Part shown: positions 1 through 63,629 of the stretch, piece after piece
Numbering within the stretch: the first letter of the stretch is position 1
Layout of the letters: each line of letters starts with the position of its first letter
NCBI GenBank assembly: GCA_049607505.1
Contig: JBMYWO010000001.1
Coordinates: 1-63,629, forward strand
Direction: 5' to 3'
From: Polaribacter sp.
Lineage (GTDB): Bacteria; Bacteroidota; Bacteroidia; Flavobacteriales; Flavobacteriaceae
DNA length: 63,629 nt
Position numbers and translations under genes: made by a program
The notes under the pieces: model-generated
Database searches by the model: none
What the model saw: the letters and a program-made list of their open reading frames with translations, nothing else
What the model was told of the DNA's origin: nothing

Positions 1-623
1 ATTTTAAAGAGGCAATGTTCTTATGGAAAGCCAATAACTTAGATTTTTGGTTGATGATTGCCACATTTGTTGCCACTTTAGTATTGGGAATTGAATACGG
101 AATTATGGTGGGTGTAGGGCTTTCATTGATCATTTTAATATTCAGAACATCAAGACCTTATATTACAGAATTAGGAAAAGTACCTAATTCAAATTTTTAC
201 AGAAATAAAAACCGATTTAAAGAAGTTATCATCAAAGATGATGTTTTGGTTTTTCGATTTGATGCACAATTATTTTATGCAAATGCGAGTTATTTTAGAG
301 AAAATTTAGACAAAATGGTAGCCGAAAAAGGAACCGCTTTAAAGTTGATTGTTTTAGATTCAGAAAGCATCAATAGAATAGATAGTACAGGAGTAGAAAT
401 GCTAAAAGAACGGATTAAATTTTATCAAAAAAAAGGGGTAACATTCTATTTTTCTGGCGTAAAAGGCCCTGTTAGAGATTCATTATTCAGAGGCGGATTG
501 TTAAAAATAATAGACCTTAATCACTTTTTTATGAGAGATAATGATGCTGTAAAATTTTATAAAACGGGAAACAGAAAGCGTCAAGAAAAATATGCTAAAT
601 ATATACATCAAGCGTACGATTAA
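1..623 (+). CDS. SulP-family anion transporter, C-terminal part with STAS domain (5' truncated by window edge)
   Basis: Frame open from the window start; last TM helices then STAS motifs (FRFDAQLFYANA, IVLD..IDSTG). Confidence 0.9.
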   Translation, partial: FKEAMFLWKANNLDFWLMIATFVATLVLGIEYGIMVGVGLSLIILIFRTSRPYITELGKVPNSNFYRNKNRFKEVIIKDDVLVFRFDAQLFYANASYFRENLDKMVAEKGTALKLIVLDSESINRIDSTGVEMLKERIKFYQKKGVTFYFSGVKGPVRDSLFRGGLLKIIDLNHFFMRDNDAVKFYKTGNRKRQEKYAKYIHQAYD

Positions 624-676
624 AAGAAGGTGATTTCTGATGCTTTTTTCAAATTTCCATCGTACCGAATCAATTT

Positions 677-1657
677 TTAGAAACTTCCAAAAGCTGAATT
701 AATATTAGGACAAGCTGCTGCTCTAGGTTCTTTTGTAAATAAATCTACACCAACAGAAATTTGATGAAAACCAGAATCTGTTAAAACAATGTCATTTAGC
801 TGTTTTGTGTAGCTATAAGAAAACATTAGTTTATTATAATTAATGCCAATAATTGGGGAAATGTATTGAGTGTTTTCTATGGCATCTGTATCAAAACCTC
901 TTCTGTAAGATAATACCGCCCATATTCTTGTTTGGGATATGGTTTTGTAGGCTTTTATATTAAAATCAGCAATCCTTTCTTTAGTTCCCTCTCTAAACTG
1001 AACCATAACAGAAGGTTCTAACTGTATAAAATTATCTCTACCATAATAATAGCCCGCAGAGAAAATATAGTTTCTTAAATCTAAAGGTTCAAAACGCAAA
1101 TTGTTTTTAGCTGTTAAAAATAAATTTTTAACGGTAAAATAAGAAGAGAAACCTCCTAAATGATATGCCATACTAAAATCTCCATTATAATAACTGGTAC
1201 TTTCTATAATACTTGCCACTTCAGGATCTCCAGTAAAAGTTCTTTGGTCAGATTGATTTTGAACAAATGTAAAAGCCAATCCAAAAGATAGTTGATTGAA
1301 TATACTACCGTCACTTAATTGTAAATGATATGCGTATGTGCCTTGAATTCCTTTTTGTGAATGGTATCCATTTTCGTCATTAAATAAAATAAGACCATAT
1401 CCTGCATTAGAGTATTCCCCAATTTTTGTATGAAAACTTAACGTTTGCAAAGTGGGCGCATCTGGTATTCCTGCCCATTGTTGTCTAGCGGTAAGGCGCA
1501 ATTTACTTGTATTGCCAATACCAGCCGCAGAAGGATGTACTAAATAAACATTGTCAGATAAATAATCTGTATATATAGGTAAGGTTTCTTGTGATGTATT
1601 TTTAGTTACAAAAAAAATGGTAAATAAAAAACTAAATTTTATACATGTTAACTTCAT
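677..1657 (-). CDS. Type IX secretion system membrane protein, PorP/SprF family
   Basis: HPSAAG...LTARQQWAGIPDAP motif and beta-barrel pattern typical of PorP/SprF. Confidence 0.88.
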   Translation of the reverse strand: MKLTCIKFSFLFTIFFVTKNTSQETLPIYTDYLSDNVYLVHPSAAGIGNTSKLRLTARQQWAGIPDAPTLQTLSFHTKIGEYSNAGYGLILFNDENGYHSQKGIQGTYAYHLQLSDGSIFNQLSFGLAFTFVQNQSDQRTFTGDPEVASIIESTSYYNGDFSMAYHLGGFSSYFTVKNLFLTAKNNLRFEPLDLRNYIFSAGYYYGRDNFIQLEPSVMVQFREGTKERIADFNIKAYKTISQTRIWAVLSYRRGFDTDAIENTQYISPIIGINYNKLMFSYSYTKQLNDIVLTDSGFHQISVGVDLFTKEPRAAACPNINSAFGSF

Positions 1658-1683
1658 TTAAAAAATAAATTATTTTAAGGTAT

Positions 1684-1691
1684 CAAATATA
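1684..1691 (-). promoter_or_regulatory. Bacteroidota -7 promoter element (TATATTTG) for the PorP/SprF gene
   Basis: Matches TAnnTTTG on the minus strand about 27 bp upstream of the start. Confidence 0.55.
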
Positions 1692-1873
1692 TGTTTTTAA
1701 AGTTAAAAGCGCATCATTTAAAATTAAAAAGGTTTACTATTGTATTCAAACTGTAAAATTTATTATTTATTGTCAATACTCAAAATAAGGATAATAGAAA
1801 TCAATTCTTATAAAGAATAACCGAGTTATATCATTTTAAGAACGTTTTTATTTTTTTATTTTTAATAATGTAT

Positions 1874-1881
1874 TATATTTG
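1874..1881 (+). promoter_or_regulatory. Bacteroidota -7 promoter element (TATATTTG) for the T9SS cargo gene
   Basis: TAnnTTTG 30 bp upstream of ATG 1912. Confidence 0.55.
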
Positions 1882-1911
1882 CAGTCATATTAACTATAAA
1901 AATCAAAATAT

Positions 1912-3504
1912 ATGAGAAAAATTATGTGTATAATGTTTTGCACAATCTTAACAAGCGTTGCTTGGTCTCAGAAGCTACATGTAACTTCAACTGGTCATGT
2001 AACCATTACACCAACAGCATTTGTATTTGCTGGAGGTGATGTTGAGGTTGAGGCAGGAGGAAGTATAACAGCAGAATCTAACGCAACAAACAGTTCGTCA
2101 TTTTTTGCGCCTAATGGTACAGGTAATGTTGTAGGTAATCTTACTTACAAGCGTTATGTAACAGGAGGTTCAGATTTATCAACTAACTGGCATATTGTTT
2201 CTGCGCCATTTAGTGGTCAAACAATTGGTGCTTTTATTACAGATGATGCGTCAAATGACATTACCCAGTCAGGAACAACTGATAATTATGCTGTTGCTTA
2301 TTATAACAACGCAAATAATGTAGGTGAAAGATGGGTATATCATAACGCTTCAGTTACTAGTGCTAATCAAGCCAATTTAACAAATGTTGCTTTTGAAAGT
2401 AGTAGAGGTTATAGTATGCACAGAGATGCCGTTGGAACTTATAGTTTTGTAGGAACTATGGCTACGGCTAATGATGAGGAGTTTACTTTAGTTGCTGGTG
2501 CTTCTGGTTCTTGGGATTGGAATGCTATAGGAAATCCGTTTCCTTCACATCTATCTACAGCTTCATTATTTGCTAATAATACTGCTGTTTTAGAATCAAA
2601 CCATAACGCTTTATACATATGGGATCATACAAGCCCAGATCAAGGTGTTGGTTCACATAGATATGTTGTTAATAATAATGCAACATTAGCAACTACACAA
2701 TTACATCCTGGTCAAGCATTTGTTGTTAAAGCGGCAAGTAATGGTTCGGTATTTAGATTTGCAGAAGGTTTGCAAAATATTCAAGATGCAACTTCTACTT
2801 TTAATAGAACGGAAGCTGTACCAACTCTAGACGTTAGTTTGTCTAATGGAAGCCAAACTTCTAAAACAATGTTAAAGTATTTTCCAAATACAACATCTGG
2901 TTTAGATATTGGTTGGGATGCAGGTACTTTTAGAGATGGTACACCAAGTCTTTCTATAGATACGCACTTGATAAATGATAGCCAAGGAGTTGATTTTATG
3001 TTACAATGTTTATCAGACAGTAACTATGAAGCAAATATTGTTCCTTTATCAGTAAAAGCTTCCGCAGGCGAAGAGATTACTTTTAATGCAGTAGCAACTA
3101 ACTTACCATCAGATATAAATGTGTATGTAGAAGATAAAATTAACAACACTATCGAAAAAATCAATGATGCCTCTTATACAGTAACATTGACAGATGCCGT
3201 TAACGGAATAGGATACTTCTATTTACATACATCAAGAACTGCTTTGAGTATAGATAATACGAATGTGTTAAATACAGTAAATCTTTATAAGACTAGCAAT
3301 AGCAATCTTAGAATAACAGGATTACAAGAAGAAGGAAAAGCTTCTGTAAAAATGTATAGCTTAACAGGGCAAGAAGTACTTGAACATTCATTTACAATGC
3401 AAAGAGTAAATGACGTTACTTTGCCAAGTTTAAAAACTGGAGTGTATCTAGTTCAAGTAGTATCTGAAAATGGTAAGTATACTAAAAAACTGATTATAGA
3501 ATAA
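1912..3504 (+). CDS. Secreted protein with T9SS type A C-terminal sorting domain
   Basis: Signal peptide; WHIVSAP, WNAIGNPFPS and GQAF motifs; C-terminus ...GVYLVQV...TKKLIIE. Confidence 0.9.
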   Translation: MRKIMCIMFCTILTSVAWSQKLHVTSTGHVTITPTAFVFAGGDVEVEAGGSITAESNATNSSSFFAPNGTGNVVGNLTYKRYVTGGSDLSTNWHIVSAPFSGQTIGAFITDDASNDITQSGTTDNYAVAYYNNANNVGERWVYHNASVTSANQANLTNVAFESSRGYSMHRDAVGTYSFVGTMATANDEEFTLVAGASGSWDWNAIGNPFPSHLSTASLFANNTAVLESNHNALYIWDHTSPDQGVGSHRYVVNNNATLATTQLHPGQAFVVKAASNGSVFRFAEGLQNIQDATSTFNRTEAVPTLDVSLSNGSQTSKTMLKYFPNTTSGLDIGWDAGTFRDGTPSLSIDTHLINDSQGVDFMLQCLSDSNYEANIVPLSVKASAGEEITFNAVATNLPSDINVYVEDKINNTIEKINDASYTVTLTDAVNGIGYFYLHTSRTALSIDNTNVLNTVNLYKTSNSNLRITGLQEEGKASVKMYSLTGQEVLEHSFTMQRVNDVTLPSLKTGVYLVQVVSENGKYTKKLIIE

Positions 3505-3539
3505 TAATTTAGAAATATACTTAAAAATTTAAGAATAAG

Positions 3540-3707
3540 ATGAACGATACAAACAAAACACAAGATAATATCTCACGTAAAGAGGCTTTGTCTAAAATAG
3601 GAAACTACGGTAAGTATGCAGCTTTAACAGCATTAGGAACGTACATGGTTTTAAATCCACAAAAGGCGCAAGCTGCTAGTGCAGATCCTCCAGGAACAGG
3701 ATTTTAA
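3540..3707 (+). CDS. Small 55-aa protein with Tat-like signal (not in ORF track)
   Basis: Manual translation MNDTNKTQDNISRKEALSKIGNYGKYAALTALGTYMVLNPQKAQAASADPPGTGF; fills the gap between co-oriented genes. Confidence 0.75.
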   Translation: MNDTNKTQDNISRKEALSKIGNYGKYAALTALGTYMVLNPQKAQAASADPPGTGF

Positions 3708-3864
3708 TAAACCTATTTATTATTGGCGAAGTCCAAGCACAACAAAAAATATAATAAACAAATTTTAAAGAAATTTGTAAAGAATAAAAAAAGACTTACT
3801 AAATAAAGTAATATGTTAGTCTTTAAAATTTAAATAACAAAAACAAACATTAAATAATACAATT

Positions 3865-4380
3865 ATGAAAAAAATAATACTAAGTGTTGCATTAATTGCA
3901 GTAAGCTTTACAACAGTTGCCCAAGTAGGTATAGGAACTATGACTCCTACCAATGCATTAGAAGTGCATTTCAATAATACAATTTTTGATGGTATTAAAG
4001 TTGTAAATAACGATGCTATGTCTTCCAATGGTTTCAAATATCTTTATCTAGGAGTAGCTGGAACTACCGCTGATCCAACAATTTCAAAATGGGATAATGC
4101 TGGAGTAGTAGAATCTGCTACTGATGGAGGACTTATACTTGGAGCTTATGCTACTGGCGCACAAATAAAATTTCAACTTTCTGCTAGAAGTGTAGATGCA
4201 ATGGTAATAGATGCTAACGGTTCAGTTGGTATAGGAGTGCCTTTTGGAGCTAATCCTACTTCAAAATTACAAGTAGTTGGTTTGCCTGTACATGCGGACA
4301 ATACAGCTGCGACTGCAGCTGGATTAACAGCTGGAGCTTTTTATCATAGTGGAGACGGTATGGTAAGAGTAGTATTCTAA
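3865..4380 (+). CDS. Secreted hypothetical protein with QVGIGT/VGIG repeats
   Basis: Signal peptide ending AQ, then VGIGTMTP..ALEV; second GSVGIG..NPTSKLQV unit. Confidence 0.8.
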   Translation: MKKIILSVALIAVSFTTVAQVGIGTMTPTNALEVHFNNTIFDGIKVVNNDAMSSNGFKYLYLGVAGTTADPTISKWDNAGVVESATDGGLILGAYATGAQIKFQLSARSVDAMVIDANGSVGIGVPFGANPTSKLQVVGLPVHADNTAATAAGLTAGAFYHSGDGMVRVVF

Positions 4381-4401
4381 AAGTGATTTAATAATATAGT
4401 T

Positions 4402-4438
4402 AAAAAAAACTCTACTAATTTTTTAGTAGAGTTTTTTT
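4402..4438. terminator. Rho-independent terminator (bidirectional form)
   Basis: AAAAAAAACTCTACTA-loop-TAGTAGAGTTTTTTT inverted repeat after 4380. Confidence 0.75.
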
Positions 4439-4449
4439 AGATTTTAAAT

Positions 4450-4917
4450 ATGACGAAAATTTTGAAAAACACACACATAATAATATTAATTTTAGCATTA
4501 GCAAGTTGCAAACAAGAAACCTATAAAGTAGGTTATGTAAACCTTAATGAAATATACCCAAAGTTAACAGAACTTGTAAAGTCCGATAGTATTTATAGAA
4601 TTCAACAACAAGAAGTAGAAAACTATGCGGTATCTGTTAACAACCGATTAAAAGAAAAAAGGCTAAAAGAAAAAGCATTGCAGGAATTAACAAAAAAATA
4701 TAATGATACCCTCACAGCTTTTAAACAACGAATAGACAAAGCTTATACTACAGTGTTAAATACCGAAAACAGCAAAATACAAAAAGCCATAGATAGTATA
4801 AGTAAACTATATAACTATGAATATGTACTTTCTACCAAGAATAGTAGTATTTTATTTGTAAAAGACACTACAAATAATTTAACACCACACATATTAAGAG
4901 CTTTAGGTTTAAAGTAA
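4450..4917 (+). CDS. OmpH/Skp-like lipoprotein
   Basis: Lipobox LASC, KVGYVN, coiled-coil middle, YEYVL...ILF...NLT..IL C-terminus. Confidence 0.72.
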   Translation: MTKILKNTHIIILILALASCKQETYKVGYVNLNEIYPKLTELVKSDSIYRIQQQEVENYAVSVNNRLKEKRLKEKALQELTKKYNDTLTAFKQRIDKAYTTVLNTENSKIQKAIDSISKLYNYEYVLSTKNSSILFVKDTTNNLTPHILRALGLK

Positions 4918-5290
4918 AAAATAGTTAGCAGTCTTTAAGTAGCAGTTATTCAGTAAATAGTAGGCGCAAAATAAAAAGTAAACCTAAGTTTTTCATACCC
5001 TTATTCTATTATGTAAGAAAATAATGAGAGGTGTATTCATAAATAAATCTTCTTAAAAAATCATAAAAGGGTGTATAACATTTTGTCGCATTTAATAAAA
5101 AGACTAAAATTCTTGTCTCATTAAAACAAGCTACCATTGATGTGTTTTTTATAACCACTTACCACATAGATTCTGTGTTCATTACCAACAAAAAATCTAT
5201 ATTTTTTTATACCTTGCATATCTAAAACGGCTTTAAGCCAGTTTCTAAAGAGCAATTTGCATTTTTAATTCATTTGCTCTTTTTTCTTGT

Positions 5291-5787
5291 TCATAATTTT
5301 TGATACCTGAGTTCTATGTTTTGATATTTTTGGTATGCTGTTATATCTTTAGATACCTTATTAACAAAAGCAGTTTTCTTATTTATAGACAAAGTTACTT
5401 TTATTTTATCCAAACTCTTTTCTATCTAGCATTAAGGCTAGATAATCATCAATCTTATCTTTACGTTGCAAACCTGCCATCCAAGTTCCTGTGTATTCTG
5501 TAAAACTGCGCTTGCAAGATTTACATTTATAACGTTGAGAACCTTTATCAATACCAAATTTTACATATTTTGGATGACCGCAATGGGCACAACAGCCTAA
5601 CTTATTATCCAGTTGAAACCGTCTCAATTCTTGACTTTTTACTCTAGGAATTGATGTTGTTGATTCTTCAGACAACTCCTTTAATAACTCTTGTCTTTCT
5701 ATTAGTGAAAGTGTCGATATTCCTTTCTTTATATCTTGTAAATTCATAACGTAAATATACAAATAATAGCTAAATTAAACTAGAGCC
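5291..5787 (-). mobile_element. IS1595-family transposase remnant (frameshifted, catalytic core missing)
   Basis: Zn-ribbon CAHC..KFG..GSQRYKCKSCKRSF; continues in another frame as SLDKIKVTLSINKKTAF then ends quickly; putative left end GGCTCTAGTTTAATTTAG at 5787-5770. Confidence 0.75.
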
Positions 5788-5789
5788 TT

Positions 5790-6123
5790 TTTTTATGATA
5801 AACGACTAAATCCCGAAAACCTAAACGAATTGAGTATATATCTAGCTTGAGTGCAAAGGTAGAAAAGTTTAACCAACTCATTCGTTCTCATTGGGGGATA
5901 GAAAATAAACTACATTGGGTACTTGATGTCAATTTTAATGAAGATACTTCAAGAATACGAAAAGGATATGCTGACCAAAATATGTCTATCATCAAACGTA
6001 TTGCTCTTAATATCATTAAAAAACACCATAACAAGAAACTAAGTATCAAAAGAAAAAGATATAAACTGCTCTTGATGATCAATTTAGACATCAAATCTTA
6101 AATATTTAGATCCGATTGCCCTG
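5790..6123 (+). mobile_element. ISAs1-family transposase 3' remnant with right terminal repeat
   Basis: YISSL...IRSHWGIENKLHWVLDVNFNED signature; ends ATCCGATTGCCCTG (ISAs1-type end). Left boundary approximate. Confidence 0.85.
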
Positions 6124-6188
6124 ATACTATTTTACAACAAAAATTATACAATCAAGAAATACTTATCTTTGTAATCTAATACTTTTTT

Positions 6189-6389
6189 ATGAAATTACTT
6201 TTTATCACAATTGGTTTACTTGCAATTGCTTTTGCAGGAATTGCTATAAAAATTTGGGGCAAAAAAGGTGGTGAGTTTGCTGGAACTTGCGCTAGCCAAA
6301 ATCCAATGTTAAATAATACCGGTGAGTCTTGTGGATTTTGTGGTAAAACTCCAGATAAATTTGACACTTGTACAGAACCACAACACTAA
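6189..6389 (+). CDS. Small membrane-anchored Cys-containing protein conserved in Bacteroidota
   Basis: N-terminal TM helix, GEFAGTCASQNP and CGFCG motifs; TATCTTTG promoter element at 6164-6171. Confidence 0.75.
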   Translation: MKLLFITIGLLAIAFAGIAIKIWGKKGGEFAGTCASQNPMLNNTGESCGFCGKTPDKFDTCTEPQH

Positions 6390-6506
6390 AATTTTTCTTA
6401 AGGTTTTTATTTTTTTGAGTTTTTATAGACTATCATAATTATCTGTCTGTTTTATTTTACACACAGTATTACAAATTCTTATATTTATCGTAAAACTGAT
6501 TCCAAA

Positions 6507-7079
6507 TTGTACCTATTGAAAATAACGGAAAAACAACTTCATAAACATATAGAAAAAGCAAAGAGTGGAAATCAGTCTGCTTTTAGTTTTTTACTAGATC
6601 AATTTTGGGTAGAAGTTTATAATTTTCAGTTAAAAAGAACAAAAAATGATAATGATGCAGAAGATATTACCATTCAAACATTTTCTAAAGCCTTTGATAA
6701 AATTGATTCTTTTGATAAAAAATATAAGTTTAAAACGTGGTTAATTACTATTTCCAAAAATATTCATATTGATTTAATTCGAAAGAAAAAGTCTTCAATA
6801 TCTATAGAAACTACAAAAGAGCAAGAAAATGAAGTATATACCATTATTGATGAAAACCCAACCCCAGAAGATACAATTATTAGAGAACAAAATTTGGCGA
6901 AATTATTGCGAGATATTAAACAATTAAAACCTAAATATCAAGAAGTTATCAATCTTAGATACTTTCAAGAATTAAGTTATAAAGAAATTTCAAAACAAAT
7001 TAACGAACCCATTAACAACGTAAAAGTGAAATTATTGCGTGCTAAAAAATTGTTGGCAAGAATTATTAAAAAGTCATAA
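6507..7079 (+). CDS. ECF RNA polymerase sigma-70 factor (start possibly TTG 6516)
   Basis: Region 2 DAEDIT..F..WL.I; region 4 LRYFQELSYKEI...VKVKLLRAK. Confidence 0.92.
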   Translation: MYLLKITEKQLHKHIEKAKSGNQSAFSFLLDQFWVEVYNFQLKRTKNDNDAEDITIQTFSKAFDKIDSFDKKYKFKTWLITISKNIHIDLIRKKKSSISIETTKEQENEVYTIIDENPTPEDTIIREQNLAKLLRDIKQLKPKYQEVINLRYFQELSYKEISKQINEPINNVKVKLLRAKKLLARIIKKS

Positions 7080-7116
7080 AATGATAGAATAAAAACTTAC
7101 GATTTATATCCTAAAA

Positions 7117-8337
7117 ATGAAAAAAACATTCTTAAACTCTTTAGGGCCAGGTTTATTATTTGCTGGTGCCGCTATTGGCGTATCGCATTTGGTTCAATCT
7201 ACAAGAGCGGGAGCAGAATTTGGTTTTGGTTTGTTGTGGGCTTTGTTGTTGGTGCATTTATTCAAATATCCTTTTTTTGAATTTGGTCCACGCTATGCAG
7301 CTGCCACAGGAGAAACTTTATTAGACGGATATAAAAAGCTAGGTAAAAGTGTTTTAATAATTTACTACCTCCTCAATTTTGCGACAATGTTTACTATACA
7401 GGCAGCAGTAACCATTGTTACTGCAAGTTTAGCATCACAATTATTTGGGTTTACAGATCATCTTGTTTTATGGTCAGCCGTCATTATGGGTATCAGTTTT
7501 GTTATACTATTAATAGGTAAATACAAATTGTTAGATAATCTGATGAAATATATTATCATTTTACTCACAATTAGCACTTTAATTGCTGTAAATGTTGCAT
7601 TATTTAGTACAAAAGACAGTTTTGATTTCACACAAATTTTTCCGTCAGGAACTATAGAAATTACATTTTTAATTGCCTTTTTAGGATGGATGCCAGCACC
7701 ATTAGATGTATCTATCTGGCATTCTATCTGGACGGTTGAAAAAGACAAAACCACCGTAGAGAAAATGAAACCCAAACAAGCTATTTTCGATTTTAATGTA
7801 GGTTATATTGGTACGCTATTTTTAGGTGTATGCTTTGTGCTTTTAGGAGCTTTGGTCATGTTTCATTCTGGACAAACTTTTTCTAACAAAGGAGCTGTTT
7901 TTGCTTCGCAATTAATACAATTATACACTAAAAATTTAGGTGATTTTTCGTATATCTTCATTGCTGTTGCTGCTTTTACGACGATGTTTAGTACCACCAT
8001 TACTACATTAGATGCATCACCTAGAGTAATGACAAGAACAACAAATTTAATTTTTAATAAAAAAACAATATTTAGCTATTGGTTCTGGATTTTATTTTTA
8101 GGAATTGGTACGTTTATTATTTTAAATTATTTTATGAATAATATGGGGATAATGGTAAAAATTGCCACTATTTTATCTTTTTTAACCGCCCCTTTTTATG
8201 CTATTCTCAACTATCTCTTACTCACTGGAAAACATACCCCCAAAGAACATCAACCAACTATTTATTTAAAAATTTTAAGTTGGATTGGTATTATTTTTTT
8301 AGTTGGATTTAGTATTTGGTTTTTAATCAGTTTCTAA
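7117..8337 (+). CDS. NRAMP-family (MntH-like) divalent metal transporter
   Basis: LGPGLLFAGAAIGVSHLVQSTRAGA N-terminal motif, about 11 TM segments. Confidence 0.8.
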   Translation: MKKTFLNSLGPGLLFAGAAIGVSHLVQSTRAGAEFGFGLLWALLLVHLFKYPFFEFGPRYAAATGETLLDGYKKLGKSVLIIYYLLNFATMFTIQAAVTIVTASLASQLFGFTDHLVLWSAVIMGISFVILLIGKYKLLDNLMKYIIILLTISTLIAVNVALFSTKDSFDFTQIFPSGTIEITFLIAFLGWMPAPLDVSIWHSIWTVEKDKTTVEKMKPKQAIFDFNVGYIGTLFLGVCFVLLGALVMFHSGQTFSNKGAVFASQLIQLYTKNLGDFSYIFIAVAAFTTMFSTTITTLDASPRVMTRTTNLIFNKKTIFSYWFWILFLGIGTFIILNYFMNNMGIMVKIATILSFLTAPFYAILNYLLLTGKHTPKEHQPTIYLKILSWIGIIFLVGFSIWFLISF

Positions 8338-8345
8338 AATACATT

Positions 8346-8610
8346 TCAATACAAATAGCTCATTTTTCCTTGTTGAAAATCGCGCATAGCTTCCATAATT
8401 TCAGTTTGTGTATTCATTACATAAGGACCGTATTGAGCAATTTTTTCGTTAATGGGTTTTCCAGAAAGTACTAACAATGTACTTTTATTTTTGGCTTCTA
8501 TCTGAATAGCATTTCCATCTTGGTGAAAGGTAAGCATTTGAGTTGCTCCTTTTTTTAATGTTGCTTCCTTATTTATCAAAACTTCTCCGTCTAATAAATA
8601 AATAAACGTT
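8346..8610 (-). pseudogene. Pirin-family C-terminal fragment
   Basis: LVLSGKPINEKIAQYGPYVMNTQTEI..A..DFQ.G is the pirin C-terminal motif; N-terminal cupin absent. Confidence 0.8.
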
Positions 8611-8694
8611 GTTTAAATTAACATTTTAACATTTATTTTGGTTATTTAACATTTAATTAAGATATTTACACCAATAATTCAAATTTATTAAATA

Positions 8695-11600
8695 ATGAAA
8701 ACAATGGTTAAAGGAATTTTAACGCTATTACTAGCGTTTGTTGTGCAAATAAATTTTGCACAAGAAAAAACAGTTTCTGGAATAGTATCAGATTCGTCTG
8801 GAACTTTGCCAGGGGTTAGTGTACTTATTAAGGGTACAAACAAAGGAACAGAAACTGATTTTGACGGTAAGTATTCTATTAAAACTCAAACAGGTGATGT
8901 TTTAAGTTTTAGTTATATAGGATATAAAACGGCTGAAAGAACAGTTGGAGTATCTAACACAATTAACATTACTTTAGAAGAAGGTGGTGAGGTGTTGGAC
9001 GAAATTGTTGTAACAGCTCTAGGGATAAAAAGAGAGAAAAAATCTTTAGGTGTTTCTCAACAATCAGTCAAAGGAGATGCATTAGTTAAAGCAAAAGAAA
9101 TAGATATTTCAAATGCGTTAGCAGGAAAGATATCGGGTTTACAAATTGTAGGTAATAACAGTTCTACATTTGGTGTTTCTACAATTAAGTTAAGAGGAGA
9201 GTCTAATGTACTGTATGTAGTAGATGGAGTTAGAATTTATTCATCTTCAGATATTAATGCAGACAATGTTGCTGATATTTCTGTACTTAAAGGAGGTTCT
9301 GCAACTGCACTTTATGGTCCAGAAGGAAGGAATGGTGTTGTAATAATAACAACAAAAAGAGGGAAAAAAGGCGAAACTACTTTTGGTATAGATTATGCAT
9401 TATCAGTAAACTCTGTTGTCAATCTACCAGAATATCAAAATGAATATGGAGGAGGATATAGTCAAACTTGGAATACGTTTTCTTATGACCCAACACAAGA
9501 CCCTGCTTCTTGGGCTTCTTTTGACGGTCAAAGGATACCAGAATATAATGCAGATGAAAGTTGGGGTCCAAGACTAGATGGTACAATGGTTCGTCATTGG
9601 GATTCTTGGATACCTAACGGATCTGAATTTGGAAATTTAAGAGCCTGGTCTCCAACCACAAATGATGTTGATGCTTTTTATAATAATGCAATAACAAATA
9701 ATACTACATTTTCTTTTGCTAAAGCAGATGAAAACTATAATATTAGATCTTCTGTTAGTTACATTTCACAAGAAGGGGTTGTTCCTAATTCTAAAAGAGA
9801 AACAACAAGGGTTGCAATTAACGCTTCTTATGATATTACTGATAAATTTGAGTTTTATGCAAACTTAAATTATGAAGATAGATACACTTTAAACAATCCA
9901 GAACAAAATTATGGGAATTTAGGGTCTAATTTTAATCAATGGTGGCAAAGACAATTAGACTTTTCTAGATTAAGAAATTACGAATATGAGGGGAAAGTTT
10001 ACTCTTGGAACATTAAAGGTCCTAGGAATGCAGCTCCTTTATATTGGGATATGCCTTATTTTCATTCTTATGAAAATACTAAAAATGAAACAAAAAATGC
10101 TTCTTTTGGTAAAATAGGAGGGAACTATACGTTTAATGATAACTTTGTTTTAAAAGCAGAAGCAAGAAAAACATTTAACTCATATAATTTTGATGATAGG
10201 GGGACTACAAAAAGTTTGTTAGACCCTTCTTTTTATTTAGAAAGAGCTACAAGAGTAAAAAGAGACGAGTTTTTTGCAATGCTATCTTACTCTAATAAAT
10301 TTATGGATGATGAGATAGATTTAACAGCTAATGCTGGGGGAGAAATAACAAACTATGCGTATAGACAAATTACAGGGCAAACAGTTGGAGGTCTTACTAT
10401 ACCAGGTTTTTACAATCTTGCAGGTTCAAAAGACCCTGCTAGTGTTACAACAAATTATTCTAATTGGAAGAATAGAGGTATGTTCGTAAGAACATCTATT
10501 GGGTATAAGAATATGGCTTATTTAGACGGTTCTTATAGATTGGATTGGAGATCTACAGCAAACCCTGAAGACAATAGAGTAGGAACTTATGGTATTTCTG
10601 CAAGTTTACTTGCTCATAAATTAATATCCAAAAATGATATTTTGTCATTTGCAAAATTAAGAGCAGGTATTTCAACCGCTCCATTATTTCCTAGTGTATA
10701 TTTAATATCAAGTACCTATGAAGCAGGAGATCCAATATATCAAACAGAAGTTACGCAATCTATATCGGGTACACAACCAAACCCAGATTTAACTGGAGGT
10801 ATAAGGCAAGAACTTGAGATAGGTACTGAAATGTCATTTTTAAACAATAGATTATCATTAGATTTCACGTATTTTAATAGAGATGATAAAGATAACCCTG
10901 TTAGAGTAGCTTTAGATGGTGCTACAGGATATTCTTTTGTATATGTAAATGCAGGAGAAACTACATCCAAAGGTATTGAGTTTGCTTTATTTGGCGATGT
11001 AATCAAAAAAGAAGACTTTAGGTTTGAATTGGGCGTTAATTTTGCAACACTTTCTAAAGTGGTAAATAAAATTTCAGAAGATATTAAATCTAGAGACTTA
11101 AGTACATACACTTCAAGAATGAAACTACAAGAAAGAGTTGGAGAAGAATGGGGACTGTTTTATGGTACTGGTTTTGCAGAAGATGCAAATGGAAATAGAA
11201 TCATTCAATTAAGTGGAGGAAATTATTCCTATGCACAACAAAAAAATAAATATTTAGGCTCTTTATTGCCAGACTTTACAGGAGGTCTTACCACAAATTT
11301 TACGTATAAGAATATGAATTTAAATTTTGGGTTTGATTTCCAAAAAGGAGGTAAGTATTACTCTAGAACAGAAAGATATTACAACCATTCAGGAATAGCT
11401 CCAATTACCGTTGGCTTAAATGACAAAGGAAATCCTAAAAGAGATCCTGTTGCTTCAGGAGGAGGTATTCATATTACAGGAGTGCTACAAACAGGAACAG
11501 ATGCTGACGGAAACCCTACCAGTGACGGAACAGTAGTGGACACTTACGTAAACCCACAAGACTGGTATAATCTTGGAAATTTAGGTAATATTTATGAAAA

Positions 11601-11856
11601 CAATTTGCACGATGCTACCTATTTTAAATTGAGAACAATTAGATTTAACTATAGCTTTGATCAAAAAATTGCAGAAAAATTAAATTTAAAGTCTGCTTCT
11701 ATAGGTGCTTATGCTAATAATGTATGGTTAATTTATTCTGATTTACCTTGGGTTGACCCATCTGAATTAGAAAAAAGATCAGGTATTAATTGGGCTGAAA
11801 ACGGTACTTTACCAAGTACAAGAAGTTTAGGTTTAAATTTTAAATTAACATTTTAA
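8695..11856 (+). CDS. SusC/RagA-family TonB-dependent transporter (pair 1)
   Basis: N-terminal CarboxypepD_reg-like domain, plug motif VLKGGSATALYG..GRNGVVIITTK, C-terminal F. Confidence 0.95.
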   Translation: MKTMVKGILTLLLAFVVQINFAQEKTVSGIVSDSSGTLPGVSVLIKGTNKGTETDFDGKYSIKTQTGDVLSFSYIGYKTAERTVGVSNTINITLEEGGEVLDEIVVTALGIKREKKSLGVSQQSVKGDALVKAKEIDISNALAGKISGLQIVGNNSSTFGVSTIKLRGESNVLYVVDGVRIYSSSDINADNVADISVLKGGSATALYGPEGRNGVVIITTKRGKKGETTFGIDYALSVNSVVNLPEYQNEYGGGYSQTWNTFSYDPTQDPASWASFDGQRIPEYNADESWGPRLDGTMVRHWDSWIPNGSEFGNLRAWSPTTNDVDAFYNNAITNNTTFSFAKADENYNIRSSVSYISQEGVVPNSKRETTRVAINASYDITDKFEFYANLNYEDRYTLNNPEQNYGNLGSNFNQWWQRQLDFSRLRNYEYEGKVYSWNIKGPRNAAPLYWDMPYFHSYENTKNETKNASFGKIGGNYTFNDNFVLKAEARKTFNSYNFDDRGTTKSLLDPSFYLERATRVKRDEFFAMLSYSNKFMDDEIDLTANAGGEITNYAYRQITGQTVGGLTIPGFYNLAGSKDPASVTTNYSNWKNRGMFVRTSIGYKNMAYLDGSYRLDWRSTANPEDNRVGTYGISASLLAHKLISKNDILSFAKLRAGISTAPLFPSVYLISSTYEAGDPIYQTEVTQSISGTQPNPDLTGGIRQELEIGTEMSFLNNRLSLDFTYFNRDDKDNPVRVALDGATGYSFVYVNAGETTSKGIEFALFGDVIKKEDFRFELGVNFATLSKVVNKISEDIKSRDLSTYTSRMKLQERVGEEWGLFYGTGFAEDANGNRIIQLSGGNYSYAQQKNKYLGSLLPDFTGGLTTNFTYKNMNLNFGFDFQKGGKYYSRTERYYNHSGIAPITVGLNDKGNPKRDPVASGGGIHITGVLQTGTDADGNPTSDGTVVDTYVNPQDWYNLGNLGNIYENNLHDATYFKLRTIRFNYSFDQKIAEKLNLKSASIGAYANNVWLIYSDLPWVDPSELEKRSGINWAENGTLPSTRSLGLNFKLTF

Positions 11857-11867
11857 TGTATAATATA

Positions 11868-13358
11868 ATGAAAAAAATAATAAAAAATAATATACTTCTA
11901 TTTGTATTCTCTTTACTAATTTTTGCATCTTGCGATACAGTTGATTTTGGAGATATAAATGATGACCCTAATGGTCCTACACAAGCCATTCCATCACAGT
12001 TGTTAGCCCAAGCTCAAAAATATGTTGGAGGGACAGAAAATAATTCTGATTCAGCAGACGATGTTACAGGCGTTTTAACTACAACAGCAGGATTGTTATA
12101 TACACAACAAGTTACAGAAGGACAATATCCTGGTTTGTCTAGGTATAGTACAAATGAATTTAGCTATAACGAATGGTACACAGGACCAATGCAAAACCTT
12201 AATGAAATAATTAAAGTGAATGAAGACCCTGAAACTTCTACAGATGCATTAGCCTATGGTGATAACGACAACCAAATAGCAGTTTCAAAATTATTGAGAG
12301 CATATTTTCTTCAATATATGACAGACACTTGGGGATACTTACCTTGGGAAGAAGCATTTAAAGGAAAAGATGGTACTACGCCTAAATTTGACAGTCAAGA
12401 GTCTATTTATGACTTTATGTTTGCAGAAATAGATGATGCGTTAAGTAGAATTAATTCTGGAGATGGTCCTAGTGGAGATGTTATGTTTAATGGAGATATG
12501 AGTAAATGGAGAAGATTTGGAAATATGTTAAAAATGATCATGGCATTAAGAATTTCTGATGCCAATCCTACTTTAGCGCAAAGCAAGTTTGAATCAGCAG
12601 TTTCTTCAGGTGCTTTAATATCAAGTAACGATGACAATTTAGTGTTTACGTATTCTACTACCGAAGAAAGTGATAATCCTTGGGAAGATAGATTTGAAAG
12701 TAGAGAAGATTATATTATGTCTGAAACTATGGTAGAAAAATTAAGAACTAATTTAGACCCAAGACTGTTTAAATATTCAGAACCTTCAAGAGACGGCATG
12801 ACAACATCGCCTAACTTTCCAGGGAATATAGATGAAAAATATGTTGGCGCACCTAACGGTAAAGTAAATGGTAATGTTCCCGATTATTCTTTTATAAGTC
12901 TTATGGTTATAAAAGAAAAACAATATCAAGCACCTATTTACACCTTGGCGCAAGTTAAGTTTTCTTTAGCAGAAGCAGCTTTAAAAGGTTGGAATGTTGG
13001 AGGAGGAACTACAGCTAACTTATTTAAAGAAGGTATTGAAGCTTCTATGGAACAATGGGGTGTAGATACCGCAGATATTAATTCTTATACAGCTACTCAT
13101 ACAAGTGCTACAATAAGTGATATTGCCTATGAAAAATGGGTAGCATTATACTTAAACGGTTCAGAAGCGTGGGCAGAATGGAGAAGATTAGATGCACCAG
13201 CACTAACACCTTCTACTTATGCTACTGACCAAAGAATACCTGTTAGACATTCATATTCTTCGGCGGTTGCTGACAATAACCCAGATAATTATGCAACAAT
13301 GGTATCTGCTCAAGGACCAGATACAAATCACACCAAACTTTGGTGGGATGTAAATTAA
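11868..13358 (+). CDS. SusD/RagB-family lipoprotein (pair 1)
   Basis: Lipobox FASC, TDTWGYLP, EAWAEWRR, LWWD; follows SusC. ATG 11868 preferred over 11856. Confidence 0.92.
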   Translation: MKKIIKNNILLFVFSLLIFASCDTVDFGDINDDPNGPTQAIPSQLLAQAQKYVGGTENNSDSADDVTGVLTTTAGLLYTQQVTEGQYPGLSRYSTNEFSYNEWYTGPMQNLNEIIKVNEDPETSTDALAYGDNDNQIAVSKLLRAYFLQYMTDTWGYLPWEEAFKGKDGTTPKFDSQESIYDFMFAEIDDALSRINSGDGPSGDVMFNGDMSKWRRFGNMLKMIMALRISDANPTLAQSKFESAVSSGALISSNDDNLVFTYSTTEESDNPWEDRFESREDYIMSETMVEKLRTNLDPRLFKYSEPSRDGMTTSPNFPGNIDEKYVGAPNGKVNGNVPDYSFISLMVIKEKQYQAPIYTLAQVKFSLAEAALKGWNVGGGTTANLFKEGIEASMEQWGVDTADINSYTATHTSATISDIAYEKWVALYLNGSEAWAEWRRLDAPALTPSTYATDQRIPVRHSYSSAVADNNPDNYATMVSAQGPDTNHTKLWWDVN

Positions 13359-13380
13359 GAGTTAAGATTAATTCAATTTT

Positions 13381-13415
13381 AAAAACCTAACTAAAATATT
13401 TTAGTTAGGTTTTTT
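13381..13415. terminator. Rho-independent terminator
   Basis: Perfect palindrome AAAAACCTAACTAAAATATTTTAGTTAGGTTTTT after susD1. Confidence 0.8.
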
Positions 13416-13563
13416 ATTGCAATCTTTTTCAAAAAATTATACACTCATAAAGCTATAACTTTCACTTGGGGATTGAATCTACCGTTCTTTTTTAATGTTA
13501 AAAAATTGTTTATTTAATTTTTATTTGAGACTTTTGACGCAAATAATTCAAATGTACTAAACA

Positions 13564-16500
13564 ATGAAAACAAAGTTTAAAGGAATTTTAACGCTACTAC
13601 TAGCGTTTGCTGTGCAAGTTAGTTTTGCACAAGAAAAAACAATTTCTGGAACAGTCTCAGATTCATCTGGAACTTTACCAGGAGTTAGCGTACTTGTTAA
13701 AGGTACAAACAAAGGAGTAGAAACTGATCTTAACGGTACCTATTCTATTAAAGCTCAAACAGGTGATGTTTTAAGTTTTAGTTATATAGGATATAAAACG
13801 GTTGAAAGAACAGTTGGAGTATCTAACACAATTAACATTACTTTAGAAGAAGGTGGCGAGTTGTTAGAAGAAGTTGTTGTTGTAGCTCAAGGAATTAAAG
13901 CCAAACCAAGAGCATTAAGTTATTCTGTTCAAGCGGTTGAAGGTGATGATATTGAAAACTCTAGAGAAACCAATGTTGTTTCAGCATTAAGCTCTAAAGC
14001 TGCTGGAGTACAGGTAACTACATCTTCAGGTTCAGTAGGAGCATCTGCAAATATTAGAATTAGAGGTAATACTTCTATTACACGTTCTAACGCACCACTT
14101 TTTGTTGTAGACGGTGTGCCAATTAACAATTCTTCCTTTAGTGAAGACCCTTCTCAAACAAATAACAATTCAAGTTTAGGTGGTTCAGATTTTTCCAATA
14201 GAGCAATTGATATTAATTCAAGTGATATTGCATCTGTAAATATTCTTAAAGGTATAGCAGCTCAAACACTTTATGGTTTGCGCGCAGCTAATGGAGTTGT
14301 ATTGATAACTACCAAAAAAGGAAAACTAGGAAAAACGAGAGTTAGTTTAAGTACTTCTAATACTTTTTCTGAAATAAATAAAGGCCCTTCTTTACAAAGA
14401 ATTTATTCTCAAGGAAGACATAATGGAGGAGTTTTAGAATATAGAGGACCAGAGACTTTTGAAGGAGATTCTTGGGGACCTAAAATTTCTGATTTAGAAT
14501 ATGATGGAGACCCAAATTACGCATTTCATAGACTTGGACGTCTTGTACCTGCTGGAACAGGAAATGGAGTAGCTGCAGAATCGTATGACAATTACGATTT
14601 TTTTAAAGGAGGTATGACTACAGATATAAATTTAGCAGTTAGCGGAGGTAATGATAAATTTAGTTATAGAGCTTCTATTGGAAAATTAAATCAAGAAGGT
14701 GTCTCTCCAAACGAAGAATTTCAAAGAAAAACTTTTAGAATAGATTTTTCTTCTAATTTAACAGATGATTTAAAATTAGACGCTTCTGCACAATACACTA
14801 ATTCAGGAGGTAATAGAGTTCAAAGAGGGTCAAACATTTCTGGAGTAATGCTAGGATTATTAAGAAATGCTCCTACATTCGATTTAGGAAACGGATTAGC
14901 TGGTCAAAAGGCTGCTGATAATTCAGGTTCTTATTTTTATGATATAGCCGGTGCTGAATTACCTGGACATAGAAGTTATAGAGATGGAATTTACAATAAC
15001 CCTTATTTTACAGTAGCAAGAAATAAAAATGGAGATGACGTTCATAGAATTCTTGGTAAAATGGGATTAACTTATACCATTAATGATTGGTTATCCGTAA
15101 AATCTTCAGCATCTCTTGATAGATATGCTGATACAAGAAAACTAGGTTTTGATATTTTAGACGCAAGTTTTTCTGGCGGCCGTGTTATAAATGACATAAT
15201 TCAAAACCAAGATATTAACTGGAATTTAATATTTAGTGCAAACAAAAATATAGATGAAAAGATAAATTTAAGTGCCTCTGTAGGTTACGATGGATTTTAT
15301 ACAAAATCTAATAGACAAACCGTTATTGGAGATGGAATGACTATTCCAGGTTTCTTTAATTTAACAAATGTTAGTACAACACAAGCCCAAGAATTATCAA
15401 CAAGAAAAAAATTAATTGGCGCTTTTGTTACCGCTACTTTAAGTTATGACAATATGTTGTTTTTAACACCATCCTTTAGAAACGACTGGACATCAACTTT
15501 ACCAGTTAATAAAAATACCTTTCAATCCTATTCTATTGGAGCAAGTTTTATCTTTAGTGAACTTTTAGAAAATGATTTTCTTAACTATGGTAAACTAAGA
15601 GCTTCTTGGGGTAAGTCTGGTAATGATGCACCTATCTATGCTACTACTACAAATTTTGGAGGAACATTTGTTAGTGGAGATGGTTTTATACAAGGAATAA
15701 CCTTCCCTGCTTATGATAGTACCTCATTTGAAAGATCAGGTTTAGCAGGTAACCCTAATTTAGTTCCAGAAAAAACTACAGAATTTGAAGTTGGTTTAGA
15801 ACTATCAATGTTAGAACGACGTTTAAAATTTGATGCTACTTATTACTCCAAAGAAACAGTTGATCAAATAGTAGATATTGATGCTGCATCCTCTTCAGGA
15901 TTTGTATCTAGATATGCTAATATTGGAGCAATTTCAAATAAAGGAGTAGAATTAAGTTTAAGTGGATCACCTATTAGAAATGAAAACTTTGATTGGAATG
16001 TAGGTATAAATTGGACTACATATACCAACGTTGTAGAAGAATTAGTAGATGGATTAGAAAGCTATACACTAAATGGATTTTCAGGCACAAGTTCACGTGC
16101 TGTACCAGGCGAATCGTATGGTGTTATTTACGGTTCAAGATTTGCTAGAAACGATGCAGGAGAGGTCTTAATAGATGACGCAGGATATCCTTTAGCAGCA
16201 GACACGGACGGAGTTGTAGGAGACCCTATTCCAGATTGGTTAGCCGGTATAAGTAATACATTCAAATATAAAGATTTAAGCCTTTCTGTATTATTAGATA
16301 TTAGACAAGGAGGAGATGTTTGGTGTGGTACATGTGGAATTATAGATTATTTTGGAGTTTCTGAAGCTACTTTAATTAGAGATCAAACAACTTTATTTCC
16401 AGGTATAGTTCAATCTACAGGTCAGGCAAATACCCAAGTTGTTGCATACTCAAACCCTGCTATAAGTGAAAATAATAATTATTGGAGGCGTTATGGCTTT

Positions 16501-16773
16501 GGAGGATTATCTGAAACAGCTGTATATGATGCTTCTTGGGTACGATTAAGAGAAGTAACTTTATCATATTCACTTCCTAGCAAATGGTTAAGCAATATTT
16601 TTGTAGATAATGCTTCTTTATCAGTATTTGGTAGAAATTTATGGTTAAATACAGAGTACCCAGGAGTCGATCCCGAAACTAATTTAACAGGAGATAGTAA
16701 TGGTATTGGTTTAGATTATTTTAACCAACCAAATACTAAAAGTTACGGATTGAATGTAAAATTAAATTTTTAG
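13564..16773 (+). CDS. SusC/RagA-family TonB-dependent transporter (pair 2)
   Basis: PLFVVDGVPI, ILKG.AA..LYG.RAANGVVLITTK, C-terminal F. Confidence 0.95.
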   Translation: MKTKFKGILTLLLAFAVQVSFAQEKTISGTVSDSSGTLPGVSVLVKGTNKGVETDLNGTYSIKAQTGDVLSFSYIGYKTVERTVGVSNTINITLEEGGELLEEVVVVAQGIKAKPRALSYSVQAVEGDDIENSRETNVVSALSSKAAGVQVTTSSGSVGASANIRIRGNTSITRSNAPLFVVDGVPINNSSFSEDPSQTNNNSSLGGSDFSNRAIDINSSDIASVNILKGIAAQTLYGLRAANGVVLITTKKGKLGKTRVSLSTSNTFSEINKGPSLQRIYSQGRHNGGVLEYRGPETFEGDSWGPKISDLEYDGDPNYAFHRLGRLVPAGTGNGVAAESYDNYDFFKGGMTTDINLAVSGGNDKFSYRASIGKLNQEGVSPNEEFQRKTFRIDFSSNLTDDLKLDASAQYTNSGGNRVQRGSNISGVMLGLLRNAPTFDLGNGLAGQKAADNSGSYFYDIAGAELPGHRSYRDGIYNNPYFTVARNKNGDDVHRILGKMGLTYTINDWLSVKSSASLDRYADTRKLGFDILDASFSGGRVINDIIQNQDINWNLIFSANKNIDEKINLSASVGYDGFYTKSNRQTVIGDGMTIPGFFNLTNVSTTQAQELSTRKKLIGAFVTATLSYDNMLFLTPSFRNDWTSTLPVNKNTFQSYSIGASFIFSELLENDFLNYGKLRASWGKSGNDAPIYATTTNFGGTFVSGDGFIQGITFPAYDSTSFERSGLAGNPNLVPEKTTEFEVGLELSMLERRLKFDATYYSKETVDQIVDIDAASSSGFVSRYANIGAISNKGVELSLSGSPIRNENFDWNVGINWTTYTNVVEELVDGLESYTLNGFSGTSSRAVPGESYGVIYGSRFARNDAGEVLIDDAGYPLAADTDGVVGDPIPDWLAGISNTFKYKDLSLSVLLDIRQGGDVWCGTCGIIDYFGVSEATLIRDQTTLFPGIVQSTGQANTQVVAYSNPAISENNNYWRRYGFGGLSETAVYDASWVRLREVTLSYSLPSKWLSNIFVDNASLSVFGRNLWLNTEYPGVDPETNLTGDSNGIGLDYFNQPNTKSYGLNVKLNF

Positions 16774-16778
16774 AAAAT

Positions 16779-18143
16779 ATGAAAACAGTAAAAATAATAA
16801 TAAGTATAGTATTGGTTGGATTTTTATCATCTTGCGATATAACTAACTTAAATGAAGACCTAGACAATCCGTCAGCAGAGGTAATAAATGCAGGAGCAAT
16901 TTATCCTGGTATGATTTCACAATCACATAGAAATATAGTAGCTTTAAGCTCAAGAATTTCAGGAATTATAATACAACAATTTGAAGGCTTGGACGCTCAA
17001 CAAATAGCTTTTGGACAATATAATATTGGAGAAAGTGATATTGACGACACATGGGACACCGCTCTTTACGGAGCAGGATCAATGAGAGATTGCTTTGTAT
17101 TAATGCAAAATAACACAGGAGATGTTAGTGCACTAGCAAAATTATATATGGCTGCCAATTTAGGACTAGCTACAAGTATATGGGGAGACGTACCTTATTC
17201 AGAAGCTTTTTTAGGAGATTCAGGTAATTTAAACCCTAAATTTGACAGTCAATCAGATATTTATGATGTGGTACAAAATCTATTAACAGAATCTATTAAT
17301 GAAGGAGTTTCATCTGGTATAGGAGCCTTTGCAGGAGCAGGGTCAACAGCAGGTATTGATTGGGAAAAAACGGCTCATGCTTTAAAAGCAAGATACTATT
17401 TGCACCTAACTTCTGTAAATGGAGTTGCAGCTGCTCAAAATGCTTTAAATGAAGTTGCTCTAGCATTGTCAAGTACAAGCGAACAAGCAGATTTTATTTA
17501 TAGTACACCTTCTCAAAACTCAAACCCGTTATTTTTGTTTCACAATGACAGACCCTCTACATTAGGATTTGGTAGTACATTAAACGGAATGATGGCAGGA
17601 GATCCAAGATTACCATTTTATACTACTAATGGAGAAGATTTTGCAGGGACAGCAGGATTGTTTTGGGGGCAAGTTGCCTCTCCAACACCTTTAATTTCTT
17701 ATTGGGAAGTTAAATTTATTGAAGCTGAAGCAATTATAAGAACCTCTGGAACAGATGTAAACGCATTAAGCGCATTACAAGAAGCCGTAAGAGCAAATAT
17801 GATGTATATAGGTGTAGATGTTACAGATGCTAATACGTATGTAAATGCCTTAACATTATCAGGCACATCAGATGATAAAATAGAAACAATTATTACCGAA
17901 AAATATAAATCTTTATACGGAAATGCTCCATTAGAGTCTTGGACAGATTATAGAAGAACAGGCTTTCCTACTTTAGTAGCAAACCCTAATGCCGTTGCTA
18001 GTGTAAATCCTTCCAAGATAATTCCAAGAAGATTTTTATATCCTATTTCTGAAAGAACCACTAATTTGACTAATTACGAAGCAGCTATTGCTTCACAAGG
18101 AGGTCATTTATTAGACAATGATTTATGGGCTTTCCCTAGATAA
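16779..18143 (+). CDS. SusD/RagB-family lipoprotein (pair 2)
   Basis: Lipobox LSSC, WGDVPYSEA, ESWTDYRRTGFP, PRRFLYP. Confidence 0.92.
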   Translation: MKTVKIIISIVLVGFLSSCDITNLNEDLDNPSAEVINAGAIYPGMISQSHRNIVALSSRISGIIIQQFEGLDAQQIAFGQYNIGESDIDDTWDTALYGAGSMRDCFVLMQNNTGDVSALAKLYMAANLGLATSIWGDVPYSEAFLGDSGNLNPKFDSQSDIYDVVQNLLTESINEGVSSGIGAFAGAGSTAGIDWEKTAHALKARYYLHLTSVNGVAAAQNALNEVALALSSTSEQADFIYSTPSQNSNPLFLFHNDRPSTLGFGSTLNGMMAGDPRLPFYTTNGEDFAGTAGLFWGQVASPTPLISYWEVKFIEAEAIIRTSGTDVNALSALQEAVRANMMYIGVDVTDANTYVNALTLSGTSDDKIETIITEKYKSLYGNAPLESWTDYRRTGFPTLVANPNAVASVNPSKIIPRRFLYPISERTTNLTNYEAAIASQGGHLLDNDLWAFPR

Positions 18144-18172
18144 AAATAAAGTCTTTAGATAGGAAGAGACAA

Positions 18173-18216
18173 AACATAAAAAGCACCTTAACAAACGTTA
18201 AGGTGCTTTTTATGTT
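18173..18216. terminator. Rho-independent terminator
   Basis: 20-bp arms AACATAAAAAGCACCTTAAC / GTTAAGGTGCTTTTTATGTT. Confidence 0.8.
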
Positions 18217-18281
18217 AAAAAAATTGTTTTATTAAGATTTATTTAAGACTTTTGGCGTTAATTAATTCAAATAATTATATA

Positions 18282-21200
18282 ATGAAGACAAAGTTTAATG
18301 GGATTTTAACGCTTTTATTGGCGTTTGTTGTGCAAATTTCGTTTGCACAAGAAAAAACTATTTCGGGTACAGTTTCAGAGGAATCTGGAAGTTTGCCTGG
18401 AGTTAGTATATTAAAAAAAGGAACAACAACAGGTACAGAAACTGATTTTGATGGAAATTATTCTATTAAAGCAAGTGTTGGCGATGTTTTAGTTTTTAGA
18501 TATTTAGGATACACTCCTGTTGAAAGAACAGTTGGTGCGTCTAACACCATTAATGTTAGAATGGTTGTAGATGAAAACAATGTGTTAGATGAAGTTGTTG
18601 TAGTGGGTTATGGTACCACAACAAAAAGAGCCTATGCGGGTACTGCAGCAACAGTAAAAGCAGAAAACTTGGAAGCTAAATCTTTTTCTAATGTTACACA
18701 AGCATTAACTGGTGAAGTTGCAGGGGTTACTGTCATTAATACTTCTGGACAACCAGGAACCATTGGTACGATACGTGTTAGAGGTTATGGTTCTCCATTA
18801 GGTAATCGTACTCCTCTATATGTAGTAGATGGTATTCCTTTTTCCGGAAATTTCGATTTAAATTCGATTAACCCATCAGATATTAAAAACACTACTGTAT
18901 TAAAAGATGCAACAGCTACAGCTATTTATGGTTCTAGAGGTGCCAATGGAGTTGTAGTAATTACTACAAAGGCAGGTTCTTCTAGAGAAACAGGTTATAT
19001 TGAAGTAGATGTAAAATCTGGTGTTAATTTTCAATCTATTCCTAGGTATGATGTAGTAACTTCTCCAGAAGAATATATAGGTTATGTTTGGGAAGGATTA
19101 TTTAATAGAGCAACGGTAAACCCAGGTGATATCCCTGCAAGTTTAGGTGGAGATGCAATAGCCTATGCTAACCTTGCATTATTTGGTGGCACAACTGGTG
19201 TAGTAGGTGAAACTATTCCTGTTGGTGCTGGTGCTGGTTATAACATGTGGGATGTTCCTAATGTAGCTGCTTTGATTAATCCTGCAACAAAATCTGTAAG
19301 AAACGGTGTTAGTAGATTATTTACACCTGAAAAATATGCAGATTTAGCTTTTGGAACTGGAATTAGAACAGAAACTAATCTACGTATTGGAGGAGGCTCA
19401 GAAAAATCTAGATATTTTGCCTCAATTGGTTACCTTAACGATAAAGGATACTCTCTTAATTCAGATTTTAAAAGATATACTACAAGATTGAATTTATCCT
19501 CTAATGTAAAAGAGTGGTTAAAAGTAGGTGCTAATATAGGATATTCTTATTCTGAAAGTTCTAATAATGGTCAGATAGCAGGTTCAGAAAACCTTTTTGA
19601 ATTTGCAGATAAAATGGCGCCTATTTACCCAGTTTTTGCAAGATTTCCTAATACTGCGAATTTAATTCCTGACCCAGTTTTTGGCGGATTTCAATATGAT
19701 TATGGTTCTCCTACTTCAGATATTAATAATTTTGGTTTCGAAAGAGCTCGTCCAAATGCTAACCTTGTAAATCCTATTGGTTCTGCAGTATTAGATTCTG
19801 ATGGTAGAGATACTCATTCTGTAAATGGTAACTTATCAGCCCAGTTTATATTAACAGATGAACTTTCTTTTGAAACAAAAATTGGAGGTCAATATTCTTT
19901 TGAAAGAAGAAACAATGCTACAAACCATATTTATGGTACAGGACGTGGTTCAAATGGGCTTATTACTGTACGTGATAGAGTAAGGTGGTCTAAAACATTA
20001 CAACAACTTTTACGATATAAGAAATCTTTTGGAAACAATAATATAGATGCTTTATTTGGATATGAAACGTTTGAAAGAAGTTTTACACAATCTAGAGTAT
20101 TCAAACAAAATGTAATATTACCAGGAATTTTTACCTTAAGTAATTATTTAGAAACTTCTTCTCCAGCAGATGGTTATGAAGATGGATCTGGTATAGAATC
20201 TTATTTTTCACAAGTTAATTATAACTATGATGGTAAATACTTTTTAACAGGATCTATTAGAACAGATGGTTCATCTCGTTTTATAAACGACAAATGGGGT
20301 ATATTTGGTTCTGTGGGTGCTGCTTGGGTGCTTAGTGAAGAAGATTTTATGCAGGATAGTTTTATCTCTTATTTAAAACTAAAAGCTTCTTATGGTGTAA
20401 CAGGAGACCAACAAGGTGTTACTTCTAGCCGTAGTTTTGATACTTTTAATTCTGATTTTATTGGGAACAGTTTAGCGCTTAGTTTAGCATTAAATGGTAA
20501 TCCAGATTTAACTTGGGAAACTACCAAGCAATTACAAGGTGGTTTAGAAATGAGTTTTGGTAATTATTTAGATGCTAATTTCGATTACTATAGAAAAAAT
20601 ACAGATAACCTATTCTTTAATCAAAGAGTTGGACCTTCTGGAGGTTTATCAAGTATATTGGTAAATGATGGTGAAGTATTAAATGCAGGTTTTGAGTTTG
20701 ACCTTACTGGTCATATCATAAAAACGGAAGACTTTAGTTTAGATTTATCTATTAATGGAGAGGTGCTTAAGAATGAAATGCTTAATATGCCAATAGACCC
20801 TTCTACTGGAAGTCAAAAAATTATTGACTCTGGTTCTAGTTTAGATGGTTCGTATGCATTTGCTGTAGGACGTTCTATATTTGATTTTTATATGAGAGAA
20901 TGGGCTGGTGTAGATCCATCTGACGGTGCACCAATGTGGTATCAATACTATGATGATTTGAATAATAATAATGTTGCAGACCCAGGTGAACCTGGGTATA
21001 CAGGTGAAAATACTATTACTAGTGATGATGTTGGGTTTAATGTGTTAGATGCTAATGGACTTAATACAAATACGTCTTCTTCACTTTTTGAATATAGACA
21101 ATTAGTTTCTAGTACTAACATAAAAAGACAAGTAACAAAATTTTATGCAAATTCAACACAAGTATTTATCAATAAGACTTTGATTCCAAAGGTAAGAGGA

Positions 21201-21677
21201 GCATTTAGATTGGCGGGTAAAATCAAAAATTTCGATTTTTCTACTCAATTTACATACAGTTATGGTGGGTATGCTTATGATGGGCAATATGCAGAATTAA
21301 TGAGTGATCGTTTTGGAGCTGCTGGAAATAACTTTCATAAAGATATTGCTAATAGATGGCAAAACCCTGGAGATATTACGGATGTTCCTTTATTATCTGA
21401 TAATGCCATTACAAATTCAACATCACAGTCAACTCGTTTTATTACGAGTACTGATTATATAGCGCTAAACAATGCAAGGATTGGTTATACTGTACCTAGT
21501 ACATTTATATCAAATGCTGGTATTGATGGGATAAACGTTTGGCTTTCAGGAGATAACCTTTTCACTTCAACAGCAAGAAATGGTTTTAATCCTTCAGTTA
21601 CAGAAACAGGAAGTTCAGCACGTAGAATTTATGCACCCGCTACAACAGTTACAATGGGTGTTAGAGTTAAATTTTAA
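18282..21677 (+). CDS. SusC/RagA-family TonB-dependent transporter (pair 3)
   Basis: VLKDATATAIYGSRGANGVVVITTK; ATG 18282 (MKTKFNG) parallels the other two SusC starts. Confidence 0.95.
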   Translation: MKTKFNGILTLLLAFVVQISFAQEKTISGTVSEESGSLPGVSILKKGTTTGTETDFDGNYSIKASVGDVLVFRYLGYTPVERTVGASNTINVRMVVDENNVLDEVVVVGYGTTTKRAYAGTAATVKAENLEAKSFSNVTQALTGEVAGVTVINTSGQPGTIGTIRVRGYGSPLGNRTPLYVVDGIPFSGNFDLNSINPSDIKNTTVLKDATATAIYGSRGANGVVVITTKAGSSRETGYIEVDVKSGVNFQSIPRYDVVTSPEEYIGYVWEGLFNRATVNPGDIPASLGGDAIAYANLALFGGTTGVVGETIPVGAGAGYNMWDVPNVAALINPATKSVRNGVSRLFTPEKYADLAFGTGIRTETNLRIGGGSEKSRYFASIGYLNDKGYSLNSDFKRYTTRLNLSSNVKEWLKVGANIGYSYSESSNNGQIAGSENLFEFADKMAPIYPVFARFPNTANLIPDPVFGGFQYDYGSPTSDINNFGFERARPNANLVNPIGSAVLDSDGRDTHSVNGNLSAQFILTDELSFETKIGGQYSFERRNNATNHIYGTGRGSNGLITVRDRVRWSKTLQQLLRYKKSFGNNNIDALFGYETFERSFTQSRVFKQNVILPGIFTLSNYLETSSPADGYEDGSGIESYFSQVNYNYDGKYFLTGSIRTDGSSRFINDKWGIFGSVGAAWVLSEEDFMQDSFISYLKLKASYGVTGDQQGVTSSRSFDTFNSDFIGNSLALSLALNGNPDLTWETTKQLQGGLEMSFGNYLDANFDYYRKNTDNLFFNQRVGPSGGLSSILVNDGEVLNAGFEFDLTGHIIKTEDFSLDLSINGEVLKNEMLNMPIDPSTGSQKIIDSGSSLDGSYAFAVGRSIFDFYMREWAGVDPSDGAPMWYQYYDDLNNNNVADPGEPGYTGENTITSDDVGFNVLDANGLNTNTSSSLFEYRQLVSSTNIKRQVTKFYANSTQVFINKTLIPKVRGAFRLAGKIKNFDFSTQFTYSYGGYAYDGQYAELMSDRFGAAGNNFHKDIANRWQNPGDITDVPLLSDNAITNSTSQSTRFITSTDYIALNNARIGYTVPSTFISNAGIDGINVWLSGDNLFTSTARNGFNPSVTETGSSARRIYAPATTVTMGVRVKF

Positions 21678-21699
21678 TATATAAAATAAAAAACGTACA

Positions 21700-23223
21700 A
21701 TGAAGAAATTTTTTAAACTAATAGTATTAACTGCAATTGTAAGTATTACATACAGTTGTAGTGAGGATTTACTAGACAATAGTGGTGATTCTGAATCAAG
21801 TCAACCAACACAGAACCTTACCTCTTCTCAATTAGAGTCTGGAACTATTACAAACCCTGGAATACCAGCTGCCTTTGTAAATGGTATTTATGCACAGATG
21901 ATTCAAACTCAAACTGGTGGAACAACTGGTCATGATGATTTTGGACATAAATCTTATGATGTATTTAGCGATATGCTATCTGGAGATATGGCTTTAAGTG
22001 TAAGTACTTATGGTTGGTATAGAGCAAGTATTACTGAGTATCAAGCAGGTGAAAACTTTACCTTTGCAGATAACAGACAAGTGTGGAGATTTTACTATAG
22101 AATTGTTAGATCTGCTAATACTGTAATACAAAGTTTAGGAGGTAACGATGCTATACCAGATGTTGACGAAAATAAATATGCTATGGGGCAAGCAAAAGCT
22201 TTACGTGCCTATGCATACTTCTACTTGACTCAATTTTATCAAAAAGAGTACAATGCATCTGAAGCTATATTGCCTATGTATACAGAGCCAATCAGTAGTA
22301 ATTTACCAAAATCTACCGCAGGTGAAGTTTATGATTTAATGGAAAAAGATTTAACAGATGCTTTATCTTTATTAAACGGTTTCAATAGAACTGCAAAAAA
22401 TGAAATAAATGTAGATATTGCAAGAGGTCTTTTAGGATATGTTTTAGGAGCCAAAGGTGGTAGAGATGCAGAAGTTGCAACGCTTACACAAGCTGTAATT
22501 AGTTCAGGAGGTTATACAATGTTAGCTCAAAGCGAATTAGTTGCTGCCGCTGGTGGATTAAATGGTTTTGATGATGTAAGCTCACCAAGTTGGATGTGGG
22601 GTATAGACATTACAGAAACAAATGGACTAGGATTAGTTTCTTGGTGGGGTCAAGTAGATTCTTGGTCGTATAGCTATGCATGGGCAGGTGATTATAAAGC
22701 CATAGATAAAGCTTTATATGATGCAATTCCTAGTAATGATTATAGAAAAGCCCAATTCTTTGCAAACTCAAGTAGTGGTAGATATCTACAACCTTTGTAC
22801 AAATTTAGGGCTTCGGATGTAATTGGCGGAGAATCTCAAACAGTTACTGCAGACTATGTATATATGCGTATAGAAGAAATGTATTTATTAAATGCTGAAG
22901 CAAATGCTAGAGCAGGTAATGACGGTGCAGCAAGAACTAGCTTAAAAGCTTTAATGAATAGAAGAGTACCTGACGCATCTTATGTAGATGGTTTAAGTGG
23001 ACAAGCCCTAAAAGACGAGATTTATTTACAAACTCGTATTGAGTTATGGGGCGAAGGAAAAAGTTATTTAGCTATGAAACGTAACAAAGCAACTGTTACA
23101 AGAGGTGCTAACCATTTATCTTTTGTAGGTACACCTATTCCTTATAATGACGAAAGAATGCAATTTGAAATTCCTTTAGATGAAATTCAAAACAATCCTT
23201 TTGTTTCAAATCAAAATCAATAA
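21700..23223 (+). CDS. RagB/SusD-family lipoprotein (pair 3)
   Basis: Lipobox TYSC, ALRAYAYFYL, MRIEEMYLLNAEA, RIELWGEG. Confidence 0.92.
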   Translation: MKKFFKLIVLTAIVSITYSCSEDLLDNSGDSESSQPTQNLTSSQLESGTITNPGIPAAFVNGIYAQMIQTQTGGTTGHDDFGHKSYDVFSDMLSGDMALSVSTYGWYRASITEYQAGENFTFADNRQVWRFYYRIVRSANTVIQSLGGNDAIPDVDENKYAMGQAKALRAYAYFYLTQFYQKEYNASEAILPMYTEPISSNLPKSTAGEVYDLMEKDLTDALSLLNGFNRTAKNEINVDIARGLLGYVLGAKGGRDAEVATLTQAVISSGGYTMLAQSELVAAAGGLNGFDDVSSPSWMWGIDITETNGLGLVSWWGQVDSWSYSYAWAGDYKAIDKALYDAIPSNDYRKAQFFANSSSGRYLQPLYKFRASDVIGGESQTVTADYVYMRIEEMYLLNAEANARAGNDGAARTSLKALMNRRVPDASYVDGLSGQALKDEIYLQTRIELWGEGKSYLAMKRNKATVTRGANHLSFVGTPIPYNDERMQFEIPLDEIQNNPFVSNQNQ

Positions 23224-23232
23224 AATAATGAT

Positions 23233-23265
23233 AACCAATCATTATCTAGATAATGATTGGTTTTT
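23233..23265 (+). terminator. Perfect 30-bp palindrome plus T-run (terminator/attenuator)
   Basis: AACCAATCATTATCTAGATAATGATTGGTT followed by TTT. Confidence 0.65.
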
Positions 23266-23280
23266 AAACTTTTAAGTAAA

Positions 23281-24006
23281 ATGAAAAAAATAAAATTACT
23301 TTTAATTGCTTTCTCAGTTTTTGCATTACAAAGTTGTGAAGATTTAGTAGAAGCTCCACAAACTCCTTATGCAACATTTAATGTAAATTCTGATGATTTT
23401 GGTGTTGAAATTGGTACCCAAGAAACAAAAGAATATACAGTTTATACTGCCAATGTAACGAATACAGAAAGAACAATTACTGTAAGTGTTGTAGCTAATG
23501 AAACTGATGCAGATCCTGCATCTTATACAGTGCCAACAACTTTAACAATACCTGCAGGTTCTAATTCAGCTACACTTCCAGTTACAGTACAAGATATAAA
23601 TCTTGACGAGGATAAGAAATTAGTAATAAAACTTGAACAAACTGAAAATTTATTTACAGGTGAGAAATTAACTTTAAATATTTCACAACTTTGTCCAACT
23701 GGAGAATCTAAAGTAAAGATAACCCTTACTTTTGATGATTGGCCTGAAGAAGTTTACTGGAGGTTAATAAACTCAAATGGAGTTACTGTTTATGCGAGTG
23801 CTGATACACCTGTTTATGGTGCTTATGCTGGAATGACAGGTAGTATCACTGAAGGAGGATGTTTACCTTCTGACACTTATACAATAGACATATATGATTC
23901 TTATGGAGATGGAGGTACAGAATACTCTGTTACAGTTAATGGTGTTTCTGTATATAGTTTATCTGGAAATTATGGAGGCGGTACATCTGCGGCATTTACT
24001 TTCTAA
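23281..24006 (+). CDS. SusCD-associated surface lipoprotein with Ig-like domains
   Basis: Lipobox LQSC; TLTIPAGS Ig/Calx-like motif; C-terminal YTIDIYDSYGDG. Confidence 0.75.
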   Translation: MKKIKLLLIAFSVFALQSCEDLVEAPQTPYATFNVNSDDFGVEIGTQETKEYTVYTANVTNTERTITVSVVANETDADPASYTVPTTLTIPAGSNSATLPVTVQDINLDEDKKLVIKLEQTENLFTGEKLTLNISQLCPTGESKVKITLTFDDWPEEVYWRLINSNGVTVYASADTPVYGAYAGMTGSITEGGCLPSDTYTIDIYDSYGDGGTEYSVTVNGVSVYSLSGNYGGGTSAAFTF

Positions 24007-24025
24007 TCAAAAGAAAATAATTTAT

Positions 24026-24055
24026 AAAACCACTTCTTAAGAAGTGGTTTTTTTT
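24026..24055 (+). terminator. Rho-independent terminator
   Basis: AAAACCACTTCT-TA-AGAAGTGGTTTT plus T-run. Confidence 0.8.
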
Positions 24056-24085
24056 ATGCCTAAACTTTTTATGTACTTTTGCAAT

Positions 24086-24841
24086 ATGATAAAAGAAACA
24101 ACAAATATCTTTGGTATTAGAGCTATTATTGAAGCTATAGAAAGTGGTTCTACCATTAATAAAGTATATCTACAAAAAGGCTTAAGAGGCAATCTTTTCT
24201 ATGAACTAGAGAAACTTATTAAAGAAAAAAAAATCTCTATAAGTATGGTACCTATAGAGAAGTTACATAGATTGTCTAAAAACAATAACCATCAAGGAGC
24301 AGTTGCTCAAATATCTCCTATTGAATTTTATGATTTAGAAACTCTAATTGAGAAAACGATAGAAGAAGAAAAAAAACCTTTATTTTTATTATTAGATCAA
24401 CTTTCAGATGTACGTAATTTTGGGGCTATCATCAGAACCGCAGAATGTACAGGTGTTCATGGAATTATTATTCAAAAAAATGGAAGTGCACCTGTGAATG
24501 CAGAAACTATAAAAACTTCGGCGGGTGCCGCTTTTAAAGTCCCTATTTGCAGAGTAGATCATATAAAAGACGCTTTGTTTGTCTTACAAGCTTCAGATAT
24601 AAAAACAGTTGCGGCAACAGAAAAAACAGACAGTTCCGTTTTTGATGTTAATTTGAATCAACCCATAGCCATTGTCGTAGGTTCAGAACATAGAGGTGTA
24701 AACCCTTCCATATTAAAAATGGTCGATTATAAAGCAAAATTACCACTACTTGGCGAGATAAAATCTCTAAATGTTTCTGTGGCTTGCGGTGCTTTTTTAT
24801 ATGAAACCGTGAGGCAACGAATAGAGGAGGAGGGGAGTTAG
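24086..24841 (+). CDS. rlmB: 23S rRNA (guanosine-2'-O)-methyltransferase RlmB (SpoU family)
   Basis: HQG, DVRNFGAIIRTAE, GSE, SLNVSVA motifs; TACTTTTG promoter at 24074-24081 favours ATG 24086. Confidence 0.92.
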   Translation: MIKETTNIFGIRAIIEAIESGSTINKVYLQKGLRGNLFYELEKLIKEKKISISMVPIEKLHRLSKNNNHQGAVAQISPIEFYDLETLIEKTIEEEKKPLFLLLDQLSDVRNFGAIIRTAECTGVHGIIIQKNGSAPVNAETIKTSAGAAFKVPICRVDHIKDALFVLQASDIKTVAATEKTDSSVFDVNLNQPIAIVVGSEHRGVNPSILKMVDYKAKLPLLGEIKSLNVSVACGAFLYETVRQRIEEEGS

Positions 24842-24877
24842 AAGTTTGGAAGTTTTGGAAGTTTTGGAAGTTGGAAA
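24841..24877. repeat. Short tandem repeat (GAAGTTTTG-like, about 4 copies)
   Basis: gaagtttg gaagttttg gaagttttg gaagttg between convergent genes. Confidence 0.7.
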
Positions 24878-24910
24878 ATATTACTGGTTTACACTCTCTT
24901 TGGTTGTGTC

Positions 24911-25975
24911 TTAAATGAGTTGAAAATATTTTCTTTGTTGAGTTTTTATTATCCATTTTTTAGTCCTATTATATCGTAATGTTCCATTCTTTACTTCTAA
25001 CGGACTTTCAAAATTATTAGCAAATAAACCTCCCGTTCCTAGTCCTTGAACCATTTTATTTTGCAATGTATAAGTAAATTGTGCAATAGCATTTAAACCA
25101 ATATTACTTTCTAAAGCAGAGGTAATCCACCAACCAATCTTGTTTTCTGTTGCTAAATGAATCCATTCTTTGCTTCCAGAAAAACCACCAATCAAACTTG
25201 GTTTTAATATAATGTATTGTGGGCGAATAGTTTGCATCAGATTCCTTTTTTCTTCCGATGAAAATACGCCTATAAGTTCCTCGTCTAGAGCAATCGGAAT
25301 GGGCGTTTTTGCACATAAATTTGCCATCTCTTGAAGCTGACCTTGTTTGATAGGTTGCTCTATAGAATGAATTTGTAAATCTGATAAATAGTTTAATTTC
25401 TCTAATGCTTCTTTAGGATGAAATGCCCCGTTTGCGTCCACTCGTAATTCGAGTTCTGTTGCCGAAAATTGTTTTCTAATTGACTGTAATAATGCCAGTT
25501 CTTTTTCAAAATTGATAGCACCAATTTTCATTTTAAGCGTTGTAAAACCTTTTTGTAATTTCTCTTTTATTTGCTGTTTCATAAAAGAAATAGCTCCCAT
25601 CCAGATTAAACCATTTATTGGAATTGATTGTTTACCTAACGTAAAATCTGATGGAAATAAATCGAATTTTGATTTACTTTCTAGTGATAAAAAAGCTTGC
25701 TCTAATCCGAATTGAATGGATGGAAATTCAGTGAATTCTTGTAGTAATTTCTCTAATCCTAAATGAATGTTTTTACAAACCCATTGTAGTTTCTTTTCAT
25801 AATTGGGTACATCATCTATGCTTAATCCTCTAAAAAGCCCTGTTTCTCCAATACCAATTTTTGTTTCTTTAGTTAAAACAATAAACCAAGTTTCTTTGGT
25901 TCTTAAAATTCCACGTGAGGTTCCGCTTGGGCTTTTAAAATTTAAAATATATTTATGATAGTTTGCTGTTATCAT
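24911..25975 (-). CDS. menC: o-succinylbenzoate synthase (enolase superfamily)
   Basis: KMKIG, LRVDANG, IEQP, LDEE, ILKP, SALES motifs. Confidence 0.85.
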   Translation of the reverse strand: MITANYHKYILNFKSPSGTSRGILRTKETWFIVLTKETKIGIGETGLFRGLSIDDVPNYEKKLQWVCKNIHLGLEKLLQEFTEFPSIQFGLEQAFLSLESKSKFDLFPSDFTLGKQSIPINGLIWMGAISFMKQQIKEKLQKGFTTLKMKIGAINFEKELALLQSIRKQFSATELELRVDANGAFHPKEALEKLNYLSDLQIHSIEQPIKQGQLQEMANLCAKTPIPIALDEELIGVFSSEEKRNLMQTIRPQYIILKPSLIGGFSGSKEWIHLATENKIGWWITSALESNIGLNAIAQFTYTLQNKMVQGLGTGGLFANNFESPLEVKNGTLRYNRTKKWIIKTQQRKYFQLI

Positions 25976-26060
25976 TTTTAGTAGTATTTATTGTCTTAAC
26001 ACTAACTACATGAAAAAATAAGTATCATTGATTGAAAACCTTGTAAGTATTTCGTTATCA

Positions 26061-26116
26061 AGATTTTTTAGGTTTTTGATACTGAATCAAGTTCAGCATA
26101 AAACCCTGAAAAGTCT
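26061..26116. repeat. Degenerate REP-like palindrome with a second ~21-bp palindromic element at its centre
   Basis: Flanks resemble the perfect palindrome at 61601-61633; centre ATACTGAATCAAGTTCAGCA at 26079-26098. Confidence 0.6.
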
Positions 26117-26137
26117 AAATTTTTATAAATGAAATCA

Positions 26138-26167
26138 AAAAAGCCGAAACAATTGTTTCGGCTTTTT
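26138..26167. terminator. Rho-independent terminator for the OmpA-family gene
   Basis: AAAAAGCCGAAACAATTGTTTCGGCTTTTT palindrome. Confidence 0.8.
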
Positions 26168-26188
26168 ATTTGAATTAAAAAATTATTA

Positions 26189-27286
26189 TTATTGATTAAT
26201 AACTCTAAAAGTTGTTCTTCTATTTCTTCTGTGTTCTGCTTCTGTACAAGAAACACCGTTAGAACATCTATTTGTTAATTTAGACTCTCCAAAACCATTA
26301 CCAGTTAACTGACTTGGGTTTACACCTTTAGAAATCAAATAGTTCGTTACAGCTCTTGCTCTTCTTTCAGATAAGTCTTGATTACTTGATGCAGAACCTC
26401 TTGAATCTGTATGAGACTCAATAGCAACAGCAACACCATCTTTTAAGATAGGCAATAATCTTCCGTCTATAATTCTTTTAGCAGAAGAAGTTAAAGTTGC
26501 ACTACCAAGATTCCAGTTAATTGGTAAAGGGTTGTTGTTTACCAATTCACATTCAACTTCTTTCCAAGTAGTCAAACCTCCTTTACTTACTAAAACCTCT
26601 TTCGTTACAGTTTTATATTTTGCAGCTACATTTACTTCCTCTTTCCAAGCATCTTTTACCAAAACAGTTCTTTTAACACTACCATATACTGGAGGAACTT
26701 CAACAGTTCTTGTTGATGGAGGCGTCGCCATTACTCTTACTGTATATGTTTTTTCAACACCAGGAATAGTTCTAGATACTACACTTGCATCTGAAGCCAA
26801 TTTAGTTAAAGATACTGTTGTAAATCTAGCAGGCACTGGCTTATAACACCAATATCTACAATCATTAGGATCACTAGACTCACAATCTGGAGCTTTTTCA
26901 CTCATTTCCCATCTTGCTGATGCCGCTTTTGTTTCTATAGTTTGACTGTCAGAAACAAATTTAGCATTTACAGCTCTTAATGTATTTGAGTCTTCTTTTG
27001 CTCTGTAAGTAACTGTTCTGGTGTCCCAAACTGCAGGAACAACTACTAAACGTTGACCAGCTTCTTTTACGATAACTCTATCTTTTACCGTTCTATATTG
27101 GGCAGGATGAGTAATAATTCTTTTGTAAGCAGGAGCAATTTCTAAAGTAATGTCTTGATTTTTCCAAACTTCAGGAGTTTTACAGCGTACATAACATTTT
27201 CCTGGTTCTGGGTTATCTGGTAAACCTTGAGCAGAAATTGCAGCTCCAAACATTAAAAATACTCCACTTAGTAAAATTTTTTTCAT
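26189..27286 (-). CDS. OmpA-family peptidoglycan-binding protein with repetitive N-terminal region
   Basis: C-terminal SHTDSRG..SNQDLSERRA...G.GE...NRR; signal peptide; PA.Y.TV...V.VK repeats; TATCTTTG promoter at 27372-27365. Confidence 0.9.
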   Translation of the reverse strand: MKKILLSGVFLMFGAAISAQGLPDNPEPGKCYVRCKTPEVWKNQDITLEIAPAYKRIITHPAQYRTVKDRVIVKEAGQRLVVVPAVWDTRTVTYRAKEDSNTLRAVNAKFVSDSQTIETKAASARWEMSEKAPDCESSDPNDCRYWCYKPVPARFTTVSLTKLASDASVVSRTIPGVEKTYTVRVMATPPSTRTVEVPPVYGSVKRTVLVKDAWKEEVNVAAKYKTVTKEVLVSKGGLTTWKEVECELVNNNPLPINWNLGSATLTSSAKRIIDGRLLPILKDGVAVAIESHTDSRGSASSNQDLSERRARAVTNYLISKGVNPSQLTGNGFGESKLTNRCSNGVSCTEAEHRRNRRTTFRVINQ

Positions 27287-27394
27287 AATAAATTAGTTTT
27301 AATTTTTTGATTTAATATTAATTGTTCTATAAAGTAAGACCCTACTTTTAGTATAAAGTCACAACAAAGATACTAAAAGTTAATATTAAGTTAA

Positions 27395-28309
27395 TTAAAT
27401 ATTCATAATTTTTTTTAACTTATTGAAAAACAAACTTTTAATAATGCCATCTGCTAGACCAATTTTTGGAACATAAATTTTTCTTGCGCCACTCCACTTC
27501 ATAGCTGACAAATAAATTTTTGTTGCTGGTATAATTACATCCGCTCTATCTGGGTTTAAACTTAATTCAGAAATCCTTTCTTGATAGGTCATTTGTTTTA
27601 AAAACTGATATTGTGCATTCAAATAGATAAAAGAAATAGGCTTACCCTCTGTTCTTCCAGACATTTTAAAAAGTTTATTGATATTACCACCAGAACCAAT
27701 TAAAGAAAGTCTTTTTAAACCTTTTGTATTTTCCTTTATCCACTTTTCAACATTCGCATACATTTCTTTATTTACAGATTTTTTATTGTTCAATAAACGA
27801 ACTGTTCCCATTTTAAAGGATTTTGAAGTAACTATTTTTCCGCTAGAAAAAATAGTAAATTCTGTACTACCACCACCAACATCTACATACAGATACGAAT
27901 TGTCACCTTTAATTAGTTCATTCAAATCTGTAGATGAAATAATAGCCGCTTCCTCTTTTCCGTCAATAATATCAATTTTAATTCCTGTTTTTTCTAAAAT
28001 CTTTTTAGCAACTAAAGTTCCATTTTCAGCTTCTCTCATTGCAGAAGTTGCACAGGCTTTATAGCTTTCTACTTTATTAATTTTCATTAATAATTTAAAA
28101 GCCTCCATAGCATCAATCATTTTAGAAACTTTATCATCACCAATAATCCCAGAAACAAAAGCATCTGCTCCTAAACGAATGGGAACACGTACTAAAGAAG
28201 ATTTTTTAAATTGAGGTTCTTTATCTCCATTAACAATAATATTAGATATCAGCAATCTAATTGCATTAGAACCAATATCAATAGCAGCATATTTTTTTAT
28301 TTCTAACAA
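27395..28309 (-). CDS. ppx: Ppx/GppA-family exopolyphosphatase
   Basis: AAIDIGSNAIRL, ATSAMREA, DVGGGSTE, RADVI motifs. Confidence 0.9.
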   Translation of the reverse strand: MLEIKKYAAIDIGSNAIRLLISNIIVNGDKEPQFKKSSLVRVPIRLGADAFVSGIIGDDKVSKMIDAMEAFKLLMKINKVESYKACATSAMREAENGTLVAKKILEKTGIKIDIIDGKEEAAIISSTDLNELIKGDNSYLYVDVGGGSTEFTIFSSGKIVTSKSFKMGTVRLLNNKKSVNKEMYANVEKWIKENTKGLKRLSLIGSGGNINKLFKMSGRTEGKPISFIYLNAQYQFLKQMTYQERISELSLNPDRADVIIPATKIYLSAMKWSGARKIYVPKIGLADGIIKSLFFNKLKKIMNI

Positions 28310-28318
28310 TTTTTTTAT

Positions 28319-28807
28319 TTATTTATGATTTTTAGGAAATTCGACTAGAACAGTTGTTCCTTTTTTAATATTTTTCCAGTGTTTTTCTTCAAAGTTGATT
28401 CCTATAACGCCACAAGTAGAAACATGTGCAATAGGTTTGTCGCCAAATTTATTTACAAAAGTATTGATACCGTGATCATGACTAAAAATGATGGCAGCAC
28501 TAAATCCGTCGTCCAATGCTTTGACTGTTTTTACTAAATACCCGTCACTAAAACTGTATAATTCACTTCTAATCTTTAAGTTAGATAAAGGATATTTAAA
28601 ATTTCTACAAAAAATTACGGCAGTATGTAAGGCTCTATTTGCGATACTTGAAATAAAAATATCTGGACTAGAAATTTTTTTTGATAAAAATTTAGACATT
28701 AAATGTGCATCTTTAATTCCACGTTTTTTTAAAGGTCTATCAATATCTTCAACTCCAGAATATTCCCAAGAAGATTTTGCGTGACGTACAATGTACAGTG
28801 TTTTCAT
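28319..28807 (-). CDS. sixA: SixA-like histidine phosphatase
   Basis: LYIVRHAKSSW...DRPL..RG motif. Confidence 0.85.
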   Translation of the reverse strand: MKTLYIVRHAKSSWEYSGVEDIDRPLKKRGIKDAHLMSKFLSKKISSPDIFISSIANRALHTAVIFCRNFKYPLSNLKIRSELYSFSDGYLVKTVKALDDGFSAAIIFSHDHGINTFVNKFGDKPIAHVSTCGVIGINFEEKHWKNIKKGTTVLVEFPKNHK

Positions 28808-28826
28808 TTAATTGTTTTATGTATTA

Positions 28827-28846
28827 CAAGGGAGCATGCTCCCTTG
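28827..28846. repeat. Perfect 20-bp palindrome between pdxH and sixA
   Basis: CAAGGGAGCATGCTCCCTTG; no U-tract. Confidence 0.6.
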
Positions 28847-28872
28847 CATAAATGCTACTGTAAATATAAAAA

Positions 28873-29520
28873 TTAAGGTGATAATCGTTCCAATTTCCAA
28901 GAAAAATCTTTTTGCAAAGTATATCGTATTCTATCGTGCATTCTATTTGGGCGACCTTGCCAAAATTCAATAGAAACAGGTTTTACCAAATAACCTCCCC
29001 AATGTTTTGGTCGTGGAATTTCTTTTCTTTCAAATTTTTTCTGAAAGGCTGATAAATTTTTATCTAATGCTGTTCTTGAAGAAATAACCTTACTTTGGTT
29101 AGATGCCCAAGCACCCAACTTACTTCCGTCTGGGCGAGATTCAAAATAATCATCTGATAAATTTTCTGCAAGTTTTTCTGCTTTTCCTTTGATGATGATT
29201 TGCTGCTCCAACCCTGCCCAAAAAAAAGACAAACAGATATGATTGTTTTTTGCAATGGCTTTTCCTTTTTCTGAATGATAATTCGTATAAAAAATAAAAC
29301 CTTCCGAAGTATATTTTTTGAGCAAAACCACTCTGTTTTTTGGAAAACCGTCTAAACCAACTGAAGCAATTGTCATAGCATTGGCTTCATCAATCCATTC
29401 AGAATTGTCTGCATTGACAAACCATTTTTGAAACAACTCCATCGGATTTTCTGGACAATTGTTTTCTAAAAGTTCTTGTTTTTTGTAAGACTTTCTATGA
29501 TTACTTAAATCGTGCGACAT
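28873..29520 (-). CDS. pdxH: Pyridoxamine 5'-phosphate oxidase
   Basis: RVVLLK, FYTNY.SEKG, EFWQGR.NRMHDR, RLSP. Confidence 0.95.
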   Translation of the reverse strand: MSHDLSNHRKSYKKQELLENNCPENPMELFQKWFVNADNSEWIDEANAMTIASVGLDGFPKNRVVLLKKYTSEGFIFYTNYHSEKGKAIAKNNHICLSFFWAGLEQQIIIKGKAEKLAENLSDDYFESRPDGSKLGAWASNQSKVISSRTALDKNLSAFQKKFERKEIPRPKHWGGYLVKPVSIEFWQGRPNRMHDRIRYTLQKDFSWKLERLSP

Positions 29521-29623
29521 TAGTTAAAAATATATCTAATTGCTATGAAGCTTCTTATTCCTACCATTGACGTGTTTTACAACTATTTGTTTTTTTAAGA
29601 CATTATCTGAATTATTAAAATAA

Positions 29624-29752
29624 GTTCTCGATGTTTCGATAAACTCAACACAGGTCATTTTCTTTTTCATTCGAACTGACAGCTAGTTATCAATACATCC
29701 GTAGTGTCACATCGAGTGATTCCGATTTTTCATCGGAATTGTATCGAGATGT
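29624..29752. repeat. Pair of degenerate REP-like palindromic elements in opposite orientation
   Basis: Minus-strand GTCAGTTCGAATGA...TCGAGAAC and plus-strand GTCACATCGAGTGATTCCGAT-loop-ATCGGAATTGTATCGAGATG. Confidence 0.55.
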
Positions 29753-29789
29753 TAGTTTACGTCACCATAAACCGCTTGAGAAATTTTTT

Positions 29790-30032
29790 TACCTGATGCC
29801 TCTTTTTGTTAACTCAACAGGTTTTATTAAGTGTTTATCCAATTAATTTATCATTTTTCTAGCTTCTTTTAAAGGATATATTCTACCTGCCTTAATATCC
29901 TCTTCACCTTCAGCAATCATTTATCTAACAGTTTTTGATGTTTATATTCTTTTATAATTTGGTATAAATTTTTTAAAGAACTTTCATCTTCATTTTTGAC
30001 GATTTCCAATATTTCATTTCTAAAGTACTCAT
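29790..30032 (-). pseudogene. Degraded addiction-module antitoxin-like gene (possible toxin stub downstream)
   Basis: Fragments in shifting frames: RNEILEIVKNEDESSLK / LYQIIKEYKHQKLLD / MIAEGEEDIKAGRIYPLKEARKMI. Confidence 0.5.
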
Positions 30033-30123
30033 AACTTATTATTTTAGTAAAGATAATAAATCTTCATTTAAATAATGATAAAAGAAAAACCACAATTTTC
30101 ATTGTGGTTAGTTTTTGTATAAT

Positions 30124-30150
30124 GAGATTCCTGCTTGCGCAGGAATGACA
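30124..30150. repeat. REP-like palindromic element directly after the dnaN stop
   Basis: GAGATTCCTGC-TTGC-GCAGGAATGACA; related AGATTCCTACGGAATGACA at 42138-42156. Confidence 0.7.
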
Positions 30151-30152
30151 GA

Positions 30153-31271
30153 TTAGCTATTCAACATCACAGGCATTACCAACATGGTAACCTCTTCACC
30201 TTCTTCTGTGCCGTCAATAGGCGTTAAAATTCCTGCTCTGTTGGGTAGAGACATTTCTATGGTTACTTCATCAGAATTTAAGTTATTTAACATTTCGCCT
30301 AAAAAACGAGAATTAAAACCAATTTGCATATCATCACCTTGATAATCACAACTTAAACGTTCATCCGCTTTGTTAGAAAAATCGATATCTTCCGCAGAAA
30401 TATTTAATTCAGTTCCCGCCATTTTTAAACGAACTTGATGCGTAGTTTTACTAGAAAAAATAGAAACTCGTCGTACAGAATTTAAAAACGAAGCTCGATC
30501 AACCGTTAATTTATTTGGGTTTTCTTTAGGAATTACCGCTTCATAATTGGGATATTTTCCGTCAATTAAACGACAAACCAACACCACATTGTCAAAAGTA
30601 AATTTTGCATTCGCATTATTATATTCTATAACAACCTCACTATCAGAACCGTCTAAAACCCCTTTTAATAAATTCAGTGGTTTTTTTGGCATAATAAATT
30701 CAGCGGTTTGATCAGCTGTAACATCGGTTCTAGAATACTTTACCAATTTATGTGCATCAGTAGCCACAAAGGTTAAACTCTCTGAACTAAACTGAAAAAA
30801 AACACCGCTCATTACAGGGCGCATATCGTCATTTCCAGTAGCAAAAATTGTTTTGGAAATTGCCGTTCCTAATACGTGTGCAGGAAGTACCGTTTTACTT
30901 GGCGATGGCAAAGAAATTGCTTTCGGAAATTCATCTCCGTCAAAAAAAGCCATATCATATTTTCCTTGGTCAGAACTAATTTCTAGCGTATTATTTTCAT
31001 TCGTTTTAAACGTTAAAGGCTGGTTAGGAAATGTCTTTAAAGTATCTAATAACAAATTGATAGAAATGGCTATAGAACCTTCACTATCACTCTCTACATC
31101 AACTACAGAACTCATGGTGGTTTCTAAATCTGAGGCAGAAATTTTTAGCTGATTTTCAGACAATTCAAATAAAAAATTATCTAAAATCGATAAGGTATTA
31201 TTATTATTTTTAACGCCACCTAAAACTTGTAATTGTCTTAATAATTGCGAACTAGATACGATGAATTTCAT
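30153..31271 (-). CDS. dnaN: DNA polymerase III beta sliding clamp
   Basis: ILDNFLF, ASDLE, VATDAHKL, RLIDGKYPNY, GFNSRFL, LVMPV. Confidence 0.97.
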   Translation of the reverse strand: MKFIVSSSQLLRQLQVLGGVKNNNNTLSILDNFLFELSENQLKISASDLETTMSSVVDVESDSEGSIAISINLLLDTLKTFPNQPLTFKTNENNTLEISSDQGKYDMAFFDGDEFPKAISLPSPSKTVLPAHVLGTAISKTIFATGNDDMRPVMSGVFFQFSSESLTFVATDAHKLVKYSRTDVTADQTAEFIMPKKPLNLLKGVLDGSDSEVVIEYNNANAKFTFDNVVLVCRLIDGKYPNYEAVIPKENPNKLTVDRASFLNSVRRVSIFSSKTTHQVRLKMAGTELNISAEDIDFSNKADERLSCDYQGDDMQIGFNSRFLGEMLNNLNSDEVTIEMSLPNRAGILTPIDGTEEGEEVTMLVMPVMLNS

Positions 31272-31299
31272 TGATTTTCCTTTTTTATGAAATGAAATA

Positions 31300-31344
31300 C
31301 AAAGATATTCTAAATAAGTGATTTTAAAAATATATTTATCAACA
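31300..31344 (-). promoter_or_regulatory. dnaN promoter (-7 TATCTTTG) with an upstream DnaA-box-like 9-mer
   Basis: CAAAGATA at 31300-31307; TTATCAACA at 31336-31344 (one mismatch to TTWTNCACA). Confidence 0.5.
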
Positions 31345-31377
31345 GTTTATCTACCCATATAAGAAATAAAAAAACAA

Positions 31378-31409
31378 TTTGATATAGAACTAAATATTAG
31401 TTAAGTTTG
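31378..31409 (+). promoter_or_regulatory. Bacteroidota promoter (TTTG-N20-TAAGTTTG) for the MTase-DUF262-HEPN operon
   Basis: Both -33 and -7 elements present with canonical spacing. Confidence 0.65.
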
Positions 31410-31428
31410 TTAGTTAAAACTATATGTA

Positions 31429-32481
31429 ATGTTTTCTAGTAAAGTAATTGATTTATTTTGTGGTATTGGAGGTCTTTCTTATGGTTTTGTTAAAGAAGGT
31501 TTTGATGTTGTAGCTGGTGTAGATACTGATGAATCTTGCAAATATGCCTTTGAGATTAATAACAAAGCTAAGTTTATATCTAAAAGCATAACAGAAATCT
31601 CAGGAGAATACCTCAATAGTTTTTTTGATAAGAGCCTTAAAATTTTAGTTGGTTGTGCTCCTTGTCAGCCATTTTCATCTTATTCATTTAAAGATAAAGA
31701 AAAAAAAGATGGAAAATGGAAATTGCTATACGAATTTAGTAGGTTAATAAAAGAGACTAATCCTACTATTGTATCTATGGAAAATGTTTCTCAATTAATT
31801 AATTTTAAGAAAGAACCCGTTTTTGATAACTTTGTTAAAGATTTAAAAAAAATGGGATATTTTGTTTCTTACGAAGTTGTTAGTTGTCCAGATTATGGAA
31901 TACCTCAAAGTAGGAGAAGATTAGTTTTATTAGCGTCTAAATTAGGAGAAATAAACTTGATTCCTAAAACACATAATAAAGACAATTATATAACAGTTAA
32001 AGACACAATTGGGTCTTTGCCAAAAATTAATGATGGAGTAAAAAATAATAAAGACAGATTACATATTGCAAGAAAACTTTCCCCATTAAATAAAAAAAGA
32101 ATTGAAAGCACACCTTATGGTGGAAGTTGGAAAGATTGGAATGAAGAACTTGTATTAGAATGCCATAAAAAAGAATCTGGGAAATCTTACCCAAGTGTAT
32201 ATGGAAGAATGGTTTGGGAAAAGCCTTCACCTACTATAACTACCCACTGTATTGGTTATGGAAACGGAAGATTTGGTCATCCAGAACAAGATAGGGCTAT
32301 TTCTCTTAGAGAGGCAGCTTTACTTCAAACGTTTCCTTTAAAATATAAATTCTATAATAAAAAAAAGGAAAATGTTTCTACTGTTAAAATTGCAAGACAG
32401 TTAGGAAACGCTGTTCCTGTTAAACTAGGAGAAGTTGTTGCCAAAAGTATAAAAGAGCATTTAAAAATATATATAAAATAG
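31429..32481 (+). CDS. DNA (cytosine-5)-methyltransferase
   Basis: Motifs I DLFCGIGG, IV APCQPFS, VI ENV, VIII PQSRRR, X RQLGNAVP. Confidence 0.95.
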   Translation: MFSSKVIDLFCGIGGLSYGFVKEGFDVVAGVDTDESCKYAFEINNKAKFISKSITEISGEYLNSFFDKSLKILVGCAPCQPFSSYSFKDKEKKDGKWKLLYEFSRLIKETNPTIVSMENVSQLINFKKEPVFDNFVKDLKKMGYFVSYEVVSCPDYGIPQSRRRLVLLASKLGEINLIPKTHNKDNYITVKDTIGSLPKINDGVKNNKDRLHIARKLSPLNKKRIESTPYGGSWKDWNEELVLECHKKESGKSYPSVYGRMVWEKPSPTITTHCIGYGNGRFGHPEQDRAISLREAALLQTFPLKYKFYNKKKENVSTVKIARQLGNAVPVKLGEVVAKSIKEHLKIYIK

Positions 32482-32484
32482 GTT

Positions 32485-33588
32485 ATGGAAAATCATTCTT
32501 CATTAGAATTAGAAAACCAAATTAAAAGTTTACAAAGAGATTATAATTACAATCTAAAAGACTTTACAATTGAACTTGCATTAAGTAAATTTAAAGGTAA
32601 AGATTTTGATTATGAAAATCATTCTGGATTGTCATCAGTAATATATATTCCCAAGTATCAGAGAGATTATGTTTGGAAAAATGATATGAAATGTAAGTTT
32701 ATTGAGTCTTTGATGTTAGGCATTCCTATGCCACCTCTTTTTGCTTTTACTTTAGATGATTCAGGTAATATGGAATTAATAGATGGTGTACAAAGATTAA
32801 CAACTATCCAAGATTTTGTTAATGATAAATTTAAAATATCTGAATTAGACTTATTAGATAAATTAAATGACATGAAATTTAAGGATTTGCATCCCTCAAG
32901 ACAACGGAAATTTAAAGATTTAGGTTTGAGGATTTTTATTTTTTCTGAAGAGGCAGATGCTGGTATTAGAGCAGATATATATAACCGTATAAATTCTACA
33001 GGTAAAAAATTGACAGAAGCAGAGATTAGAAAAGGAGCCTTTATGAGTAATTCTTTTTATAATTTTGTGTTAGAGCTTTCAGAAGGAAAAGTTTTTAATA
33101 ATATGTATACATCAACCAAGCCTACGAATAAATTAAGAGGCGAAAAAGAAGAATTAGTTTCAAGGTTTTTTGCTTATTCAGATAGATATCATGATTTTGT
33201 ACATTCAGTAAAACATTTTATTAATAAGTATATAACTGATAAAGGTTTATCATTTGATGAAAATGAAAAAAGAATCAAAAAAGAAGAATTTGAAAATGTA
33301 ATGCGTTTTGTAGAACGTTATTTCCCTAATGGGTTTAACAAAACCTCAACTTCGAAAGCTATACCTAGGGTTAGATTTGAAGCAATAGCAATTGGAACAA
33401 ACTTAGCTTTAAGAGATAAAAAAGATTTAGTGCCAGCATATATGGATTGGGTAGATTCAAAAGAATTCAAACGCCATACTACTTCTGACGCGGCTAATAA
33501 TAAAAGTAAATTAGTAGGTAGAATAGAGTTTGTTAAAAACTGTTTGCTAAATATAATTACAAAAGAGGAATTAACTTATCAAGAATAA
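32485..33588 (+). CDS. DUF262 (ParB/Srx-like, GmrS-type) domain protein
   Basis: IPKYQRDYVW, IESLMLGIP, IDGVQRLTT, YNRINSTG..LT..EIR; no HNH domain seen. Confidence 0.9.
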   Translation: MENHSSLELENQIKSLQRDYNYNLKDFTIELALSKFKGKDFDYENHSGLSSVIYIPKYQRDYVWKNDMKCKFIESLMLGIPMPPLFAFTLDDSGNMELIDGVQRLTTIQDFVNDKFKISELDLLDKLNDMKFKDLHPSRQRKFKDLGLRIFIFSEEADAGIRADIYNRINSTGKKLTEAEIRKGAFMSNSFYNFVLELSEGKVFNNMYTSTKPTNKLRGEKEELVSRFFAYSDRYHDFVHSVKHFINKYITDKGLSFDENEKRIKKEEFENVMRFVERYFPNGFNKTSTSKAIPRVRFEAIAIGTNLALRDKKDLVPAYMDWVDSKEFKRHTTSDAANNKSKLVGRIEFVKNCLLNIITKEELTYQE

Positions 33589-33594
33589 TCTAGT

Positions 33595-34317
33595 ATGAAC
33601 TCATTAATAAGAGACGAATTTGAATCTCGCATTTTAGAAGTTGATAAATATTTTGATTTTATAGAAAGGATAGATAATGGCTATCAGCTGTTAAATGATT
33701 TTGAAAAGGAGACTTTTATTATTGATGATGACTTATTAAAAATTCTTAAAGCCAATAGTTTTCTTATACTATATAATCTGATAGAATCTACAATTTTAAA
33801 TTGCATAGTTGGAATATTTGATGAAATTAAGACAGAAAATTTATCGTATAAAGATGTTACACAAAGTATAAAAATATATTGGTCAAAGAATATATATAGG
33901 TTTGATGAAAAAATAAAAGAAGACAGATTAATAAGAGAGAAATTTTATAATATAGTTGAAAGAATTATTTCTGATATTGCATTAGAAATCTCTGATAGAA
34001 TAGAGTATGGAGGTAGTATTGATGCAAAGAAAATTCATAAAATTGCTAAAGATTTAGAAATTGTTTTTCCACTAAATCACTATAAAGAAAACTTACATGG
34101 GAAAGTTTTTTCAGATATAAAAAAAAATAGAAATGATTTAGCGCACGGAAAAAAATCTTTTTCAGATATAGGTAAAAATGTTACTTATACAGGAAATGAG
34201 ATGATTAAACAATTAGGGTTAAAACACTTTAAAAATTATACTATTGAGCATTTAGGTGTTTTTATTAGTTCAGTTGAAAAGTATCTAATAAACAAATCTT
34301 ACAAAAATATAGGTTGA
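33595..34317 (+). CDS. HEPN-domain nuclease, MAE_28990/MAE_18760-like
   Basis: LKANSFLILYNLIE N-terminal motif and Rx4H motif RNDLAHG. Confidence 0.85.
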   Translation: MNSLIRDEFESRILEVDKYFDFIERIDNGYQLLNDFEKETFIIDDDLLKILKANSFLILYNLIESTILNCIVGIFDEIKTENLSYKDVTQSIKIYWSKNIYRFDEKIKEDRLIREKFYNIVERIISDIALEISDRIEYGGSIDAKKIHKIAKDLEIVFPLNHYKENLHGKVFSDIKKNRNDLAHGKKSFSDIGKNVTYTGNEMIKQLGLKHFKNYTIEHLGVFISSVEKYLINKSYKNIG

Positions 34318-34491
34318 TTTTTTAAATACAAATAGGTAATACTTACCCACTTACCCTTAATCAATTTAAAAAGATATTATTATCACTATGGCATTTTTTT
34401 AAATACGAATTCCCTCTAGACTAATATGTGTTAATAGAATATTCTTAATTAGAAAAAAACCTACATTTGTTTCACTCATCAAACCAATAAT

Positions 34492-36978
34492 ATGAAAAAA
34501 ACCATCGTTTTTATATGCGCTCTCTTCTTAATTTCTCTATCCGTTTTTTCACAGAAACCACAAAAACTGACTTCAAATCAGATGTATGAAAAACTTCAGA
34601 AACTCAATTTTTTAGGAACAGCTTTATACATTGCAGCGCATCCTGATGATGAAAACACACGTTTAATTGCCTATTTGTCTAATCACGTAAAAGCAAGAAC
34701 TGGCTATTTGTCATTAACCCGTGGAGATGGAGGACAAAATTTAATTGGTTCAGAAATTAGAGAATTATTAGGTGTGATTAGAACGCAAGAATTATTGGCA
34801 GCTAGAAGCGTTGACGGAGGCGAACAATTTTTTACAAGAGCAAACGATTTTGGCTATTCGAAGCATCCCGAAGAAACCTTAAAAATTTGGGACAAACAGA
34901 AAGTATTAAGCGATGTTGTTTGGGCAATTAGAACCTTTAAACCCGATGTAATTATCAATCGGTTTAATCATAGAACACCAGGAACCACACACGGACATCA
35001 TACAAGTTCTGCCATAGTAAGCGTAGAAGCTTTTGATTTGGCAGGTGATAAAAAACAGTTTTCTGACCAATTAAAATTGACAGAAACGTGGACACCAAAA
35101 CGTTTGTTTTTTAATACGTCTTCTTGGTTTTACAGAGATAAAGAAAAATTTAAAAAAGCATCGCAAGAATTTACTTCTTTTGATGTAGGTGTATATTATC
35201 CGTTAAAAGGACTGTCTAACAACGAGTTAGCATCTATGGCTAGCAGTCAACATTTATGTCAAGGATTTGGTAGATTAACTACAAGAGGAAGCCAGACGGA
35301 ATATGTAGAGTTTTTAAAAGGTGATCAACCCAAAGATAAAAACGATATTTTTTCAGGAATAAATACTACTTGGAATCGTATAAAAGGTGGAGGTGAAATT
35401 GGCGATATTTTGTATGAAATTGAAGAAAATTTCGATTTTGTACATCCGTCTAAACATATTTCGAAATTATTAGAAGCCTATCAAAAAATTAAAAGGTTAG
35501 AAGATTCTCATTGGCGAAAAATTAAAGAAAAACAACTATTAGAAATCATTGAAGCCTGTGCAGGTTTGTACCTAGAAGCATCAGCAATAAGCTCTAGCGG
35601 AACACCAAATTCTACAATTGATGTCAATTTTGAAGTGTTAAATAGAAGTGATATACATATTGAATTGACTTCCATTATATCCACTATTGATAAAAAAACG
35701 ATTGTGAAAAAAATTGATTTATCTGAAAATAAAAAAGTAAGTTTTAAAGAAACAATCAACCTAAAAGCAAATGAATTTTCAGACCCATATTGGTTAAGAG
35801 AAAAAGCATCTTTAGGAATGTATCGTGTTGATAATCAAGAATTAATTGGTAATCCTGAAACGCCAAGAGCCACAAAAATAGATTTCAATATATTGATTGA
35901 TGAAGTGCCAATTACGATTACAAAAAACATCATTAGAAGATATGCAGAAAGAGACAAAGGCGAAATTTATGAACCGTTTGAAGTTTTACCAAAAGTAACG
36001 ACTAGACTAAAAAACAAAGTAATTATTTTTTCTGATGATACGCCTCAAAAAGTGCAGGTGGAGGTTAGGGCAGGAGCGAATACTATAAAAGGCGATGTGC
36101 GTTTATTTGCCCCTAAAAATTGGACCGTTTCACCGAAAACGATTTTGTTTGAAATTGATAAAAAAAGTGATAAACAGGTGGTAGAATTTTTAGTAACCCC
36201 GCCTAAAAATCAATCCGAAGGAAAATTGGAAGCAATCATTACTTCTAACAAAAAAATGTACGATAAAGAATTGATTGAAATTAACTACAATCATATTCCT
36301 AAACAATCGGTTTTAGTAACTTCTGAAGCAAAAATTGTTCGATTAAATATACAAAAAGTAGGAAAAACGATTGGTTATATAAAAGGTGCAGGCGATGCAA
36401 TTCCTGAAAGTTTACGACAAATAGGATATACCGTTTTAACCATAAATCCGTCAGAAATTACAGAAGAAAACCTACATAAATTTGATGCTATTGTCCTTGG
36501 AATCAGAGCTTATAATGTGGTAAAAGAGTTAAAATTCAAACAAAAATATTTACTAGAATATGTAAAAAAAGGAGGAACTCTAATTGTGCAATACAACACA
36601 AATAGAAGAGTAGATGTTGCTGCTCCATACCCTCTAAATCTCTCTAGAGATAGAGTTACAGATGAGTTTGCTGAAGTTAGAATTTTAGATAAAAATCATC
36701 CGCTTTTAAATTTTCCGAATAAAATTACCCATCAAGATTTTGAAGGTTGGGTGCAAGAAAGAGGCTTGTATTTTCCAAATTCGTGGGATGCTGCATATAC
36801 CCCAATTCTATCTATGAATGACAAGGGCGAAACTCCAAAAAACGGAAGTTTATTGATCGCCAAATACGGTAAAGGAAATTATATCTATACAGGATTAAGT
36901 TTTTTTAGAGAATTGCCTGCGGGGGTTTCTGGGGCGTATAAATTATTTGCGAATATGTTGTCTGTGGGGAAAGAGTAG
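34492..36978 (+). CDS. PIG-L/LmbE-family deacetylase, multidomain, secreted
   Basis: AAHPDDE, TRGDGGQN, HGHH; C-terminal GWVQERGLYF; TACATTTG promoter at 34462-34469. Confidence 0.9.
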   Translation: MKKTIVFICALFLISLSVFSQKPQKLTSNQMYEKLQKLNFLGTALYIAAHPDDENTRLIAYLSNHVKARTGYLSLTRGDGGQNLIGSEIRELLGVIRTQELLAARSVDGGEQFFTRANDFGYSKHPEETLKIWDKQKVLSDVVWAIRTFKPDVIINRFNHRTPGTTHGHHTSSAIVSVEAFDLAGDKKQFSDQLKLTETWTPKRLFFNTSSWFYRDKEKFKKASQEFTSFDVGVYYPLKGLSNNELASMASSQHLCQGFGRLTTRGSQTEYVEFLKGDQPKDKNDIFSGINTTWNRIKGGGEIGDILYEIEENFDFVHPSKHISKLLEAYQKIKRLEDSHWRKIKEKQLLEIIEACAGLYLEASAISSSGTPNSTIDVNFEVLNRSDIHIELTSIISTIDKKTIVKKIDLSENKKVSFKETINLKANEFSDPYWLREKASLGMYRVDNQELIGNPETPRATKIDFNILIDEVPITITKNIIRRYAERDKGEIYEPFEVLPKVTTRLKNKVIIFSDDTPQKVQVEVRAGANTIKGDVRLFAPKNWTVSPKTILFEIDKKSDKQVVEFLVTPPKNQSEGKLEAIITSNKKMYDKELIEINYNHIPKQSVLVTSEAKIVRLNIQKVGKTIGYIKGAGDAIPESLRQIGYTVLTINPSEITEENLHKFDAIVLGIRAYNVVKELKFKQKYLLEYVKKGGTLIVQYNTNRRVDVAAPYPLNLSRDRVTDEFAEVRILDKNHPLLNFPNKITHQDFEGWVQERGLYFPNSWDAAYTPILSMNDKGETPKNGSLLIAKYGKGNYIYTGLSFFRELPAGVSGAYKLFANMLSVGKE

Positions 36979-37030
36979 GTTTCAAGTTTGAAAGTTTCAG
37001 GTTTCAAAAGTTTTAGGTTTCAGGTTTCAA
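36978..37030. repeat. Degenerate 7-bp tandem repeat (GGTTTCA-like)
   Basis: ggtttca agtttga aagtttca ggtttca aa agtttta ggtttca ggtttca. Confidence 0.65.
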
Positions 37031-37048
37031 TTACACATTCAAATAATA

Positions 37049-37159
37049 ATGATGAATCAACAAAAATACACTTGGAAAAAAACATATACGCTAGTTTTAG
37101 TTGCTAATCTTATTTATGTAATACTGTTTTACCTCATCACAAATTTTTATCATTTTTAA
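37049..37159 (+). CDS. 36-aa single-TM protein upstream of sodium:solute symporter (not in ORF track)
   Basis: MMNQQKYTWKKTYTLVLVANLIYVILFYLITNFYHF; ends 9 bp before the symporter start. Confidence 0.65.
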   Translation: MMNQQKYTWKKTYTLVLVANLIYVILFYLITNFYHF

Positions 37160-37168
37160 ACGCTATAT

Positions 37169-38854
37169 ATGCAAACTTTAGATTGGGTTGTTCTGTCGAT
37201 AACATTGTTGTTTATAGTGGTTTATGGTACGTATGTTACCCGAAAAAACAACAGCGTTCAAGATTATATAAAAGGCGGTAATGATACAAAATGGTGGACC
37301 ATTGGTTTGTCTGTTATGGCAACTCAGGCCAGTGCTATTACGTTTTTATCTACACCTGGGCAAGCCTTTCATAGCGGTATGGGTTTTGTGCAATTTTACT
37401 TTGGATTGCCTATTGCAATGGTCATTATTTGTATCGTTTTTATCCCAATTTATCATAAGCTAAAAGTTTATACGGCTTATGAGTTTTTAGAAGGAAGATT
37501 CGATTTAAAAACTAGAAGTTTAGCAGCTATTTTATTTTTAATTCAACGTGGATTAGCAGCAGGAATTACCATTTTTGCGCCAGCAATTATTTTGAGTGCA
37601 GTGTTGGGTTGGGATTTACTAACACTCAATATTATCATCGGTTTTTTAGTGATTATTTATACCGTTTCTGGAGGAACAAAAGCCGTAAATGTTACCCAAA
37701 AACAACAAATGATTATCATTTTTGTAGGAATGCTCATTGCATTTTATATGATTATAAATCAGCTTCCTGCGGATATAACATTTGCAAAAGCATTAGAAAT
37801 TGCAGGGGCAAGTGGAAAAATGGAAGTACTAGATTTTTCATTTGATTTAAGTAACAGATACACCGTTTGGACAGGTATTTTAGGCGGAACGTTCTTGATG
37901 CTTTCCTATTTCGGAACCGACCAAAGTCAAGTACAACGGTATTTGTCTGGAAAATCGGTAAGAGAAAGTCAATTAGGATTGATTTTTAACGGATTGCTAA
38001 AAGTACCAATGCAATTTTTTATCCTGTTAGTAGGAGTGATGGTTTTTGTGTTTTATCAATTTAACGCATCGCCTTTAAATTTTAATCCGAAAGCAAATGA
38101 AGCGATTGCAAATTCTAAATACGTTGGTGATTACCAGCAGTTAGAAGCAGCACACATCCACATAGAAAACACAAAAAAAACAATTTTAAGTGATGGATTT
38201 CAAGTAGAAGAGAAAAATCAAATTCAATCTTTAAACGCCAAAGATTTGGAATTAAAAAATGCTGCAAAAGAAATTATTAAAAAAATTGATGAACAATCCA
38301 TTGAAAAAATTGAATCGAATGATAAAGATTATGTATTTATCCACTTCATTTTAAATAATTTACCTCGTGGTTTAATAGGATTATTATTGGCAGTCATTTT
38401 ATCGGCAGCCATGTCATCTACGGCTTCAGAATTAAATGCCTTGGCATCTACAACAACCATCGATTTATACAAACGAAATCTCAATGAAGAACGAAGTGAA
38501 GCGCATTATGTAAACGCTTCAAAATGGTTTACATTGGCTTGGGGTATTCTCGCTATTTCGGTAGCTTGTGTAGCTAACTTATTTGATAATTTAATTCAGT
38601 TGGTAAATATTATAGGTTCTATTTTCTACGGAAATGTATTGGGAATTTTCTTACTAGCATTTTTTATAAAATTTGTAAAAGGAAATGCCGTTTTTATTGC
38701 AGCAATCATCACACAAATTTTAATCATCATAGTTTGGTATGTAGATTGGCTACCTTATTTATGGTTAAATTTATTAGGTTGTGTTTTGGTCATGGGAATA
38801 GCAATGATTATTCAATTTTTTATTGTTTCGGATGATGAAAATTTAGGGGGATAA
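37169..38854 (+). CDS. Sodium:solute symporter (SSS family)
   Basis: SVMATQASAITF, TAYEFLEGRF, GTDQSQVQRYL, SAAMSS. Confidence 0.93.
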   Translation: MQTLDWVVLSITLLFIVVYGTYVTRKNNSVQDYIKGGNDTKWWTIGLSVMATQASAITFLSTPGQAFHSGMGFVQFYFGLPIAMVIICIVFIPIYHKLKVYTAYEFLEGRFDLKTRSLAAILFLIQRGLAAGITIFAPAIILSAVLGWDLLTLNIIIGFLVIIYTVSGGTKAVNVTQKQQMIIIFVGMLIAFYMIINQLPADITFAKALEIAGASGKMEVLDFSFDLSNRYTVWTGILGGTFLMLSYFGTDQSQVQRYLSGKSVRESQLGLIFNGLLKVPMQFFILLVGVMVFVFYQFNASPLNFNPKANEAIANSKYVGDYQQLEAAHIHIENTKKTILSDGFQVEEKNQIQSLNAKDLELKNAAKEIIKKIDEQSIEKIESNDKDYVFIHFILNNLPRGLIGLLLAVILSAAMSSTASELNALASTTTIDLYKRNLNEERSEAHYVNASKWFTLAWGILAISVACVANLFDNLIQLVNIIGSIFYGNVLGIFLLAFFIKFVKGNAVFIAAIITQILIIIVWYVDWLPYLWLNLLGCVLVMGIAMIIQFFIVSDDENLGG

Positions 38855-39211
38855 AAAATGGTTTTTGATATTTTATGATATTTATTATCTTTAAAAAATA
38901 AATAAAAAGTTTCTTTTGTTTGGGGATATATCTTAATAAACACGATAAAGTTATTGATATAAGGAAGTTGCATTAATTTACGTCCGAAAAAAAACATAAG
39001 TAATTTTCTAAAATATTTTATTGATTTAATAAAAGATAGAATCACTACTTGGGGATTTAAAACGACTCTTTTTATATCTGACTTATTATTTAGGTTTTAG
39101 TTATAATTATTTTTATTACTATGGAGAGTGACTGTTCATTTTAAAAATAATATCAAATTACCATTATAAGAATTTTTCGTATCTTTTTCCAATCAAAAAA
39201 AACTACACAAA

Positions 39212-39673
39212 ATGCCAAATTACAATCTAAAAATTAACGGAAAATCAGTTAGCGTAAATGCTGATGCAGACACACCACTTTTGTGGGTATTACGCGACGA
39301 ACTAAATATGGTAGGAACCAAGTTTGGTTGCGGAATTGCGCAATGTGGCGCATGTACAATTCATGTAGACGGAACCGCCGTAAGAAGTTGTCAATTGCAA
39401 ATTGAAAACGCAACAGATTTTGAAATTACAACGATAGAAGGTTTATCTGAAGATGGAAATCATCCTTTGCAAGAAGCTTGGAAAGAACTTGATGTTCCAC
39501 AATGTGGATATTGTCAAGCAGGACAAATTATGACCGCAGCAGCTTTTTTGGAGGAAAACTCAAATCCTTCACAAGAAGAAATTCGCGAAGCTATGCACGG
39601 AAATTTATGTAGATGTGCTTCGTATAACAGAATAGAAAAAGCAGTGGCTTTGGCTGCCGAAAAAACCTCTTAA
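39212..39673 (+). CDS. (2Fe-2S)-binding subunit of IorA/xanthine dehydrogenase family
   Basis: [26 protein letters not shown]. Confidence 0.93.
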
Positions 39674-39686
39674 AATAATACAAACT

Positions 39687-41852
39687 ATGAACTCAAATAA
39701 AAATACAATTACAGTTAGTAGAAGAAATTTTTTAAGAACATCTGCTTTAGCAAGTGGAGGAATGCTCATTGGTTTTAATCTGTTTGGTGCTTGCAAACCC
39801 AATGTTGTACCGCCAATAGATATAGAAAGTTTAAACTTTAAAGATTTTAATGCGTTTATTAGAATTGCAGAAAATGGCTATGTAACAATTTTTTCGCCAA
39901 ATCCAGAAATTGGTCAAGGTGTAAAAACTTCTATGCCAATGATTATTGCAGAAGAACTAGGTGTAGATTGGGACAAGGTTCATGTGGTTCAAGGAAAATA
40001 TAATAAGGCAGATTATACACGTCAAGTTGCAGGAGGAAGTCAATCCATTCGTTTTGGATGGGATGCTTTAAGACAAACTGGAGCTACTGCAAAACAAATG
40101 CTGGTCAATGCCGCTGCTAAAAAATGGCAAGTAGAAGCATCTACTTGCAAAGTATCCAAAGGAATGATTACCAATGCAAAAGGAGAAACTTTACAGTATG
40201 GAGACGTGGTTGCAGAAGCTGCAAAATTAGAAGTTCCAGAAAATGTAACTTTAAAAAAACCATCAGAATATAAAATTATTGGTACAGATGCCATTAATGT
40301 TGATCTAGCTAAAATTGTAACAGGAAAACCTTTGTTTGGTTTAGATTACAAAACAGAAGGAATGTTAATTTGCTCTGTATTACGTCCGCCAGCATTTGGT
40401 CAACAACTAGAAAATTTTGATGATAGTGCAGCTAAAAAAGTAAATGGCGTACAAGAAATTGTGAAATTTGGTGACAAAATTGCGGTTTTAGCATCCAATA
40501 CTTGGGCTGCTATGAAAGGTAAAAAAGCCTTAAAAGCTACTTGGAAAAGTGAAGGAAAATTAGAAAGTACCCATTTTCATAATAAAGAACTAGAGAAACT
40601 ATTAGATAGTAAAAAGTTGGATGTTCGCCGTGAAGACGGAAATATTAAAAAAGCATTTTCGCAAGCGGATAAAACAATTGAAAGAACCTATCACTCACCT
40701 TTTTTGCCTCATAATTGTTTAGAACCTATGAATTTCTATGCCAATGTAACCGATGAAAAAGTACATTTAGTAGGTCCTATTCAAACACCACAATGGACAG
40801 CAGGTAGAGTTGCAAAATTATTAAATAGAAAAGAAGAAGAAATTGAATTAGAAATGACAAGAATGGGAGGTGGTTTTGGAAGAAGATTATATGGAGATTT
40901 TGCTTTAGAAGCAGCAGAAGTTTCTTCATTAGTCAAAAAACCTGTAAAAGTAGTTTTTTCTAGAGAAGATGATATGACAGACGGAATTTATCGTCCTGCA
41001 ATTAAATACAGAATAAAAGCATCTATCAAAGATGGAAAAATTACAGGGTATCATTTAAAAGAAGCTGCTATTAATAATAATATGTATGGTTCAATTCCCA
41101 ACTTTTTCCCAGCAGGATGCATTCCAAATTATAAAGTATCTAGTGGTAATTATAAGAGTAAAATTACAACAGGAGCTTGGAGAGCACCTTATACTAATTT
41201 TTTAGCATTTGCAGAACAAAGTTTTTTTGATGAATTGGCGCAAGAATTGGATAAAGACCCTGTAGCATTACGAATTGAATTATTGCAAAACGTAAAAGGA
41301 ACTACAGACAAAAGCATTGAATATTCAGGTCAGCGAATGGAAAATACCATAAAGTTGGCAGCGGAAAAAGGGAATTGGGGGAAAACAGAAGAAGGAGTGT
41401 ATCAAGGATTTTCAGCCTATTACAGTCATAATACACATGTTGCAGAATTGGCAGAAGTTGTTTTAAAAGATGGAATGCTAGTAGTTACAAAAGTTGTAGC
41501 AGCTGTAGATTGCGGCATTGTGGTAAATCCAACAGGAGCCATCAATCAAGTGCAAGGTGGTGTTATTGACGGAATTGGACACGCATTGTATGGCGATTTA
41601 ACTTTTGAAAACGGAAAACCATCTAGCAAAAATTTTGATACGTATCGTTTAATTAGAATGAACGAAACGCCCAAAGTAGAAGTCTATTTTGTTGAAAATG
41701 ATTTATCGCCTACAGGCTTAGGAGAACCAGGATTGCCACCAGCAGGCGGAGCAGTTGCCAATGCAATAAAAGCTGCTACGGGTCAACGATTGTTCAATCA
41801 ACCTTTTATGAAGCATATTCTAGAAAAGAAGAAAGAGAAAATTATGGGATAA
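39687..41852 (+). CDS. Molybdopterin-binding subunit (IorB-like) with Tat signal
   Basis: SRRNFLR Tat motif, EIGQG, GGGFGRR, WRAP, GLGEPG. Confidence 0.92.
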   Translation: MNSNKNTITVSRRNFLRTSALASGGMLIGFNLFGACKPNVVPPIDIESLNFKDFNAFIRIAENGYVTIFSPNPEIGQGVKTSMPMIIAEELGVDWDKVHVVQGKYNKADYTRQVAGGSQSIRFGWDALRQTGATAKQMLVNAAAKKWQVEASTCKVSKGMITNAKGETLQYGDVVAEAAKLEVPENVTLKKPSEYKIIGTDAINVDLAKIVTGKPLFGLDYKTEGMLICSVLRPPAFGQQLENFDDSAAKKVNGVQEIVKFGDKIAVLASNTWAAMKGKKALKATWKSEGKLESTHFHNKELEKLLDSKKLDVRREDGNIKKAFSQADKTIERTYHSPFLPHNCLEPMNFYANVTDEKVHLVGPIQTPQWTAGRVAKLLNRKEEEIELEMTRMGGGFGRRLYGDFALEAAEVSSLVKKPVKVVFSREDDMTDGIYRPAIKYRIKASIKDGKITGYHLKEAAINNNMYGSIPNFFPAGCIPNYKVSSGNYKSKITTGAWRAPYTNFLAFAEQSFFDELAQELDKDPVALRIELLQNVKGTTDKSIEYSGQRMENTIKLAAEKGNWGKTEEGVYQGFSAYYSHNTHVAELAEVVLKDGMLVVTKVVAAVDCGIVVNPTGAINQVQGGVIDGIGHALYGDLTFENGKPSSKNFDTYRLIRMNETPKVEVYFVENDLSPTGLGEPGLPPAGGAVANAIKAATGQRLFNQPFMKHILEKKKEKIMG

Positions 41853-41917
41853 TATTTTTTTCTAGCCCTCTCCACCAACCCTGTTTGTCTCCCTGTAAGC
41901 TAGCCTGCCGGCAGCTA

Positions 41918-42089
41918 CGGTGTACCCACAAATATTGAAACAGAAATATTGAAAAAAACAAAAGAGTGGAAGTAGTTGAAAAACAAGGGTTAATGAATTA
42001 TTACTTCTGGAAAATATTTCAAATACATCAATTTAACACTTGCTTTAACTTAATCGTTATTAGTTAGTTAAAAAGATGTGGGTACACCG
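41918..42089. mobile_element. 172-bp MITE with 13-bp terminal inverted repeats and TA flanks
   Basis: TA-CGGTGTACCCACA ... TGTGGGTACACCG-TA, no ORF; sits in a palindromic site. Confidence 0.75.
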
Positions 42090-42297
42090 TAGCTGACGGC
42101 AGGCAGGGGTCTCACGTAAAGTGAACCACAGCACATAAGATTCCTACGGAATGACAAACTGTGTGGAAAAACAAGAAGTCTCAAATAAGTTTATCTACTT
42201 GTAAACAACATAGAACTCTAATAATTGAAGTAAAATTTAAAAACTATTCATATCAGTCTTTTCCGAGTTTTCATTTAGAAAGGTTCAAAATAGGAAA

Positions 42298-42906
42298 ATG
42301 AAAATAATCTGTATTGGGCGCAATTACGCAAAACATATAGAAGAATTGGCAAATGAAAAACCAGAAAATCCTGTTGTTTTTTTAAAGCCCGATTCGGCTA
42401 TATTGCCAAAGAAAAATCCGTTTTTTATTCCACCATTTTCTAATGATGTGCATTATGAAGTAGAAGTTTTGGTAAAAATCAACAAAGTTGGGAAACATAT
42501 TGCTACAAAATTTGCACATACCTATTATGACGAAATAGGTTTAGGTATTGATTTTACGGCACGCGACCTACAACAAAAATGTAAAGAAAAAGGTTTGCCT
42601 TGGGAAAAAGCAAAAGCTTTTGACGGAAGTGCCGTTGTTGGTACATTTTATCTAAAAGAAAAATTTGATTTTGAAAACACATCATTTCAATTATTAAAAA
42701 ATAATGAGGTTGTTCAAGACGGAAATACCAAGGCTATGTTGTGGAAAATAGACGAATTAATTGCCTATGTATCTCAATATTTCACTCTTAAAAAAGGCGA
42801 TATTATTTTTACAGGAACACCTGAAGGCGTTGGTAAAGTAAAAGAAAATGATATTTTAAAAGGAATTTTAGAAGGGAAAGAAGCCTTTTCTATTCGGGTA
42901 AAATAG
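42298..42906 (+). CDS. Fumarylacetoacetate hydrolase family protein
   Basis: ICIGRNYAKH, HYEVE, DFTARDLQ, GDIIFTGTP. Confidence 0.93.
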   Translation: MKIICIGRNYAKHIEELANEKPENPVVFLKPDSAILPKKNPFFIPPFSNDVHYEVEVLVKINKVGKHIATKFAHTYYDEIGLGIDFTARDLQQKCKEKGLPWEKAKAFDGSAVVGTFYLKEKFDFENTSFQLLKNNEVVQDGNTKAMLWKIDELIAYVSQYFTLKKGDIIFTGTPEGVGKVKENDILKGILEGKEAFSIRVK

Positions 42907-42950
42907 TTTTTTTAGGCTAATTAATTGCATATCAGAACAACGTTCTAAAC

Positions 42951-43646
42951 TCACAAAATTCCTTGGTCAACAAAACTTACATAGTCTTTTTCTGTAATAA
43001 TCAAATGATCAAGAAGTTTTATATCAAGTATTTCACTTGCCTGTTGTATTTTTTTTGTTAATTTCTTGTCTGCATCACTTATTATTAATTTTCCAGACGG
43101 ATGATTATGACAAATAATAATGCCAATGGATAATAATTCCATTGCTTTTTTAAAAAGCATTCTTATATCTACAACAGTACCCGTTAAACCTCCCTTGCTT
43201 AATTGCATCATATTTATAACCCTATTAGAATTATTTAGAAATAAGACCCAAAATTCTTCATGTTGTAAATTCCCAATTTTAGGTTGCATCATTTCATAAA
43301 CAGATTTACTGTCTGCTACCCTTGGTTTTACCAATGCTTGTTCTATTTGAAGTCTTTTTCCGAGTGTTATGGCTGTTATAATTGCAATTGCTTTTGCCTC
43401 GCCAATTCCTTTAAAAGTTGTCAGTTGTTCAATAGGGATTTTAGCAAGTTCATTCAAATTATTATCTACGCTTGCCAAAATACGTTTGCTTAATGCAACG
43501 GCACTTTCTTGTTTATTTCCAGAACCTATTAAAATAGCGATTAACTCTGAATCACTAAGAGAGTGATGCCCTTTGGCAATAAGTTTTTCTCTTGGTCTAT
43601 CATCAATATTCCATTGCGGAATGGGTAGTTTGTATTCTTTTTCCAT
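42951..43646 (-). CDS. radC: RadC-family (JAB domain) protein
   Basis: RPREKL, GIGEAKA, HNHPSG, LLDHLI. Confidence 0.93.
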   Translation of the reverse strand: MEKEYKLPIPQWNIDDRPREKLIAKGHHSLSDSELIAILIGSGNKQESAVALSKRILASVDNNLNELAKIPIEQLTTFKGIGEAKAIAIITAITLGKRLQIEQALVKPRVADSKSVYEMMQPKIGNLQHEEFWVLFLNNSNRVINMMQLSKGGLTGTVVDIRMLFKKAMELLSIGIIICHNHPSGKLIISDADKKLTKKIQQASEILDIKLLDHLIITEKDYVSFVDQGIL

Positions 43647-43795
43647 AGATTAATTTTCAATATATACAATTCAATGAGCAACAATTATTCGTGTTTTTTT
43701 GTGATAATATCTGATTTTATTTAGTAAATTTAGAAAGATGGTTTGGTTTTTAGCTAGTGAAATTACCAAAAATATAAAGAAAAAAATTAATTAAT

Positions 43796-43826
43796 TTTGA
43801 TTTCGTAATTCTTTTAAGTATATTTG
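43796..43826 (+). promoter_or_regulatory. Bacteroidota promoter TTTG-N19-TATATTTG
   Basis: Both elements with canonical spacing; no ORF directly downstream. Confidence 0.65.
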
Positions 43827-43830
43827 TACT

Positions 43831-43895
43831 GTGATGTAAAAGTCACATTCTTTTTCATAGCAATTTTCCCACTCTTTTTTTTAGAGTGGGTTTTT
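43831..43895 (+). ncRNA. Candidate small RNA (about 65 nt)
   Basis: Promoter upstream, 5' hairpin GTGA..TCAC, terminator CCCACTCT/AGAGTGGG-TTTTT. Confidence 0.5.
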
Positions 43896-43985
43896 ATTTG
43901 CACGATTTTTCAGTAGGTGTTTTGTAATTAATTTAGAATTGAATGGTTGTACACTACAAGACATTTTGTAATTTAGCGGTTTTAA

Positions 43986-45287
<1,302 letters not shown>

Positions 45288-45310
45288 GTTTTTAAACTCG
45301 TTTTTTTACC

Positions 45311-45338
45311 AAGCCTCATTTGAATATGAGGCTTTTTT
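45311..45338 (+). terminator. Rho-independent terminator
   Basis: AAGCCTCAT-loop-ATGAGGCTT-TTTT. Confidence 0.8.
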
Positions 45339-45452
45339 ATTATAAGAAAATATTATTTTGTGATGCTAAAAATCTATAATCCATACTTTTAAAATTCTTT
45401 TAAAAATGGTATCTTCGTACAAATTGTTGAATCATAAAAAAACTTAATATAA

Positions 45453-46739
45453 ATGTCAGAAACAGCGAAACTACAAATAGAAAATAGTACCTATGAGTTT
45501 CCTTTAATAAAAGGAACAGAAAATGAAGTAGCCATAAATATAAAAACATTAAGAGGTGCTACGAAAGGAATTGTTACGATTGATCCAGGCTATAAAAACA
45601 CAGGAGCTTGTACAAGTGGTATTACTTTTTTAAATGGCGAACAAGGAATTTTGCGTTATCGAGGATACGCTATTGAAGATTTAGCCGAAAAAGCAGATTT
45701 TTTAGAAGTAGCTTATGCGTTAATTTTTGGAAACTTACCAAATAAAGAACAATTAGATAAGTTTCATTCAGACATTAAAGAAAAAGCTATTGTAGATGAT
45801 GATGTAAAAAAGATTTTAGATGCCTTCCCAAAAACAGCGCATCCAATGGGAGTTCTATCTTCATTAACAAGTGCATTAACAGCTTTTAATCCTAATTCAG
45901 TAAATGTAGATTCTGAGGAAGATATGTATAATTCCATCGTTAAAATTATGGGTAAATTCCCTGTTTTAGTGGCTTGGACTATGCGCAAAAAACAAGGTTT
46001 ACCTTTAAATTATGGATCAACTTCTTTAGGATATGTAGAAAACATTTTACAAATGATGTTTGAAAAACCTAATGAAACGTATAAAATAAATCCTATTGTA
46101 AAAGATGCTTTAGACAAACTATTAATTTTACACGCAGATCATGAGCAAAACTGTTCTACCTCTACAGTCAGAATTGTGGGTTCATCTCATGCAGGATTAT
46201 TTGCATCTCTTTCAGCAGGAATTTCAGCACTTTGGGGACCTTTACACGGTGGTGCAAATCAAGCGGTTTTAGAAATGTTGGAAGCCATTAAAGCAGATGG
46301 AGGAGATACAAAAAAATATATGGCAAAAGCCAAAGATAAAGATGATCCTTTCCGTTTAATGGGTTTTGGACATAGAGTGTATAAAAACTTTGACCCAAGA
46401 GCAAAAATTATTAAAGTAGCTGCTGATGAAGTTTTAAACGATTTGGGAATAGAAGATCCTATTTTAGACATTGCCAAAGGTTTAGCACAAGAAGCATTGA
46501 GTGACGAATATTTTGTAAAAAGAAAATTATATCCAAATGTAGATTTTTATTCAGGAATTATTTATAGAGCTATGGGAATTCCTGTAGAAATGTTTACAGT
46601 GATGTTTGCATTGGGTCGTTTACCGGGTTGGATTGCTCAATGGAAAGAAATGAGAGAGAACAAAGAACCTATAGGGCGTCCACGTCAAATTTATACAGGA
46701 GAAAACTTAAGAGAATTTAAAACTATTGACAAAAGGTAG
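45453..46739 (+). CDS. gltA: Citrate synthase
   Basis: LHADHEQNCST, GPLHGGAN, GFGHRVYK, YPNVDFYSG. Confidence 0.97.
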   Translation: MSETAKLQIENSTYEFPLIKGTENEVAINIKTLRGATKGIVTIDPGYKNTGACTSGITFLNGEQGILRYRGYAIEDLAEKADFLEVAYALIFGNLPNKEQLDKFHSDIKEKAIVDDDVKKILDAFPKTAHPMGVLSSLTSALTAFNPNSVNVDSEEDMYNSIVKIMGKFPVLVAWTMRKKQGLPLNYGSTSLGYVENILQMMFEKPNETYKINPIVKDALDKLLILHADHEQNCSTSTVRIVGSSHAGLFASLSAGISALWGPLHGGANQAVLEMLEAIKADGGDTKKYMAKAKDKDDPFRLMGFGHRVYKNFDPRAKIIKVAADEVLNDLGIEDPILDIAKGLAQEALSDEYFVKRKLYPNVDFYSGIIYRAMGIPVEMFTVMFALGRLPGWIAQWKEMRENKEPIGRPRQIYTGENLREFKTIDKR

Positions 46740-46786
46740 TTGGCAACACAATGTATAACTTGCTAATAAATTATTAAAAAGAAAGA

Positions 46787-47641
46787 GTGAGTGATATAAA
46801 AAAAGAGTTTTTAGATAAATTAATTGATTTCTCTAAAGAATTAACCGAATATGTTTCTGACAAAGTTGGAGATTGGAAAGTTAAAGGATTTATTGATATT
46901 GAGAAAAGTATTTATACTATATCTTCTGACACTAAAATAATATCTAAAATACTAGAAATTCAACTTTTCCCAAAATTTATGAAATTTGCTGAACAAAACG
47001 GATACGAAATTGTACTTGCGGAAATGCAAAATTGGTATCCCGATTTATCATTTGTAAATAAAGCAAATCCAAAAATAAAATTTGCAGTCGACATCAAAAC
47101 TACATATCGATTAGATGATTATGATGGTTTTTGTAGCGGATTTACCCTTGGCTCTCATGGAGAATATTTCAGAACCCGAACAAGTACAAAAAATATTCAA
47201 TTTCCATATGCTGAATATACTTCGCACATTTGTTTAGGTATTTTGTACACTAGAGCATTTTCTACCGATATAGATGAGACAAAAATTTTCGAATTAAATG
47301 AATTAGACAAAATTACTTCAGTAATCAAAAACTTAGTATTCTTTGCAGAAGAAAAATGGAAAATATCAAGCGACAAAGGAGGTAGTGGAAATACAGCAAA
47401 CATTGGAAGTATTCAATACATAGATGATATTCTTAATGGAAATGGTGTTTTTAAAAATCTTGGAGAAAAGATATTTGATGAATATTGGATAAACCAAGGT
47501 GTTCTAAAAGTTCCCGACCCAAAGAAAACAGGTAACTTTAAAAAATTAACAAAACTGACAGAGTTTCTTGAGTTTAAAGGGATGAATTCTGATAAAATAA
47601 ATCCCGTTAGACCAAAACGAAAAAACAATAAAAAGGAGTGA
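46787..47641 (+). CDS. Type II restriction endonuclease, EcoRV family
   Basis: DTKIISKILE, QNWYPD..AVDIKTTY catalytic motif, FTLG, GSGNTANIGS recognition loop as in EcoRV. Confidence 0.88.
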   Translation: MSDIKKEFLDKLIDFSKELTEYVSDKVGDWKVKGFIDIEKSIYTISSDTKIISKILEIQLFPKFMKFAEQNGYEIVLAEMQNWYPDLSFVNKANPKIKFAVDIKTTYRLDDYDGFCSGFTLGSHGEYFRTRTSTKNIQFPYAEYTSHICLGILYTRAFSTDIDETKIFELNELDKITSVIKNLVFFAEEKWKISSDKGGSGNTANIGSIQYIDDILNGNGVFKNLGEKIFDEYWINQGVLKVPDPKKTGNFKKLTKLTEFLEFKGMNSDKINPVRPKRKNNKKE

Positions 47642-48645
47642 AAACTTATGTTCCACCAATAAAATCACAAGGAATTAAGACAAAACTTGTACAATGGATT
47701 TCTTTAAATGCAAAAGAAATTGAATTTGACCGTTGGGTTGAACCATTTATGGGTACTGGCGTTGTTGCCTTCAATATTCAACCTAAACGAGCCTTACTTT
47801 GTGATAGTAATCCTCATTTAATAAAATTTTACAAAGCACTACAAAATAAAAAAATTACGAGTAGAATAGTAAGAGAATTTCTTAATATAGAAGGTGAAAT
47901 ATTATTAAAAACAGAAGGGGCACATTATTATCATGTTAGAAAAAGATTTAATGAAGAGGGTAATCCTTTAGACTTTTTGTTTTTAAGTCGTTCTTGTTTT
48001 AATGGTATGATGCGTTTTAATAAAAAAGGAGGTTATAATGTTCCTTTTTGTAAAAAACCAAATCGTTTCGCTCAACCTTTAGTTACTAAAATAACAAATC
48101 AAGTTGAGAATATTTCTCAAATTATTGAAAGAGGAGATTACGAATTTAAACATCAAGATTTTAATGAAACATTATCAGAATTAAAGAGTACTGATTTAGT
48201 GTATTCTGACCCACCATATATTGGCAGACACGTTGATTATTTTGATAGTTGGACAGAAGAAGAAGAAATTACTTTAAATAATGAATTAGTAAATTCAAAC
48301 AGCAAGTTTATTTTATCTACTTGGTTAAGTAATAAATATAGAACTAACGATTGTGTTTTTTCTGTTTGGAAAGATTGTTTTGTAGCAACTAAAGAACACT
48401 TTTATCACGTTGGCGGAAAAGAGACTAATAGAAATGCTGTTTACGAAGCACTTCTATCAAATATTGAGTTAAAAGATAGTATCACAAATTCAGAAATGAA
48501 ATTTCGAATTAGAAACGATAAATCTCAATTAACCTCTAAACCGAAAGTCTATAGTTTATCTAAACAATTATCTTTAAAATTTGAAGAAAAAATGTGGGCA
48601 ACAAAGATGTATATAAAAAATAGAGAAGTAAGTGCCAAAACTTAA
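47638..48645 (+). CDS. DNA adenine methyltransferase (Dam/M.EcoRV type)
   Basis: PPIKSQGIKTKL, EPFMGTG, FNGMMRFN, DPPY; overlaps the REase stop. Confidence 0.92.
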   Translation: MKTYVPPIKSQGIKTKLVQWISLNAKEIEFDRWVEPFMGTGVVAFNIQPKRALLCDSNPHLIKFYKALQNKKITSRIVREFLNIEGEILLKTEGAHYYHVRKRFNEEGNPLDFLFLSRSCFNGMMRFNKKGGYNVPFCKKPNRFAQPLVTKITNQVENISQIIERGDYEFKHQDFNETLSELKSTDLVYSDPPYIGRHVDYFDSWTEEEEITLNNELVNSNSKFILSTWLSNKYRTNDCVFSVWKDCFVATKEHFYHVGGKETNRNAVYEALLSNIELKDSITNSEMKFRIRNDKSQLTSKPKVYSLSKQLSLKFEEKMWATKMYIKNREVSAKT

Positions 48646-48715
48646 AGTAGAAAAGATACACTATAATTAGAAAAACTGGTGCATAAAAATCGCTACTTTT
48701 CATATATGAGACATT
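48596..48715. repeat. attC-like imperfect inverted repeat at the 3' end of the R-M pair
   Basis: GGGCAAC then GTATATAAAAAATAG ... CTACTTTTCATATAT (12/15 complementary). Confidence 0.5.
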
Positions 48716-48770
48716 CTAAAAATATTCAAAATATATTTCCCTCCGCTTTGGGGAAATTAGGAGAGACTTT

Positions 48771-49685
48771 ATGCTACAATTACATATCAAAAACGAAACT
48801 TCTAGATTACGGTCAGTCATTTTAGGAACAGCCAAGAGCAATGGGTCAGCTCCAAAAGTGGAAGATTGTTACGACCCAAAAAGTAGGCAACATATTATTG
48901 ACGGAACATACCCGAAAGAAGAGAATATGATTCTAGAAATGGAAGCAGTAGCTACCATTTTTAAAAAATATGACGTACAGGTTTTCAGACCTAAAACCAT
49001 TCAAAATTACAATCAGATTTTTTCAAGAGACATTGCTTTTGTAATTGATGATAAATTTGTTAAAGCCAACATTTTACCAGATAGAGAGAAAGAATATCAA
49101 GCAATTAAACACGTACTAGATTTAATTGACCCTTCCAAAATCATAGAATTACCTAAAGAATGTCATGTAGAAGGAGGCGATGTAATGCCTTGGAATGACT
49201 ATATTTTTATAGGTACATATTGTGGAGCAGATTATTCAGATTATATAACAGCAAGAACAAATATAGACGCTCTAATTGCTTTACAAGAATTGTTTCCAAA
49301 TAAAATTGTAAAACCTTTTGAGTTAAGAAAATCAAATACAAATGCTAAAGAAAATGCCTTACATTTAGATTGCTGTTTTCAACCCATTGGGAAAGACAAA
49401 GCAATATTGCATAAAAACGGATTTTTAGTAGAAAGTGAATATGAATGGTTACTAAATTTCTTTGGCAAAGAAAATGTGTTTGAAATTACCAAAGAAGAAA
49501 TGTACAATATGAATAGCAATGTGTTTTCTATTTCTGAAAAAGTAATTATTTCCGAAAAAAACTTTACACGCTTAAACACTTGGTTAAAAAAAGAAGGTTT
49601 TACGGTTGAAGAAGTTTCATACACAGAAATAGCCAAGCAAGAAGGTTTGTTACGATGTTCTACAATGCCTTTGATTCGAGATTAA
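48771..49685 (+). CDS. Amidinotransferase / dimethylarginine dimethylaminohydrolase family protein
   Basis: QIFSRD, EGGD, LHLDC, GLLRCSTMPL. Confidence 0.88.
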   Translation: MLQLHIKNETSRLRSVILGTAKSNGSAPKVEDCYDPKSRQHIIDGTYPKEENMILEMEAVATIFKKYDVQVFRPKTIQNYNQIFSRDIAFVIDDKFVKANILPDREKEYQAIKHVLDLIDPSKIIELPKECHVEGGDVMPWNDYIFIGTYCGADYSDYITARTNIDALIALQELFPNKIVKPFELRKSNTNAKENALHLDCCFQPIGKDKAILHKNGFLVESEYEWLLNFFGKENVFEITKEEMYNMNSNVFSISEKVIISEKNFTRLNTWLKKEGFTVEEVSYTEIAKQEGLLRCSTMPLIRD

Positions 49686-49774
49686 GTGGGGTTTGCTGAA
49701 AAACCACAAGTATCTGATTTAGCATAGTCTTTTTTATTACCTCTATAAATAACATAGACCCAAAAAGTTCATCT

Positions 49775-50977
49775 TTATCTTTCTATAAACTCCTTGGTAA
49801 TTCTACTACTAGCAATTTTTGAGGCTATAAAACCTAAAATAACAAGGGTTAGCATAACAATAAACAAATTGGAAAATCTAAATTCTACGGGGTATGCAAG
49901 GTTTTCAGTAATCATAATCCAACCAAATTGTTTTTGAATAAATACTAAAATAATTCCAATGGTTAGACCCACTGTCATCCCAAAAAGCGTTAATAAAAAT
50001 CCTTGTAAAACAAATATTTTTTTAATTTCTTTTACCGTAGTTCCTAGATTAAATAAGGTTTTCAGATTGGCTTTTTTATCAATAATCATCATAATAATTG
50101 CACCTATTACATTAAACAAAGCGATAATTACGATTAATGTAAAAATTAGATAGGATACAAAATTTTCTGTATTGATTACTTTGTAATACAGTTCATTCAA
50201 TTGTTCTTTGGTTTGTACTTTATAGCTGTTTCCTAAGGCTTTTTGTAGCTTTTTGGAAACCAACTCTGAATCTGATTTTTCTGCTAATTTTACTTCTACA
50301 GCTGTAATCTGATTTTGGTTGTATTTTAATAAATTTCTGGCTTGAGGAATGCTTACAAAAACAAATTTATTTTCAAAATCCTCTGTTCCAGAATAAATAC
50401 CAATTACTTGCGCATATATGGTATAAAAAGGGTTTTGAGGGTTTATAAATCCTTTGCCTCTTTTTGGAATCATAATTTGTAAGGGTTCGCCAAAATTTGA
50501 AATTCCCAAAGAAAGTTTTCTAGAAATTCCATATCCTATAACTGCCGTATTACTGAAATCGGCATCTAGCCAAGTACCCATATATAAGGCAGAATCTATT
50601 TGTGTAATGCTATTATAATTTTTTTCAACACCTTTTATAAATGCAATTTCATCTTTGTCTTTGTATTTTAAAAAAACACGTTCTTCTATTATTTTTGAAA
50701 AAGTTTTTACTGACCTATCATTTTCTAAAACTTGCTGAATATCATCAGTATATAAAAATGATTTTCCTTTGGTTGTAGTAATTTTAATGTCAGGATCGGA
50801 GATATCTAATAGTGAATAACTAAAGGTACGTAATCCTGAAAATCCTGAAAGAATAATAAACAAGGCTAAAGACCCCACAATAACACCAAAGGAAGCAATA
50901 AGGGTAATGATGTTAATGGTATTATTGCTTGTTTTGGTAAATAGATATCGTTTGGCTATGTATAAAGGAAATTTGAT
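49775..50977 (-). CDS. LolC/E-FtsX-family ABC transporter permease (probable ATC start at 50977; ORF track starts at 50878)
   Basis: In-frame upstream extension IKFPLYIAKRYLFTKTSNNTINIITLIASFGVIVG; C-terminal IALFNVIG..MII.K..L..LG. Confidence 0.85.
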   Translation of the reverse strand: MKFPLYIAKRYLFTKTSNNTINIITLIASFGVIVGSLALFIILSGFSGLRTFSYSLLDISDPDIKITTTKGKSFLYTDDIQQVLENDRSVKTFSKIIEERVFLKYKDKDEIAFIKGVEKNYNSITQIDSALYMGTWLDADFSNTAVIGYGISRKLSLGISNFGEPLQIMIPKRGKGFINPQNPFYTIYAQVIGIYSGTEDFENKFVFVSIPQARNLLKYNQNQITAVEVKLAEKSDSELVSKKLQKALGNSYKVQTKEQLNELYYKVINTENFVSYLIFTLIVIIALFNVIGAIIMMIIDKKANLKTLFNLGTTVKEIKKIFVLQGFLLTLFGMTVGLTIGIILVFIQKQFGWIMITENLAYPVEFRFSNLFIVMLTLVILGFIASKIASSRITKEFIER

Positions 50978-51020
50978 ACTAAATTATTTTACGTTATTCC
51001 GAAAAATATCTCGGCTACAT

Positions 51021-51416
51021 TTATCTTTTTTTACGTCTTGGAAGTAGGTCAGGATTTTTAATTGGATTTTCGCTATTTCCTTTTAAAGACTTGTCAATTT
51101 CTTCAATATAATCTAAACTATCATCGCCAAAAAATAAGATTTCTGGCATTCTACGTAATTGATTTCTAGTACGTTTTGCCATTTCATACCGAATTGATGT
51201 AGTGTTGGATTGTACTCCTTTTATGATTTCTTCTCTTTTTTCTGAAGGAAAAATACTTAGATATACTTTGGCAATTCCTAAATCTGAAGTTACAAAAACT
51301 TTAGAAACGGAAATAATAACTCCTTTCATTCCGTCTTGTGCTGCTTTTTGCAAAACATCTACCAAATCTTTTTGTAAAACGCTTGCTATTTTGCGTTGTC
51401 TATTGGTTTCTTCCAT
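51021..51416 (-). CDS. rbfA: 30S ribosome-binding factor A
   Basis: RQRKIA, VTSDL..AKVYLS, LRRMPEI.F..DDSL; TAAATTTG promoter at 51428-51421. Confidence 0.95.
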   Translation of the reverse strand: MEETNRQRKIASVLQKDLVDVLQKAAQDGMKGVIISVSKVFVTSDLGIAKVYLSIFPSEKREEIIKGVQSNTTSIRYEMAKRTRNQLRRMPEILFFGDDSLDYIEEIDKSLKGNSENPIKNPDLLPRRKKR

Positions 51417-51492
51417 AGCACAAATTTAAACATATATTCATAATGAACTAGAAATTTAGTTTTTTGTAAAAAATAAAAAAATTATAGTGAAA

Positions 51493-52965
51493 TTATTGTT
51501 TTTCTGCTTTTCGTTTGTCTAATTCTTTACGAACCTCAATAGCACGTTTTTCTGTAACATCGTAATCTTTCATAATTAAAATAGCTCCAATAACACCAGC
51601 TACAGGTAAAAGTGTGTAAAATAATCGCATACCTGTTACAGCAGATTCTGTTACGTTATCGGCATCAAAACCTACAATCCATAAAATAAAGCCACTAAGT
51701 AAGGCTGCAATACCAAATCCTAGTTTTACCATCCACCAATAGACAGCACCTAAAACGCCTTCTCTTCTTTTTCCTGTTTCCAATTCATCCAAATCGCAGA
51801 CATCCGCAGTCATTGACATCATAATCGTAAATAATCCTCCTATACCAAAAGAATGAAATGGCAATGCGTATAAAAATAAGTGGGGTTTTCCTGGAATAAA
51901 TAAAAACCAAAATAAAACATAACCAATAATAGAAATTGATTGTGAAAGAATAAATGCTTTCTTTTTTCCTATTTTTTTTGACATAAAAGCTACTAAAGGA
52001 ATAATTAAAAATGAAGTAATTAAAGCTCCTATACAGCCATGCATTGCAGGCCAAATACCTGCTTCAGATGAATCGTTAAAAATATAATAAAAGATTATTA
52101 ATACTGTAAATGAAGCAATTACCTGAAATGAATTGAATACTAAAAATGTTGCTACAGCAATTTTCTTGAATTGTTTTATTTTAAATGCTTCTAAAGATGA
52201 TTTAAAAATTTCTGATAAACTGCTTTTTATTTGACTCGCATTTATAGGTAAATAATCGGTTCTATTAAGTGTAGATTTCGTTTTTATAAATAGTGCAGGA
52301 ATGATAGCAAATATAGTACAAGGTATTGCCACCCAAATAGACAACTCTCTTACTCCTGAATCTGGGGATGCAAACCAACCATTTTCAGGCAGTATATTAG
52401 CTAACCAATCTAAATTTGCTGCCAATGCTTCTTTATGCAATCCTCCTTGGTCATATAAGACAACCCAAAACCATGGTGCTAAAACCCATGCCCATTGACC
52501 AATAAATTGGGCTATTGCCATAATCTTGGTGCGTTCATGAAAATCATCACTCATTTCATAGCCCATCGCTACATAAGGCACACTAAAAATGGTTAAACCC
52601 AAATAAAAGACTAAAGACCACAAAAAGAAATACCAAAAGTTATACGTTAACGTATTCTCTTTAAATAATTGCCACATTATAATATAAGCTACCCCCATAA
52701 TAATACCTCCAATAAAAACATATTGACGTCTTCTACCCCATTTAGATTTTGTATTGTCTGAAATGAAGCCCATTATTGGGTCTGTAATTGCATCAAATAT
52801 ACGTGGGGCAAATTGTATAATACCCCATAACAACGCTGCAAAACCTAAGTCTTTTACTAATACAATAATAAATACTCCTAATGCAGCTGGAAACATTTGG
52901 TTTGCTAACATTCCAAATCCGAATGCAACTTTTTGTCCCATAGAAACTTTACTAGCGTTTGACAT
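51493..52965 (-). CDS. MFS/GPH-family sugar transporter
   Basis: FDAITDPIMG.ISD.T.S.WGRRR, ADVCDLDEL.TG.RREG. Confidence 0.92.
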   Translation of the reverse strand: MSNASKVSMGQKVAFGFGMLANQMFPAALGVFIIVLVKDLGFAALLWGIIQFAPRIFDAITDPIMGFISDNTKSKWGRRRQYVFIGGIIMGVAYIIMWQLFKENTLTYNFWYFFLWSLVFYLGLTIFSVPYVAMGYEMSDDFHERTKIMAIAQFIGQWAWVLAPWFWVVLYDQGGLHKEALAANLDWLANILPENGWFASPDSGVRELSIWVAIPCTIFAIIPALFIKTKSTLNRTDYLPINASQIKSSLSEIFKSSLEAFKIKQFKKIAVATFLVFNSFQVIASFTVLIIFYYIFNDSSEAGIWPAMHGCIGALITSFLIIPLVAFMSKKIGKKKAFILSQSISIIGYVLFWFLFIPGKPHLFLYALPFHSFGIGGLFTIMMSMTADVCDLDELETGKRREGVLGAVYWWMVKLGFGIAALLSGFILWIVGFDADNVTESAVTGMRLFYTLLPVAGVIGAILIMKDYDVTEKRAIEVRKELDKRKAEKQ

Positions 52966-53007
52966 AATTAATCTATTTTTTAGTTGGTTAGTTGGTTTTG
53001 CTCAAAA

Positions 53008-54033
53008 TTATTTATTATCTAAACTATTATATTTTTCTTTAACAACAGTGTATGCTTGTTTCTTTTTTCTGTTAATGTCAACTATTCCCCAATATTCCTC
53101 ATTGGGTACTCCGTCATAAGGAACTCCGCTACTATTGGGTGCCCAACCTCCAACATCTTGCACATCAGGATTTCCTGCTTTCCACCATCCGTCAGTAAAA
53201 GAAAACATGGCTACACCTAAACAAACTTCTTGTGCTGAACTTGATTCAGTATTAAAAATAGCATTCATAATTTTTGAGGTAGCATCTGCCTGTGCTTTTT
53301 CGTTGATGCCTTGTTTATACTCATCTTTTGCTATTTTCATATAACTATCTGCACCTGCTTCAGATAGATACATGGGTTTTTTACTAATTTTTTCCCATTG
53401 TGGAAATATGGTTTCTGGTTTGTCCCATCTATAGACATTCATTCCCCAAACATCTATATTCGGATTCATAGCTAGTGCTAATGAATCGGGTACTTCTCCA
53501 TGCGCTGTTGCAACAGGATGGGTAGTATCATTTTTATGAATTAAATCGGTTGCTTTATGCATCGCTTTATACCAATTTTTGACATCTCCGTCAAACCATT
53601 CTGGATGGTAATTGTATTCATTTCCCAGTTCCCAAAAAAGAATTGCATTGTGATTTTTAAATTTGTTTACATAGTTTATAAATGTTCCTGAAAGAATATC
53701 ATTTTTACCTCCTTGATTGTAACCAAATCCTACAATTACTTTAATTCCTGCTTTGTGGATTTCATCTAAAACAACAACTTCTTCTATAGGTTCATATACT
53801 CTAATGGTATTGATACTAGCTTCTACCATTAATGCTAAATCTTCAGTTAGATTTCCAAAATCTCTTTTTTCGCTTCCTTTTGGTACTGGGTGGTAACAAA
53901 TTCCTTTGATGGTGTAAGGTTGGTTATTTAGTAATAGTTGTCTTTCTGAAACTTTTACGGTTTCAAGTGTATTTGTTGCGCAACTAAAACAGACAATAAT
54001 ACTAAACAGATATAGGATGTGGTTTTGGTTCAT
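53008..54033 (-). CDS. Clan GH-A glycoside hydrolase lipoprotein (GH2-like TIM barrel, possibly GH158 beta-1,3-glucanase)
   Basis: Lipobox CFSC; IKGICY, INTIRVY, WELGNE, LSEAG; PUL context. Family is inferred. Confidence 0.75.
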   Translation of the reverse strand: MNQNHILYLFSIIVCFSCATNTLETVKVSERQLLLNNQPYTIKGICYHPVPKGSEKRDFGNLTEDLALMVEASINTIRVYEPIEEVVVLDEIHKAGIKVIVGFGYNQGGKNDILSGTFINYVNKFKNHNAILFWELGNEYNYHPEWFDGDVKNWYKAMHKATDLIHKNDTTHPVATAHGEVPDSLALAMNPNIDVWGMNVYRWDKPETIFPQWEKISKKPMYLSEAGADSYMKIAKDEYKQGINEKAQADATSKIMNAIFNTESSSAQEVCLGVAMFSFTDGWWKAGNPDVQDVGGWAPNSSGVPYDGVPNEEYWGIVDINRKKKQAYTVVKEKYNSLDNK

Positions 54034-54086
54034 GTGTTATTTTTATTGTTTTTATCGATCAATTAGCTAGCGTAAGATTAATTATG

Positions 54087-54923
54087 CTACTTTAATTTTT
54101 TTGGGTTTTTTAAACTTTTCTTTTCATCACTTTTTAAACGCCTATTAATTTTACTAATATCTTCTTCTGGTGCTAAATTTTCAGGTTTAATTCCACGTGA
54201 AATTAAAGTGTTTCGTACAGATTTATTGTTTGTAATATGCTCTTTGGAAATTTGAAATTCAGTTTTCATCTTATTCTCTTTAGCATTAAAAATTGTAATT
54301 TCAGTAGCAAAATCTTTGGCTTTTAAAAGTATTGTAGGCATAAAATCAGCTAAAGGCTTATTTTTAACTCCCCATTTATCCTTCATTTGTTGGGTTGTTT
54401 TACCAAATAAAGCAGTATCTCCTTTACTTCTAATTAGTGCAAAATTGTTATTGCCTCCAGTCTGTTCAAATATGACTTGAGATAATTCTTTTTCAGTAGA
54501 TTTTAATTTCTCTCTAGCTTGAACTCTCTCGTGTTCAAGTATTTTTTTCTCAATAAGCTCCGCTTTTCTAGTTTGAATTGCAAAATAACGTTGAGCAAAT
54601 GCTATGGTTTCTTTTCTAGGGTCTCCGTTTTGAGCAATTAAATAACAAGCAAATCTTGTCAACATAATGTCTGAAATTTCTTTTTCTGCTCCAGAGCCGA
54701 TAGTGACCATTTTGTTGACGTCAACAAAATGGTCATCTACTTGTTGTTCAGAAACTTCACAAGCAGTTTTTGCTTTGTTAATTACTAAATTAAAGTTTCT
54801 CCATTCTTTATAACCTAACAAATGCTGTAAATCTCTTGCCATCCAAAATTCAACATTATCAGATGTTTTATGCGAATGAGATTCAAAATCTTTGGTAAGG
54901 CTATGTATTACTGATGTTTTCAT
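54087..54923 (-). CDS. dinD: DNA damage-inducible protein D (BRO-N-like)
   Basis: EFWMARDLQ.LLGY..W.NF, LTRFACYLIAQNGDPRK..IAFAQ.YFA, IRSKGD.ALFG. Confidence 0.88.
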   Translation of the reverse strand: MKTSVIHSLTKDFESHSHKTSDNVEFWMARDLQHLLGYKEWRNFNLVINKAKTACEVSEQQVDDHFVDVNKMVTIGSGAEKEISDIMLTRFACYLIAQNGDPRKETIAFAQRYFAIQTRKAELIEKKILEHERVQAREKLKSTEKELSQVIFEQTGGNNNFALIRSKGDTALFGKTTQQMKDKWGVKNKPLADFMPTILLKAKDFATEITIFNAKENKMKTEFQISKEHITNNKSVRNTLISRGIKPENLAPEEDISKINRRLKSDEKKSLKNPKKLK

Positions 54924-54954
54924 TTTCTAAAAATTATATAATTATACGTTATCA

Positions 54955-54998
54955 AGACCTTTCAAGTTTTGAAAACCTCTTATGTACTCTTATGTACT
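54955..54998. repeat. Truncated copy of the 61601 REP-like palindrome followed by a 10-bp tandem duplication
   Basis: AGACCTTTCAAGTTTTGAAAACCT then CTTATGTACT x2. Confidence 0.6.
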
Positions 54999-55001
54999 TA
55001 G

Positions 55002-56276
55002 CTACCTTTTATAGTCAACATTAGGCACCGAAACATCTTTCATTAAAGCATCTAAATTGCCATTATATGTTTTGGTAATAGTTTTTCCATTTCTTTTTAA
55101 CCCTTTAAAAACTCCTTTATCTACTAGATCCCAAATAGAATATTTGGCTTCGCCTTTTAAGTTGATGAGTCCGAAATGATTTTCTGAACCTAGAGGATTG
55201 CTTGCATCTTTCCATTGTTCGTCAAAGGCTTCAAAATAAAAGCATGTAATTTTTTCTTTGATTGTCCATTCTCGTAAATGTTTATAATACAATCCTTGTT
55301 TGTATTCGTCTGTTGCTCTAGAACCATTTTTTCCATAATGTCCGTTAGAAGTAGTTGCCCAACCTGTTTCACCAATATGAATAGGTTTGTGTACGCCTAT
55401 ACTTTTCATATAGTTTGAAACACTATCATATTGGCTCTTTGCAAAGTTGAATGCTCGTAACATAGCAGCATCAATCTTTTCTTTGTCAGAAAGGTTTTTT
55501 TCTTCTTTTGGAACTTTCCAAAACGCAGGATTATAATGTGAATTATGGTACGGGTATGTATGCATCGATATATAATCTACAGCTTTTGCTAATTTTTCTA
55601 AATCTTTTGTATGATAGCTAGCATCACCTCCACCCCAAGAGGCAAAATCATCTGAACTTGTAATCCATACATCTTTAGGGAGTTTTCCTACTTTTTTTAA
55701 TTCTTGTAAGTGAGTTACCCATTTTAAAATAACATTAGGTTGCACATAATAACTGGTTGCCCATTTTACCATGGCTTCATTACCCACGGCAATAATCTTT
55801 ACAAGATGAGGATATTTTTTTGCTAATAAAACTGCTGTTTTTATCTCGGTTGAATTTCGTTCATTTTCTTCATTATGATTAGGCCCGCCATTTTCCCAAT
55901 TGAAAGCATTTTTGCAATCTATCCAAGCACCTAGCATTACATACATTTCAAAATTTGCATCTTCTTTTGCTAATTCATCTATTACTTTTAATAAATTTGA
56001 TGCCTGTGCTAAATGAACATTATAGGTTCTAACTATTTTTATTCCCATAGCCGACAATAGTTTCATATCGTCTTTTAATTCTTGAATGGTAGGTTGAATA
56101 TCTCTAGATTCTGCTCTATAACCTCCGTAAGAAATTGCTACATAATTTGGATTTCCTAATATATGTGCAGCTGTCGTTCTTCCTTTCTTTGCTGTCTTTT
56201 TTTCATTTTCAGAAATACATCCAACATTAAAACCGAACAGTAAAATGAGTATTGATATTTTAAAACAATTTTTCAT
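55002..56276 (-). CDS. Glycoside hydrolase family 17 (beta-1,3-glucanase) lipoprotein
   Basis: AISYGGYR, IVRTY, IAVGNE, IGETGW, YFEAFDEQWK, SENHFGL. Confidence 0.9.
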   Translation of the reverse strand: MKNCFKISILILLFGFNVGCISENEKKTAKKGRTTAAHILGNPNYVAISYGGYRAESRDIQPTIQELKDDMKLLSAMGIKIVRTYNVHLAQASNLLKVIDELAKEDANFEMYVMLGAWIDCKNAFNWENGGPNHNEENERNSTEIKTAVLLAKKYPHLVKIIAVGNEAMVKWATSYYVQPNVILKWVTHLQELKKVGKLPKDVWITSSDDFASWGGGDASYHTKDLEKLAKAVDYISMHTYPYHNSHYNPAFWKVPKEEKNLSDKEKIDAAMLRAFNFAKSQYDSVSNYMKSIGVHKPIHIGETGWATTSNGHYGKNGSRATDEYKQGLYYKHLREWTIKEKITCFYFEAFDEQWKDASNPLGSENHFGLINLKGEAKYSIWDLVDKGVFKGLKRNGKTITKTYNGNLDALMKDVSVPNVDYKR

Positions 56277-56330
56277 CTAATGGGGTTTGTAACAGATGTC
56301 TATTTTTTGTATTTTCTTATTCAAGGTTAT

Positions 56331-56765
56331 TTATTCTCTCAATGCATCTATCATTTTCAATTTCAATCCCTCGTTAAACGTATCTTCAACTAAGATTGAA
56401 TCTATAATTTCTTTCAGTAAATCTTTATCTATTTTATTGTCAGCTACATAAACAGCAATGTTTTCCATTTCAATAATGAACTTATCTATACAATAGTCAA
56501 TTCCGTTGATTCCAAGTAAATAAGCACCTAACGCTATAGATGTTCTTTTATTTCCGTCACTAAATGCGTGAAATTTATTTACCGAAAAAACAAGATGTGT
56601 CAATTTATCTTCAAATTCTGGATAATATAGATCATTCTGAATATGCTCTAAAACACTTTCTATTTTTCCTATTTCTATGATTCCAAAAGTTCCTCCAGAA
56701 TTTTTAATTATAAAATTGTGCGTTCTAATTGCGTGTTCAATATCAAAATAAATATATGTTTCCAT
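56331..56765 (-). CDS. Doc (death-on-curing)-type Fic-family toxin
   Basis: HAFSDGNKRT motif (Doc-type HxFxDGNKR). Confidence 0.88.
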   Translation of the reverse strand: METYIYFDIEHAIRTHNFIIKNSGGTFGIIEIGKIESVLEHIQNDLYYPEFEDKLTHLVFSVNKFHAFSDGNKRTSIALGAYLLGINGIDYCIDKFIIEMENIAVYVADNKIDKDLLKEIIDSILVEDTFNEGLKLKMIDALRE

Positions 56766-57793
56766 TATCTATTCTTTAATCTTTTGAACACATCTATATT
56801 ATTTAAAATTCTCTCTTCTAAATCTAAACTTTTTTCTCCAAGAAATCTATCAAACTCTTCGGGTGTAAGATGCGTAATGTAATTTTTAAGTTTTTCGTGC
56901 AAGGCATCTCTAAAAACCATATCTCTGCTTGCCATAATTCCTCTAACTTTTTCCCTTAAAGGTTCATATATTGAGTTGGTTATATTTTCAAATTCGTCAA
57001 ATAGAGTATTTGCTTCGGAAAGACGAAGTTTTCGATTTTTTGTTTCAGAGTGTTTTTTTAAAAAATCTGCAAATCCATTCTCATAGCTAGAAATTAAATC
57101 TAACACTTCTGAATACATTGTAGAACGAACATTTTCTTTGTCTTTTAATTTGAGTATTTGACCATATTCTTTTGCGTCTTCTTTGAAGATGCTTTTATAA
57201 ACCTTATTGGTTAATTGAGTATATTTGAATTTATTGGGTTCAACATAATTATCTAAAGCATTTATAAATTCTTTTCTGTAATTATGTTCTTTTAAAGCAC
57301 TAAATAAAAATTGTTCTTCTCTTTGATTTATATATTTAGTACTTCCTCCAAGTTTTTGATTTATTGCGTCTAAAACAATGTCTAAAATAAATGCACGCAG
57401 TAATTTAGCTTTCTCACTTTCCGTTAATAACATTCCAATATTTAGAAATGCACGGAAAGTAAAAACACCTAAAACCGAAGTTTTTTTAAGACCTTCATCT
57501 ATGGTAAGGACATTCATGTCCTTACCATAGGATAACTTAAAGTTTTTCAGTCTATTATGTTTTAAAACCTCATAGCCTGATTCTTTAAATTCTGCTTCAT
57601 TCTTTCTAATATATCTATTAATAGTTCTATCATCAATTTCAAAAAAATCAGCAACCTGTTTTTTTGTAAATCTATATTTGTTTTCAAACATCACTCCTGG
57701 AAAAGAAATTTCAGAATATATTATGTCTAATGCATACTTATTATTCAGAATGTTTTTTCTGTGTAAGTTAGATGTTGTTAAATCTTTTTTCAT
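56765..57793 (-). CDS. Putative DNA-binding protein translationally coupled to Doc
   Basis: wHTH-like FTKKQVADFFEIDDRTINRY; its stop overlaps the Doc start (TAATG). Confidence 0.7.
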   Translation of the reverse strand: MKKDLTTSNLHRKNILNNKYALDIIYSEISFPGVMFENKYRFTKKQVADFFEIDDRTINRYIRKNEAEFKESGYEVLKHNRLKNFKLSYGKDMNVLTIDEGLKKTSVLGVFTFRAFLNIGMLLTESEKAKLLRAFILDIVLDAINQKLGGSTKYINQREEQFLFSALKEHNYRKEFINALDNYVEPNKFKYTQLTNKVYKSIFKEDAKEYGQILKLKDKENVRSTMYSEVLDLISSYENGFADFLKKHSETKNRKLRLSEANTLFDEFENITNSIYEPLREKVRGIMASRDMVFRDALHEKLKNYITHLTPEEFDRFLGEKSLDLEERILNNIDVFKRLKNR

Positions 57794-57878
57794 TTTGTAA
57801 ACTTACGATTTTTGTTTTTTCGTAATCTTGGATATCTATTTTAAAGGCATCTCTAAAAATTTAGGTGTTTTTGAATTG

Positions 57879-58051
57879 ATTTATGGTAACGACATCAATG
57901 TCGTTACCATAGTATAACTTACAATATATCAGTATATTACTATAAAATTTAAAAAACCAAACCCTTCAAATTTCGTTTTATTATTTTTAATATCTATGTT
58001 AGCGACATTGATGTCGTTGACATACGATAACTCAAAGTATTTCAGCCTGTT
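57879..58051 (-). repeat. Two divergent 60-bp copies of an internal palindromic segment of the 342-aa gene
   Basis: 57879-57938 (49/60) and 57992-58051 (48/60) align without gaps to 57497-57556. Confidence 0.85.
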
Positions 58052-58112
58052 ACTAGACAAAATTTTAGAAAACCCAACAACCTATCTTTTTTTCGTAATT
58101 TTGAATAACCAA

Positions 58113-61100
58113 CTATTTTAAAAGCGAAACTTCTATTCTTTCTACTTCTCCGCTTCTTGCAAAAATTGTATGACTAACTTCTTTGTCTAGTTTTAAACCG
58201 TCAAATTTTTTATGGGAGTTATCTCTAAAAAATATTTCTGTTTGAATTTTATTTGAAATTTTATACATAATAGGAACTTGACAATAGGTGAAACAAAGTG
58301 AATTTTTTTCTAAAATTATCGTTTTTATTTCTTTGTTAATGTCTGTATATGTAAAGTTTTTTTGTTCAGACAAAAATTCTTTTCTTCTTAATAATTTTGG
58401 ATTAAAAAGTAAGACTCCATTTTTAACAAAAACTCCTAATTCTCCAAACCTACATAAAACATCTTCTTTTACTTGCCCTGTCATTCCTGGTTGTTGCGCT
58501 CCTTTTCCTGCGGGTGTATGCGAATATGGATCTGTTGGAAAAGCACCATATAATTCTGGTGATTTATGTACGCCAATTCCTTCGTTAATTTCGTAATAAT
58601 GTTCTAACAATCTACCTATTACTTCTTCACTTTCATTATTATTAATTGCTTGTAAACAACTTTCTTGAACCGCCAAAAGCAATTTGGAAACCATGTGCCA
58701 ATAAATAGAACCCAATCCTTCATACCCAAAAAATGTTCCTGATCTTCCGGTAAATGATTTATGATCAAACATTTCTTCAAAAATGTCTAGCAATAATGAT
58801 TTTTCTTCATTAATTAATCGTTGGTATTTTTCTTCTGATAACTCGCCTAATGCCTTTTTTAAACTATCTGCATTATTAAAATCGCCATTAAAATGATATT
58901 CGCCAAGAATATCTTTTTCTAAAATCTGTGTATTTCCGTCTGCAACAAGTTGTTGTAATAATTTTGATTTTTTTACTGATTCAGAAGGAATTATATTCTT
59001 ATTTACAAATCGAGATAATTCTTTATTTGGGTATAATATATAACTGTATTGATCTTCTCTAAAAAGTGGACTTGCTTTTAACGCATCTAACAATTCTAAT
59101 GATGATTCTCCGGAAATATACCCTGAGCTTAACACAGCAACTTGTCCTTCTAACATTTCTGGCAAGTACGAAATAGAAACTTCAGAATCGTTTTTTACCG
59201 TCATTAAATTATAAGCATGAAATAAATTATCTTCTCTTTTATTTGCCGCAATAGTATGATCTAAATATTGTTTTGTAAGGTTAAAAAACTCAATTAAATT
59301 ATCTTTTGAAACGGTTTCTTTATCACTGGAAAAACCATTTTTATAAATTTTAATTCTGTAATCACTTCCAGCATTACCCAAACCATCTAAAATGGTTTTT
59401 CTATCTGTATCTGAAATTTTACCTGACAGAACATTAGTATGATCACTTAAAGTAGTTACAACCGTTTTGAAGAAAGTTGATAATTCTGTAGAAACTAAAT
59501 ACTTTTCTTCGGAAGAGTTTTCAACAATATTTTCAAAAAAATGGATAAATCTTTTTAAATAATAGAGTGTTACCATAGAAACTCCATTACCCACCAGTGC
59601 ATTATTGGCATCATTCCATTCGGGTCTTTGGGTATTTAACCAAATACCTCCTTCTGGAATAAAGTTTGAAATTTTTGCTAAAACGGTTGCTAATAGTTTT
59701 TCTATTAAATTTACTTTATGAATAAAGAAATTTTTATCTCTTAATAATGCACCATCTGCTGCTAATCGTTCTTTTTCTTGATTTATTTTTTCATCTAATT
59801 GGTAATCAAAATCAATGGTGTCTTTTGGGTTTTTTAAGGTATCTTGATAACTTTTTATTTTATAAGGTACATTGGCATACACAAAAAGATCTTGTGTGAA
59901 ACAACTTGATAATTTATTTGGATAGTGATTTTCTATAAACTCTAAAAATTTTAGCAAATAAATGATTTGATGATCACCCCAATATCCAATATAAGACCAA
60001 GGGTCATTTTCTTCAATGGTTTCCCAATCAAAACCGCCTTTGGTAACTCTATACGGGTTGTATCCTTCAAAAGTGGTTGCATTCAAAAACTTGTGAATCA
60101 TTCCTTCTATAAAGGCGGGATATGAATGTGCTAATGCTTCCCAATTTTGAAAAATGTCTCTCCAATTTCCTTGGTAATCTAAAATTTTAGAACCGTCTAT
60201 TTCACTACGTGTGTTGATAGAAAACTTGTTCCAAGGTCTACTTGGGTCTCCGTGTCTTCTGCTAAATTTTAGCGGTAAATATTCAAAACACAGTCTTTTA
60301 AAATTTTTGTCTTCATCTTGATTAGCAAGGTTTTTTATAAAATCAACATTAAAAACTGTTGGTAAATTCTTTAAAATTTCTTCTTTATGTTTGGCTGTTT
60401 TTTTATTGGCTTTTGCAATGTATTGTACAAAATCTACTTTTTCTATTTGATAATTATCATCAAAAATACCGCCTCTCATACTATTGAAAAGTGTATTGGC
60501 AAAATGTCTTGTATTTCTTAATTTGTTATTGCCAAGTTGAATTCCGTCCGCAGCTCCTGCTAGTTCTAAAAGATGTGTAGTTCCTGCATCAACATCTTCT
60601 TGTATTAATTTTTGTAAATCAGTATTGTTTTTTATTTTTTCAGAAATAGCATTAATGTTACTTATGGTTTGATTTACATTAGCAATCAGCATCCAGCTTT
60701 TCTCATTGTTTGCTTCTAAATGAATATCTTTAGAAATAAAATACGCTCCTTTTTCTGCCCTTATATCTCTTTCTTGATGAATTTGGTTTCCATTTCTAAA
60801 ATGGTCTAATTGTAAGGAAGAAATTAAATAGGTAGGATTTTCAATACCTAAAGACCAGACTATATTGGATTTTAATGCTTCACTAGGTTCTGCTCTATCT
60901 ACAATAATGGCACTTAACGCATAAATACCAATGCCTGTTTCTGCTTCTAATTCGCATTTTTTATAAGCATCTACTAAATTACTACTGCTATTTTGTAAAT
61001 CTGACGAAACGCCATAAGGAAGTATATTTTGAATTCCATCTAGAATTGTTATAGCTATTTTTTCATTTGAATTGTTTATGATTTTCGCTTTTCTAACAAA

Positions 61101-61574
61101 ACCAAATTGGTTACTAGAACTCCATTGATACCTAAAAGAAATTCCTAAATCTTCATTTATTTCCTCAAAAAGAACTTTATTCCCATACTTATTTTTATAC
61201 AAATTTCTTTTAATAGAATAAACTCCTTGATACTTATTTGAAAACGGTTCCCACAAAAATGTTTTATCATTTTTATGAACTTGTATACTAGTTTTGCTTC
61301 CTGTAATTTCTGCTGATTCAGTTATTTTATCGTCTGTATAATAAGGAAATAATGCGTTGTTTGCATCTTTTCTACCCGCTGTTAATCCACCATTACTAGA
61401 TATAAACATCCAATGGTTGGAGTTGCTAACGAGACTCATAAAAAAGGGTCTCATTTTATTACTATTGGAAATCTTATAATAAACTTCATTATCAAAATTT
61501 ACTACTTCTCCTTTTACGTTTAATGATTGGTTATTTGCTTTATTTTTTCCTAAATAAATAGTTTTTTTGGTCAT
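58113..61574 (-). CDS. Probable GH149 beta-1,3-glucan phosphorylase
   Basis: 1153 aa, no signal peptide; FSRRHGDPSRPW, YQGNWRDIFQNWE, PTDPYSHTP..GAQQPGMTGQVKE; sits with GH16/GH17. Confidence 0.78.
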   Translation of the reverse strand: MTKKTIYLGKNKANNQSLNVKGEVVNFDNEVYYKISNSNKMRPFFMSLVSNSNHWMFISSNGGLTAGRKDANNALFPYYTDDKITESAEITGSKTSIQVHKNDKTFLWEPFSNKYQGVYSIKRNLYKNKYGNKVLFEEINEDLGISFRYQWSSSNQFGFVRKAKIINNSNEKIAITILDGIQNILPYGVSSDLQNSSSNLVDAYKKCELEAETGIGIYALSAIIVDRAEPSEALKSNIVWSLGIENPTYLISSLQLDHFRNGNQIHQERDIRAEKGAYFISKDIHLEANNEKSWMLIANVNQTISNINAISEKIKNNTDLQKLIQEDVDAGTTHLLELAGAADGIQLGNNKLRNTRHFANTLFNSMRGGIFDDNYQIEKVDFVQYIAKANKKTAKHKEEILKNLPTVFNVDFIKNLANQDEDKNFKRLCFEYLPLKFSRRHGDPSRPWNKFSINTRSEIDGSKILDYQGNWRDIFQNWEALAHSYPAFIEGMIHKFLNATTFEGYNPYRVTKGGFDWETIEENDPWSYIGYWGDHQIIYLLKFLEFIENHYPNKLSSCFTQDLFVYANVPYKIKSYQDTLKNPKDTIDFDYQLDEKINQEKERLAADGALLRDKNFFIHKVNLIEKLLATVLAKISNFIPEGGIWLNTQRPEWNDANNALVGNGVSMVTLYYLKRFIHFFENIVENSSEEKYLVSTELSTFFKTVVTTLSDHTNVLSGKISDTDRKTILDGLGNAGSDYRIKIYKNGFSSDKETVSKDNLIEFFNLTKQYLDHTIAANKREDNLFHAYNLMTVKNDSEVSISYLPEMLEGQVAVLSSGYISGESSLELLDALKASPLFREDQYSYILYPNKELSRFVNKNIIPSESVKKSKLLQQLVADGNTQILEKDILGEYHFNGDFNNADSLKKALGELSEEKYQRLINEEKSLLLDIFEEMFDHKSFTGRSGTFFGYEGLGSIYWHMVSKLLLAVQESCLQAINNNESEEVIGRLLEHYYEINEGIGVHKSPELYGAFPTDPYSHTPAGKGAQQPGMTGQVKEDVLCRFGELGVFVKNGVLLFNPKLLRRKEFLSEQKNFTYTDINKEIKTIILEKNSLCFTYCQVPIMYKISNKIQTEIFFRDNSHKKFDGLKLDKEVSHTIFARSGEVERIEVSLLK

Positions 61575-61600
61575 TTGGTTGTTGATTCTATCAGGGTTGA

Positions 61601-61633
61601 AGACCTTTCAGGTTTTGAAAACCTGAAAGGTCT
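61601..61633. repeat. Perfect REP-like palindrome
   Basis: AGACCTTTCAGGTTTT-G-AAAACCTGAAAGGTCT; relatives at 54955 and 26061. Confidence 0.8.
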
Positions 61634-61644
61634 AGTTTGATAAT

Positions 61645-61679
61645 AAAAAAGGTCGGACAATGAAAAAAATCCGACCTTT
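61645..61679 (-). terminator. Terminator/attenuator downstream of GH16
   Basis: AAAGGTCGGA / TCCGACCTTT stem with a U-tract on the minus strand. Confidence 0.65.
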
Positions 61680-61697
61680 ATGAATAAATTTAAAAAG

Positions 61698-63350
61698 TTA
61701 TCGATACACTTTTACATAATCAATTTCCATCATATCTTCTGTAAATGCGGGGTCTATAGTACCGCCTAATGTACCTCCCATAGCTACATTAAGAATTAAG
61801 AAAAAGTCTGCATTAAATGGCGTAGTTGAATTGTTTGCAAAGGTATGGAAGAGTACATCATCTAAATAAAATTGAATTGAAGTATCTGTCCATTCTACAG
61901 TATAATTATGAAATTCACTTGAAGCATTTGTAATAGCCGTTGATTCCGAAGGGCCATTTCCTGCAAAGTTCCCCGGGTAATGCAAGGTACTAAGAACGGT
62001 ATTTTTATCCTGCCCTGTTTGCTCCATAATATCCATTTCTCCAGAAGCTGGCCATCCAACCGTAGGGAAGTTAGCTCCTAACATCCAAATTGCTGGCCAT
62101 GTACCTGTTGCCGCAGGCAATTTTGCCCGTACTTCTACTCTACCGTAGGTAAATGCGTATAATCCTTGTGTTTTTAATCTTGCTGATGTATAACCGCCTC
62201 CATTGGCTTTTGCTATTATTTTTAATGAACCTCCTTCTACTTTTACATTTTCTGCATTGTTGGTATAGGTTTGAGATTCACCATTACCCCAACCTCCAGC
62301 ACCAAGGTCATACGTCCATTTGGTAGCGTCTGGTGTTCCGTCAGTATTAAAATCATCTTCCCAAGCTAAAGTATTGTATTGATAGTCAGGGTCTTGAATG
62401 GGTTTTGTAGAAGTAAATCTATGATACCACGCAAATCCGTCTCCAACTTGAATAATTCTAACAATCAATTCATCATTTGTTATTGAAATAATATCGTAAG
62501 TGCTAGCTCCTACAAACCATCCCATAAAACCTCCATCGGAAATTTCAAAAGTGGTTCCTCTATAAGGTTCGTTATTGTAAGATCCTTCTACGGCAGCTTT
62601 GGATGAGGAAGGTGCAAAAGAAACATTTTTTACTCCAAACATTGTCGTTGCAACTGTTTGGTCATGACATTGATCGCCTGCTACGCCAATTTCACTTGCA
62701 TAGGCTCCAGGAACAAATGCGGGTCCAACAGTTTGTTCAAAGGTAATTCCGTTGGCTGTTCTTGTAAATACAAACTCATTGTCATACATACAAGATTTTT
62801 CGCTGTCAAAAGGCCCTATGGTATTCCACCACGCTTCATAGGCAAACTCACCATTTCCATAATCATCGGTTACAGGGCCTAAACCTACGTGTGTATTTAC
62901 ATCGGCTTGCCAATACCATTTTTTACTATCGCCTACATTTGCGCCACTTAAAAAGTTTTCTGCTTCTACATCTGTAAAAGAACTAAATACTTCCACATCT
63001 ATAGAGGTTGTAGAAGATACTCCGCCTTTTCCGTTTGCTTTTACAATAACTGTATAGGTATTTACGCCCACTCTAGAAAATCTTTTTGTAATATTTCCCG
63101 AAGGGGAAGCTGTTGCAGATCCGTCAAAATAGTAAACATAAGATATTGCATTGTCTGCTCTGGCTGTAAAATTTACCATTCCACTACCATCTCCATTTGG
63201 ATTGCTAGCATCTACACCAATTATTTCTGCTGTAATAACAACATTAGAAGGAGTTATAATATCTCCAAATTCATAATCGTTTTCTTGACAACCAAAAAAA
63301 GTAAGGGCTATCGAAAATAATACGATATACATATTTTTAAATTTTTTCAT
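61698..63350 (-). CDS. GH16 laminarinase lipoprotein with N-terminal PKD-like domain
   Basis: Lipobox FFGC; WPAIWMLG, catalytic EMDIME, GWGNGESQ.Y, YTSARL. Confidence 0.93.
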   Translation of the reverse strand: MKKFKNMYIVLFSIALTFFGCQENDYEFGDIITPSNVVITAEIIGVDASNPNGDGSGMVNFTARADNAISYVYYFDGSATASPSGNITKRFSRVGVNTYTVIVKANGKGGVSSTTSIDVEVFSSFTDVEAENFLSGANVGDSKKWYWQADVNTHVGLGPVTDDYGNGEFAYEAWWNTIGPFDSEKSCMYDNEFVFTRTANGITFEQTVGPAFVPGAYASEIGVAGDQCHDQTVATTMFGVKNVSFAPSSSKAAVEGSYNNEPYRGTTFEISDGGFMGWFVGASTYDIISITNDELIVRIIQVGDGFAWYHRFTSTKPIQDPDYQYNTLAWEDDFNTDGTPDATKWTYDLGAGGWGNGESQTYTNNAENVKVEGGSLKIIAKANGGGYTSARLKTQGLYAFTYGRVEVRAKLPAATGTWPAIWMLGANFPTVGWPASGEMDIMEQTGQDKNTVLSTLHYPGNFAGNGPSESTAITNASSEFHNYTVEWTDTSIQFYLDDVLFHTFANNSTTPFNADFFLILNVAMGGTLGGTIDPAFTEDMMEIDYVKVYR

Positions 63351-63369
63351 ACTATACATCTTTACTTAA

Positions 63370-63629
63370 TTAATTTGTTAATGCTAATTCGTCATAGTAG
63401 TACACAGAGTCATCACCTACATTTCCAAAATCAAAGAATATGACAACTCTTACGTAATCTGCTGTTGGTGCGCTACTAAAATTATATACTAATTCTTCCC
63501 ATGTATTCAATACGCTCGTATTCAAATCTACTTCATAAACAATACTGGCATCTGCATTTTCTATTTTTAGCTTCACTTGTGCGCCTACTTTTGGAGACCA
63601 CGTTTTGACACTAATTTTGCTATAGTTTG
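63370..63629 (-). CDS. 3' end of a PUL surface protein with CBM-like domain (5' beyond window)
   Basis: Frame open to the window edge: ...KTWSPKVGAQVKLKIEN...WEELVYNFS...IFFDFG...YYYDEL. Confidence 0.7.
   Translation of the reverse strand, partial: NYSKISVKTWSPKVGAQVKLKIENADASIVYEVDLNTSVLNTWEELVYNFSSAPTADYVRVVIFFDFGNVGDDSVYYYDELALTN

Follow-up and report, generated by a model that had tools for sequence, protein, structure and literature searches.

A perfect palindrome within the coding sequence of a 342-aa protein of Polaribacter sp. is probably the operator of the protein that it helps to encode, and two variant copies upstream of the gene are, on the same reading, operator-bearing remnants of a collapsed duplicate of the D59 type (the site type that accompanies aspartate at residue 59 of the protein). 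We consider it likely that the gene forms part of a type II Doc toxin-antitoxin module in which the antitoxin represses its own operon via a cognate palindrome, usually carried in frame. Positions are those of the window, the whole 63,629-nucleotide stretch of DNA that was analyzed (Table 1).

TABLE 1 Features of the module and its palindromes in the window
Feature	Position	Strand	Basis
Whole ~1.8-kb insertion, separating the 1153-aa gene from GH17	56277..58112	-	Genus relatives compared
Doc/Fic toxin gene, PDC-M59B-like	56331..56765	-	Pfam Fic, NCBIfam DOC_P1, PADLOC
342-aa gene, PDC-M59A-like predicted antitoxin	56765..57793	-	PADLOC, AF2, fold search, complex model
In-gene palindrome, predicted N59-type cognate operator	57499..57530	.	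Repeat search, covariation, AF2
Codons 55-60 (D-R-T-I-N-R), predicted recognition helix	57614..57631	-	AF2 model and covariation of 56, 59, and 60
Direct repeat, inner copy (upstream gene end plus module leader)	57814..57846	-	Repeat search
16-bp piece left from the 3' part of the duplicate (source, 56901-56916)	57844..57859	-	Exact repeat
Remnant A, ~145-bp frameshifted duplicate piece (gene nt ~182-328)	57851..57993	-	Alignment
Remnant B, ~74-bp piece (gene nt 224-297)	57992..58065	-	Alignment
Direct repeat, outer copy, overlapping the 1153-aa gene stop; left end of the duplicated block	58087..58122	-	Repeat search

The gene pair and its locus

The module interrupts a glucan-utilization operon between a 1153-aa gene and a GH17 gene. 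In 21 of 29 genus relatives, GH17 begins ~6 to 125 bp past the 1153-aa gene, and in the other 8 a different gene follows; the module was absent from the end of the 1153-aa gene in these 29 relatives (60 to 400 bases examined in each). Because the flanking genes are adjacent in 21 of the 29, the PDC-M59-like module represents an insertion in this window. The 342-aa protein was present in 1 of 36 other genus genomes searched. We also observed that the co-oriented glucan-utilization operon (window 53008-63359) carries two separate accessory insertions, dinD and the PDC-M59-like pair, with possible polar effects or read-through onto doc.

The 342-aa protein matched the PADLOC profile PDC-M59A (E 7.2e-102, residues 3-341) and the Doc protein matched PDC-M59B (E 1.1e-28, residues 4-142), and the two genes are adjacent, in order, and overlap at stop and start. 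Both thus match the profiles of PDC-M59 full-length and in the same order (Payne et al. 2024, bioRxiv 10.1101/2024.01.29.577857). In the main text of that paper, PDCs are predicted phage-defense candidates and the definition of the pair includes neither an operator nor a code, unlike our reading; neither M59 nor palindromes appear in that main text, and its supplements may describe M59. The Doc protein has an intact HxFxDGNKR motif (H66, F68, and D70 to R74 invariant in 31 sequences), scored above the NCBIfam DOC_P1 cut-off, and also matched Pfam Fic. The Doc motif lay just 3' of the antitoxin-like gene in 164 of 173 family loci. For the 342-aa protein, the Pfam ORF6N match was below cut-off (PF10543, 16.2 bits against a gathering cut-off of 27.8, E 0.013), the Atlas assigned an ORF6N cluster (0.92), and Pfam and NCBIfam searches at E 0.1 gave no Phd-family match.

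In the AF2 model of the 342-aa protein (mean pLDDT 69, pTM 0.42), the N-terminal HTH was well predicted, including helix 55-64, the predicted recognition helix. The best fold match was DdrC (Z 8.2, rmsd 9.2, 191 residues aligned; N-domain Z 6.6, rmsd 3.5), a middling match that serves as a lead only. Foldseek returned no match for the protein at E ≤ 0.001, and a single-sequence model of residues 1-150 had a pLDDT of 36 and was useless. A complex model of the protein with Doc scored 0.88 (best control, 0.01), with at least 77% of contacts common to runs and a partner pLDDT of at least 87; the mark for this score was reached by 116 of 157 solved pairs and by 2 of 215 mismatched pairs. In the model, the C-terminal helices 317-342 contact Doc near residues 71-82, supporting the prediction that the antitoxin binds Doc through these helices, although the score may stem from likeness to solved Doc complexes. 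The protein is therefore predicted by modeling to combine an N-terminal winged HTH like that of ORF6N or the DdrC N-terminal domain with C-terminal Doc-binding helices.

Among 67 loci scanned from 76 representatives, the upstream neighbor was a restriction-modification gene in 22 and had some PADLOC match in 34. In the available text of PMC3710099, RhuM-like and Doc genes are linked to restriction-modification loci and RhuM is proposed as a toxin. Many close relatives of the module (L002, L003, L007, L083-L096, and L106) were flanked by short inverted repeats followed by long imperfect repeats. These presumably resemble attC or integron cassette ends, as in Flavobacteriaceae arrays; our literature search found nothing specific on this point. 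More distant members in two Streptococcus satellite phages (L210 and L212, where the family gene is annotated as "CiaB protein") and an Ilyobacter plasmid (L211) had 44 to 58% identity and kept the core palindrome in frame. No relative was found in the viral contigs scanned. One genome (G416) holds three family members with different sites, a natural case for cross-talk between alleles.

The in-gene palindrome and its covariation with the predicted recognition helix

As the preliminary description had reported, the palindrome is a perfect hairpin with 15-bp arms; its loop is 2 nt long. It encodes the region around residues 89-98 of the protein. In a profile scan of 145 loci, we observed the hairpin in the gene only in 127, upstream only in 8, in both places in 1 (the window), and in neither place in 9. 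A sequence-agnostic scan of 192 loci found it in the coding sequence of 173, only upstream in 12, and in neither place in 7; 8 of the 12 rows with hairpins in both places were unrelated hairpins set aside by eye. Of 204 loci, 8 had been dropped as partial. Among control windows, hairpins occurred in 3 of 163 distant upstream and 1 of 189 other coding windows. Twelve of the 19 loci without a strong coding copy carried the hairpin 28 to 89 bp upstream of the ATG, mostly at 28 to 42 bp, and the seven loci scored as neither included six with a weakened in-gene core and one with a weakened upstream site. On the family tree, the location of the hairpin switched at least four times. A degenerate pattern of the palindrome occurred in 3 of 267 genus genomes, every time at an antitoxin-like gene, and was never found in these genomes without such a gene. 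The loop peptide is missing from the proteins whose site lies upstream, and entire lineages lack it. Since the hairpin is family-wide, linked to the gene, and relocates with loss of the peptide, the DNA is the conserved entity and the peptide a by-product. Together with the covariation described below, this makes the palindrome most probably a cognate operator whose translation yields a loop that the protein can do without.

The preliminary description had left open whether the segment forms a surface loop or a recognition helix. The AF2 model placed the hairpin-encoded peptide in a low-confidence loop (pLDDT < 50 at 93-97) and not in the recognition helix. We rejected the peptide as the recognition element, considering this low-confidence loop and the absence of the peptide where the same site lies upstream. 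The suggestion that the segment is hypervariable held in part: its entropy was about twice the mean (0.92 versus 0.40), but it ranked 7th of 333 windows and other segments were more variable. Palindromes of the REP and MITE types and the Rickettsia palindromic elements also occur in coding regions, translated in frame in a tolerant loop. Those elements are dispersed, whereas the palindrome described here was found only at the antitoxin-like gene and was absent from 264 of the 267 genus genomes, leading us to reject a dispersed element. An insertion target was likewise rejected, as no palindrome was present at empty sites.

Alleles of the palindrome covaried with the predicted recognition helix. 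By eye, R60 accompanied a GAC/GTC core, N60 or A60 accompanied GAA/TTC, and S56 accompanied CT(C/T)/(G/A)AG. Residues 56 and 60 were first picked in this way, and residue 59 came from a column scan. In APC-corrected mutual information across 315 non-loop columns and 73 rows (with L235 entered by its upstream rather than its in-gene site), base 3 was tied most strongly to column 60, bases 4 and 5 to column 56, and bases 6 and 7 to column 59. In a set of 141 distinct proteins with R56/R60 and a single site, E59 occurred with left-arm CC in 68 of 77, D59 with left-arm A in 47 of 51, and a non-acidic residue 59 with G at base 6 in 12 of 13. The window protein has N59 and its in-gene site is of the G-at-6 type, which fits. 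On a careful tree of 93 rows with the helix and loop columns removed, with which quick trees agreed, 8 of 9 independent pairs agreed for residue 59 (p 0.008) and none was opposite; a second contrast gave 8.6 of 11 in agreement (median p 0.004, range to 0.039), again with none opposite. These tests set aside 15 named multi-site loci and proteins of <250 aa. Pairs for residues 56 (3/3) and 60 (2/2) also agreed and were too few for significance alone.

Linkage is the main caveat to this analysis, in that the helix codons and the hairpin lie ~100 bp apart and co-transfer as a block could mimic covariation. Two controls, the equally linked residue 76 and the outer base 10, were flat, and the code also fits upstream sites in noncoding DNA (8/8 E59, all in one clade, and 3/3 S56). 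These findings argue against co-transfer, short of excluding it. Exceptions were the upstream site of L251, unfit for its N59, and the in-gene site of L235, unfit for its helix, which the upstream site fits. The outer arm bases 8-14 compensate each other and yet have no helix correlate, so the operator model alone is insufficient there; part of this compensation may come from template switching or from a structural role. We also observed that residues 55-106 of the window gene look mosaic, with K78 of one allele group and the hairpin and 3' residues of the other; K or R at 78 occurred with G90, K103, and S106 in 2 of 81 proteins.

In HTH proteins, residues i, i+3, and i+4 on one helix face read adjacent bases of a dyad. 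In the mechanism that we propose, a dimer of the antitoxin, or the antitoxin-Doc complex, would bind the dyad core, with residue 60 reading base 3, residue 56 reading bases 4-5, and residue 59 reading bases 6-7. A site at -28 to -42 would repress the operon by promoter occlusion, and a site 275 to 310 bp into the gene, a poor operator position for simple repression, would act by roadblock or looping. Intragenic operators that act in these ways include lac O2 in lacZ and the PurR site in purB. Those sites are fixed and serve a separate regulator, whereas the palindrome here lies in the regulator's own gene, encodes an optional peptide loop, and coevolves with a helix. Operator autoregulation is also typical of type II Phd-Doc modules, which the present family resembles in having a Doc with an intact motif 3' of a DNA-binding partner, a predicted C-terminal Doc-binding region, and, in some members, a palindromic site at the promoter. 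The family differs in its partner, a 342-aa ORF6N/DdrC-like winged-HTH protein without a Phd match, in the usual position of the site inside the reading frame, and in the repeated switching of specificity.

An IHF-like motif follows the in-gene hairpin on its 3' side in 26 of the 61 members with long inserts, as against 24 of 244 control coding windows. It was also found beside many upstream sites, and a perfect match adjoins copy A (window 57912-57961). We call the motif IHF-like by its resemblance to the IHF consensus. The variable inserts may constitute a further DNA site that the gene translates in frame.

Copies of the palindrome upstream of the gene

Both upstream copies were found as first described, co-oriented, 113 bp apart, and with the translations given then (A, 57879-57938, 49/60; B, 57992-58051, 48/60), but they are not gap-free 60-bp units: A aligns over 127 to 153 bp with a 1-nt gap and B over 74 bp. 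Copy A is 71% identical to nt 174-300 of the window gene, with the single 1-nt gap, and 69% identical to nt 176-328 of a relative; copy B (nt 224-297) is 82% identical to L093/L094. Elsewhere in the 2.39-Mb assembly no match exceeded 38/60, and that match was copy A on the other strand. The changes in the arms also proved as described. Copy A has perfect 14-bp arms with a paired G>C/C>G change, and its palindrome (57882-57911) is of the D59 type and centered 104 bp upstream of the ATG. The palindrome of copy B (57995-58024), also of the D59 type and centered 217 bp upstream, pairs at 12 of 14 positions; both mismatched positions are G.T if read on the + (template) strand and A.C if read on the coding strand.

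The 16-bp piece from the 3' part of the gene recurs exactly upstream, and only 1 of ~2,995 random 320-bp genome windows reached ≥16 against that 3' part. The 18-bp motif said to bracket the array is real and lies within a degenerate direct repeat of ~35 bp, into which the stop codon of the upstream gene falls. It was rejected as a genome-wide motif, as its core occurs only twice. The inner repeat copy is followed by a conserved leader hairpin and then, just before the ATG, by a promoter-like TAnnTTTA, which we take to be the Bacteroidota -7 consensus. A sigma-70 promoter scan remained at chance level (9 versus 12.2). The junction of A and B is a 6-bp microhomology, and the 16-bp remnant is joined to A at a short microhomology. 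From this anatomy we infer a partial tandem duplicate collapsed by deletions: a duplication running from the end of the upstream gene into the 342-aa gene would have been shrunk by microhomology deletions, leaving two sites.

Copy A is frameshifted and begins at about codon 61, so that it encodes none of the helix residues 56-60. In P0002, a relative with 91% identity, residue 59 is D and the loop shows the G-N-D reading of copy A, and copy B matches other alleles better (51/60) than it does the resident gene (48/60). Together with the D59 type of both sites, these findings indicate that A and B derive from a D59 allele. The preliminary description had counted collapsed older alleles among its explanations, and for the upstream copies this is supported by the remnant anatomy, the D59 type, and P0002. 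Its option of palindromic operators also gains strong support, from the helix-base covariation and from relocation to the promoter, with binding as a prediction. The window protein carries N59 and its in-gene site fits that residue, so the D59-type sites of A and B are predicted to be noncognate at present; by the same prediction, one transition (N59D) would turn them into cognate sites. They nevertheless keep 39 of 40 near-invariant hairpin positions, compared with 54 of 71 flank positions (Fisher p 0.003), a difference that suggests, at the level of sequence, selection on the hairpins now or until recently. The operator reading leaves the intactness of these predicted noncognate sites unaccounted for.

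The expectation that upstream copies recur in homologous loci was borne out in L225, L235, and L244, but only 4 of 173 loci with an in-gene copy also had an upstream copy of the family type. L244 (R56) carries, 26 bp upstream, an S56-type copy that retains 72 bp of flank derived from coding sequence, and L225 (S56) has an R56-type copy at -42. In 11 genes with 2 to 4 tandem in-frame hairpins, each had at least one copy that fits residue 59 as judged from left-arm bases, and 9 of the 11 also held nonfitting copies (L017 and L103 are near-identical); 3 of 14 rows of the multi-site set (L042, L051, and L069) were offset artefacts and were dropped. Overlapping contigs from metagenome runs X1 and X2, runs from which the DNA may derive, jointly cover the array and showed no differences from its sequence, and 57883-58485 likewise showed none in run X3 of the same study. 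Other contigs listed from two studies had joints without the array, with one copy, or with further 112- to 114-bp units. These variant contigs, mostly at a depth of 3 to 8 (one at 20), are hints, and other organisms may be their source.

Independently of what the in-gene site does, a one-off duplication may have left the upstream copies as debris without function, an explanation that we regard as somewhat unlikely. The frameshift, the deletions, the microhomology joints, and the predicted noncognate state of both copies would all be expected of debris, and some of the related contigs listed join the gene start to the end of the upstream gene with no array. The preferential preservation of hairpin positions, the recurrence of units in varying number in the runs of the second study, and the emergence of similar upstream copies in L225, L235, and L244 argue against it.

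Competing readings and implications

A further possibility, which we judge to be improbable, is that the protein does read the palindrome, but as a defense self-marker or gate like the aba element of BstA rather than as a transcriptional operator. Antitoxin on DNA would then keep Doc in check, Doc would be set off when the site is lost or diluted, and extra noncognate copies would protect against, or titrate, other alleles. The covariation data are equally compatible with such a gate, which the in-gene position suits as well as it does an operator. The standing of the pair as a PADLOC defense candidate, the defense and restriction-modification genes among its neighbors, and the noncognate copies kept in the window, L225, and L244 also favor this possibility. 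In the available text of PMC8585504, BstA is a KilA-N-like HTH protein with a short cognate element in its own locus, overlapping its own gene and with allele-specific variants. With respect to such an element, the covariation in our family would imply cognate pairs. The aba element of the same text measures 63 bp, carries direct repeats at its ends, and occurs at the gene start in prophages with no Doc, whereas the window element is an inverted repeat; the words "palindrom" and "inverted repeat" do not occur in that text, which also reports no residue-base code for BstA, in contrast to the residue-base covariation of our family. No BstA profile was among the PADLOC matches of the window proteins, and the parts of the literature examined contained no phage data for PDC-M59. 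Sites outside the gene lie mostly in the classic operator position, 28 to 42 bp before the ATG, and the C terminus is predicted by modeling to contact Doc itself, the arrangement found in ordinary type II systems; both favor the operator.

Very unlikely, in our assessment, is a palindrome that serves only as structure (a single-strand hairpin or cruciform) or arises from template-switching symmetry, with the helix covariation as hitchhiking. The arms do compensate far above chance at pairs 7-10 (observed, 0.70, 0.64, 0.90, and 0.97; expected, 0.35, 0.31, 0.49, and 0.55), including outer pairs without a helix correlate. On the coding strand, A.C mismatches outnumber G.T mismatches in the arms (88 versus 43), and A.C there corresponds to G.T on the template strand. 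For DdrC, the best fold match, the source available gives a role as a sensor of DNA breaks. Such a role leaves unexplained why covariation singles out residues 56, 59, and 60 among 315 columns with residue 76 and base 10 flat, and why the code also fits upstream noncoding sites. Template switching does not account for an upstream site in genes without a coding copy, and the innermost pair is still mismatched in 37 of 128 sites. The same mismatch ratio makes an mRNA hairpin unlikely, although amino acid constraints may bias it, and Rfam gave no match over the three window hairpins at E ≤ 1.

Least probable of all is the first option of the preliminary description, that A and B are silent donor cassettes for gene conversion: A- and B-type alleles do occur in other homologues, the segment entropy is raised, the window gene has the look of a mosaic of two allele groups, and related contigs listed show further 112- to 114-bp units and copies closer to the gene's allele, but the protein can do without the loop peptide, the frameshifted copy A contains none of the helix codons, so few loci have an upstream copy beside an in-gene one, other segments vary more, a D59-type site from A in an N59 gene is predicted to break self-recognition, and no A- or B-type arm lay inside the gene among the contig differences listed, in contigs that drop rare variants.

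The window also contains a second perfect coding palindrome, with 16-bp arms, at 54704-54735 in dinD (54087-54923, - strand), a Bro-N/DinD gene that matched PADLOC PDC-S13 (E 9e-115). A palindrome with changed arms and 12 to 14 of 14 pairs occurred at the same place in four other full-length close homologues and two broken copies, and none was found in two distant homologues or three weaker fragments. The window genome further carries an abundant REP-like palindrome family with 15- to 19-bp arms and dozens of copies (for example, 61601-61633), including a decayed copy near 54940-54980, just upstream of dinD. This family is unrelated to the antitoxin-gene palindrome. A self-encoded operator, if true, would explain the coding palindrome of dinD 2.8 kb away, and DinD/Bro-N, RhuM, and ORF6N genes may share the design; our literature search found no coding palindromes described in ORF6N, RhuM, or DinD genes.

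The gene pair is already catalogued, and precedents exist for operators, for operators inside genes, and for cognate DNA elements. For the palindrome, its code, the relocation of the site, or PDC-M59, our literature search, whose scope comprised few subscription papers, returned no account. A more far-reaching version of the operator reading, to which we give a low though appreciable probability, is a self-encoding repressor-operator system with a code at residues 56, 59, and 60, in which mixed arrays of sites, whether in frame or upstream, are a maintained specificity library. Such a library would allow a one-codon change of operator specificity while keeping control of Doc or, alternatively, would sense or titrate the antitoxins of incoming allelic modules.

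With the operator as the favored reading, a catalogued but unstudied defense candidate gains a predicted mechanism as a Doc module with its antitoxin, a predicted operator, and a predicted base-by-base code. An operator that is translated, relocates, and duplicates would offer a route by which repressor and site could change together without an intermediate in which the toxin is uncontrolled, and the window, with an N59 gene and two intact D59-type sites upstream, would represent a mid-step of such a route.
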